Notes under the pieces: model-generated
The model's database searches: none
The model's input: only the letters and a program-made list of their open reading frames with translations
What the model was told of the DNA's origin: nothing
Program-made: the position numbers and the translations under genes
Part shown: piece by piece, positions 1 through 32,000 of the stretch
Position numbering within the stretch: position 1 is the stretch's first letter
Layout: every line of letters begins with the position of its first letter
Assembly: GCF_021054785.1 (NCBI RefSeq)
Contig: NZ_CP088239.1
Location: 270,001-302,000 of the forward strand
Source of the DNA: Tannockella kyphosi
GTDB lineage: Bacteria; Bacillota_I; Bacilli_A; Erysipelotrichales; Coprobacillaceae
Direction: 5' to 3'
Length of the DNA stretch: 32,000 nt

Positions 1-2049
1 TAAAAGATAATCATTTATTTGTTCTTGTAGTTTTTCTACAAGATCATCTAAAGAAGTGGTTTTTGTTATTTGTTTGCTACTAAATAAATTTTTATTTACA
101 TCCAATAAATGATGAACTAAACTACCAATTTCATTTGATTGAATCAAATGGTTTTCTCTAGCACGTAATTTAATAACATGTTGATAAAAGTATTTATAAG
201 GACACCCATTATATACTTCTAATTGACTAGGAGAAAGTGTTTCAGGAGCAATGGATTGGATTGCTTCTGGTTGGTTATTGCTTTCCATAAATTGATAAAT
301 AGAGGGATAAATAGATAGTTCTTTATCGATATTATTTGTTAAATGATAGTTTTGTGCTAATAGGGGATGAATTAATAATTTATTGCTATCAAGATATGGT
401 AAGGTATATATCTTTTCAAGTTGATTTATAAGAGAAGATTTTAATAAAGTTTGTCCATCAATAGTAGATAATGCATAGCTTAAGATATATTTTGTAGGGA
501 AATAACTAAATAATGGAATGATATTATTTTGTTCTTTTTTACTTTGATCAAAGGTAGTATCTAAATTTGGAATACCTACTCTTTGTTTGTTTAATAATAA
601 ACTAACATCTTTCATTAATGGTGGTAATACTGTTTCATTGTTACCTACTAAATAAATATATTTACTACTTACTAAACCAGCATAAGGTTCATTGGAAGAA
701 AATAAATGAATATGATCTTGCATGGTAGTATCTTTGTGTAATGTTATTGTTTTTTCTTGTAATAGAATACTATATTCTTTTAATTGAATAGGATATTCTT
801 TTTTTAGTGTTTCTAAATATTTAATAAGCACCTTTTTATTTTCTGTAGAACTATAAAATTGTTCTACAAATAGAATAAGTTGAGAAGATATTTCTTGCAT
901 TGTTTTTGCTTGTTTTAAAGGAGTAATGTAGTTTGTTAACCAATTCTCTTTTAAATTTATATAATCTTCATCTTCTATTGTATGTATATTTTGCCATTGT
1001 AATTTATATTGGTTATTTTTAGGTAAATAGACAACCTGCGTATCTAAAAAATTAATTAGATCTTGTTCCTTATTTGTATGAATATATTTTAAAAACATAA
1101 CTAAAGAAGGAATCATCGTATTATCTTTGTTTCTAACTACTTGATTAAAAGGAATAGAAAATAAAGTAAGTGTTTCTTGCAAAAGAGAAGCATAGCTACT
1201 ATTTGGATAGTAGATAGAAATATCTTTATATTGAATACCTTTTTCGATTACTAACTCTTGGATATGACAAACAATTGCTTGAATTTCATGGTTAGGAGTT
1301 GTTTGACAAAGAGCTTCAAAACAGGGGTTATTTTCTATTTTGTTTGTATCATTAGAAAATAGTTGTTTTGTTAAAGCATCACTATTAGAAGTTAAACAAG
1401 TACTATTTTGAATATATGGTTGATAGATGCTACTTGTTTGATTATCTGGATGGTAAGGAATAACCATTGTTACATTATTTGTTATGTCTATTTGTTCTAA
1501 GAGATGCATTGTTTTAGGGTTAAAAATAGTGGTGCTAAGAAATACATAATGAGTATGAATAGGACATTTTATTTGTTCAAAACAATCTAATACTTGGAAG
1601 TAATTTTCTTTTGGGATAGATGCTAAGAATTTATAATATAACTCAATAATCTGTGCTGTTTTTGGATCGTTCAGTGAATCTTGGATATCTTCTAATAAAG
1701 ATAGTTCTTGAAATAAGTGATAGAAATCTTTGCTGGTAGCTAAGGTAGTAGTAAATAGTGTATCTTCTTTTTTTAGTAATTCACGAATCATCATACGTGC
1801 TTCTAATGCTTCTATTTTTGTTTTTCTGATATGGTTGTAAGCTAGTAATTGATTAATAAATTGATTAAAATGCATGCATTCAATCGAAAAAAGAGTGGAA
1901 GTATATTGTAAACACATTTCTTCCATTGCTTCAAGATCATCACATATAAAAACAAATTGATCAAATGGCTTTGATTCAAGATGTTTTAAACAATCTTGAA
2001 AAATAGTACGAGCACTTAAATTAAAATCATAGCTAGTTATTTTCTTCAT
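1..2049 (-). CDS. addB: Helicase-nuclease complex subunit B (AddB/RexB type), N-terminal 683 codons; the C-terminus runs off the window start
   Basis: Absent from the ORF track because it has no in-window stop. Hand translation of the minus strand from ATG at 2049..2047 (AAGGAA about 5 nt upstream) stays open for all 683 codons to position 1. It starts MKKITSYDFNLSARTIFQDCLKHLESKPFDQFVFICDD. Near the edge it reads ETLSPSQLEVYNGCPYKYFYQHVIKLRARENHLIQSNEIGSLVHHLLD, the S-x-LE-x-Y-x-x-CP-x-x-[FY]F entry into the AddB/RexB PD-(D/E)xK nuclease / Fe-S domain. There is no GxxGxGKT at the N-terminus, as in RexB-type subunits. Confidence 0.6.
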   Translation of the reverse strand, partial: MKKITSYDFNLSARTIFQDCLKHLESKPFDQFVFICDDLEAMEEMCLQYTSTLFSIECMHFNQFINQLLAYNHIRKTKIEALEARMMIRELLKKEDTLFTTTLATSKDFYHLFQELSLLEDIQDSLNDPKTAQIIELYYKFLASIPKENYFQVLDCFEQIKCPIHTHYVFLSTTIFNPKTMHLLEQIDITNNVTMVIPYHPDNQTSSIYQPYIQNSTCLTSNSDALTKQLFSNDTNKIENNPCFEALCQTTPNHEIQAIVCHIQELVIEKGIQYKDISIYYPNSSYASLLQETLTLFSIPFNQVVRNKDNTMIPSLVMFLKYIHTNKEQDLINFLDTQVVYLPKNNQYKLQWQNIHTIEDEDYINLKENWLTNYITPLKQAKTMQEISSQLILFVEQFYSSTENKKVLIKYLETLKKEYPIQLKEYSILLQEKTITLHKDTTMQDHIHLFSSNEPYAGLVSSKYIYLVGNNETVLPPLMKDVSLLLNKQRVGIPNLDTTFDQSKKEQNNIIPLFSYFPTKYILSYALSTIDGQTLLKSSLINQLEKIYTLPYLDSNKLLIHPLLAQNYHLTNNIDKELSIYPSIYQFMESNNQPEAIQSIAPETLSPSQLEVYNGCPYKYFYQHVIKLRARENHLIQSNEIGSLVHHLLDVNKNLFSSKQITKTTSLDDLVEKLQEQINDYLL

Positions 2050-2067
2050 AAAAGTTCCTTTCTCTGT

Positions 2068-2096
2068 AAAAAATCCAATAGAATCTATTGGATTTT
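2068..2096 (-). terminator. Intrinsic terminator after nadE
   Basis: Arms AAAATCCAATAG (2070-2081) and CTATTGGATTTT (2085-2096) are perfectly complementary with a 3-nt loop. The A-run 2068-2073 gives the T-tail on the minus strand. The hairpin starts 1 nt past the nadE stop. Confidence 0.55.
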
Positions 2097-2097
2097 A

Positions 2098-4008
2098 TCA
2101 TGTATCTATCTTTTTTAATTCTTCTAACCATAAGTGATAACTTGCATCACTAGGCATACGTAAGTCACCACGAGGGGAAAGGGAAACACTTCCTACTTTT
2201 GGACCATCTGGTATACAGCTACGTTTAAATTGTTGGGTAAAGAAACGACGATAATATAGGGTTAACCATTTAATAATTGTTTCATTATCATATTTTTTAG
2301 AAAAAGCAATCTGTGTTTTACGATATATTTTACGAGGACGATCTCCAAAACGAATCATATGATATAAAAAGAAATCATGTAATTCATAAGGACCTACGAT
2401 ATCTTCTGTTTTTTGAACTATTTCATTTTCTTTGGCAGGAAGTAGTTCTGGTGAAACTGGAGTATCTAGGATATCTTGTAAAATAGTATAAATTTCACTG
2501 TTTGGATACATGCTTGATACGTAATCTACTAAATAACGAACTAATGTTTTTGGTACAGAGACATTGATAGCATACATTGACATATGGTCACCATTATAAG
2601 TGGACCAACCTAAAGCTACTTCTGATAAATCACCTGTTCCAATTACTAATCCACCAATTTGATTGGCTTTATTCATTAGTATTTGAGTACGAGTTCTAGC
2701 TTGAACATTTTCATAAGTTATATCATGAATTGTTGGATCTTGTTGTAAATCAGTGAATTGAACTTCTACTGATTTGGTAATATCAATAGTTAAACTAGTT
2801 ACTTTTAAATGATCCATTAAACCAAGCGCATTATTTTTGGTGCGACTAGTCGTACCAAAGCAAGGCATTGTAATGGCATAAATATTTGAAGTTGGTAAGT
2901 TCATTTTTTGAAAAGCCATTGTACAAACAAGTAAGGCTAGCGTTGAATCTAAACCACCTGAAATACCAATTACTACTTTATCTATTTTAGTGGCTTTTAA
3001 TCGTTGCATTAATGCATATATTTGAATATCAAAGACTTCTTTACAACGGATTTGTCTTTTTGAACTATCACTAGGTACAAATGGATGTGGATCATAAAAG
3101 CGTTCTAAAGATAAATCAATATTTGTAGATTGAAAGTAAATAGTTTCATACTCATTACTAGAACTAAAAGTTGTCATCTTGCGACGTTCGCTATTTAATT
3201 TTTTAACATCAAAATCAGCGTAAATAGTACTTGGTTCAAACATTTCGCTTTCTGCTAAAATAGTCCCGTTTTCACATAACAAATGATGTCCACTAAATAC
3301 CACATCAGTTGAAGATTCTCCATTACCCGCATTACAATAAACATATCCACATAGTCCTTTAGCACTTTGAGATTGAATCATGCTACGACGATAGCTTGCT
3401 TTTGTAGTAATTTCATTACTAGCTGATAAATTTAAAATTAGAGTTGCTCCTTCTAATACTAATTGATTACTTGGTGCATTTGGTAACCAAACATCTTCAC
3501 AAATTTCTATTCCTAAACAAATATCTTTGTTAAGTCTATTTTGGAAAATAAATTTATTTCCAAAAGGTATTTGTTGGTTACGATAACAAGTATATGTATT
3601 TTCACTTGGGCAAGCTTTGAATCTTCTTGCTTCATAAAATTCTTGATAATTTGGGATGTGTTGTTTTGGAATAAATCCTAAGAGATTTCCTTGATGGATG
3701 ATTGCAGCAACATTATAAAGATCATTTTTATGAACATAAGGTAAACCAACACAAACAACCATATCGTATGATTTAGTATAATCTATAACATCATCTAATC
3801 CTTTTTTTGCTTGATGTAATAAGGTTTCTTGTAAAAAAAGATCTTCACAAGTATATCCTGTAATACATAATTCAGGAAAGATTAAAATCTTTGCATTATT
3901 TTGATAAGCTTTTGAAATATTTTCTTTTATTTTTTGAACATTGTCTATTACATTTGTAATACTAGTATCGAAGCTACTAGCTCCGATACGGATATAACCA
4001 TCTTTCAT
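2098..4008 (-). CDS. nadE: Glutamine-dependent NAD+ synthetase (long form: CN-hydrolase glutaminase domain + synthetase domain)
   Basis: The N-terminal nitrilase-type domain shows FPELCITGY and GIEICEDVW. The C-terminal PP-loop is GISGGLDST. I moved the start to the Met of MKDGYIRIG (ATG 4008) because GGGGG lies about 8 nt upstream. The track start at 4047 has no SD and would overlap the upstream gene. Confidence 0.9.
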   Translation of the reverse strand: MKDGYIRIGASSFDTSITNVIDNVQKIKENISKAYQNNAKILIFPELCITGYTCEDLFLQETLLHQAKKGLDDVIDYTKSYDMVVCVGLPYVHKNDLYNVAAIIHQGNLLGFIPKQHIPNYQEFYEARRFKACPSENTYTCYRNQQIPFGNKFIFQNRLNKDICLGIEICEDVWLPNAPSNQLVLEGATLILNLSASNEITTKASYRRSMIQSQSAKGLCGYVYCNAGNGESSTDVVFSGHHLLCENGTILAESEMFEPSTIYADFDVKKLNSERRKMTTFSSSNEYETIYFQSTNIDLSLERFYDPHPFVPSDSSKRQIRCKEVFDIQIYALMQRLKATKIDKVVIGISGGLDSTLALLVCTMAFQKMNLPTSNIYAITMPCFGTTSRTKNNALGLMDHLKVTSLTIDITKSVEVQFTDLQQDPTIHDITYENVQARTRTQILMNKANQIGGLVIGTGDLSEVALGWSTYNGDHMSMYAINVSVPKTLVRYLVDYVSSMYPNSEIYTILQDILDTPVSPELLPAKENEIVQKTEDIVGPYELHDFFLYHMIRFGDRPRKIYRKTQIAFSKKYDNETIIKWLTLYYRRFFTQQFKRSCIPDGPKVGSVSLSPRGDLRMPSDASYHLWLEELKKIDT

Positions 4009-4027
4009 TTTGTTACCCCCAATATGT

Positions 4028-4567
4028 TTAAGTATACCACAAAACAACTACCAACGTAAGTATAGCAAAAGCAAGTAAACGCTTTTTTGTTGTTTGTTTC
4101 TGGTTTATTAATTTTTTAAGAACAGCACCATCCCAAAGTAGGACATGTAAGCTATTAGCTAGTGTGATAGCTTGACTTGTATAAACACTATTGGTAATGA
4201 CGATAGCGTGATCACATTGATAATATAAGCATCCACTACTTACTTGTTGTACGGCATGAACACCAACTTTGGAGCTATATTTTTTGCATTGAATTGCATA
4301 TTTATCTTTTCCTTTTTTCGCTAATATATCTATCCCATAATCATTACTACCTTGTGTTAAAGAGATATCATAAAAGTGATCGGCTTTTAATAAATCTCCA
4401 ACATATCTTTCAAATTGATAACCATCTAATTTATCAATATTTTCATAGAAGAAAATACGACTTATCAATTGAAAAAATAAATAAATAGGTGTATAGATAA
4501 TAAGAAGACAATGATATATAAATTGAAAAGGTATTAAATATATTTTTGTTTTTGTTTTTTTAACCAT
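4028..4567 (-). CDS. Membrane-anchored Mrr-like restriction-endonuclease-fold (PD-(D/E)xK) protein
   Basis: The core GYQFERYVGDLL...SNDYGIDILAKKGKDKYAIQCKKY...V matches the Mrr catalytic-domain pattern (FE..V, D-GID, [EQ]-x-K as IQCK). It is flanked by a hydrophobic N-terminal segment (IYLIPFQFIYHCLLIIYTPIYLFFQLI) and a C-terminal TM (LLAFAILTLVVVLW). Start set at MVKKTKTK (ATG 4567) behind GGAGGAGG. The track ATG at 4582 precedes that SD. Confidence 0.6.
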   Translation of the reverse strand: MVKKTKTKIYLIPFQFIYHCLLIIYTPIYLFFQLISRIFFYENIDKLDGYQFERYVGDLLKADHFYDISLTQGSNDYGIDILAKKGKDKYAIQCKKYSSKVGVHAVQQVSSGCLYYQCDHAIVITNSVYTSQAITLANSLHVLLWDGAVLKKLINQKQTTKKRLLAFAILTLVVVLWYT

Positions 4568-4646
4568 AAATTCCTCCTCCATTATTATACCAAAAGATAT
4601 AGATTAATTATAGAAAAGGTTTATAATTAATCAAAGAGGGGGGAGT

Positions 4647-5186
4647 ATGATGGAAATAAGATTTGCTTGTAAAGAAGATGCAAAAAGATTAATTGAAATA
4701 TATACTTATTATGTAACAGATACTACGGTTACTTTCGAAATAGATATACCAACGGTAGAAGATTTTGAAAATAGGATTATTCAAATATCAAAAAAATACC
4801 CATATTTAGTAATGGAAGAAGATGGAGAAATAATAGGCTATGCTTATGCAGGAGCTTTTAAAGGACGTAAAGCTTATGATTGGTCTGTAGAATTATCTAT
4901 CTATATTGATCGTCCTTACCAACAAAAAGGAGTAGGGAGAGTCTTATATACGACTCTGATTGATATGTTAACTAGACAAGGGTTTGCGATGGCATATGCT
5001 TGTTTAACTTATCCTAATCCCGCAAGTGAGGCGTTCCACCAATCACTAGGATTTGATATGATTGGAATATTTCATCGTTCAGGATATAAGTTCAATAAGT
5101 GGGTAGATACGTGTTGGTTAGAAAAATCTTTAAACACACAAAACAAAGAAATTAAATCAATATCAAAGATTAAAATAAAAGACTAG
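4647..5186 (+). CDS. GNAT-family N-acetyltransferase, phosphinothricin/methionine-sulfoximine acetyltransferase-like
   Basis: N-terminus IRFACKEDAKRLIEIYTYYVTDTTVTFE and the acetyl-CoA loop QQKGVGRVLY are typical of the PAT/MddA GNAT subfamily. A strong SD, GAGGGGGGAG, lies at 4636-4645. Confidence 0.75.
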   Translation: MMEIRFACKEDAKRLIEIYTYYVTDTTVTFEIDIPTVEDFENRIIQISKKYPYLVMEEDGEIIGYAYAGAFKGRKAYDWSVELSIYIDRPYQQKGVGRVLYTTLIDMLTRQGFAMAYACLTYPNPASEAFHQSLGFDMIGIFHRSGYKFNKWVDTCWLEKSLNTQNKEIKSISKIKIKD

Positions 5187-5200
5187 TCAACTAGTCTTTT
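5177..5200 (+). terminator. Intrinsic terminator after the GNAT gene
   Basis: AAAAGACTAG (5177-5186) pairs with CTAGTCTTTT (5191-5200) around loop TCAA. The hairpin overlaps the TAG stop and the T-run is part of the 3' arm. Confidence 0.6.
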
Positions 5201-5366
5201 ATATATATTTTAAATATACGAATGTGGTTATTAAAGATACAACACCATATACAATCGTAATAATAGAAAATACAAGTACTTGTATAAAAGAAGTAGCTAC
5301 CTCTTGTTTATATTTTTCTAACAAAAGATAACAAGAAGAGGAATATCTTTACGTGTTTTAAAATAG

Positions 5367-5828
5367 TTATTTCGTTTCTATTATTTCTATAATTTTATCT
5401 AGTTTTTCATGAATATCTTGTAAAATGATTTCATTTTTAAGATGAATCTTATATTGATTGTTTATTAATATTTTATCTTTTTGAGCTTGTCTGTTTTGAG
5501 CCATCATGATGATAGGGGCTTGAAAGGAAGAAATACAGGATAAGCATAAATTTAATAAAATAAAAGGATAAGGATCAAAGGGGTCTTGAATCATAACATT
5601 AAAGCATATCCAAATTACTAAAAGTGTAAAAAATAGAAACAAAAAAGACCAACTACCACCAAATGCAGCTAAACGATCCGATAATTTAGTTAAGAAGGTT
5701 TGTTTTGGTTGTTGTTTGGAAGCAAAGCTTTGTTCAAGTAATAAATGAATAATATCTTCATCTTGCATATCTTTACTAGTATCTTGAAGAATATGTTTTA
5801 ATAATTGGGATTGTGTTAGTTTTTGCAT
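5367..5828 (-). CDS. DUF1003 domain-containing membrane protein
   Basis: Two TM helices (GSWSFLFLFFTLLVIWICFNV; PYPFILLNLCLSCISSFQAPIIMMAQNRQ) are followed by a coiled C-terminal tail. This is the DUF1003 pattern. Confidence 0.7.
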   Translation of the reverse strand: MQKLTQSQLLKHILQDTSKDMQDEDIIHLLLEQSFASKQQPKQTFLTKLSDRLAAFGGSWSFLFLFFTLLVIWICFNVMIQDPFDPYPFILLNLCLSCISSFQAPIIMMAQNRQAQKDKILINNQYKIHLKNEIILQDIHEKLDKIIEIIETK

Positions 5829-5874
5829 AGAAACTCCTTTTTAGTAACTATGGTCGAAATAAATAAAAATAAAC

Positions 5875-5898
5875 AAAAAAGAAAGCTTTCGCTTTCTT
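5875..5898 (-). terminator. Intrinsic terminator after the ydjC-like gene
   Basis: GAAAGC (5881-5886) pairs with GCTTTC (5891-5896) around loop TTTC, extended by A:T pairs. The A-run 5875-5880 gives the T-tail on the minus strand. It overlaps the stop codon. Confidence 0.5.
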
Positions 5899-6637
5899 AT
5901 AATTTTTTTAAATTTGAATAATTAATTAATTCGATATTATTTTCTGTAATGAAATCTTTCATTTCATTACTACGAATTAATACTAATTCTTTCATACGTG
6001 GTAAACAATAGCTAGACATATCATATAGTCTTTGATCAATATAAGCTGGATGACACATGTATTCTACGATTTCTTGATCACAATCTAATTCACTTTTCAT
6101 AAATTCAACAGTTACTAATTCATCATACATATGATCTAAACAGCGAGCATATTCATATCGTTCATCAACTTGATCACGTTGTCTTAGTGGGATATCATAT
6201 TCACTAGCTAGTTTTTTTGCTACTTCTATATGTCCTGGTAATAAATGAACATGGTGATGAGAGTCAATATGAGTAGGTTTTTTACCTGCAGTTTGGATGA
6301 ATAATTCTAATTGAGCTTTCCATTCTTTATATAATTCTTCTAAATCTGCTTTCGGATGACGGCTAGTATATTCATTTGGACGTTTAAAGTCACCATTTTC
6401 ACTAGTAAAACTTTTTGCACCTTCTACTAATGGTTTACCAACAGTTAAAACTAAATGAATTCCAACTCCCAAGTTTGGATAATCTTTAGCAAGATTTAAT
6501 GCAAAAGGGGCAAAAGGCATGTTCATCATACAAGTTGTAGATGTAAGTATTCCATCTACATGGCTATGAATGATACCAATACTAGCACCTTCTGTAATTC
6601 CAAAATCATCTGCATTAACAATTAATTTTTTAATCAT
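5897..6637 (-). CDS. YdjC/ChbG-family carbohydrate deacetylase
   Basis: N-terminal LIVNADDFGIT and the metal-binding HIDSHHHVH are hallmarks of the YdjC/ChbG family. Confidence 0.8.
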   Translation of the reverse strand: MIKKLIVNADDFGITEGASIGIIHSHVDGILTSTTCMMNMPFAPFALNLAKDYPNLGVGIHLVLTVGKPLVEGAKSFTSENGDFKRPNEYTSRHPKADLEELYKEWKAQLELFIQTAGKKPTHIDSHHHVHLLPGHIEVAKKLASEYDIPLRQRDQVDERYEYARCLDHMYDELVTVEFMKSELDCDQEIVEYMCHPAYIDQRLYDMSSYCLPRMKELVLIRSNEMKDFITENNIELINYSNLKKL

Positions 6638-6723
6638 ATATAATCCCTCCTGTATAAAAACAATTATAGTTTATTTAATTTAAATTGAATTGTTTTTTCA
6701 ACTATAGAAAATGTTTTCTAGTA

Positions 6724-6732
6724 TGTTATAAT
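6724..6732 (+). promoter_or_regulatory. Extended -10 promoter element (TGtTATAAT) for aroE
   Basis: TGTTATAAT sits at 6724-6732, about 22 nt upstream of the SD-preceded ATG at 6755. The track ATG at 6731 lies inside this -10 element. Confidence 0.4.
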
Positions 6733-6754
6733 GATACAAGAAATGAGGGATATC

Positions 6755-7612
6755 ATGAATATTACAGGACATACAAGATTATTTGGAATAGTAGCTAGAC
6801 CGATACGTCATTCTTTTTCACCAATGATGCATAATCGTGCATTTGATGTATTAGGATTAGATAATATTTATTTAGCTTTTGAAATAGAAGACAATGACTT
6901 AGCATCAGCAATACAAGGATTTCGTGCTTTAGGTGTACAAGGAGCAAATATATCGATGCCTTTTAAACAAGCTATTATACCTTATCTAGATGAATTAGAT
7001 ATCAGTGCAAAGCTATGCAATGCAGTAAATACTATCGTTTTAAAAGATAATAAATATATCGGATATAGTAGTGATGGTTATGGATTTATGGAATCTTTGC
7101 GAGACCAAGGAATAGATTTGGTCGATAAAAAGTTAATGGTAGCAGGTTCTGGTGGTGCTGCACTAGCTATTATTGCACAAGCTAGTCTTGATAAAGTGGG
7201 AGAAATTATTATTTATAAAAGAAGAGTAGAAGAACAAGCATTTATAGATCAAATAAAAGTAATACAAGATTATACAAATGCACATATAGAAATTAAAAAT
7301 ATAGAGGATCAAGAGAGTTTAAAACAGGACCTTGTTTCCACTACTGTTTTTGTGAATGCTACGAGTGTTGGGATGGCACCTAACAGTGATGCTTCTATTA
7401 TTCTTGACAGTAGTTATTTTCATAAGGGATTATGTGTGGTAGATATTATTTATAATCCTTTAGAAACAAAACTATTAAAACAAGCAAAGCAAGCTGGAGC
7501 AAAAACAATGAATGGTAAACCAATGTTACTATTCCAAGGTGCTCGTGCCTTTGAATTATTTACAGGGCAAAAAATGCCTATTGAAGAAATTAAAAAGTTA
7601 ATGGAGATATAA
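6755..7612 (+). CDS. aroE: Shikimate dehydrogenase
   Basis: LFGIVARPIRHSFSPMMHN is the substrate-site motif and VAGSGGAALAI is the NADP Rossmann loop. Start moved to MNITGH (ATG 6755) behind GAGGGA. Confidence 0.85.
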   Translation: MNITGHTRLFGIVARPIRHSFSPMMHNRAFDVLGLDNIYLAFEIEDNDLASAIQGFRALGVQGANISMPFKQAIIPYLDELDISAKLCNAVNTIVLKDNKYIGYSSDGYGFMESLRDQGIDLVDKKLMVAGSGGAALAIIAQASLDKVGEIIIYKRRVEEQAFIDQIKVIQDYTNAHIEIKNIEDQESLKQDLVSTTVFVNATSVGMAPNSDASIILDSSYFHKGLCVVDIIYNPLETKLLKQAKQAGAKTMNGKPMLLFQGARAFELFTGQKMPIEEIKKLMEI

Positions 7613-7613
7613 G

Positions 7614-8201
7614 ATGAAAGAATTAGTAGTAGCATCAACCAATGTAGGAAAAATAAAAGAAATAAAGTCAATGTTAGAACCTTTAGGCATTGAAGTAAAA
7701 AGTATCAAAGATAAATTAGGTAAAGACTTAGATATCATCGAAGATGGTCAAACTTTCAAAGAAAATGCATTAATTAAAGCCCACGCTATTAGTGATATAT
7801 TACAGTTACCTGTTCTAGCAGATGACTCTGGATTAGAAGTAGATGCCATGGATAAACAACCAGGTATTTATTCCGCTCGTTTTCTAGGAAAAGATACTAG
7901 TTATGTAGAAAAAAATCAATATATCATTGATGCAGTCGTTGGAAAAAATAGAACAGCAAGATTTGTATGTGCCATGGCTTTAGTTATTCCAGGACAAGAA
8001 GATATTGTAGTAGAAGAAACAATGGAAGGACTTATCCATGATAAAATAGAAGGAGAAAATGGTTTTGGTTATGACCCAATTTTGTTTTTTCCACCATGTA
8101 ATATGACAAGTGCCATGATGAGTTTAGAAGAAAAAAACAAATACTCTCACCGTGCCAAAGCATTAGCTAAATTACAAGAAAAGATAAAGGAGTTAGGATA
8201 A
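7614..8201 (+). CDS. rdgB: Non-canonical purine NTP pyrophosphatase (RdgB/HAM1, XTP/dITP diphosphatase)
   Basis: VVASTNVGKIKE, DDSGLEVDAM and GFGYDPILF are signatures of this family. The gap after aroE is 1 nt. Confidence 0.9.
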   Translation: MKELVVASTNVGKIKEIKSMLEPLGIEVKSIKDKLGKDLDIIEDGQTFKENALIKAHAISDILQLPVLADDSGLEVDAMDKQPGIYSARFLGKDTSYVEKNQYIIDAVVGKNRTARFVCAMALVIPGQEDIVVEETMEGLIHDKIEGENGFGYDPILFFPPCNMTSAMMSLEEKNKYSHRAKALAKLQEKIKELG

Positions 8202-8710
8202 TGAATCATATCGTATTAGTACATCCTGTTATTGCAGGAAATACAGGGAATATTATGAGAACTTGTGTTGGGACAGATACTGTTTTACATATTATTAAAC
8301 CAATGGGTTTTGAATTAGATGATAAAAAAATGAAAAGAGCAGGTGTTGATTATTTTGATAAATTAACGTTACATGTTTATGAAGATTTTGAAGAATTTGA
8401 AGCAAAAAATCCCGGAGAATATCACTTCTTTACAAGATATTCAAAGCTATGTTATACAGATCAAGATTTTAGTGATAGTTCAAAGGAACATTATTTGTTC
8501 TTTGGACATGAACATGATGGTATTCCAAAAGAAATTTTAACAAAATATATTGATAATTGTTTACGTATACCAATGAGTGATAAAGTAAGAAGTTTGAATT
8601 TATCTAATTGTGCAGCAATTTGTATTTATGAAACATTACGCCAACAATCTTATCCTAATTTATCCAAAGTAGAAGTTCAAAAAGGAGAAGAATTCTTATA
8701 TGAATTATAA
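8201..8710 (+). CDS. trmL: SpoU/TrmL-type tRNA 2'-O-methyltransferase
   Basis: IVLVHPVIAGNTGNIMRTC and the C-terminal knot motif SLNLSNCAAICIYE are present. The start overlaps the rdgB stop (ATAATG). Confidence 0.8.
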   Translation: MNHIVLVHPVIAGNTGNIMRTCVGTDTVLHIIKPMGFELDDKKMKRAGVDYFDKLTLHVYEDFEEFEAKNPGEYHFFTRYSKLCYTDQDFSDSSKEHYLFFGHEHDGIPKEILTKYIDNCLRIPMSDKVRSLNLSNCAAICIYETLRQQSYPNLSKVEVQKGEEFLYEL

Positions 8711-9344
8711 TAAAAAAACAATTATCCAAGCGTTAATTGTTGCTTTCTTTATTATTACGGGAGCTATCGTGTTTACTGTTTTTTTTAAACCTTTATATTA
8801 TTATTGTGTAGATGCTTTTTCTATTGATGTACTAACAGGGATAGATAGAAATGTAATTATTGAAAATTATAATATTTTAATACAATATCAATCCATGTTT
8901 TATTTTGGTGCATTAGAATTACCTGATTTTGTGATGTCTTCAGGAGGGGAAATTCATTTTGAAGAAGTAAAGAATCTTTTTATTGTTATCCAATTAGTTT
9001 GTATTGTTACAGGTATATTAGCTATTCGTTTCATATATAAGGCAATAAAGACAGGAGAAATTTTATTTTTAAAGCTTGCTAGTAAACTATCGATTATTAT
9101 CCCAGTAGTATTAGGGGGAGTTTGTATGATTGATTTTGATAAAGCTTTTATTATTTTTCATAAGATATTCTTCCGTAATGATTATTGGATTTTTGATGCA
9201 ACAACGGATCCAATTATTACTATCTTACCCCAAGACTTCTTTATGTATGGATTTATTTGTATAGTCACTCTCATATTATGTGGTTCTGGGTTATGTTTTT
9301 TAGCATATAAAAGACAGGAAAAAGTAATATTAACAAGTGAATAA
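8700..9344 (+). CDS. TIGR01906/DUF1461-type integral membrane protein (family of lipoprotein intramolecular transacylase Lit)
   Basis: Polytopic membrane protein of 214 aa with FHKIFFRNDYWIFD...DPIITILPQDFF, which I recognise as the conserved core of DUF1461/Lit. It overlaps trmL by 11 nt. Confidence 0.5.
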   Translation: MNYNKKTIIQALIVAFFIITGAIVFTVFFKPLYYYCVDAFSIDVLTGIDRNVIIENYNILIQYQSMFYFGALELPDFVMSSGGEIHFEEVKNLFIVIQLVCIVTGILAIRFIYKAIKTGEILFLKLASKLSIIIPVVLGGVCMIDFDKAFIIFHKIFFRNDYWIFDATTDPIITILPQDFFMYGFICIVTLILCGSGLCFLAYKRQEKVILTSE

Positions 9345-9356
9345 GAATTAGCACAG

Positions 9357-9386
9357 AAACCCTTGTTTTACAAGGGTTTTTCTTTA
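9357..9386 (+). terminator. Intrinsic terminator ending the aroE-rdgB-trmL-lit-like unit
   Basis: AAACCCTTG (9357-9365) pairs with CAAGGGTTT (9371-9379) around loop TTTTA. A T-rich tail follows. Confidence 0.7.
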
Positions 9387-9418
9387 TGTGAAAAAATTAA
9401 TTATTGGTGCCAAAAACA

Positions 9419-9447
9419 TTGATTTATAGAAGGAATAGGTATATAGT
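9419..9447 (+). promoter_or_regulatory. Candidate sigma-A promoter of the alcohol dehydrogenase gene
   Basis: TTGATT (9419-9424), 17-nt spacer, TATAGT (9442-9447). It lies 43 nt upstream of the ATG; SD is AGGAGG. Confidence 0.4.
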
Positions 9448-9489
9448 AATAATGTAAGAGGTTTCACACAAGAAAGAGGAGGAAGAATT

Positions 9490-10665
9490 ATGCAAAGATT
9501 TACATTACCTAGAGATTTATATTTTGGAGAAAATGCATTAGATTATTTAAAAACTTTAGAAGGTTCTAAAGCTGTAATAGTAATAGGTGGAGGATCTATG
9601 AAACGCTTTGGTTTCTTAGATAAAGCACTAAAAAACTTAGAAGAAGCAAATATTGAAGTAAAATTAATTGAAGATGTAGAACCAGATCCATCAGTAGAAA
9701 CAGTTATGAAAGGTGCAGAAGTAATGCGTGAATTTAATCCTGATTGGATTATTTCTATGGGTGGAGGATCACCAATAGATGCAGCAAAAGCAATGTGGGT
9801 TTTCTATGAATATCCAGAAGCTACTTTTGAAGAAATATGTGTACCATTTTCATTCCCTAAATTAAGAAAGAAAGCTAAATTTATTGCTATTCCATCAACA
9901 TCAGGAACTGCAACAGAAGTAACAGCATTCTCTGTTATTACTAATTATGCAACTGGAGTAAAATGGCCTTTAGCAGATTTTGAAATTACACCAGATGTTG
10001 CTATTGTTGATCCGAGTTTAGCAGAAACAATGCCTGCTACTTTAACTGCTCATACAGGTATGGATGCTTTAACTCATGCTATTGAAGCATATGTTGGTTT
10101 AACACATCAACCATTTACTGATCCATTAGCTTTAGAAGCAATTAAAATAGTATTTGATTGTTTAAAAGATTCTTATGGAGGAGACAAAGATGCTAGAGAA
10201 ATGATGCATTATGGTCAATGTATGGCAGGGATGGCTTTCTCTAATGCACTATTAGGTATTGTTCATTCAATGGCACATAAAACTGGAGCTGCTTTTAGTA
10301 CAGGACATATCCCACATGGTTGTGCAAACGCTATTTATTTACCATATGTAATTAAATATAATGCAAAAGCAGATGCTTCTAGATATGCAGCTATTTCTCG
10401 TTTCTTAGGATTAGAAGGAGAATGTGATGAATGTTTAGTAGATTCATTATGTGATAAGATTAATGAATATAATATTTATTTAGGAATTCCTAAATCAATG
10501 CAAGAATTTGGTATTTTAGAAGATGAATTCTTAGCAAAAGTTGATAATATTGCTGATTTAGCAATCGGAGATGCTTGTACAGGTACAAACCCTCGTACAC
10601 CAACTCATGATGAAATGGTTAAATTATTAACTTGCTGTTATTATGGAACAAGTGTTGAATTTTAA
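9490..10665 (+). CDS. Iron-containing (group III) alcohol dehydrogenase
   Basis: GGGSPIDAAKA is the NAD-binding motif. Metal-binding histidine clusters are AHTGMDALTHAIEAY and VHSMAHKTG. Substrate (propanediol, butanol or lactaldehyde) cannot be assigned from sequence alone. Confidence 0.85.
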   Translation: MQRFTLPRDLYFGENALDYLKTLEGSKAVIVIGGGSMKRFGFLDKALKNLEEANIEVKLIEDVEPDPSVETVMKGAEVMREFNPDWIISMGGGSPIDAAKAMWVFYEYPEATFEEICVPFSFPKLRKKAKFIAIPSTSGTATEVTAFSVITNYATGVKWPLADFEITPDVAIVDPSLAETMPATLTAHTGMDALTHAIEAYVGLTHQPFTDPLALEAIKIVFDCLKDSYGGDKDAREMMHYGQCMAGMAFSNALLGIVHSMAHKTGAAFSTGHIPHGCANAIYLPYVIKYNAKADASRYAAISRFLGLEGECDECLVDSLCDKINEYNIYLGIPKSMQEFGILEDEFLAKVDNIADLAIGDACTGTNPRTPTHDEMVKLLTCCYYGTSVEF

Positions 10666-10667
10666 CT

Positions 10668-10693
10668 AAAAAAAAAGCCGAAAGGCTTTTTTT
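10668..10693. terminator. Bidirectional intrinsic terminator between the convergent adh and rubrerythrin genes
   Basis: AAAAAAAAAGCC-GAAA-GGCTTTTTTT: a GC core with an A9 run on one side and a T7 run on the other, so it is functional on either strand. Confidence 0.8.
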
Positions 10694-10694
10694 A

Positions 10695-11282
10695 TTATCC
10701 TAAGAAGAATGTGTTTACTTCAAAGTGAGCAGTTGGATGATCACATGCTGGACAAACAACTGGTGCTTCTAATCCTTCATAGATAAATCCACAGTTATTA
10801 CATTTCCAAACAACAGGTTGTTCTTTTTTAAATACTGTTGCATTTTCTAATGTTTCTAATAGTTTTAAGAAACGTGCTTCATGATGTTTTTCTGCAATGG
10901 CAATTGATTCAAAAATTGTTGCAATTTCTGTAAATCCTTCTTCTCTTGCAGTTTTTGCAAAACTAGGATACATATCAGTATATTCTTCGTTTTCACCTTG
11001 AGCAGATGCTTTTAAGTTTTGGGCAGTGTTTCCGATTAATACTGGGAAATTACCATCCACATAAACTAATTCTCCTTGGCAATCTGCATTCGCAAGTTTC
11101 ATTAATCTTTTTGCATGTTCTTTTTCTTGATCTGCAGTTTCTAAGAAGATATTTTGAACTTGAACAAAACCTTCTTTTTTAGCTACTGAAGCATAGAATG
11201 TATAACGATTTCTAGCTTGAGACTCCCCAGCAAATGCATGCATGATATTACTTAATGTTTTTGATCCTTTTAAACTTTCCAT
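10695..11282 (-). CDS. rbr: Rubrerythrin
   Basis: Di-iron ExxH pairs ([17 protein letters not shown]) plus a C-terminal rubredoxin-like CNNCG...CPAC. Start moved to MESLKGSK (ATG 11282) behind AAGGAGGG. Confidence 0.9.
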
Positions 11283-11295
11283 TTTAAAACCCTCC

Positions 11296-11664
11296 TTATT
11301 TTTCTTGGCAAGCATTACAGATACCATGGTATACTACTTCTACAGTTTCTACACTATGTTCGATGTTTTCATTTTGAAATGTAGAAATTTCAATATCATA
11401 AATAGAATGACATTTTTTACAAACAAAATGATGATGATTGGCCATATTTGCATCATAATGAACAATTTGATCAGAAAAACTAATTTTTCTTACTTGTCCA
11501 TTGTCACATAGTACTTGTAGGTTTCGATATACCGTACCAAGGGAAATAGTAGGCATTGTTTTTTTAATGTCCGTATAAATGACATCAGCACTAGGATGAT
11601 CTATTCTAGACTGCAAATTTCCTAAAATAGCTGCACGTTGTGATGAATACCTTGATGTTGCCAT
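11296..11664 (-). CDS. perR: Fur-family transcriptional regulator, PerR-like
   Basis: DNA-binding helix [19 protein letters not shown], and a second CxxC (CNAC) forming the structural Zn site. It lies 13 nt upstream of rubrerythrin, the classic peroxide-stress pairing. Confidence 0.75.
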
Positions 11665-11678
11665 ATAATTTCTCCTTA

Positions 11679-11728
11679 ATAGTAATGATTCCTATTACTA
11701 TAATAACACTAGAATAGAAAAGAGTCAA
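11679..11728 (-). promoter_or_regulatory. Candidate perR-rbr promoter with overlapping palindromic operator
   Basis: In minus sense: TTGACT (11728-11723), 17-nt spacer, TATTAT (11705-11700). It is immediately followed by the perfect inverted repeat ATAGTAAT-N7-ATTACTAT (11701-11679), which covers the predicted transcription start. Confidence 0.45.
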
Positions 11729-12626
11729 ATAAAATCAAACATAAAATAAAAGAAAATATCCCATGATATACTCTTGCAAAAAAATATGTTTTCCAACTAT
11801 AGGGTATTCCTTCTAATAAATTATCCATTTGCATCATCACACTAATACTTCCAAAAGATAATAAAAAACAAATAGCTGCATAAACAATAGGACTAGGATC
11901 TAAACTACTCAGTTGTAAAGCACCACTACTAAACTCCAAAAGACCTTGTATAAAAGATAATATAAAAGGATCTTTTATTAAAAAAGATAAAGCATAACCA
12001 ATAAATTGAAAAACTAACATATATCCTAATATAAAAATAAAAGTATAACAAGAACTCAATAAACTTTGTTTTAAAGCAGAAACAAAACTAACTTTTGGTG
12101 TATTGATTATTTCAAATGACTGTTTTAGTGTTTGGAAAGTCTGTTTTTGACGATAACAAAGAGCTAAAAATATACTAGGTAAAATATGACATACATAAAG
12201 AAGGAATGCATGGTCTATTTTTAAAGAAACAAAAATAAAAGAAAGAGATGCAAAAGAACCAATTGATAAAAGATGTTGTAATTGAGATAAGCTAATATGT
12301 TTTAAAAGATAGGCTTCTTTGATTATTTTAATATTCGTTGGATAACCACAAAAGAAAGTGAGAAAGTATATGGATGACATAGTTGGGGAAAGATGGAATA
12401 AAGGAAGAAATAAATACTGGATTAAATAGCTAAATAATTGTACAATACCTAATGACATACATAAGGATATTAAAATCATAAAAGGTAATAATGAGGGTAA
12501 TAAGTTATCAATGACAATTGTTAGTACAGTAGATGATAATTGAACTATTTGGAACATATTAAAAAAAGAGAAAAAAGTAATGAATATAACTAAACTTATT
12601 GTAAAGTAGTAATTTATTTTTTTCAT
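11709..12626 (-). CDS. Polytopic membrane protein, YlbJ-like nucleoside-recognition (Gate) domain family
   Basis: NLLPSLLPFMILISL...LFLPLFHL...FFCGYPTNIKI resembles the conserved PSLLPFF / PLF / SGYP-GAK blocks of YlbJ. Start set at MKKINYY (ATG 12626) behind GGAGAC. The 165-nt track extension overlaps hflX and has no SD. Confidence 0.5.
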   Translation of the reverse strand: MKKINYYFTISLVIFITFFSFFNMFQIVQLSSTVLTIVIDNLLPSLLPFMILISLCMSLGIVQLFSYLIQYLFLPLFHLSPTMSSIYFLTFFCGYPTNIKIIKEAYLLKHISLSQLQHLLSIGSFASLSFIFVSLKIDHAFLLYVCHILPSIFLALCYRQKQTFQTLKQSFEIINTPKVSFVSALKQSLLSSCYTFIFILGYMLVFQFIGYALSFLIKDPFILSFIQGLLEFSSGALQLSSLDPSPIVYAAICFLLSFGSISVMMQMDNLLEGIPYSWKTYFFARVYHGIFSFILCLILFDSFLF

Positions 12627-12684
12627 AAGTCTCCTTGTAGATAAATAAAGTAAATTCGTGTAAAATAAGCAAGAGGGTGAATAA

Positions 12685-13911
12685 ATGAACGCATTAATAG
12701 TAACAGTAACATATAAATATATGGCATATGATAGTATCAAATCAAAAGAAGAACTTATTTCACTAGCTAATGCTTGTGACATTACAGTCACGAAAGAAGC
12801 TAGTCAAAATTTAGATGCTATTTCCCCAAGTACTTTTGTAGGCTCAGGGAAGTTAGCAGAAATTAAAAATCAATTAACAAATATTGATGTTGTTATTTTT
12901 GATGAAGAATTATCGCCATTACAAATAAAAAATATAACTGATATTTTAGAAATAGAAGTAACAGATCGAACGGACTTAATCCTTCGTATCTTTGAACAAA
13001 GAGCAAAAACCAAAGAAGCAAAGCTACAGGTTAAAATAGCAAAATGTCGATATATGCTACCAAGATTAGCTGGGATGCAAGAACAATTATACGGACAGTT
13101 AGGTGGTTCAGGGTTTAGAGGTAGTGGAGAAAAGAAAATCGAACTTGATCGAAGGGTCTTGCATAACCAATTGCATCAAGCAAATAAAGAATTAGAGAAA
13201 ATTGTGAAACAAAGACAAACACAAAGAAAACAAAGAAAAGATAAAGATAATAAAGTCATTGCACTAGTAGGATATACAAATAGTGGAAAGTCATCACTAT
13301 TAAATAATTTATGCGAAAACAAAGAAAAACATGTCTTACAAAAAGATATGTTATTTGCAACCCTAGAAACAGCAACAAGAAAATGTAAAATAGAAAATCA
13401 TACTTGTTTAGTTAGTGATACGGTAGGATTTATAGACCGTCTACCACATCATTTAATTCAAGCCTTTCGTTCTACCTTAGAAGAAGTAAAAGAAGCAGAT
13501 ATATTAGTTCACGTAGTTGATTCTTCTAATGAACAATGGGAAAAACAAATACAAACAACAAATATGGTACTAAAAGTATTACAAGCAGATAACATTCCCG
13601 TTATTTATGCATATAATAAAGTGGATAAAGATAAATATGCTTTTATTCAAGCATATGAACCAAGTGTATTTATCTCTGTAAAAGAGAATATAAATATAGA
13701 TTTATTAAAAAAAGAAATCGTTACTATTTTATTTAAAGAATATACTGTTTATGATTTACAAATTCCTTATGAAAAAGGAGATGTATATTCTTATTTACAA
13801 CAACATGCAAATGTACTAGATGTTCAATATGGTCAAAACGCTATTTTTGTAAAAGTAGAAGAACATCCTAGTAAAATGAAAGAATTTTTGCAATATAGAA
13901 TACAACATTAG
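12685..13911 (+). CDS. hflX: GTPase HflX
   Basis: An HflX N-domain is followed by G1 GYTNSGKSSLLN, G3 DTVGFI and G4 NKVD. SD is AGAGGGTGA. Confidence 0.9.
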   Translation: MNALIVTVTYKYMAYDSIKSKEELISLANACDITVTKEASQNLDAISPSTFVGSGKLAEIKNQLTNIDVVIFDEELSPLQIKNITDILEIEVTDRTDLILRIFEQRAKTKEAKLQVKIAKCRYMLPRLAGMQEQLYGQLGGSGFRGSGEKKIELDRRVLHNQLHQANKELEKIVKQRQTQRKQRKDKDNKVIALVGYTNSGKSSLLNNLCENKEKHVLQKDMLFATLETATRKCKIENHTCLVSDTVGFIDRLPHHLIQAFRSTLEEVKEADILVHVVDSSNEQWEKQIQTTNMVLKVLQADNIPVIYAYNKVDKDKYAFIQAYEPSVFISVKENINIDLLKKEIVTILFKEYTVYDLQIPYEKGDVYSYLQQHANVLDVQYGQNAIFVKVEEHPSKMKEFLQYRIQH

Positions 13912-13921
13912 GAGATAACTT

Positions 13922-14110
13922 ATGGCAGACAAGAAAATATATCATTTAGAATTATCAATTGCTTTAGAAGCAGACAATTTAGAAAATGCATATCAGGCAC
14001 TTATTAGTGATCAAACACATGAACAAATCAAGGATATGCTTGTTCATTCTAAAGATCGTATTAAAGAAGTTTTGATAGAAGATACAGAAGAAGTATCGAT
14101 ACTCAATTAA
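13922..14110 (+). CDS. Hypothetical small acidic protein (62 aa)
   Basis: ATG lies 10 nt after the hflX stop behind AGGAG. The protein has no TM segment and is acidic. I recognise no family. Confidence 0.4.
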   Translation: MADKKIYHLELSIALEADNLENAYQALISDQTHEQIKDMLVHSKDRIKEVLIEDTEEVSILN

Positions 14111-14111
14111 T

Positions 14112-14140
14112 TTGATTATCGACTCTTTTTTTGTTAAAAT
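14112..14140 (+). promoter_or_regulatory. Candidate promoter of argF-murE
   Basis: TTGATT (14112-14117), 17-nt spacer, TAAAAT (14135-14140). It lies 24 nt upstream of the argF ATG; SD is GAGGGGG. Confidence 0.35.
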
Positions 14141-14164
14141 AAAGGAATGTGAGGGGGATATATT

Positions 14165-15154
14165 ATGAATTTAGTGAACAGAAGTTTTTTAACATTAGCG
14201 GATTATTCAAAGGAAGAGATTCGTTATTTATTAGATTTAAGTCATCAATTAAAAGCAAAGAAAAAAAGTGGGGAAGTAGGTCAATTATTAAGAGGAAAAA
14301 ATGTAGTTTTATTATTTGATAAGTCTTCTACTAGAACACGTTGTGCTTTTGAAGTAGGTGCAAATGATGAAGGAGCAAATGTTACATTTTTAACAAATTC
14401 TCAAATAAATAAAAAAGAATCATTAGAAGATAGTGCTAGAGTACTTGGAAGAATGTATGATGGTATTGAATATCGTGGTTTTGATCAAAAGGTAGTGGAG
14501 GATTTAGCAAAATATGCTGGAGTTCCAGTATGGAATGGATTAACTGATGTGGATCATCCAACCCAAGTATTAGCTGATTTTATGACAATGGAAGAACACA
14601 TGGATAAACCTTTAGAACAAAGTAAGTTTGTCTTTGTAGGAGATTTAAGTGATAATGTTATGTATGCTTTAATGTTGGGATGTGCAAAAATGGGAATGGA
14701 ATTTGTTGCAATTGGACCAGAATTAACGGTAACAGACAAAGAAATACTTGAAAAATCATTGGCTTTTGCAAGTGAATCAGGTGCTAGTATTACAATTAGC
14801 CATGATGTGTCAGATGTAAAAGGAGCAGATGTTATTTATACGGATATATGGGTATCAATGGGAGAAGCGGAATCATTATATGCGGTTCGAACAAAAGCCT
14901 TAACACCTTATAAAATAACAGAAGAATTAATGAATAAAACAAACAATCCAGCTTGTTTATTTATGCACTGTCTACCAGCTTATCATGATTTCGAAACAGA
15001 AGTAGCGTGTGATATGCGTGATCGTTTTGGATTAGATATTCGTGAAGTAGAGGATCGTGTTTTCCGTAGTGAAAATTCTGTTGTTTTTGATGAAGCGGAA
15101 AATAGAATGCATACTATTAAAGCAGTAATGGTTGCAACATTAGTAGAATTATAA
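14165..15154 (+). CDS. argF: Ornithine carbamoyltransferase
   Basis: STRTRCAFE (carbamoyl-phosphate site), HPTQVLAD, DIWVSMGE and HCLPAYH are present. Confidence 0.85.
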   Translation: MNLVNRSFLTLADYSKEEIRYLLDLSHQLKAKKKSGEVGQLLRGKNVVLLFDKSSTRTRCAFEVGANDEGANVTFLTNSQINKKESLEDSARVLGRMYDGIEYRGFDQKVVEDLAKYAGVPVWNGLTDVDHPTQVLADFMTMEEHMDKPLEQSKFVFVGDLSDNVMYALMLGCAKMGMEFVAIGPELTVTDKEILEKSLAFASESGASITISHDVSDVKGADVIYTDIWVSMGEAESLYAVRTKALTPYKITEELMNKTNNPACLFMHCLPAYHDFETEVACDMRDRFGLDIREVEDRVFRSENSVVFDEAENRMHTIKAVMVATLVEL

Positions 15155-15187
15155 GGAAGGAAAAGTGTTTTTACACTTGTAATAGTT

Positions 15188-16537
15188 ATGAAAACAATTC
15201 AAATAGATTCAAGAAAAATAAAACCGGGAGATATTTTTGTAGCATTAAAAGGACAATTAGTAGATGGACATGATTTTTTAGAACAGGCTCATCAAAATGG
15301 AGCTAGTTTATTGGTTGTAGAACATCCCTGTAACTATCCAAATGTGCAAGTAGTAGCAGATACAAAAGCATATTTAGATGACTATCTAGCAAGTAATTAT
15401 GCGGATTTGTTAAAGGATCTAAAAGTTATTGGAATAACAGGAACAAATGGAAAAACAACGACTTGTGCTATTATTTATCAATTATTAAATGCAATTGGTA
15501 TTCCTTGTGCTATGTTTGGTACCATTGGATATGAAAGTCCTAAAAGCAAAGAAGAAACAATTAATACGACTCCAGATATTATTACTATTTATTCTTTCTT
15601 ATTAAAAGCAAAAGAAGAAGGCTGTAAAGTAGTTGCTATGGAAGTAAGTTCTCATGGTTTACACCAAGGTCGTATAGGAAAATTACAGTTCGATGGAGCA
15701 GGTTTTACTAACTTAACATTAGATCACTTAGATTATCATAAAACAATGGATACATATGCTAGTCATAAAGCAATTGTATTAGATCATTTAAAACCAAATG
15801 GAAAATGTCTTTATAACAATGATGATGCTTATAAAAGTTATTTTCAAAAAGAAAATAACCTTGGTTATGGAATGAGTGAATGTGCTTATCAAATCTTATC
15901 AATGCAAACAATAGGTCAAACTACTACGGTTTGTTTCCAACATAACCAAAAAGAATATGTAGCAACAGTGGATATGTTAGGTAAATATAATATTTATAAC
16001 TTTATGCAAGCCATTAGTTGTTTACATGAAGTAGGTTATGACTTAGAAATGATGTGTAAACACGCAAATAAAGTATGTACACCAGAAGGAAGAATGAATG
16101 TATATAAACTAAAAAAAGGATATGCAGTCATTGATTATGCACATACCCCTAATGCAGTAGAAAATATTTTACAGACGTTTTGTGAGTTAGAAGGAAAGAA
16201 AATTATTACCGTTATTGGTTGTGGTGGTGATCGTGATAATTCAAAACGCCCAATTATGGCAGAACTTGTTACTAAATATAGTGATTATTCGATTCTTACA
16301 ATGGATAACCCACGTTGTGAAGATGTGGAAGATATTCTTGATCAAATGGAAAAGGGTTGTTCAAATAAAAATTATGAACGTATAAGTGATCGTTCTCTAG
16401 CAATAAAAAAAGCAATTAGTATGGCAGATGAAGATACCTATGTTTTGCTTTTAGGGAAAGGTCATGAAGATTATATAGAAACAAACAAAATAAAAACCCC
16501 CTACAGTGATGCAGGGGAAGTGAAGAAGTATCAATAA
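15188..16537 (+). CDS. murE: UDP-MurNAc-L-Ala-D-Glu:meso-diaminopimelate ligase (MurE)
   Basis: IDSRKIKPGDIFVALKG, GITGTNGKTTT, MEVSSHGL, FTNLTLDHLDYH, IDYAHTPNA and GCGGDRDNSKRP are present. The DNPR motif (LTMDNPRCED) is, by established MurE work, characteristic of DAP-adding rather than Lys-adding enzymes. There is no obvious SD. The protein is about 20-40 aa shorter at the N-terminus than typical MurE. Confidence 0.85.
   Translation: MKTIQIDSRKIKPGDIFVALKGQLVDGHDFLEQAHQNGASLLVVEHPCNYPNVQVVADTKAYLDDYLASNYADLLKDLKVIGITGTNGKTTTCAIIYQLLNAIGIPCAMFGTIGYESPKSKEETINTTPDIITIYSFLLKAKEEGCKVVAMEVSSHGLHQGRIGKLQFDGAGFTNLTLDHLDYHKTMDTYASHKAIVLDHLKPNGKCLYNNDDAYKSYFQKENNLGYGMSECAYQILSMQTIGQTTTVCFQHNQKEYVATVDMLGKYNIYNFMQAISCLHEVGYDLEMMCKHANKVCTPEGRMNVYKLKKGYAVIDYAHTPNAVENILQTFCELEGKKIITVIGCGGDRDNSKRPIMAELVTKYSDYSILTMDNPRCEDVEDILDQMEKGCSNKNYERISDRSLAIKKAISMADEDTYVLLLGKGHEDYIETNKIKTPYSDAGEVKKYQ
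16492..16517 (-). terminator. Candidate argH terminator embedded in the murE 3' coding region
   Basis: CCCCTACA (16498-16505) pairs with TGCAGGGG (16510-16517) at 7 of 8 positions around loop GTGA. On the minus strand it is followed by TTTTTATTTTGTTTG. It begins 14 nt past the argH stop. Confidence 0.45.
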
Positions 16538-17919
16538 TCTTTTTTAAAGGTTTTTAGATATTGTTCATTTACAGCGATGACTTGGATCATCGCTTTTTTT
16601 CCTGGAGCTCCTAAAGTAACACGCTTATTGACGCATGTTTCTAATGAAATAGCTTCGTAAATATCTTCTTGGAAAACAGGAGAAACTTCTTGGAACTGTG
16701 CTAATGATAAGTCATCTAAAGCACAGTTTTCTTGTATTGCTTTTAAAACCAATGTTCCAATAATGCCATGAGCATCACGGAAAGGAACTCCATGATTGAC
16801 TAAATAATCAGCAGCATCCGTTGCATTCGTAAAACCACCAGTAGCACTCTTTTTCATATTATCTTTATTAAAAGTAGTTGTTTTCAACATATCATTTAAT
16901 AATTGAAGACAACCTTTTGTAGTCCTAATAGCATCAAAAACACCTTCTTTATCTTCTTGCATATCTTTATTATATGCTAAAGGAATACCTTTCATCGTAG
17001 TCAATAGACTAGTTAGTGCACCATATACTCTTCCTGTTTTACCACGAATTAATTCTGCAATATCAGGGTTTTTCTTTTGTGGCATGATTGAACTTCCAGT
17101 AGAGAAAGTATCATCTAATTCAATAAATTGATATTCATTGCTATTCCAAATAATAATTTCTTCACTTAAACGTGACATATGCATCATCATAGTAGCCATT
17201 GCACTTAATAATTCTATTAAATAATCACGGTCACTAACACCATCCATACTATTTAAACAAGGTCCATCAAAACCAAGTAATGAGGCAGTATATTCACGAT
17301 CCAAAGGATAAGTAGTTCCAGCCATAGCACCGCTACCTAAAGGACAAACATTCATACGTGTATAGATATCTTCTAAACGTTGTGAATCACGTTTAAACAT
17401 TTCAAAATATGCTCCCATATGATGAGCTAAAGTAACTGGTTGCGCTTTTTGTAAATGCGTAAAGCCAGGCATAAATGTTTCGGTATGGTTTTTCATAATA
17501 TCATGAATTGTTGATAAAACATCAAAGCAAAGTTCATGTAATAAGATAATTTGATCTCTTGTATATAGACGCATATCTAATGCTACTTGGTCATTTCTAC
17601 TTCTACCAGTATGTAATTTTTTACCAGGTTCACCAATACGCATTGTTAATGTTGCTTCTACAAAACTATGAATATCTTCATAACTAGTATCTATTTGTAA
17701 ATCACCACTTTGTAAGTCATCTAAAATACTTTGTAATCCTTCTTGAATTTGTAAACCTTCATTATCTGTTAATAATCCTTGTTTTGTAAGCATTTTAGCA
17801 TGGGCAATACTTCCTTGAATATCTTGTACATAAAATACTTGATCGAATCCAATCGAAGCATTAAATTCATGTACTAATTGATTGGTTGGTTTTGTAAATC
17901 TTCCACCCCATAATTTCAT
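16531..17919 (-). CDS. argH: Argininosuccinate lyase
   Basis: MKLWGGRFTK start and the fumarate-lyase signature GSSIMPQKKNPD. Start moved to ATG 17919 behind AGGAGG. The stop overlaps the murE stop region by 7 nt. Confidence 0.92.
   Translation of the reverse strand: MKLWGGRFTKPTNQLVHEFNASIGFDQVFYVQDIQGSIAHAKMLTKQGLLTDNEGLQIQEGLQSILDDLQSGDLQIDTSYEDIHSFVEATLTMRIGEPGKKLHTGRSRNDQVALDMRLYTRDQIILLHELCFDVLSTIHDIMKNHTETFMPGFTHLQKAQPVTLAHHMGAYFEMFKRDSQRLEDIYTRMNVCPLGSGAMAGTTYPLDREYTASLLGFDGPCLNSMDGVSDRDYLIELLSAMATMMMHMSRLSEEIIIWNSNEYQFIELDDTFSTGSSIMPQKKNPDIAELIRGKTGRVYGALTSLLTTMKGIPLAYNKDMQEDKEGVFDAIRTTKGCLQLLNDMLKTTTFNKDNMKKSATGGFTNATDAADYLVNHGVPFRDAHGIIGTLVLKAIQENCALDDLSLAQFQEVSPVFQEDIYEAISLETCVNKRVTLGAPGKKAMIQVIAVNEQYLKTFKKDY
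16574..16600 (+). terminator. murE terminator embedded in the argH 3' coding region
   Basis: GCGATGA (16574-16580) pairs with TCATCGC (16587-16593) around loop CTTGGA. A T7 run follows (16594-16600). It lies 37 nt past the murE stop. Confidence 0.65.
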
Positions 17920-17942
17920 TGTTATTCCTCCTGTAATATTAG

Positions 17943-17962
17943 AAAAGGGCAAACGCCCTTTT
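17943..17962. promoter_or_regulatory. GC-cored hairpin in the 44-nt argG-argH intercistronic gap
   Basis: AAAAGGGC (17943-17950) pairs with GCCCTTTT (17955-17962) around loop AAAC. On the coding (minus) strand it directly follows the argG TAA and is trailed by TTTTCT, then the argH SD. Confidence 0.5.
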
Positions 17963-17963
17963 T

Positions 17964-19187
17964 TTATTTGTTATTTAATTTCATTGCACGAACTTTTGTT
18001 GAAAGTCCATAAAGAGTAATAAATCCTTGTGCATCTTTATGATCATATAATTCACCAGTAGTAAATGATGCAATATCTTCATCATATAAAGTAAATGGAG
18101 AAGTAGTACCTTCTTTAATAATATTTCCTTTATATAATCTAAAATTAGTTGTACCTGTCACTACTTCTTGTGTTTTGCTTACAAAAGCACTAATTGCTTC
18201 ACGTAATGGTGAGAACCATTTTGCTGCATATACTAATTCAGCTAATTCTACCGATATTAAACGTTTGTATTTTAATGTTTCTCTATCCAATACTAATTCT
18301 TCTAATTGACGATGAGCTTCCATTAAGATAGTTCCACCTGGAGTTTCATAAACACCTCTAGATTTCATACCAACCACACGATTTTCAACAATATCAACAA
18401 TACCAACACCATGTTTACCACCAATATCATTTAATGTTTCTAAAATTTGAGTTAATCCCATTGATTCTCCATTTAATTTAACAGGAACACCATCTACCCA
18501 TTCAATAGAAATATGTTCTGCAGTTTCTGGAGCTTTTTCTGGAGAAGTAGATAACACTAACAAATGATCATAATTTGGTGTATTAGCAGGATCTTCTAAT
18601 TCTAACCCTTCATGAGAAATATGCCAAATATTACGATCTCTTGAATAACTACTACTTGCATTAAATGGTAAGAAAATACCATGGTCATTACAATATTGAA
18701 TACAGTCTTCACGAGATTGCATTGTCCATTTTGGATCTCTCCAAGCTGCTATAATTCTTAAATCTGGAGCTAATGCTTTAATTCCTAATTCAAAACGAAT
18801 TTGGTCATTTCCTTTACCAGTAGCACCATGACAAATAGCAGTAGCACCTTCTTTTCTAGCAATATCCACTAATACTTTAGCAATTAATGGTCTAGCAGTA
18901 GCAGTTCCTAATAGATATTTATATTCATAAACAGCATCACCTTGAACAGTGGGCATAATGTAGTCTTTTACATATTCATCTACAACATTTTCAATATATA
19001 GTTTTGTAGCACCAGAACTTTTAGCACGTTCTTCTAATCCGTCTAATTCTTCTTTTTGTCCTACATCGATACAACAACATACAACGTCATAATCATAGTT
19101 TTCTTTTAACCATGGAATAATAGTAGTTGTATCAAGCCCACCAGAATAGGCTAAAATTACTTTTTCTTTCACTTTTTCTTCCCCCAT
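17964..19187 (-). CDS. argG: Argininosuccinate synthase
   Basis: AYSGGLDTT (PP-loop) and GATGKGNDQIRFE are present. The ATG at 19187 has no SD. An in-frame GTG at 19172 sits 7 nt after GGGGGA and would give VKEKVILAYSGG, so the true start may be 15 nt downstream. Confidence 0.92.
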   Translation of the reverse strand: MGEEKVKEKVILAYSGGLDTTTIIPWLKENYDYDVVCCCIDVGQKEELDGLEERAKSSGATKLYIENVVDEYVKDYIMPTVQGDAVYEYKYLLGTATARPLIAKVLVDIARKEGATAICHGATGKGNDQIRFELGIKALAPDLRIIAAWRDPKWTMQSREDCIQYCNDHGIFLPFNASSSYSRDRNIWHISHEGLELEDPANTPNYDHLLVLSTSPEKAPETAEHISIEWVDGVPVKLNGESMGLTQILETLNDIGGKHGVGIVDIVENRVVGMKSRGVYETPGGTILMEAHRQLEELVLDRETLKYKRLISVELAELVYAAKWFSPLREAISAFVSKTQEVVTGTTNFRLYKGNIIKEGTTSPFTLYDEDIASFTTGELYDHKDAQGFITLYGLSTKVRAMKLNNK

Positions 19188-19277
19188 ATTTATTTAAATT
19201 ACTAATATAATATACGATAATTTAGAAAAAAGCAAATAAAGGAAGTAATTTAAAATAATATTGTAAACTAGTTTTAA

Positions 19278-19312
19278 AATTTAAAGTATATTTATGGTAT
19301 ATTAAGTATAAT
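19278..19312 (+). promoter_or_regulatory. Promoter of the two-component operon with candidate response-regulator box
   Basis: AATTTAAAGTATATTT (19278-19293) is followed 13 nt later by TATAAT (19307-19312). There is no recognisable -35. GTATATT is repeated 11 bp apart (19286-19292 and 19297-19303). The same 16-mer with the same spacing occurs at 21232. Confidence 0.5.
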
Positions 19313-19330
19313 AAAAATGAGGACGAGGAT

Positions 19331-20002
19331 ATGAGACTATTATTATGTGAAGATGAAATACAATTATCAAAAGCATTAGTTGCTATTTTAAAACATAGTA
19401 ACTATTCAATTGATGCTGTATATAATGGACAAAGTGCATTAGAATATTTAGAAACTGAAAATTATGATGTTGTATTATTAGATATTATGATGCCTAAAGT
19501 AGATGGGTTAACGGTATTGAAAGAGTTAAGAAGAAAAGGAAATATGGTTCCTGTTATTATGTTGACTGCTTTAGGGCAAGTGGATGATAAGGTACAAGGA
19601 TTGGATTTAGGGGCGAATGATTATTTAACAAAGCCTTTTGAAACAAAAGAACTATTAGCAAGAATTAGAGCAGTTACTAGAAATCAAGATAGTGCTGCTA
19701 GTTCATTGTTGAAACTAGGGAATGTTACGTTAGATCGAGCATCATTTGAAGTATCATCTCCTTTGTTAACAATCAAATTAGCGAATAAAGAATTTCAAAT
19801 GTTAGAAATGATGATGTTAAATCCTAGATATGTGATTCCTACAGAAAAATTTATGGAAAAAATATGGGGATATGATAGTGATAGTGAATTACAAGTAGTA
19901 TGGGTATGTATTTCTACATTACGAAAGAAACTAATAAATATGGAAGCAAATATACAAATATCAGTAAAAAGAAATACAGGATATTGTTTGGAGGAAAAAT
20001 AA
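19331..20002 (+). CDS. OmpR/PhoB-family response regulator
   Basis: The receiver domain shows LLCEDE, DVVLLDIMMP and LTKPF. The C-terminal winged-helix output domain shows LTIKLANKEFQMLEMMM...VWVCISTLRKK. Confidence 0.9.
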   Translation: MRLLLCEDEIQLSKALVAILKHSNYSIDAVYNGQSALEYLETENYDVVLLDIMMPKVDGLTVLKELRRKGNMVPVIMLTALGQVDDKVQGLDLGANDYLTKPFETKELLARIRAVTRNQDSAASSLLKLGNVTLDRASFEVSSPLLTIKLANKEFQMLEMMMLNPRYVIPTEKFMEKIWGYDSDSELQVVWVCISTLRKKLINMEANIQISVKRNTGYCLEEK

Positions 20003-21199
20003 ATGGAAAAAGCTTTGCGAAAGAAATTTATTTTTATTTCTTTTGGATCTATCTTTATTGTATTAATGGGAATTGCAAGTATTTTAACAATTACCAACTA
20101 CATGACCATGCAAAAAACAGTAGACTCTACCTTACGTATTATTATTGATAATGATGGTATCTTCCCTAGAGACATTAGTCAAGTATCTGAGATGTCTTTG
20201 TCACCGGAAGCTAGTTATACGACACGTTATTTTACAGTATCATTAGATGATAATAATGATGTTTTTATGGTAAATACATCTTATATTCAAGGGGTCACTA
20301 CACAAAATGCAATAGAGTATGTAGAAAGTATTATTGAAAACAATAGTGAACAAGGGACTGTAGACTCTTATAAATATCAGATTGTAACAACAGAAGATAG
20401 TTGCTTATTTGTATTTGTAGATTATAGTCAACAACTAAGTACATTTCAAAGTTATCTAATGAATACGATTGGTATCTGTGCAATAACCTTAATAGGAGTA
20501 TTTATACTATTAGTGCTTTTTTCTAAAAAAGCAACAGAACCAATCATCCAAAGTTATGAAAAACAAAAATTATTTATAACAGATATGTCTCATGAAATTA
20601 AAACACCGTTAGCTATTGTAAAAGCAAATACAGAGGTAATGGAATTAGAATGGGGAGAAACAGAATGGACAAAGAGTACTCATCAACAAGTAAATCATTT
20701 AAATAACTTAGTTAACTCTTTATTATCACTTGCTAAGTTAGAAAAAACAAATGAACTAAAAAAAGAGTTCTCTTTATCTACAACTTTAGAAGAAGTTGCT
20801 GATCCTTATATTATTTTAAGTACCAATATGTCTATTGAATTACATATCGAACAAAATGTAATCTATAAAGGAGATCAACAAGCGATTCGTCAATTAGTAT
20901 CTATTTTATTAGAAAATGCATTAAAATATGGAAAAGAGTTTACTACTATTTCTATTGTTTTAAAAAAAGAAAAAGAGAAATATATTATTGCTTGTCATAA
21001 TGAAGTAGAATATATAGAAATAGGGAAACATGATGATTGGTTTAAAAGGTTTTATCGTGAAGAGTCTTCTAAAAGTAGTGATTTAGAAGGATTTGGAATT
21101 GGTTTAGCGTTAGCTAAATCAATTGTGAAGGATCATAAAGGTCTTATACAGGCTGAGAGTAAGGATCATTATAGTGTTATGTTTATTATTGAATTATAA
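20003..21199 (+). CDS. Sensor histidine kinase (two TM helices, about 130-aa extracytoplasmic loop, HisKA + HATPase_c)
   Basis: H-box FITDMSHEIKTPL, N-box LLENALKYG and G-box GFGIGLALAK. TM helices are at about residues 10-32 and 163-183. The ATG abuts the RR stop. Confidence 0.85.
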   Translation: MEKALRKKFIFISFGSIFIVLMGIASILTITNYMTMQKTVDSTLRIIIDNDGIFPRDISQVSEMSLSPEASYTTRYFTVSLDDNNDVFMVNTSYIQGVTTQNAIEYVESIIENNSEQGTVDSYKYQIVTTEDSCLFVFVDYSQQLSTFQSYLMNTIGICAITLIGVFILLVLFSKKATEPIIQSYEKQKLFITDMSHEIKTPLAIVKANTEVMELEWGETEWTKSTHQQVNHLNNLVNSLLSLAKLEKTNELKKEFSLSTTLEEVADPYIILSTNMSIELHIEQNVIYKGDQQAIRQLVSILLENALKYGKEFTTISIVLKKEKEKYIIACHNEVEYIEIGKHDDWFKRFYREESSKSSDLEGFGIGLALAKSIVKDHKGLIQAESKDHYSVMFIIEL

Positions 21200-21200
21200 G

Positions 21201-21226
21201 GGGATAACAAAAGTTATCCCTTTTTT
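21201..21226 (+). terminator. Intrinsic terminator after the histidine kinase gene
   Basis: GGGATAAC (21201-21208) pairs with GTTATCCC (21213-21220) around loop AAAA. A T6 run follows (21221-21226). Confidence 0.85.
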
Positions 21227-21231
21227 ATGTT

Positions 21232-21266
21232 AATTTAAAGTATATTTTAGGTTAAGGAATTAGAAT
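21232..21266 (+). promoter_or_regulatory. Promoter of the VTC-DUF4956-lipoprotein operon with the same candidate regulator box
   Basis: AATTTAAAGTATATTT (21232-21247) is followed 13 nt later by TAGAAT (21261-21266). There is no recognisable -35. SD AAAGGAG and the ATG at 21298 lie downstream. Confidence 0.5.
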
Positions 21267-21297
21267 GTAGATAGTAAAAGTAAAGGAGTATCAAACA

Positions 21298-22017
21298 ATG
21301 GAAACACAAATGACTTTTAAAAGATATGAGTTAAAATATATTCTAACTAAAAATCAGTATGTTGAATTAAAAGAAATTATGCAAGAATATATGTGTTTGG
21401 ATCAGTTTGGAAAACATACGATACGAACAATTTATTTAGATACACAAGATCATCGTTTGATTCGTCATTCCATAGAAAAACCAACGTATAAAGAAAAGTT
21501 ACGTGTTCGAGCATATGGGGATATTCAAAAAGAAGATGACGTCTTTATTGAATTGAAGAAGAAATATGAAGGAGTTGTTTATAAAAGGAGAATCAGTGTC
21601 CCACAAGAACAAGCTGTTAATTATTTGGAGAATCATGTTCCATTAGCTCAAAAAAATCAAATTACTAGGGAAATTGATTATTTTATAAAATATTATGAGG
21701 GATTGAAACCATCAATGTTATTAAGTTATGATCGAGAAGCTTTTTTTGGTTTAGAGGATGTGAATTTTAGGATGACATTTGATCAAAATGTTTTATCTAG
21801 AGAAGATCATTTATCTTTGTTAGAAGAGGTTTATGGAGATGAACTATTACCAGAGGATACAGTTTTATTAGAAGTTAAAACAACCTATGGATTACCAAGT
21901 TGGTTATTGCATTTTTTTAGTAGTCATCAGTTGTATAAAACTTCATTTTCAAAATATGGAACAGCTTATAAAAAAGTATTGTTCCCAAAAATACAAGGAG
22001 GAGATTTAAATGTTTAG
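21298..22017 (+). CDS. VTC-domain (polyphosphate polymerase-like, triphosphate tunnel metalloenzyme fold) protein
   Basis: FKRYELKYIL (ExK strand), TIYLDTQDHRL, KLRVRAYG, FIELKKK and LLEVKT are the alternating charged beta-strand motifs of the CYTH/VTC tunnel. TIYLDT...LRVR parallels the Vtc4 SIYFDN...LRLR region. The protein is soluble and 239 aa. Confidence 0.75.
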   Translation: METQMTFKRYELKYILTKNQYVELKEIMQEYMCLDQFGKHTIRTIYLDTQDHRLIRHSIEKPTYKEKLRVRAYGDIQKEDDVFIELKKKYEGVVYKRRISVPQEQAVNYLENHVPLAQKNQITREIDYFIKYYEGLKPSMLLSYDREAFFGLEDVNFRMTFDQNVLSREDHLSLLEEVYGDELLPEDTVLLEVKTTYGLPSWLLHFFSSHQLYKTSFSKYGTAYKKVLFPKIQGGDLNV

Positions 22018-22699
22018 TTCTTTATTTACAGGTATCTTTGATACTACATCAACGGTTACAGTTGATTTGTCAGGTTTTTTAATTTGTATGGTAGTAGCGA
22101 TTGTAATTGGTGTCTTTAATGCATGGGTATATACGTTCCAAGGAAAGTATTCAAAGAGTTTTGTGACAACATTAGCGATTATTCCTGCTGTAGTTACAAT
22201 GATTATTATGATGGTAAATGGTAATATTGGTGCTGGAGTTGCAGTAGCAGGTGCGTTTAGTTTAGTACGTTTCCGTTCTGTTCCAGGAACTGCTAAAGAA
22301 ATAGGAGCTATTTTTACTGCAATGGGATCAGGATTAACATTAGGGATGGGTTATATTGCTTTTGCAGTTATTTTTGTTATTTTTGTATCGGCGTTTGAAA
22401 TGATTTTATTCCAATCTTCTTTTGGTGATTATCAAACAAATAAACGTGTTTTAAAGATTACGATACCTGAAGATTTAAATTATACAGATGTGTTTAATGA
22501 TTTATTTAAGAAATATACTTCTTTTTGTGAGTTACATTATGTTAAAACTACGAATATGGGAAGTTTATTTAAATTAAGTTATGAAATTGAATTAAAAAAT
22601 GAAAAAAGAGAAAAAGCTTTTATTGATGCATTACGTTGTAGAAATGGAAATTTAGAAATAGTAATTACTAAAGATATGAATACGGCAGTAGAATTGTAG
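22010..22699 (+). CDS. DUF4956 domain-containing membrane protein
   Basis: About four N-terminal TM helices and the conserved FSLVRFRSVPGTAKEIGAIF segment, followed by a soluble C-terminal half. It overlaps the VTC gene by 8 nt. Confidence 0.7.
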   Translation: MFSSLFTGIFDTTSTVTVDLSGFLICMVVAIVIGVFNAWVYTFQGKYSKSFVTTLAIIPAVVTMIIMMVNGNIGAGVAVAGAFSLVRFRSVPGTAKEIGAIFTAMGSGLTLGMGYIAFAVIFVIFVSAFEMILFQSSFGDYQTNKRVLKITIPEDLNYTDVFNDLFKKYTSFCELHYVKTTNMGSLFKLSYEIELKNEKREKAFIDALRCRNGNLEIVITKDMNTAVEL

Positions 22700-22708
22700 G
22701 TGATTGGT

Positions 22709-24319
22709 ATGTCAAAAGGGAAAATATTGATTTTTATCAGTTTAGCTCTTTGTTTATCGGGATGTAGTTTCGTAGAGAATGTTGTTGATTTAGTATCAGA
22801 AACAGAAATAGAGTTATATAGTGGTGATACAGAAGGATTGTTTTCTGATCGTGATTTGGAGGTTGGTTATGACCTAACAACATGTTCTAATATTGTTTTA
22901 GTAGATGGAGCAAGTAGTAGTGATGATGCTAGTGTTTCTATTAGTGATGATATTATTACGATTAGTGAGGAAGGAACTTATTTTGTTTCAGGGTCGTTAA
23001 GTGATGGACAAATAGTGGTAGATGCTAGTAGTGATGATAAAATACAATTAGTATTAGGTAGTATTTGTATTACTAATCAATCAACGGCAGCAATTAGTAT
23101 TTTACAAGCAGATAAAGTTTTTATTACAATGGTTAGTGGATCATTCAATACACTTGATGTAACAATTGATGAAAGTGTTTCTGTATATGAAGATACGATT
23201 ATTGATGGAGCTATTTTTTCACAAGATGATGTTACCATTAATGGTGATGGACAATTAGTGATTACGACAGTAGATGGAAATGGAATCAGTTCAAAAGATG
23301 ATTTAGTTATCACTAGTGGAACATATGTAATAGAAGCTTCTAATAATGGTTTAGAAGCAAATGATAATTTATTGATAGCTAGTGGTGATTTTACAATTAC
23401 AACTGGCGGAGGTTGGCAAGAAGCTCCAGCAACGACAGCAAGTAGTACTTCAATGATGCCAGGAATGAATTCTAGTAGTAGTTCAAGTAGTAGTTCTTCT
23501 AGTGAAAGTAGTGGGGGAAAAGCGATAGAGAGTGAGACACTTATTTATATTAAAGGTGGGGATTTCTATTTAGATTCTTATGATGATGCGATTCATAGTG
23601 ATTATGAAGTAATTATTGATGATGGAGTATTTGAAATAATGACAGCAGATGATGCGATTCATAGTGAGTTGAATACGGTTATTAATGGAGGTACTATTGA
23701 TATTACGATGTGTTATGAAGGTGTAGAAGGTCAAAATGTATTTATTAATGGTGGTGATGTTTGTATCTATTCTACGGATGATGGAATTAATGTATCACAA
23801 AGTGATGTAGTTGATAATGATGAAGGTATTGCTGTTACTATTACGGGAGGTACTATTTATATTGATAGTAATGATGAAGGTGATGGTATTGATTCGAATG
23901 GAAGTATTTATATAACTGGAGGAATGGTTTTTATTGAGAGTACTGATGTAACAACGGATACTTCTTTAGATTATGAAGAAGATGCTATTATTACGGGAGG
24001 AACTTTTATTGGATTAGGTAGTTCAGGTTTAACAGTGGAAAACTTTAGTGAGACAACACAAGGATCAATGCTTATTGAACTTTCTAGTGTAACTACGGGT
24101 AGTGTTATTTTAGAAGATAGTGATGGGAATGTTATTTTGAGTGTAGAACCTACTAAAACCTATGAAGTTCTTATTATTAGTAGTCCTGATGTGGAAGAAG
24201 GAGAAACGTATTATTTGACAACGGGGACCTCTACACAGACTATTGAAATGTCAGATTTGATTTATGGGGAAAGTAGTTCAAGTAGTCAAAATATTTTTGG
24301 TGGATTTTCAGGAAGATAG
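22709..24319 (+). CDS. Surface lipoprotein with beta-helix repeats (Cthe_2159-type carbohydrate-binding domain family)
   Basis: Signal peptide MSKGKILIFISLALCLSGC with lipobox LSGC. Repeats of the type ITISEEGTYFVSGSLSDGQIVVDA, DDVTINGDGQLVITT, GISSKDDLVITSGTYVIEA, DDAIHS (twice), GGTIYIDSNDEGDGIDSNGSIYITGG. An internal S12-E-S-S linker is present. Start set at ATG 22709 behind AGGTGA. The track start is a GTG at 22700 that abuts the upstream stop. Confidence 0.7.
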   Translation: MSKGKILIFISLALCLSGCSFVENVVDLVSETEIELYSGDTEGLFSDRDLEVGYDLTTCSNIVLVDGASSSDDASVSISDDIITISEEGTYFVSGSLSDGQIVVDASSDDKIQLVLGSICITNQSTAAISILQADKVFITMVSGSFNTLDVTIDESVSVYEDTIIDGAIFSQDDVTINGDGQLVITTVDGNGISSKDDLVITSGTYVIEASNNGLEANDNLLIASGDFTITTGGGWQEAPATTASSTSMMPGMNSSSSSSSSSSSESSGGKAIESETLIYIKGGDFYLDSYDDAIHSDYEVIIDDGVFEIMTADDAIHSELNTVINGGTIDITMCYEGVEGQNVFINGGDVCIYSTDDGINVSQSDVVDNDEGIAVTITGGTIYIDSNDEGDGIDSNGSIYITGGMVFIESTDVTTDTSLDYEEDAIITGGTFIGLGSSGLTVENFSETTQGSMLIELSSVTTGSVILEDSDGNVILSVEPTKTYEVLIISSPDVEEGETYYLTTGTSTQTIEMSDLIYGESSSSSQNIFGGFSGR

Positions 24320-24342
24320 AGAAATATTTCTCTATCTTTTTT
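24315..24342 (+). terminator. Intrinsic terminator after the lipoprotein gene
   Basis: GATAGAGAAA (24315-24324) pairs with TTTCTCTATC (24327-24336), followed by a T6 run (24337-24342). It overlaps the TAG stop. Confidence 0.8.
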
Positions 24343-24425
24343 AACAAAAGGGATTGAAAAGGAAGCTGAGATAGCATTGTCTAGTTTGAGAATCTATAAA
24401 AATATAAAATTAAGATATAAAAATA

Positions 24426-24453
24426 TTGACTTTCCTAAATATTTTAATATAAT
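24426..24453 (+). promoter_or_regulatory. Near-consensus sigma-A promoter of the T-box/argCJB unit
   Basis: TTGACT (24426-24431), 16-nt spacer, TATAAT (24448-24453), preceded by an A/T-rich UP-like tract. Confidence 0.6.
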
Positions 24454-24460
24454 TAAATAA

Positions 24461-24682
24461 ACTTGAGGACTAAAAGAGTACTTATTATGGGAGTTTAAGC
24501 GAGCTAATGATGGTGAGAGGTTAGCACGAAGCAATAAGGAAACGCATTTACGAGAGGGAAGTGGGAAATAAGTATCACTTCAGGGCAATCACCCTTAACG
24601 ATGAAAGAGGTTATACTATCGACGTATAACAACAAGAGTGGTAACGCGGTCATTTCGTCTCTTATTTAAGAGACGTTTTTTT
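24461..24682 (+). promoter_or_regulatory. T-box riboswitch leader with arginine specifier (CGC)
   Basis: Stem I has the AGAGTA S-turn (24475-24480). CTTATT (24481-24486) pairs with AATAAG (24533-24538). Distal elements are AGCGAG and GGTGAGAGG. The specifier loop reads GGAAA-CGC-A (CGC 24543-24545). The T-box sequence is AAGAGTGGTAACGCGG (24634-24649), whose UGGU can pair with ACCA. The terminator is CGTCTCTT / AAGAGACG (24656-24675) plus T7. AAGAG and ACG of the T-box can pair with the CGTCTCTT arm as an antiterminator. Confidence 0.8.
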
Positions 24683-24707
24683 ATATTCAAAAGAGGGGGA
24701 TTTAAGA

Positions 24708-25745
24708 ATGATTAGAGTGGGAATAGTAGGAGCAACAGGTTATGGAGGATGTGAACTAATTCGGTTTTTATTAGGGCATCCACAAGTAAAAATTACTTGG
24801 GTATCTTCTAGAACCTATAGTGATATGGAATATAGTGATGTTTATCGTAACTATTTTCAAATTGTTGATCAACAATGTATTGATGATCATATTGAAGATT
24901 ATTTAGAAGAAGTAGATCTTATTTTCTTTGCAACTCCTCAAGGAGTATGCGCGAAAACTCTAACAAATTCTATATTAGAAAAAGTGAAGATAATTGATTT
25001 AAGTGCGGACTATCGATTAAAAGATGTAAATGTATATGAACAATGGTATGGAATAGGCCATGCATCACCAGAATATATTGATCAAGCAGTATATGGTTTG
25101 TGTGAATTGAATCGTAATGAAATCAAAGGGGCAACGATTGTAGCAAATCCTGGATGTTATACAACATGTGCGATTACAACGATCTATCCATTAGTAAAAG
25201 CGGGTTTGATTGATATCAATAGTTTAATTATTGATGCCAAAAGTGGAGTTAGTGGAGCTGGACGTAGTGCGAAGATTGCTAATTTGTATTGTGAAGTAAA
25301 TGAAAATTTAAAAGCTTATGCATTGGCTAGTCATCGTCATACTCCTGAAATTGAAGAACAATTAGGATATGCTTGTCATCAACCAATCACTTTAACATTT
25401 TCACCACATTTAGTACCAATGAATCGAGGTATTTTAATAACTGCTTATGCTTCTTTAAATAAAGGAGTAACAAAGCAACAAGTGGATGAAGCATATGCAA
25501 TGTATCAAGAAGAAACATTTGTTCGTGTTTTAAAAGAAGGTGTTCTACCAGAAACACGCAATGTAAGAGGGAGTAATTATTTAGATATAAATTACGTGTT
25601 AGATGCACGTACCAATCGTATTATTATGTTAGGAAGTTTAGATAATTTAGTGAAAGGGGCAGCAGGGCAAGCAATTCAAAATATGAATATCTTATTTGGT
25701 TATGAAGAATCATTAGGGTTGTTGTTAGCACCAGCTGTATTATAA
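24708..25745 (+). CDS. argC: N-acetyl-gamma-glutamyl-phosphate reductase
   Basis: VGIVGATGYGG (Rossmann loop) and the catalytic-Cys motif ANPGCYTT are present. SD is AGAGGGGGA. Confidence 0.92.
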   Translation: MIRVGIVGATGYGGCELIRFLLGHPQVKITWVSSRTYSDMEYSDVYRNYFQIVDQQCIDDHIEDYLEEVDLIFFATPQGVCAKTLTNSILEKVKIIDLSADYRLKDVNVYEQWYGIGHASPEYIDQAVYGLCELNRNEIKGATIVANPGCYTTCAITTIYPLVKAGLIDINSLIIDAKSGVSGAGRSAKIANLYCEVNENLKAYALASHRHTPEIEEQLGYACHQPITLTFSPHLVPMNRGILITAYASLNKGVTKQQVDEAYAMYQEETFVRVLKEGVLPETRNVRGSNYLDINYVLDARTNRIIMLGSLDNLVKGAAGQAIQNMNILFGYEESLGLLLAPAVL

Positions 25746-25746
25746 A

Positions 25747-26970
25747 ATGAAAATATTAGAAAATGGATGTGTTTTATCACCACAAGGATTTCTTGGTGCT
25801 GGTGGACATATTGGTATTAAAAAAGAGAAAAAAGATTTAGCACTTATTTATAGTGAAGTAGATGCAGTTGCAGTAGGTACATTTACAACGAATGTAGTGA
25901 AAGCTGCTCCTGTTTTATGGGATAAAAATATAGTTGAAAACTTTCCAAGTGCTAGAGTAATCGCTATTAATAGTGGTGTTGCTAATGCTTGTACTGGAGA
26001 AGTAGGACATCAAAATAATGAATTATTTGCAAACTATGTAGCTGATAGTTTTGGTATTACTAGTCAAGAGGTGTTAATATGTTCAACTGGAGTGATTGGT
26101 GCTCAATTACCGATGGATGTTATTAAAAATGGAGTTCCTAAAGTAAAACAGCTTTTAAAAGGGGATCAAGAAACAGGAATTGAAGTTGCTAGAGCTATTA
26201 TGACAACGGATACAAAGCCAAAGCATATTGCTGTGGAAGTTGAAATTGATGGGAAAGTAGTAACAATTGGAGGATGTTGTAAAGGATCAGGAATGATTCA
26301 TCCAAATATGGCGACAATGTTAGGTTTTATTACAACAGATCTTCATATTTCAAAAGAATTATTGAATAAAGCAGTAAAAGAAGTAGTTGCAAAAACATAT
26401 AATATGGTATCCGTAGATAGAGATACTTCTACCAATGATACAGTATTAGTCTTAGCAAATGGAATGGCACAAAATGAATGTGTGAACTACCAAGGAAAAG
26501 CGTATCAAACTTTTGTAGATGCACTTTATTATGTAAATGAATTTTTGGCAAAAGCAATCGCAGGAGATGGAGAAGGTGCTACTAAGTTATTGGAAGTACA
26601 AGTACATGGTGCAGCATCACATCAAGATGCAATTACAATAGCTAAGAGTGTTTGTACATCACCGTTAGTGAAAACAGCTGTTTATGGTAATGATGCAAAC
26701 TGGGGTAGATTATTTTGTGCAATGGGATATTCAGGAGTAGATTTCAATCCTGATAAAGTAGCGTTATTTATAGAAAGTGAATATGGGTTTTTACAATTAG
26801 TAGAACAAGGAATGGCAACAGAATATAGTGAAGAAGTAGCTACAAAAATATTATCTAGTGAACATGTGATTGCTATTTTACGTTTAAGTGAAGGTAATGA
26901 TACTGCAACAGCTTGGGGTTGTGATCTTACTTATGATTATATTAAAATAAACGCGGATTACCGTTCATAA
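25747..26970 (+). CDS. argJ: Bifunctional ornithine acetyltransferase / N-acetylglutamate synthase
   Basis: The autoprocessing site PNMATMLGFITTD and C-terminal INADYRS are present. The gap after argC is 1 nt. Confidence 0.92.
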   Translation: MKILENGCVLSPQGFLGAGGHIGIKKEKKDLALIYSEVDAVAVGTFTTNVVKAAPVLWDKNIVENFPSARVIAINSGVANACTGEVGHQNNELFANYVADSFGITSQEVLICSTGVIGAQLPMDVIKNGVPKVKQLLKGDQETGIEVARAIMTTDTKPKHIAVEVEIDGKVVTIGGCCKGSGMIHPNMATMLGFITTDLHISKELLNKAVKEVVAKTYNMVSVDRDTSTNDTVLVLANGMAQNECVNYQGKAYQTFVDALYYVNEFLAKAIAGDGEGATKLLEVQVHGAASHQDAITIAKSVCTSPLVKTAVYGNDANWGRLFCAMGYSGVDFNPDKVALFIESEYGFLQLVEQGMATEYSEEVATKILSSEHVIAILRLSEGNDTATAWGCDLTYDYIKINADYRS

Positions 26971-26971
26971 G

Positions 26972-27847
26972 ATGTTTCAAAAAGAAATAGACCAAGCCCA
27001 AGTATTAGTAAATGCATTAAGTTATATTCACGAATTTAGAAATGATGTTGTTGTCATTAAATATGGTGGTAGTGCCATGACAAATGAAGTAATCAAACAA
27101 TCTGTATTAAAAGATATTGCTGTATTAAAATCAGTTGGTATTCGTCCTATTATTGTTCATGGTGGGGGTAATGATATTAATGGTTGGTTACAAAAAGTAG
27201 GAATCGAAAAGAATTTTAAAAATGGTGTTCGTGTAACAGACCAAGAAACATTGGAAGTAGCAGAGATGGTTCTTTCAGGGAAAATAAATAAAAATTTAGT
27301 ACAAAGCATGGAGAGAATCGGGACTCATGCAATCGGTCTTTCAGGGAAAGATGGTAGTATGATTACTGTTTCTAAATATATGCCAGAACAAGAAGATATT
27401 GGTTTTGTTGGTAAGATAGAATCAGTTGATAGTACTTTATTAGAAATATTGTTAGAAAAAGGATATACACCAATTGTATCAACTATTGGTTTAGATAAAA
27501 AATATCATGCTTACAATATAAATGCAGATGATGTTGCAACAGCGATTGCTCGTGCTATGAAAGCAAGTAAATTAGTTTTCTTAACAGATACAGAAGGTGT
27601 TATGGAAGATCCTACTGATTCAAGTACGGTTATTTCAGAAATAGATCGTGATCTTGCTAAAGAACTATTCGATAAGGGTATTATTACTGGAGGAATGATT
27701 CCAAAAGTAAATAACTGTTTAGAAGCTGTAGAAAATGATGTTGCTAGAGTACATATTTTAGATGGAAGATTAGAGCATAGTTTGCTTATTGAAATCTTTA
27801 CCAAAAATGGTGTAGGAACAGTCATTAGAAAAAAAGAAGAACAATAA
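26972..27847 (+). CDS. argB: Acetylglutamate kinase
   Basis: VVIKYGGSAM, VHGGG and the GGMIPKV motif are present. The gap after argJ is 1 nt. Confidence 0.92.
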   Translation: MFQKEIDQAQVLVNALSYIHEFRNDVVVIKYGGSAMTNEVIKQSVLKDIAVLKSVGIRPIIVHGGGNDINGWLQKVGIEKNFKNGVRVTDQETLEVAEMVLSGKINKNLVQSMERIGTHAIGLSGKDGSMITVSKYMPEQEDIGFVGKIESVDSTLLEILLEKGYTPIVSTIGLDKKYHAYNINADDVATAIARAMKASKLVFLTDTEGVMEDPTDSSTVISEIDRDLAKELFDKGIITGGMIPKVNNCLEAVENDVARVHILDGRLEHSLLIEIFTKNGVGTVIRKKEEQ

Positions 27848-27896
27848 AAAAACTGTCACTTCATTCGTGGTTTCACGAATGAAAGGGCAGTTTTTA
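27846..27896. terminator. Long bidirectional terminator between argB and the convergent phosphoesterase gene
   Basis: A 17-position stem, CTGTCACTTCATTCGTG (27853-27869) against CACGAATGAAAGGGCAG (27874-27890), with 2 mismatched positions, one G:U pair, and loop GTTT. It is flanked by an A-run (27846-27852) and a T-run (27891-27895). Confidence 0.75.
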
Positions 27897-27905
27897 TTTT
27901 ATAAG

Positions 27906-28721
27906 TTATTGATTGGTAAGTGTGATAGATACGATTTGACAAGGTGTGTTAAATCGATAATCGATGTCTGATTCATTATTTAAACCATTGGATACAATTA
28001 AAGTAGTGTTTGATTCATAATATAAACCAGTAGTATAAATAGTTGCTAAGTCTTTGGTAACTAAGCTACCAATAAATGGAAGATTTATATATCCACCATT
28101 ACTATGACCAGATAGTTGTAAATCAATATCATATTCTTGTAAAGTGCTAAAGTAATCAGGTTGATGAATTGCAACAAAACTAAAAGTAGTATCATCTGTT
28201 CCAGATAATAATCCATCCATACTATCATTTGCTTCTAAACCAAAGAAACGAATAAATGAATCTTCTTTATATATTGTACGATAATCATTTTGTAATACTT
28301 CAAAACCACTTTGCGTTAATAAATAGCTAGTACTATATAAAATATCCTTTTCTCCTAAAATAGCAAACTTACCATAATTGCTAGTAATAGAAGTTAATAA
28401 CTCAACAACTACATCCTCATCAAAAATAGTAGTATCAAACAAATCACCACCAAAGATAATAAAATCAAAATCTAATTCATTACATGTAGTTACTATTTCT
28501 TCTAATTTATCTAAATCTTCAATCGTATGAATATTTAAATCACTAATAAATCCTATTGTAAAACCATTAAAATCATCACTAATCTTTTCATCGTAAATTT
28601 CATAATTTACTACTTTAAAAGTAGTAGGAGCTATATAATAGCTGTTGTAAATAGCAAACCCTAGGGACATTACTATAATAATGCACACTAGGGCTTTTAA
28701 AATTCTTAATTTTCTTCTCAT
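27906..28721 (-). CDS. Membrane-anchored calcineurin-like metallophosphoesterase
   Basis: N-terminal TM (ALVCIIIVMSLGFAIY), then GFISDLNIH (D-x-H), GGDLFD (GDxxD) and GHSNGG (GH). The ATG overlaps the RNase J stop (ATGA). Confidence 0.75.
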   Translation of the reverse strand: MRRKLRILKALVCIIIVMSLGFAIYNSYYIAPTTFKVVNYEIYDEKISDDFNGFTIGFISDLNIHTIEDLDKLEEIVTTCNELDFDFIIFGGDLFDTTIFDEDVVVELLTSITSNYGKFAILGEKDILYSTSYLLTQSGFEVLQNDYRTIYKEDSFIRFFGLEANDSMDGLLSGTDDTTFSFVAIHQPDYFSTLQEYDIDLQLSGHSNGGYINLPFIGSLVTKDLATIYTTGLYYESNTTLIVSNGLNNESDIDYRFNTPCQIVSITLTNQ

Positions 28722-30376
28722 ACTTTTTTATTCATAATAACAGGTATAATCATAGGATTACGTTTTGTTTTACGATAGAAATAAGTAGATAGTGTATCTC
28801 TGGTTGTATTTTTAATTTCTCCAAAAGTAGTTTTATTTTTTAAGAGATTTGTTAAAGCATCACCAACTAAATTTTCAGCTTCACGAATCATTGCATAACT
28901 GTCTTTCATATATACAAAACCTCTTGAGATAATAACAGGTCTTGATAAAATTTTGCCACTTCTAGAATCCATACTAATAAGAATAGAAACCATACCATCT
29001 TGTGATAATAATTGACGATCACGTAATACAGCAGTGGATAAACCAGTAATATCATTCCCGTCTACATAAATATCATCAACATGGATTCTTGGTCCTTGTT
29101 TCACTTGACCATCACGAAGTAATAGTGTATCCCCGTTCGATAATACAAATGTATTTTCTTCTGGTATACCCACTTCTTGAGATAATTTTGCATGAATCTT
29201 TAACATACGATACTCTCCATGAACAGGGAAAAAATATTTAGGTTTTGTTAGTAACATCATTAACTTTTGTTCATCTTGAGATGCATGTCCTGAAGTATGT
29301 AAATTATTTAAAGCACTATTTGTTAGGACAGTTGCACCAGCACGGAATAGTTTGTTTACTACTCGGTTAATACTAAATGCATTTCCTGGAATAGGGCTAG
29401 AAGAGAATACAACAGTATCTCCTGGTTTAATTTTTACATATTTATGAGTCCCATTCGCTATTCTACTAAGAGCTGCTAAAGCTTCCCCTTGAGAACCAGT
29501 ACATAAAATCAATACTTCATTATCTGGTAATCTTTTGGCTTGATCATTTTTTATAAAGAAGCTATTAGGAGCTTTGATGTAACCTAAAGCACGTGATACT
29601 TGAATATTGTTTTCCATTGAACGTCCATATACTAATATTTTACGATTAAACTTCACAGCAGCTTCTACTATTTGTTGTACACGATCCACATTAGAAGCAA
29701 AAGTGGCAACAATAATACGTCCTTCAGCTTTTCTAAATTCTTCTTGAACAGAATTTGCTACTTTTCTTTCACTAATAGAGAAAGTAGGTACTTCTGCATT
29801 TGTTGAATCACTTAATAATAATGTAACTCCTGTTTCTCCTAAAAATGACATTTTTTGGAAATCAGCTGGTTCACCTACTGGTGATAAATCAAACTTAAAA
29901 TCTCCAGTTGAAACAACACGTCCATTAGGTGTATTAAATACCATTCCCATTGATTCAGGAATAGAATGATTTGTTCTAAAGAATCCAACATTAAAGTATT
30001 TTGTTTTTACAACAGAATCACTATTAATTTGAACTAATTTTGTTTGATTAGTAAGTCTCTTTTCATCTAATTTTCTTTTAATCATCGCACAAGCTAATGG
30101 TGAAGCATAAATGAAAGGTAAATTCACTATTTGTAATAAAAATGGAATTCCCCCAATATGATCTTCATGACCATGAGTGATTAATAACCCACGAATTTTC
30201 TTTTCATTCTTTTTTAAATAAGAATAATCAGGAATTACATAATCAATACCAGGTAATCCTTCCTCTGCAAATTTAACTCCAGCATCAATAATTAATATTT
30301 CATTATCATGTTCTACACAGTACATGTTTTTCCCAACTTCATTTAACCCACCTAGCGCATATACTTTCGTATCCAT
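28718..30376 (-). CDS. rnj: Ribonuclease J (as given in the track; the true 5' end is probably further upstream, see 30352-30495)
   Basis: The metallo-beta-lactamase motif HGHEDHIGG plus beta-CASP and C-terminal domains across 552 aa. The ATG at 30376 has no SD. The same frame stays open 69 nt further upstream and encodes NKPNKKPTNKPNNKNTKKPVSQH. Confidence 0.9.
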   Translation of the reverse strand: MDTKVYALGGLNEVGKNMYCVEHDNEILIIDAGVKFAEEGLPGIDYVIPDYSYLKKNEKKIRGLLITHGHEDHIGGIPFLLQIVNLPFIYASPLACAMIKRKLDEKRLTNQTKLVQINSDSVVKTKYFNVGFFRTNHSIPESMGMVFNTPNGRVVSTGDFKFDLSPVGEPADFQKMSFLGETGVTLLLSDSTNAEVPTFSISERKVANSVQEEFRKAEGRIIVATFASNVDRVQQIVEAAVKFNRKILVYGRSMENNIQVSRALGYIKAPNSFFIKNDQAKRLPDNEVLILCTGSQGEALAALSRIANGTHKYVKIKPGDTVVFSSSPIPGNAFSINRVVNKLFRAGATVLTNSALNNLHTSGHASQDEQKLMMLLTKPKYFFPVHGEYRMLKIHAKLSQEVGIPEENTFVLSNGDTLLLRDGQVKQGPRIHVDDIYVDGNDITGLSTAVLRDRQLLSQDGMVSILISMDSRSGKILSRPVIISRGFVYMKDSYAMIREAENLVGDALTNLLKNKTTFGEIKNTTRDTLSTYFYRKTKRNPMIIPVIMNKKV

Positions 30377-30495
30377 ATGTTGTGATACAGGTTTTTTAGT
30401 ATTTTTATTATTAGGTTTATTGGTAGGTTTTTTGTTTGGTTTGTTCTATTATTTGGTTTTTTGCCATTTTGATTTGTTTTAGGCTTTTGTTCCAT
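30352..30495 (-). other. SD-preceded 47-codon ORF overlapping the rnj start out of frame; probable frameshifted N-terminal extension of RNase J, or a coupling uORF
   Basis: GAGGAGG (30509-30503) lies 7 nt before ATG 30495. The ORF reads MEQKPKTNQNGKKPNNRTNQTKN, then LPINLIIKILKNLYHNIWIRKYMR and a stop. A -1 shift at A AAA AAC (30433-30427) joins it to the open rnj frame. Confidence 0.55.
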
Positions 30496-30530
30496 AAATA
30501 ACCTCCTCTTTCTATTTCTTTGTTATTTTA

Positions 30531-30603
30531 AGTATACCACAAGTATATCTTTTTATGTCAAACAAATTAATCTCATTATAGATAGAAAAAGCACAATAGT
30601 CAA
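30531..30603 (-). promoter_or_regulatory. Two candidate tandem promoters for rnj
   Basis: In minus sense, P1 is TTGACT (30603-30598), 17-nt spacer, TATAAT (30580-30575). P2 is an extended -10, TGGTATACT (30539-30531), with TTGACA 19 nt upstream (30561-30556). Confidence 0.5.
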
Positions 30604-30642
30604 ACAAAAAGTAAAATGAAAACGATATCATTTAAAAATAAG

Positions 30643-30668
30643 AAAAAAGAGCATAAATGCTCTTTTTT
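30643..30668 (-). terminator. Intrinsic terminator after degV
   Basis: AGAGCA (30648-30653) pairs with TGCTCT (30658-30663) around loop TAAA. It is extended by, and flanked with, A and T runs on both sides. It starts 4 nt past the degV stop. Confidence 0.75.
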
Positions 30669-30671
30669 TCA

Positions 30672-31526
30672 TTATATTTTATTGAAAATTCCAATACCAA
30701 TAGCACCTGGTCCAGTATGACAAGAAACACTTAATGAGAGTTTATCAATATTAATGATAATACCTGGAAATACTATTTCACAATAAGATTTTAGTTCTAA
30801 TGCACCTTCTAAGTCATTAGAATGTGCAATTGCAATACTATATTTTTCATTTTTAAAATACTTATTAATATCTTCTTGAATTGCTTGAGCCATTATTTTG
30901 TATGCTTTTGACATCGTTCTAGTTTTAGAAAAAGCATCTAGCTTTTCACCTTGGATTGTTAAGATTGGTTTAATTTTTAACATAGCACCTAGTGTAGCAG
31001 CAGCTGGGGTAATACGACCACCTTTTTTTAAGTAATCAAGAGTAGCAACTGCTAAATAAATAGTCCCTTTATGATTTTCATCTTCTAAAATATTTTTAAT
31101 CTCTAAAGCATTCTTACCTTGATTTACAAGATTAATAGCATCCTCAACAATGCCTCTTTGTGTAATAGAGACACGTTTAGCATCGATTACTTGTACTTTA
31201 TCACTGTGTAATTCACTTGCTAACATAATAGCTGTTTGACAAGATCCACTTAACCCACTAGACATTGGAATATGAACAATTTCATCATATTCTTTTAAAA
31301 TATTCTCCCATAATTTAATAACATCTCCTGGAGTAGGTTGAGAAGTAAATACTTCTGCATCATTTTCTAAATGTTGATAAAATTCTTCTTGTGTTAGATT
31401 AATATCTTCAAAAAGTGTTTCTTTATTTATTGTAAAAGGCATAGGAACAATATAAATACCTAGCTGTTCTCCCTCTGCTTGATTAATTCCTCCGTTGCTA
31501 TCCGTTACGATTGCTACTTTCGTCAT
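30672..31526 (-). CDS. DegV-family fatty-acid-binding protein
   Basis: VAIVTDSNGGI start, TSQPTPGD, and typical DegV length (284 aa). SD is AAGGAGGGA. Confidence 0.9.
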   Translation of the reverse strand: MTKVAIVTDSNGGINQAEGEQLGIYIVPMPFTINKETLFEDINLTQEEFYQHLENDAEVFTSQPTPGDVIKLWENILKEYDEIVHIPMSSGLSGSCQTAIMLASELHSDKVQVIDAKRVSITQRGIVEDAINLVNQGKNALEIKNILEDENHKGTIYLAVATLDYLKKGGRITPAAATLGAMLKIKPILTIQGEKLDAFSKTRTMSKAYKIMAQAIQEDINKYFKNEKYSIAIAHSNDLEGALELKSYCEIVFPGIIINIDKLSLSVSCHTGPGAIGIGIFNKI

Positions 31527-31603
31527 AAAATCCCTCCTTATTAATTATTTATATTGTACTGAATTATATGAAAAAAGCAAATGTTTTTAATATTAACATA
31601 AAT

Positions 31604-31684
31604 AAACTGTATTATATATTGTAATACAGTTTAAATGTGTTATACTAGAAATATAAGAACTGTATCGCTTAATGCAATACAGTT
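31604..31684 (+). promoter_or_regulatory. gntR-family promoter flanked by two palindromic operator candidates
   Basis: IR1 is AAACTGTATTA-N7-TAATACAGTTT (31604-31632) and overlaps the -35 TTGTAA (31619-31624). The extended -10 is TGTTATACT (31638-31646). IR2 is AACTGTAT-N11-ATACAGTT (31658-31684), just downstream of the predicted start site. AATACAGTTTAAA occurs in both. Confidence 0.5.
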
Positions 31685-31699
31685 TAAAGGAGGGAATTT

Positions 31700-32000
31700 A
31701 TGCATATCGACACAAATAGTACGATACCTTATTATGAACAACTATATATTCAGTTTGTAGAATACATTAGCCAAGGTATTTTACAAGTAGATGATAAGTT
31801 ACCTTCCGTGCGTTCCTTGTCAAGTGAACTTCATGTCAATCCTAACACAATTCAAAAAACTTATGCGATGTTAGAAGAAGATGGTTATGTGATATCTCTT
31901 GCTGGAAAGGGAAGTTATGTTGGTGGAGTGAATAAAAAGGTCCAAAGTACAGTAGAAAAAGAAATTAATAATAATTTAAAACAGATTGTGATGAAATCAC
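31700..32000 (+). CDS. GntR-family (YtrA-like) transcriptional regulator, N-terminal 100 codons; continues beyond the window
   Basis: Hand translation from ATG 31700 (SD AAAGGAGGG) gives MHIDTNSTIPYYEQLYIQFVEYISQGILQVDDKLPSVRSLSSELHVNPNTIQKTYAMLEEDGYVISLAGKGSYV. This is the GntR winged-helix signature. It is not in the ORF track because it has no in-window stop. Confidence 0.85.
   Translation, partial: MHIDTNSTIPYYEQLYIQFVEYISQGILQVDDKLPSVRSLSSELHVNPNTIQKTYAMLEEDGYVISLAGKGSYVGGVNKKVQSTVEKEINNNLKQIVMKS

Follow-up and report, generated by a model that had tools for sequence, protein, structure and literature searches.

Five neighbouring genes of Tannockella kyphosi were found to form a unit that is widely conserved in gut Clostridia. 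Comparison between genomes showed that a response regulator (RR) and sensor kinase (HK) pair and the following VTC-DUF4956-lipoprotein operon made up one conserved regulatory unit. It was also shown that DUF4956 was the obligatory partner of VTC, the two genes being always adjacent and usually overlapping. Tentatively, the whole may be a signal-controlled envelope phosphate-polymer module, a reading to which we give somewhat less than an even chance.

The five genes lay within a stretch of 32,000 nucleotides, which is called the window here. The positions of the genes, both terminators, the 8-nt overlap of the VTC and DUF4956 genes, the 9-nt gap between the DUF4956 and lipoprotein genes, the lipobox and the peptide motifs quoted in the original prediction were all confirmed (Table 1). 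The lipoprotein coordinates were counted from the ATG, and the mechanical open reading frame (ORF) began at a GTG at 22700. The RR/HK terminator, confirmed at 21198-21223, had a z value of -3.8, and 0 of 200 shuffles folded equally well; the VTC-operon terminator was confirmed at 24312-24339. The flanks were arginine genes as claimed, with argH and argG on the left and argF further left. On the right, a T-box (Rfam RF00230, 120.7 bits, 24457-24665) was followed by argC, argJ and argB. The block had originally been read as an accessory insertion; it showed no anomaly in composition, and no mobile-element genes were seen among the annotated ORFs.

Table 1. Coordinates of the genes and signals of the five-gene unit in the window.
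Feature	Position	Strand	Evidence
Candidate RR operator, RR/HK promoter, two 11-bp direct repeats AATTTAAAGTA TATTTATGGTA	19278..19299	+	matrix score 20.1
-10 hexamer TATAAT, RR/HK promoter, exactly 7 nt past operator	19307..19312	+	sequence, spacing
RR, OmpR/PhoB-type, 223 aa	19331..20002	+	Pfam Response_reg E=1e-32, Trans_reg_C E=1.5e-17
Sensor HK, 398 aa	20003..21199	+	Pfam HisKA and HATPase_c; hydropathy
RR/HK intrinsic terminator	21198..21229	+	11-bp stem, then T-run; -14.0 kcal/mol
Candidate RR operator, VTC promoter, three 11-bp repeats TTTTTTATGTT AATTTAAAGTA TATTTTAGGTT	21221..21253	+	matrix, conservation
-10 hexamer TAGAAT, VTC operon promoter, exactly 7 nt past operator	21261..21266	+	sequence
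VTC-domain triphosphate-tunnel protein, soluble, 239 aa	21298..22017	+	Pfam VTC PF09359 E=1.2e-44
DUF4956 membrane protein, 229 aa	22010..22699	+	Pfam DUF4956 PF16316 E=1.4e-11
Cthe_2159-type beta-helix lipoprotein, 536 aa	22709..24319	+	Pfam Cthe_2159 PF14262 E=5.5e-62
VTC-operon intrinsic terminator, AT-rich	24312..24342	+	12-bp stem, then T-run; -13.5 kcal/mol, z -5.1

Synteny was examined in 80 species-level genomes. The three operon proteins belonged by Pfam to the families originally proposed, and the genes co-occurred far above chance. DUF4956 directly followed VTC at every locus (77/77), and a Cthe_2159 gene lay within 4 kb downstream of the pair at 60 of 67. A start codon yielding the same 8-nt overlap was found at 53 of 79 loci. 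An orthologous two-component system, marked by an RR orthologue, adjoined the module at 33 of 49 loci in three different arrangements. The synteny of the module was conserved in Bacilli too, and metagenome contigs from five samples carried the same five genes with identical protein lengths.

The two units had been proposed to share a promoter motif, and exactly two copies of the 16-mer AATTTAAAGTATATTT were indeed present in the window, one at 19278 and one at 21232. At both promoters, 11-bp direct repeats stood in place of the -35 element, and the core of the candidate operator at the VTC promoter was 21232-21253. When both strands of the window were scanned with a matrix derived from other genomes, position 21232 ranked first (23.3), 19278 second (20.1) and 21221 third (18.2). 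The operator was found at a fixed position upstream of VTC at 45 of 76 related loci, where its score exceeded the 99th percentile set by 743 upstream regions taken as controls; this VTC-upstream set was the one on which the matrix was trained, and the independent tests were the RR-upstream and whole-window scans only. Upstream of RR genes, it was detected at 16 of 42 related loci. The 7-nt spacing between operator and a TAnnnT hexamer was kept in 40/45 related loci. Regulator subtype A was paired with TTTAAG repeats (28/31 loci) and subtype B with TTCAAT repeats (8/11 loci), which occurred in 0 of the 743 controls. Control of the module by the adjacent two-component system, as originally proposed, was well supported by this conserved candidate operator at both promoters and its co-variation with RR subtype. 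Such an arrangement, with direct repeats in the -35 position and a 7-nt gap to the -10, is the pho-box geometry of OmpR/PhoB-type activators.

The RR contained an acidic pocket EDE at residues 7-9, and its phospho-acceptor Asp should lie within VVLLDIMMP. In the case of the HK, whose H-box was MSHEIKTPLA, hydropathy indicated two transmembrane segments flanking an extracytoplasmic loop of about 118 aa. The loop was acidic (5 K+R against 17 D+E), so that cations may be one candidate signal. No Pfam match to a HAMP domain was obtained for the HK. Neither protein reached NCBIfam equivalog cut-offs, including those for PhoB and PhoR.

The VTC Pfam match spanned the full length of the enzyme, and the VTC profile matched Vtc4 in the PDB with E=2e-9. 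The AF2 model (pLDDT 91) gave 3g3q and 3g3r as top Foldseek matches with TM 0.69-0.75, and the E value was 1e-12 for Vtc4 against 1e-8 for CYTH proteins. The Vtc4 residues R196, K200, R264, R266, E279, K281, K294, R296, R361, R373, E426, K428, S457 and K458 were kept. With R296 excluded, the corresponding residues were invariant in distant subfamilies (R9, K13, R69, R71, E85, K87, K96, R146, R158, E192, K194, S218 and K219). The sole exception among the mapped catalytic and tunnel residues was T198 of Vtc4, which is Glu (E11) here. The original description of a Vtc4-polymerase-like tunnel enzyme was supported, since the protein was nearer to Vtc4 than to hydrolase or cyclase tunnel enzymes in both fold and active-site residues. 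From this conserved active site we infer a Vtc4-like function for the soluble VTC protein and regard it as a candidate polyphosphate polymerase. Enzymatic or genetic data for bacterial VTC proteins were not found in the searchable literature.

The DUF4956 protein gave a different result. Its AF2 model (pLDDT 73.6) contained five helical membrane segments and a C-terminal beta-alpha-beta-beta-alpha-beta domain, which was ACT-like with weak fold matches. The alignment showed a conserved loop, RFRSVPGTAKE; conserved basic residues were restricted to one loop, and the membrane helices contained none. The RFRSVPGTAKE loop and the ACT-like domain were placed on the cytoplasmic side. The original prediction had made DUF4956 an analogue of the VTC channel. 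This was not supported, as no sequence or fold similarity to the Vtc1/Vtc4 transmembrane domains was found and the nearest detectable relatives were MgtC/SapB proteins. The DUF4956 HMM matched E. coli YhiD with E=1.3e-4, and profile-profile comparison with MgtC/SapB covered the whole membrane domain with E=2e-4 and 46% probability. The Pfam MgtC model gave no match to DUF4956. DUF4956 looked like a distant MgtC/SapB relative. MgtC/SapB proteins are regulatory membrane proteins that are not known to act as channels or transporters.

The lipoprotein began with MSKGKILIFISLALCLSGC and contained the lipobox LSGC and an internal Ser run. Its residues 74-238 aligned to PDB 4peu with E=1.3e-23. The mature protein had 92 Asp+Glu versus 8 Lys+Arg, which left it with a net charge near -84; its pI was 4.05, and strong acidity was shared by 62 orthologues. 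This charge ruled out the polyanion-binding role first assigned to it and pointed to a cation binder; contact with polyphosphate would be made only via divalent-cation bridges. The position of the lipoprotein was occupied in sister modules by a CotH kinase or by a phosphodiester glycosidase (NAGPA), and an E. faecalis plasmid locus of the order VTC-DUF4956-RR-HK-CotH bridged the Cthe_2159 and CotH types.

In the mechanism that we propose, the phosphorylated RR would activate the VTC operon as well as its own. VTC would lengthen a polyphosphate chain with the gamma-phosphate drawn from a nucleoside triphosphate. The MgtC-like DUF4956 would hold VTC at the membrane by its basic loop and ACT-like domain, and a DUF4956 oligomer would hand the polymer to the outer face. 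There, with Ca2+ or Mg2+, the acidic lipoprotein might retain or use the polymer. Polymer export was suggested because the partners are extracytoplasmic: every variable partner (Cthe_2159, CotH, NAGPA) had a signal peptide, a lipobox or an anchor at its N-terminus, and the sister CotH-VTC-DUF4956 triplet was located in surface-glycan loci. However, the channel-unlike, MgtC/SapB-related DUF4956 with its membrane helices free of conserved basic residues argued against export, and the lipoprotein was far too acidic for direct polyphosphate binding.

Another explanation is possible, though rather doubtful. Polyphosphate might be made intracellularly on the cytoplasmic membrane face and not exported. 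DUF4956 would then only anchor or regulate VTC, its ACT-like domain sensing a metabolite. The output would be ATP, phosphate or Mg2+ buffering upon an envelope or cation signal, and the lipoprotein would separately concentrate divalent cations at the surface. In Salmonella, MgtC reduces ATP levels and restricts phosphate uptake, which favoured this explanation, as did the resemblance of DUF4956 to MgtC/SapB in sequence and in its membrane domain plus C-terminal alpha/beta domain. The strong acidity of both the lipoprotein and the HK outer loop was also consistent with it. For a streptococcal DUF4956 homologue, an ACT domain was predicted and polyphosphate was suggested to stay cytoplasmic (bioRxiv 10.1101/2024.04.20.589940). 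However, the MgtC homology was only moderately supported, and the constant pairing with extracytoplasmic proteins that belong to phosphate or glycan chemistry was left unexplained.

It is unlikely that the VTC protein is instead a triphosphate-tunnel hydrolase or cyclase, such as a tripolyphosphatase or NTPase, whose activity DUF4956 controls. Hydrolases and cyclases make up most of the bacterial tunnel enzymes characterised so far, and some VTC homologues had a precomputed CYTH Pfam match as well. E11 was invariant in bacterial VTC proteins and corresponded to a metal-binding Glu of hydrolases, which weighed against a polymerase. In addition, AtTTM3 combines a tunnel centre like that of Vtc4 with an activity limited to tripolyphosphate hydrolysis (PMC4641920). 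However, in hydrolase relatives three Glu form the water-activating metal site 2, and two of these were Arg and Lys here, as in Vtc4, so that such a site cannot form likewise (PMC4641920). The equivalent of the catalytic Lys458 and its Ser neighbour were invariant, and Vtc4 was well ahead of CYTH proteins by sequence and fold. That the five genes are mere neighbours with no common function, and the shared 16-mer a chance product of AT-rich DNA, is very improbable: at least two matches to it (up to 2 mismatches) appeared in 17 of 100 window shuffles, but the synteny was kept over the 80 genomes and in Bacilli, and the operator kept its sequence, position and spacing across loci and co-varied with RR subtype.

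The proposed envelope module was compared with known systems. It shared with the eukaryotic VTC complex (Vtc4 with the Vtc1/Vtc3/Vtc4 channel; PDB 3G3Q, 7YTJ, 8I6V) the Pfam family, the tunnel fold and nearly all catalytic and chain-guiding residues, and the enzyme was tied to a membrane protein in both. However, the enzyme here was free and soluble with no SPX domain or fused transmembrane helices, T198 was replaced by Glu, and the partner DUF4956 was unrelated to the transmembrane domains of the solved complexes. The yeast complex is controlled via inositol-pyrophosphate binding to SPX, whereas control here would be transcriptional, by the two-component system. MgtC/SapB proteins (PF02308; Salmonella MgtC, E. 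coli YhiD) resembled DUF4956 in size, in the order of an N-terminal multi-helix membrane domain and a C-terminal alpha/beta, ACT-like domain, and in collinear alignment across Gly-rich helices. However, the similarity was weak, with E about 1e-4 and a probability of 46%, the N-terminal ER motif of MgtC was absent, and the invariant RFR loop belonged to DUF4956.

PhoB/PhoR pho-box promoters (OmpR-family class II activation) likewise have direct repeats of 11-bp period that stand in for the -35 element and keep a constant distance to the -10, and the same site at the regulator's own promoter; the repeat here was of the TTTAAGGTT type, not a pho box. Cthe_2159 of Clostridium thermocellum (PDB 4PEU/4PHB), of the same Pfam family as the lipoprotein, is a PL9-like beta-helix that is reported to bind cellulose and polygalacturonate (PMC6712302), whereas the version here was lipid-anchored, two-lobed, extremely acidic and tied to VTC-DUF4956. 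The CotH-polyphosphate polymerase-DUF4956 accessory genes found in Gram-positive loci for Pel and other exopolysaccharides (PMC7112168; bioRxiv 10.1101/2024.04.20.589940) had the same obligatory VTC-DUF4956 pair with an extracytoplasmic third protein. However, VTC identity was only about 25%, the third gene was a CotH kinase and not Cthe_2159, and those genes sit inside glycosyltransferase clusters; no dedicated two-component system was seen in the CotH-type loci examined. None of the window genes was assigned as a PPK. The known bacterial polyphosphate kinases are PPK1 and PPK2, whose fold and mechanism are unrelated to VTC. Should the proposed function be right, the module would make what these kinases make, polyphosphate from a nucleoside triphosphate, and it may be a polyphosphate route distinct from PPK1/PPK2.

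Pfam matched all three operon proteins to the families named in the original prediction, and the five ORFs lay at the positions given there. The block consists of a response regulator (RR) and a histidine kinase (HK), followed by the 239-aa tunnel protein (VTC), its 229-aa membrane partner (DUF4956) and a 536-aa lipoprotein of the Cthe_2159 type. No NCBIfam model matched any of the three operon proteins. A role in anti-phage defence was considered and rejected, as PADLOC gave no match for these three proteins.

Features of the five-gene block and its control elements
Feature	Position	Strand	Evidence
Candidate operator, RR promoter	19278-19299		11-bp direct repeats
RR	19331-20002	+	Pfam Response_reg plus Trans_reg_C
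HK	20003-21199	+	Pfam HisKA plus HATPase_c
Hairpin and T-run ending the RR/HK unit	21198-21229		-14.0 kcal/mol, z -3.8
Candidate operator, VTC promoter	21221-21253		11-bp direct repeats
VTC	21298-22017	+	Pfam VTC, E=1.2e-44, full length
DUF4956	22010-22699	+	8-nt overlap with VTC; Pfam E=1.4e-11
Lipoprotein	22709-24319	+	9-nt gap after DUF4956; Pfam Cthe_2159 E=5.5e-62
AT-rich hairpin ending the VTC operon	24312-24342		-13.5 kcal/mol, z -5.1

The block was placed between divergent arginine operons, with argF, a Mur ligase gene, argH and argG on the left and a T-box followed by argC, argJ and argB on the right. It had been proposed to be an insertion into this neighbourhood. G+C was 0.27-0.33 over the five genes vs 0.25-0.35 elsewhere in the window, and composition neither marked the block as foreign nor spoke against insertion. 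No mobile-element genes were seen among the annotated ORFs. The identical five-gene set was found on metagenome contigs from 5 samples. On the right flank, the T-box leader (24457-24665, Rfam RF00230, 120.7 bits) carried its own terminator hairpin (24656-24675) and was preceded by a near-consensus sigma-70-type promoter at 24426-24453 (TTGACT, 16 nt, TATAAT). Elsewhere in the window, a 360-aa ORF at 11709-12791 (-) had no Pfam match and, read in the opposite direction, covered roughly the first 100 nt of an HflX-type GTPase gene (12685-13911, +); this ORF could be spurious or have a wrongly placed start.

Gene-neighbourhood statistics confirmed the proposed co-occurrence. When one genome per species was scanned with the VTC alignment, at least 583 relatives emerged; the 80 closest loci, 47-58% identical and almost all labelled Clostridia, were analysed. 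DUF4956 was the next gene after VTC in 77/77 loci with enough downstream sequence. A Cthe_2159 protein was present within 4 kb downstream in 60/67 loci and directly next in 55. An RR of orthologous appearance (E<1e-40) was adjacent in 33 of the 49 loci having both flanks (17 upstream and co-directional, 11 upstream and divergent, 5 downstream). A start codon permitting the 8-nt overlap of VTC and DUF4956 was found in 53/79 loci, which is an upper estimate because start choice favoured that position. Bacilli also carried the unit, as in Paenibacillus, where HK-RR was divergent from VTC-DUF4956-Cthe_2159. Cultured carriers included Roseburia inulinivorans DSM 16841 (L077), Anaerovorax odorimutans and Clostridium culturomicium.

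The RR and HK were of the OmpR/PhoB type, with a receiver and a winged-helix output domain in the RR and HisKA and HATPase_c domains in the HK. The receiver motifs and the H-box of the HK (MSHEIKTPLA) were present. HisKA followed the second TM segment, and no HAMP domain was detected by Pfam. The outer loop of the HK (residues 33-150) was acidic, with 17 D+E vs 5 K+R, and had no Pfam sensor domain match. Named regulator identities (PhoB, RppA, CopR and others) were rejected, as neither protein reached any NCBIfam equivalog cut-off; the best was RppA, with 207 bits vs 250.

The promoter motif that had been noted in both units proved to be real. The shared 16-mer was a piece of a longer site of 11-bp direct repeats, a predicted operator that co-varied with the regulator subtype. 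The candidate operator was AATTTAAAGTA TATTTATGGTA at the RR promoter and (TTTTTTATGTT) AATTTAAAGTA TATTTTAGGTT at the VTC promoter. A weight matrix was refined on upstream regions of related loci (consensus ATTTTTAAGTTCATTTAAGGTT). With the 99th percentile of 743 upstream control regions as threshold, sites were found in 45/76 VTC-upstream loci, the same set that trained the matrix, mostly 57-70 nt ahead of the start codon. Two independent tests were performed. In RR-gene upstream regions, sites were present in 16/42 loci vs ~0.4 expected. In a scan of the whole window on both strands, the top three positions were 21232, 19278 and 21221 (scores 23.3, 20.1 and 18.2), followed by a score of 12.2. 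A TAnnnT hexamer lay exactly 7 nt after the operator in 40 of these 45 loci; both window promoters had the same spacing (TAGAAT at 21261, TATAAT at 19307). This fixed spacing put the repeats in the -35 region, which is also the place of pho boxes. TTTAAG repeats accompanied RR subtype A in 28/31 loci. With the second RR subtype, TTCAAT-N5-TTCAA repeats replaced TTTAAG in 8/11 loci, and this pattern was present in 0/743 controls. Upstream of VTC, the second operator type (TTCAAT-N5-TTCAAT, then a CCTCCTGTACAAT-like stretch) was seen in loci L016, L031, L042, L051, L057, L065, L067, L068, L069, L073 and L079. The best argument for control of both promoters by the adjacent regulator was this co-variation of operator and RR subtype.

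The lipoprotein matched Cthe_2159 (PF14262) with 209.9 bits in three stretches, and PDB 4peu, the solved founding member of that family, with E=1.3e-23. Its N-terminus, MSKGKILIFISLALCLSGC, was a signal peptide ending in a predicted lipobox, and a lipobox-like motif of the required pattern [LVI][ASTVI][GAS]C was found in 55/62 orthologues. The mature protein of 517 residues contained 92 Asp+Glu vs 8 Lys+Arg, with a pI of 4.05. Each of the 62 orthologues was acidic (median net charge per residue, -0.105). The lipoprotein had been described as polyanion-binding; such strong acidity rules out polyanion binding by charge. A reasonable reading of the composition is that it binds cations, or polyphosphate via Ca2+ or Mg2+ bridges. 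A Ser run, SSSSSSSSSSSESSGG, at residues about 253-268 divided two beta-helix lobes and could serve as a linker, either flexible or glycosylated.

Across the wider family, VTC-DUF4956 formed a constant core, joined by a third partner that differed between loci. The VTC family comprised 5461 clusters at 50% identity, and word-filtered searches with two bacterial members each gave ~7600-7900 clusters at 90% identity. An NAGPA phosphodiester glycosidase was inserted in Faecalibacterium-type loci. In Acetoanaerobium noterae, a PLD or cardiolipin-synthase-like membrane protein (L089, 8504-10060) replaced Cthe_2159 after RR-HK-VTC-DUF4956. A second large subfamily had a fixed CotH-VTC-DUF4956 triplet in glycan loci with glycosyltransferases, Stealth and NAGPA, seen in 4/4 sampled contigs and on two plasmids. 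The Enterococcus faecalis plasmid LR962858 (L090, 7001-12128) carried an amidase, VTC, DUF4956, RR, HK and a CotH lipoprotein; this hybrid module joins the two-component-controlled type to the CotH type in a tractable pathogen. The variable partners checked (Cthe_2159, CotH and NAGPA) were all extracytoplasmic, which was the main argument for use of the enzyme's product outside the cell. NAGPA-type genes also recurred in or beside VTC-DUF4956 modules at L022 (11425-12429), L048, L050, L056, L063, L073 (12503-13639) and L103 (1-1471), and a Stealth-type gene was located in L104 (3150-4148). Both enzyme families belong to the eukaryotic mannose-6-phosphate tagging pathway, and their recurrence hints at sugar-phosphate polymers.

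The reading that we tentatively prefer is the following. The regulator would switch on both promoters, VTC would produce polyphosphate at the membrane, DUF4956 would pass it to the outer face, and the acidic lipoprotein, with divalent cations, would hold or use it outside. As a whole, this sequence of events is possible. DUF4956 matched PF16316 with 44.8 bits (cut-off 30.6) over residues 31-141. Its homologues were 59-68% identical, a conservation that exceeded that of the VTC enzyme. The signature NGNIGAGVAVAGAFSLVRFRSVPGTAKE was followed by GxxxGxG, and G81, A82, S84, R87, F88 and R89, among others, were invariant over distant subfamilies. The AF2 model (pLDDT 73.6) had five helical segments within residues 20-135, then a beta-alpha-beta-beta-alpha-beta domain. 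By the positive-inside rule, the K46/K49 loop, the RFR loop and the C-terminal domain would be cytoplasmic. Foldseek gave weak ACT-like matches for the tail. No natural VTC-DUF4956 fusion, sought as a sign of physical coupling, was found among the matches listed. A 571-aa protein (P0462) began with the first 200 residues of VTC and went on into a C-terminal portion of Cthe_2159; it is probably a DUF4956 deletion or an assembly chimera.

Searches outside the family pointed to MgtC proteins. The best out-of-family match of the DUF4956 HMM was E. coli YhiD, an MgtC-family protein (E=1.3e-4, collinear), and the sole other match of YhiD among ~3500 ORFs was a DUF4956 protein. The DUF4956 profile aligned with a profile of ten MgtC proteins in hhalign over 114 columns, covering the whole membrane domain (E=2e-4, probability 46%). 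Against YhiD as a lone sequence, hhalign gave no significant alignment (E=0.87); significance emerged with larger profiles only and remained moderate. In Pfam at E<=10, neither the whole protein nor separately its C-terminal 89 residues matched anything but PF16316, with no MgtC model (PF02308). DUF4956 and MgtC/SapB are probably distantly related. MgtC proteins regulate other membrane proteins, and to our knowledge transport activity has never been demonstrated for them. This weakened the translocase reading of DUF4956. In the main alternative, the polymer would stay inside the cell, and DUF4956 would resemble MgtC in anchoring or regulating, as part of a homeostatic response to cations and phosphate. 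This alternative, in which the extracytoplasmic partners would have no exported product to use, seems somewhat unlikely.

In the preferred reading, with hand-over by DUF4956, VTC would be a polymerase. VTC matched PF09359 with 153 bits (cut-off 23) over profile positions 1-234 of 235, and the profile of bacterial homologues matched the yeast Vtc4 catalytic domain with E=2e-9. The tunnel fold that had been predicted from strand motifs was upheld by the AF2 model (pLDDT 91.3), a closed beta-tunnel closest to Vtc4. In the Foldseek ranking against PDB, the top 13 matches were Vtc4, Vtc3 or Vtc2 tunnel domains (E 1e-12 to 1e-10, TM up to 0.75), and CYTH proteins ranked behind them (E 1e-8 or worse). 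Residues were mapped by alignment to the full-length Vtc4 chain 8i6v_E. The identical pairs (Vtc4/window) were R196/R9, K200/K13, R264/R69, R266/R71, E279/E85, K281/K87, K294/K96, R296/R98, R361/R146, R373/R158, E426/E192, K428/K194, S457/S218 and K458/K219. Of these 14 residues, 13 (not R98) were invariant in homologues of only ~25% identity. The catalytic and substrate-binding set of Vtc4 (K200, R264, R266, K281, K294, E426, S457 and K458) was identical in the window protein and invariant across distant bacterial subfamilies.

Hydrolase and cyclase tunnel enzymes bear glutamates that hold a second, water-activating metal (site 2), whereas Vtc4 has basic residues in their place, which guide the growing chain, and K458 as its catalytic residue (Martinez et al., PMC4641920). 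By strand-motif alignment, not structural superposition, the equivalents of AtTTM3 E2 and E171 were Arg9 and Lys194, as in Vtc4, and that of E4 was the invariant Glu11, which is Thr in Vtc4. From these aligned positions, the active site appears polymerase-like with one bacterial peculiarity, E11. That the VTC enzyme is a hydrolase is quite unlikely; of the three glutamate positions aligned, it would keep one and have basic residues at the other two. A chance neighbourhood of the five genes was excluded. Among the homologues, P0454 (351 aa) had an N-terminal receiver-like domain fused to VTC (Response_reg E=7.8e-5, under the Pfam cut-off), a fusion that would subject the enzyme directly to regulation by phosphorylation.

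PPK1 and PPK2 are the enzymes credited with making polyphosphate in bacteria, and we know of no explanation for the route of polyphosphate to the bacterial surface or medium. A broader proposal, rather doubtful at present, is a non-PPK route in which a Vtc4-type polymerase and an MgtC-like partner would deliver polymer or phosphoryl groups to the surface, where acidic beta-helix lipoproteins, CotH kinases or phosphodiester glycosidases would use it. If true, bacteria would have a dedicated system for polyphosphate export, the first of its kind, and with it a supply of high-energy phosphate in the extracellular space, where ATP is absent. Across a large clade of gut Clostridia, a dedicated sensor kinase would turn this system on. 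If VTC is a polymerase, it would add an enzyme class to bacterial phosphate metabolism, give DUF4956 a role, possibly shed light on MgtC-type proteins and suggest a phosphoryl donor for secreted CotH kinases. Homologues already bear the NCBI product name 'polyphosphate polymerase domain-containing protein', which would need correction if the enzyme were only a hydrolase. The literature search found no experimental work or published assay for any bacterial VTC member; for DUF4956, bacterial VTC and CotH plus polyphosphate, it gave gene-neighbourhood remarks and transcriptome table entries only. The cotH, polyphosphate polymerase and DUF4956 group was already noted beside Gram-positive pel operons (PMC7112168; bioRxiv 10.1101/2024.04.20.589940). 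The form with Cthe_2159 under two-component control was not found described there, nor were its operator, the link to MgtC and the acidic nature of the lipoprotein. The strict VTC-DUF4956 pairing and the recognisable regulator and operator make the question directly testable in cultured carriers or at the E. faecalis plasmid locus.

The original prediction had cast the pair as an analogue of the eukaryotic VTC complex, with DUF4956 in place of the channel. This part was not sustained. The DUF4956 profile matched none of the Vtc chains among PDB sequences, even at E<=10, indicating that DUF4956 is not a homologue of the VTC channel, and Foldseek with its membrane part gave no PDB match (E<=0.001). 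The eukaryotic channel is built of Vtc1-type three-helix domains, to which DUF4956 had no detectable relation. The SPX regulatory domain, a feature of the eukaryotic complex, was absent by Pfam from all five window proteins. In the eukaryotic complex the catalytic subunit is fused to the membrane channel, whereas the window VTC is soluble and ends at residue 239.
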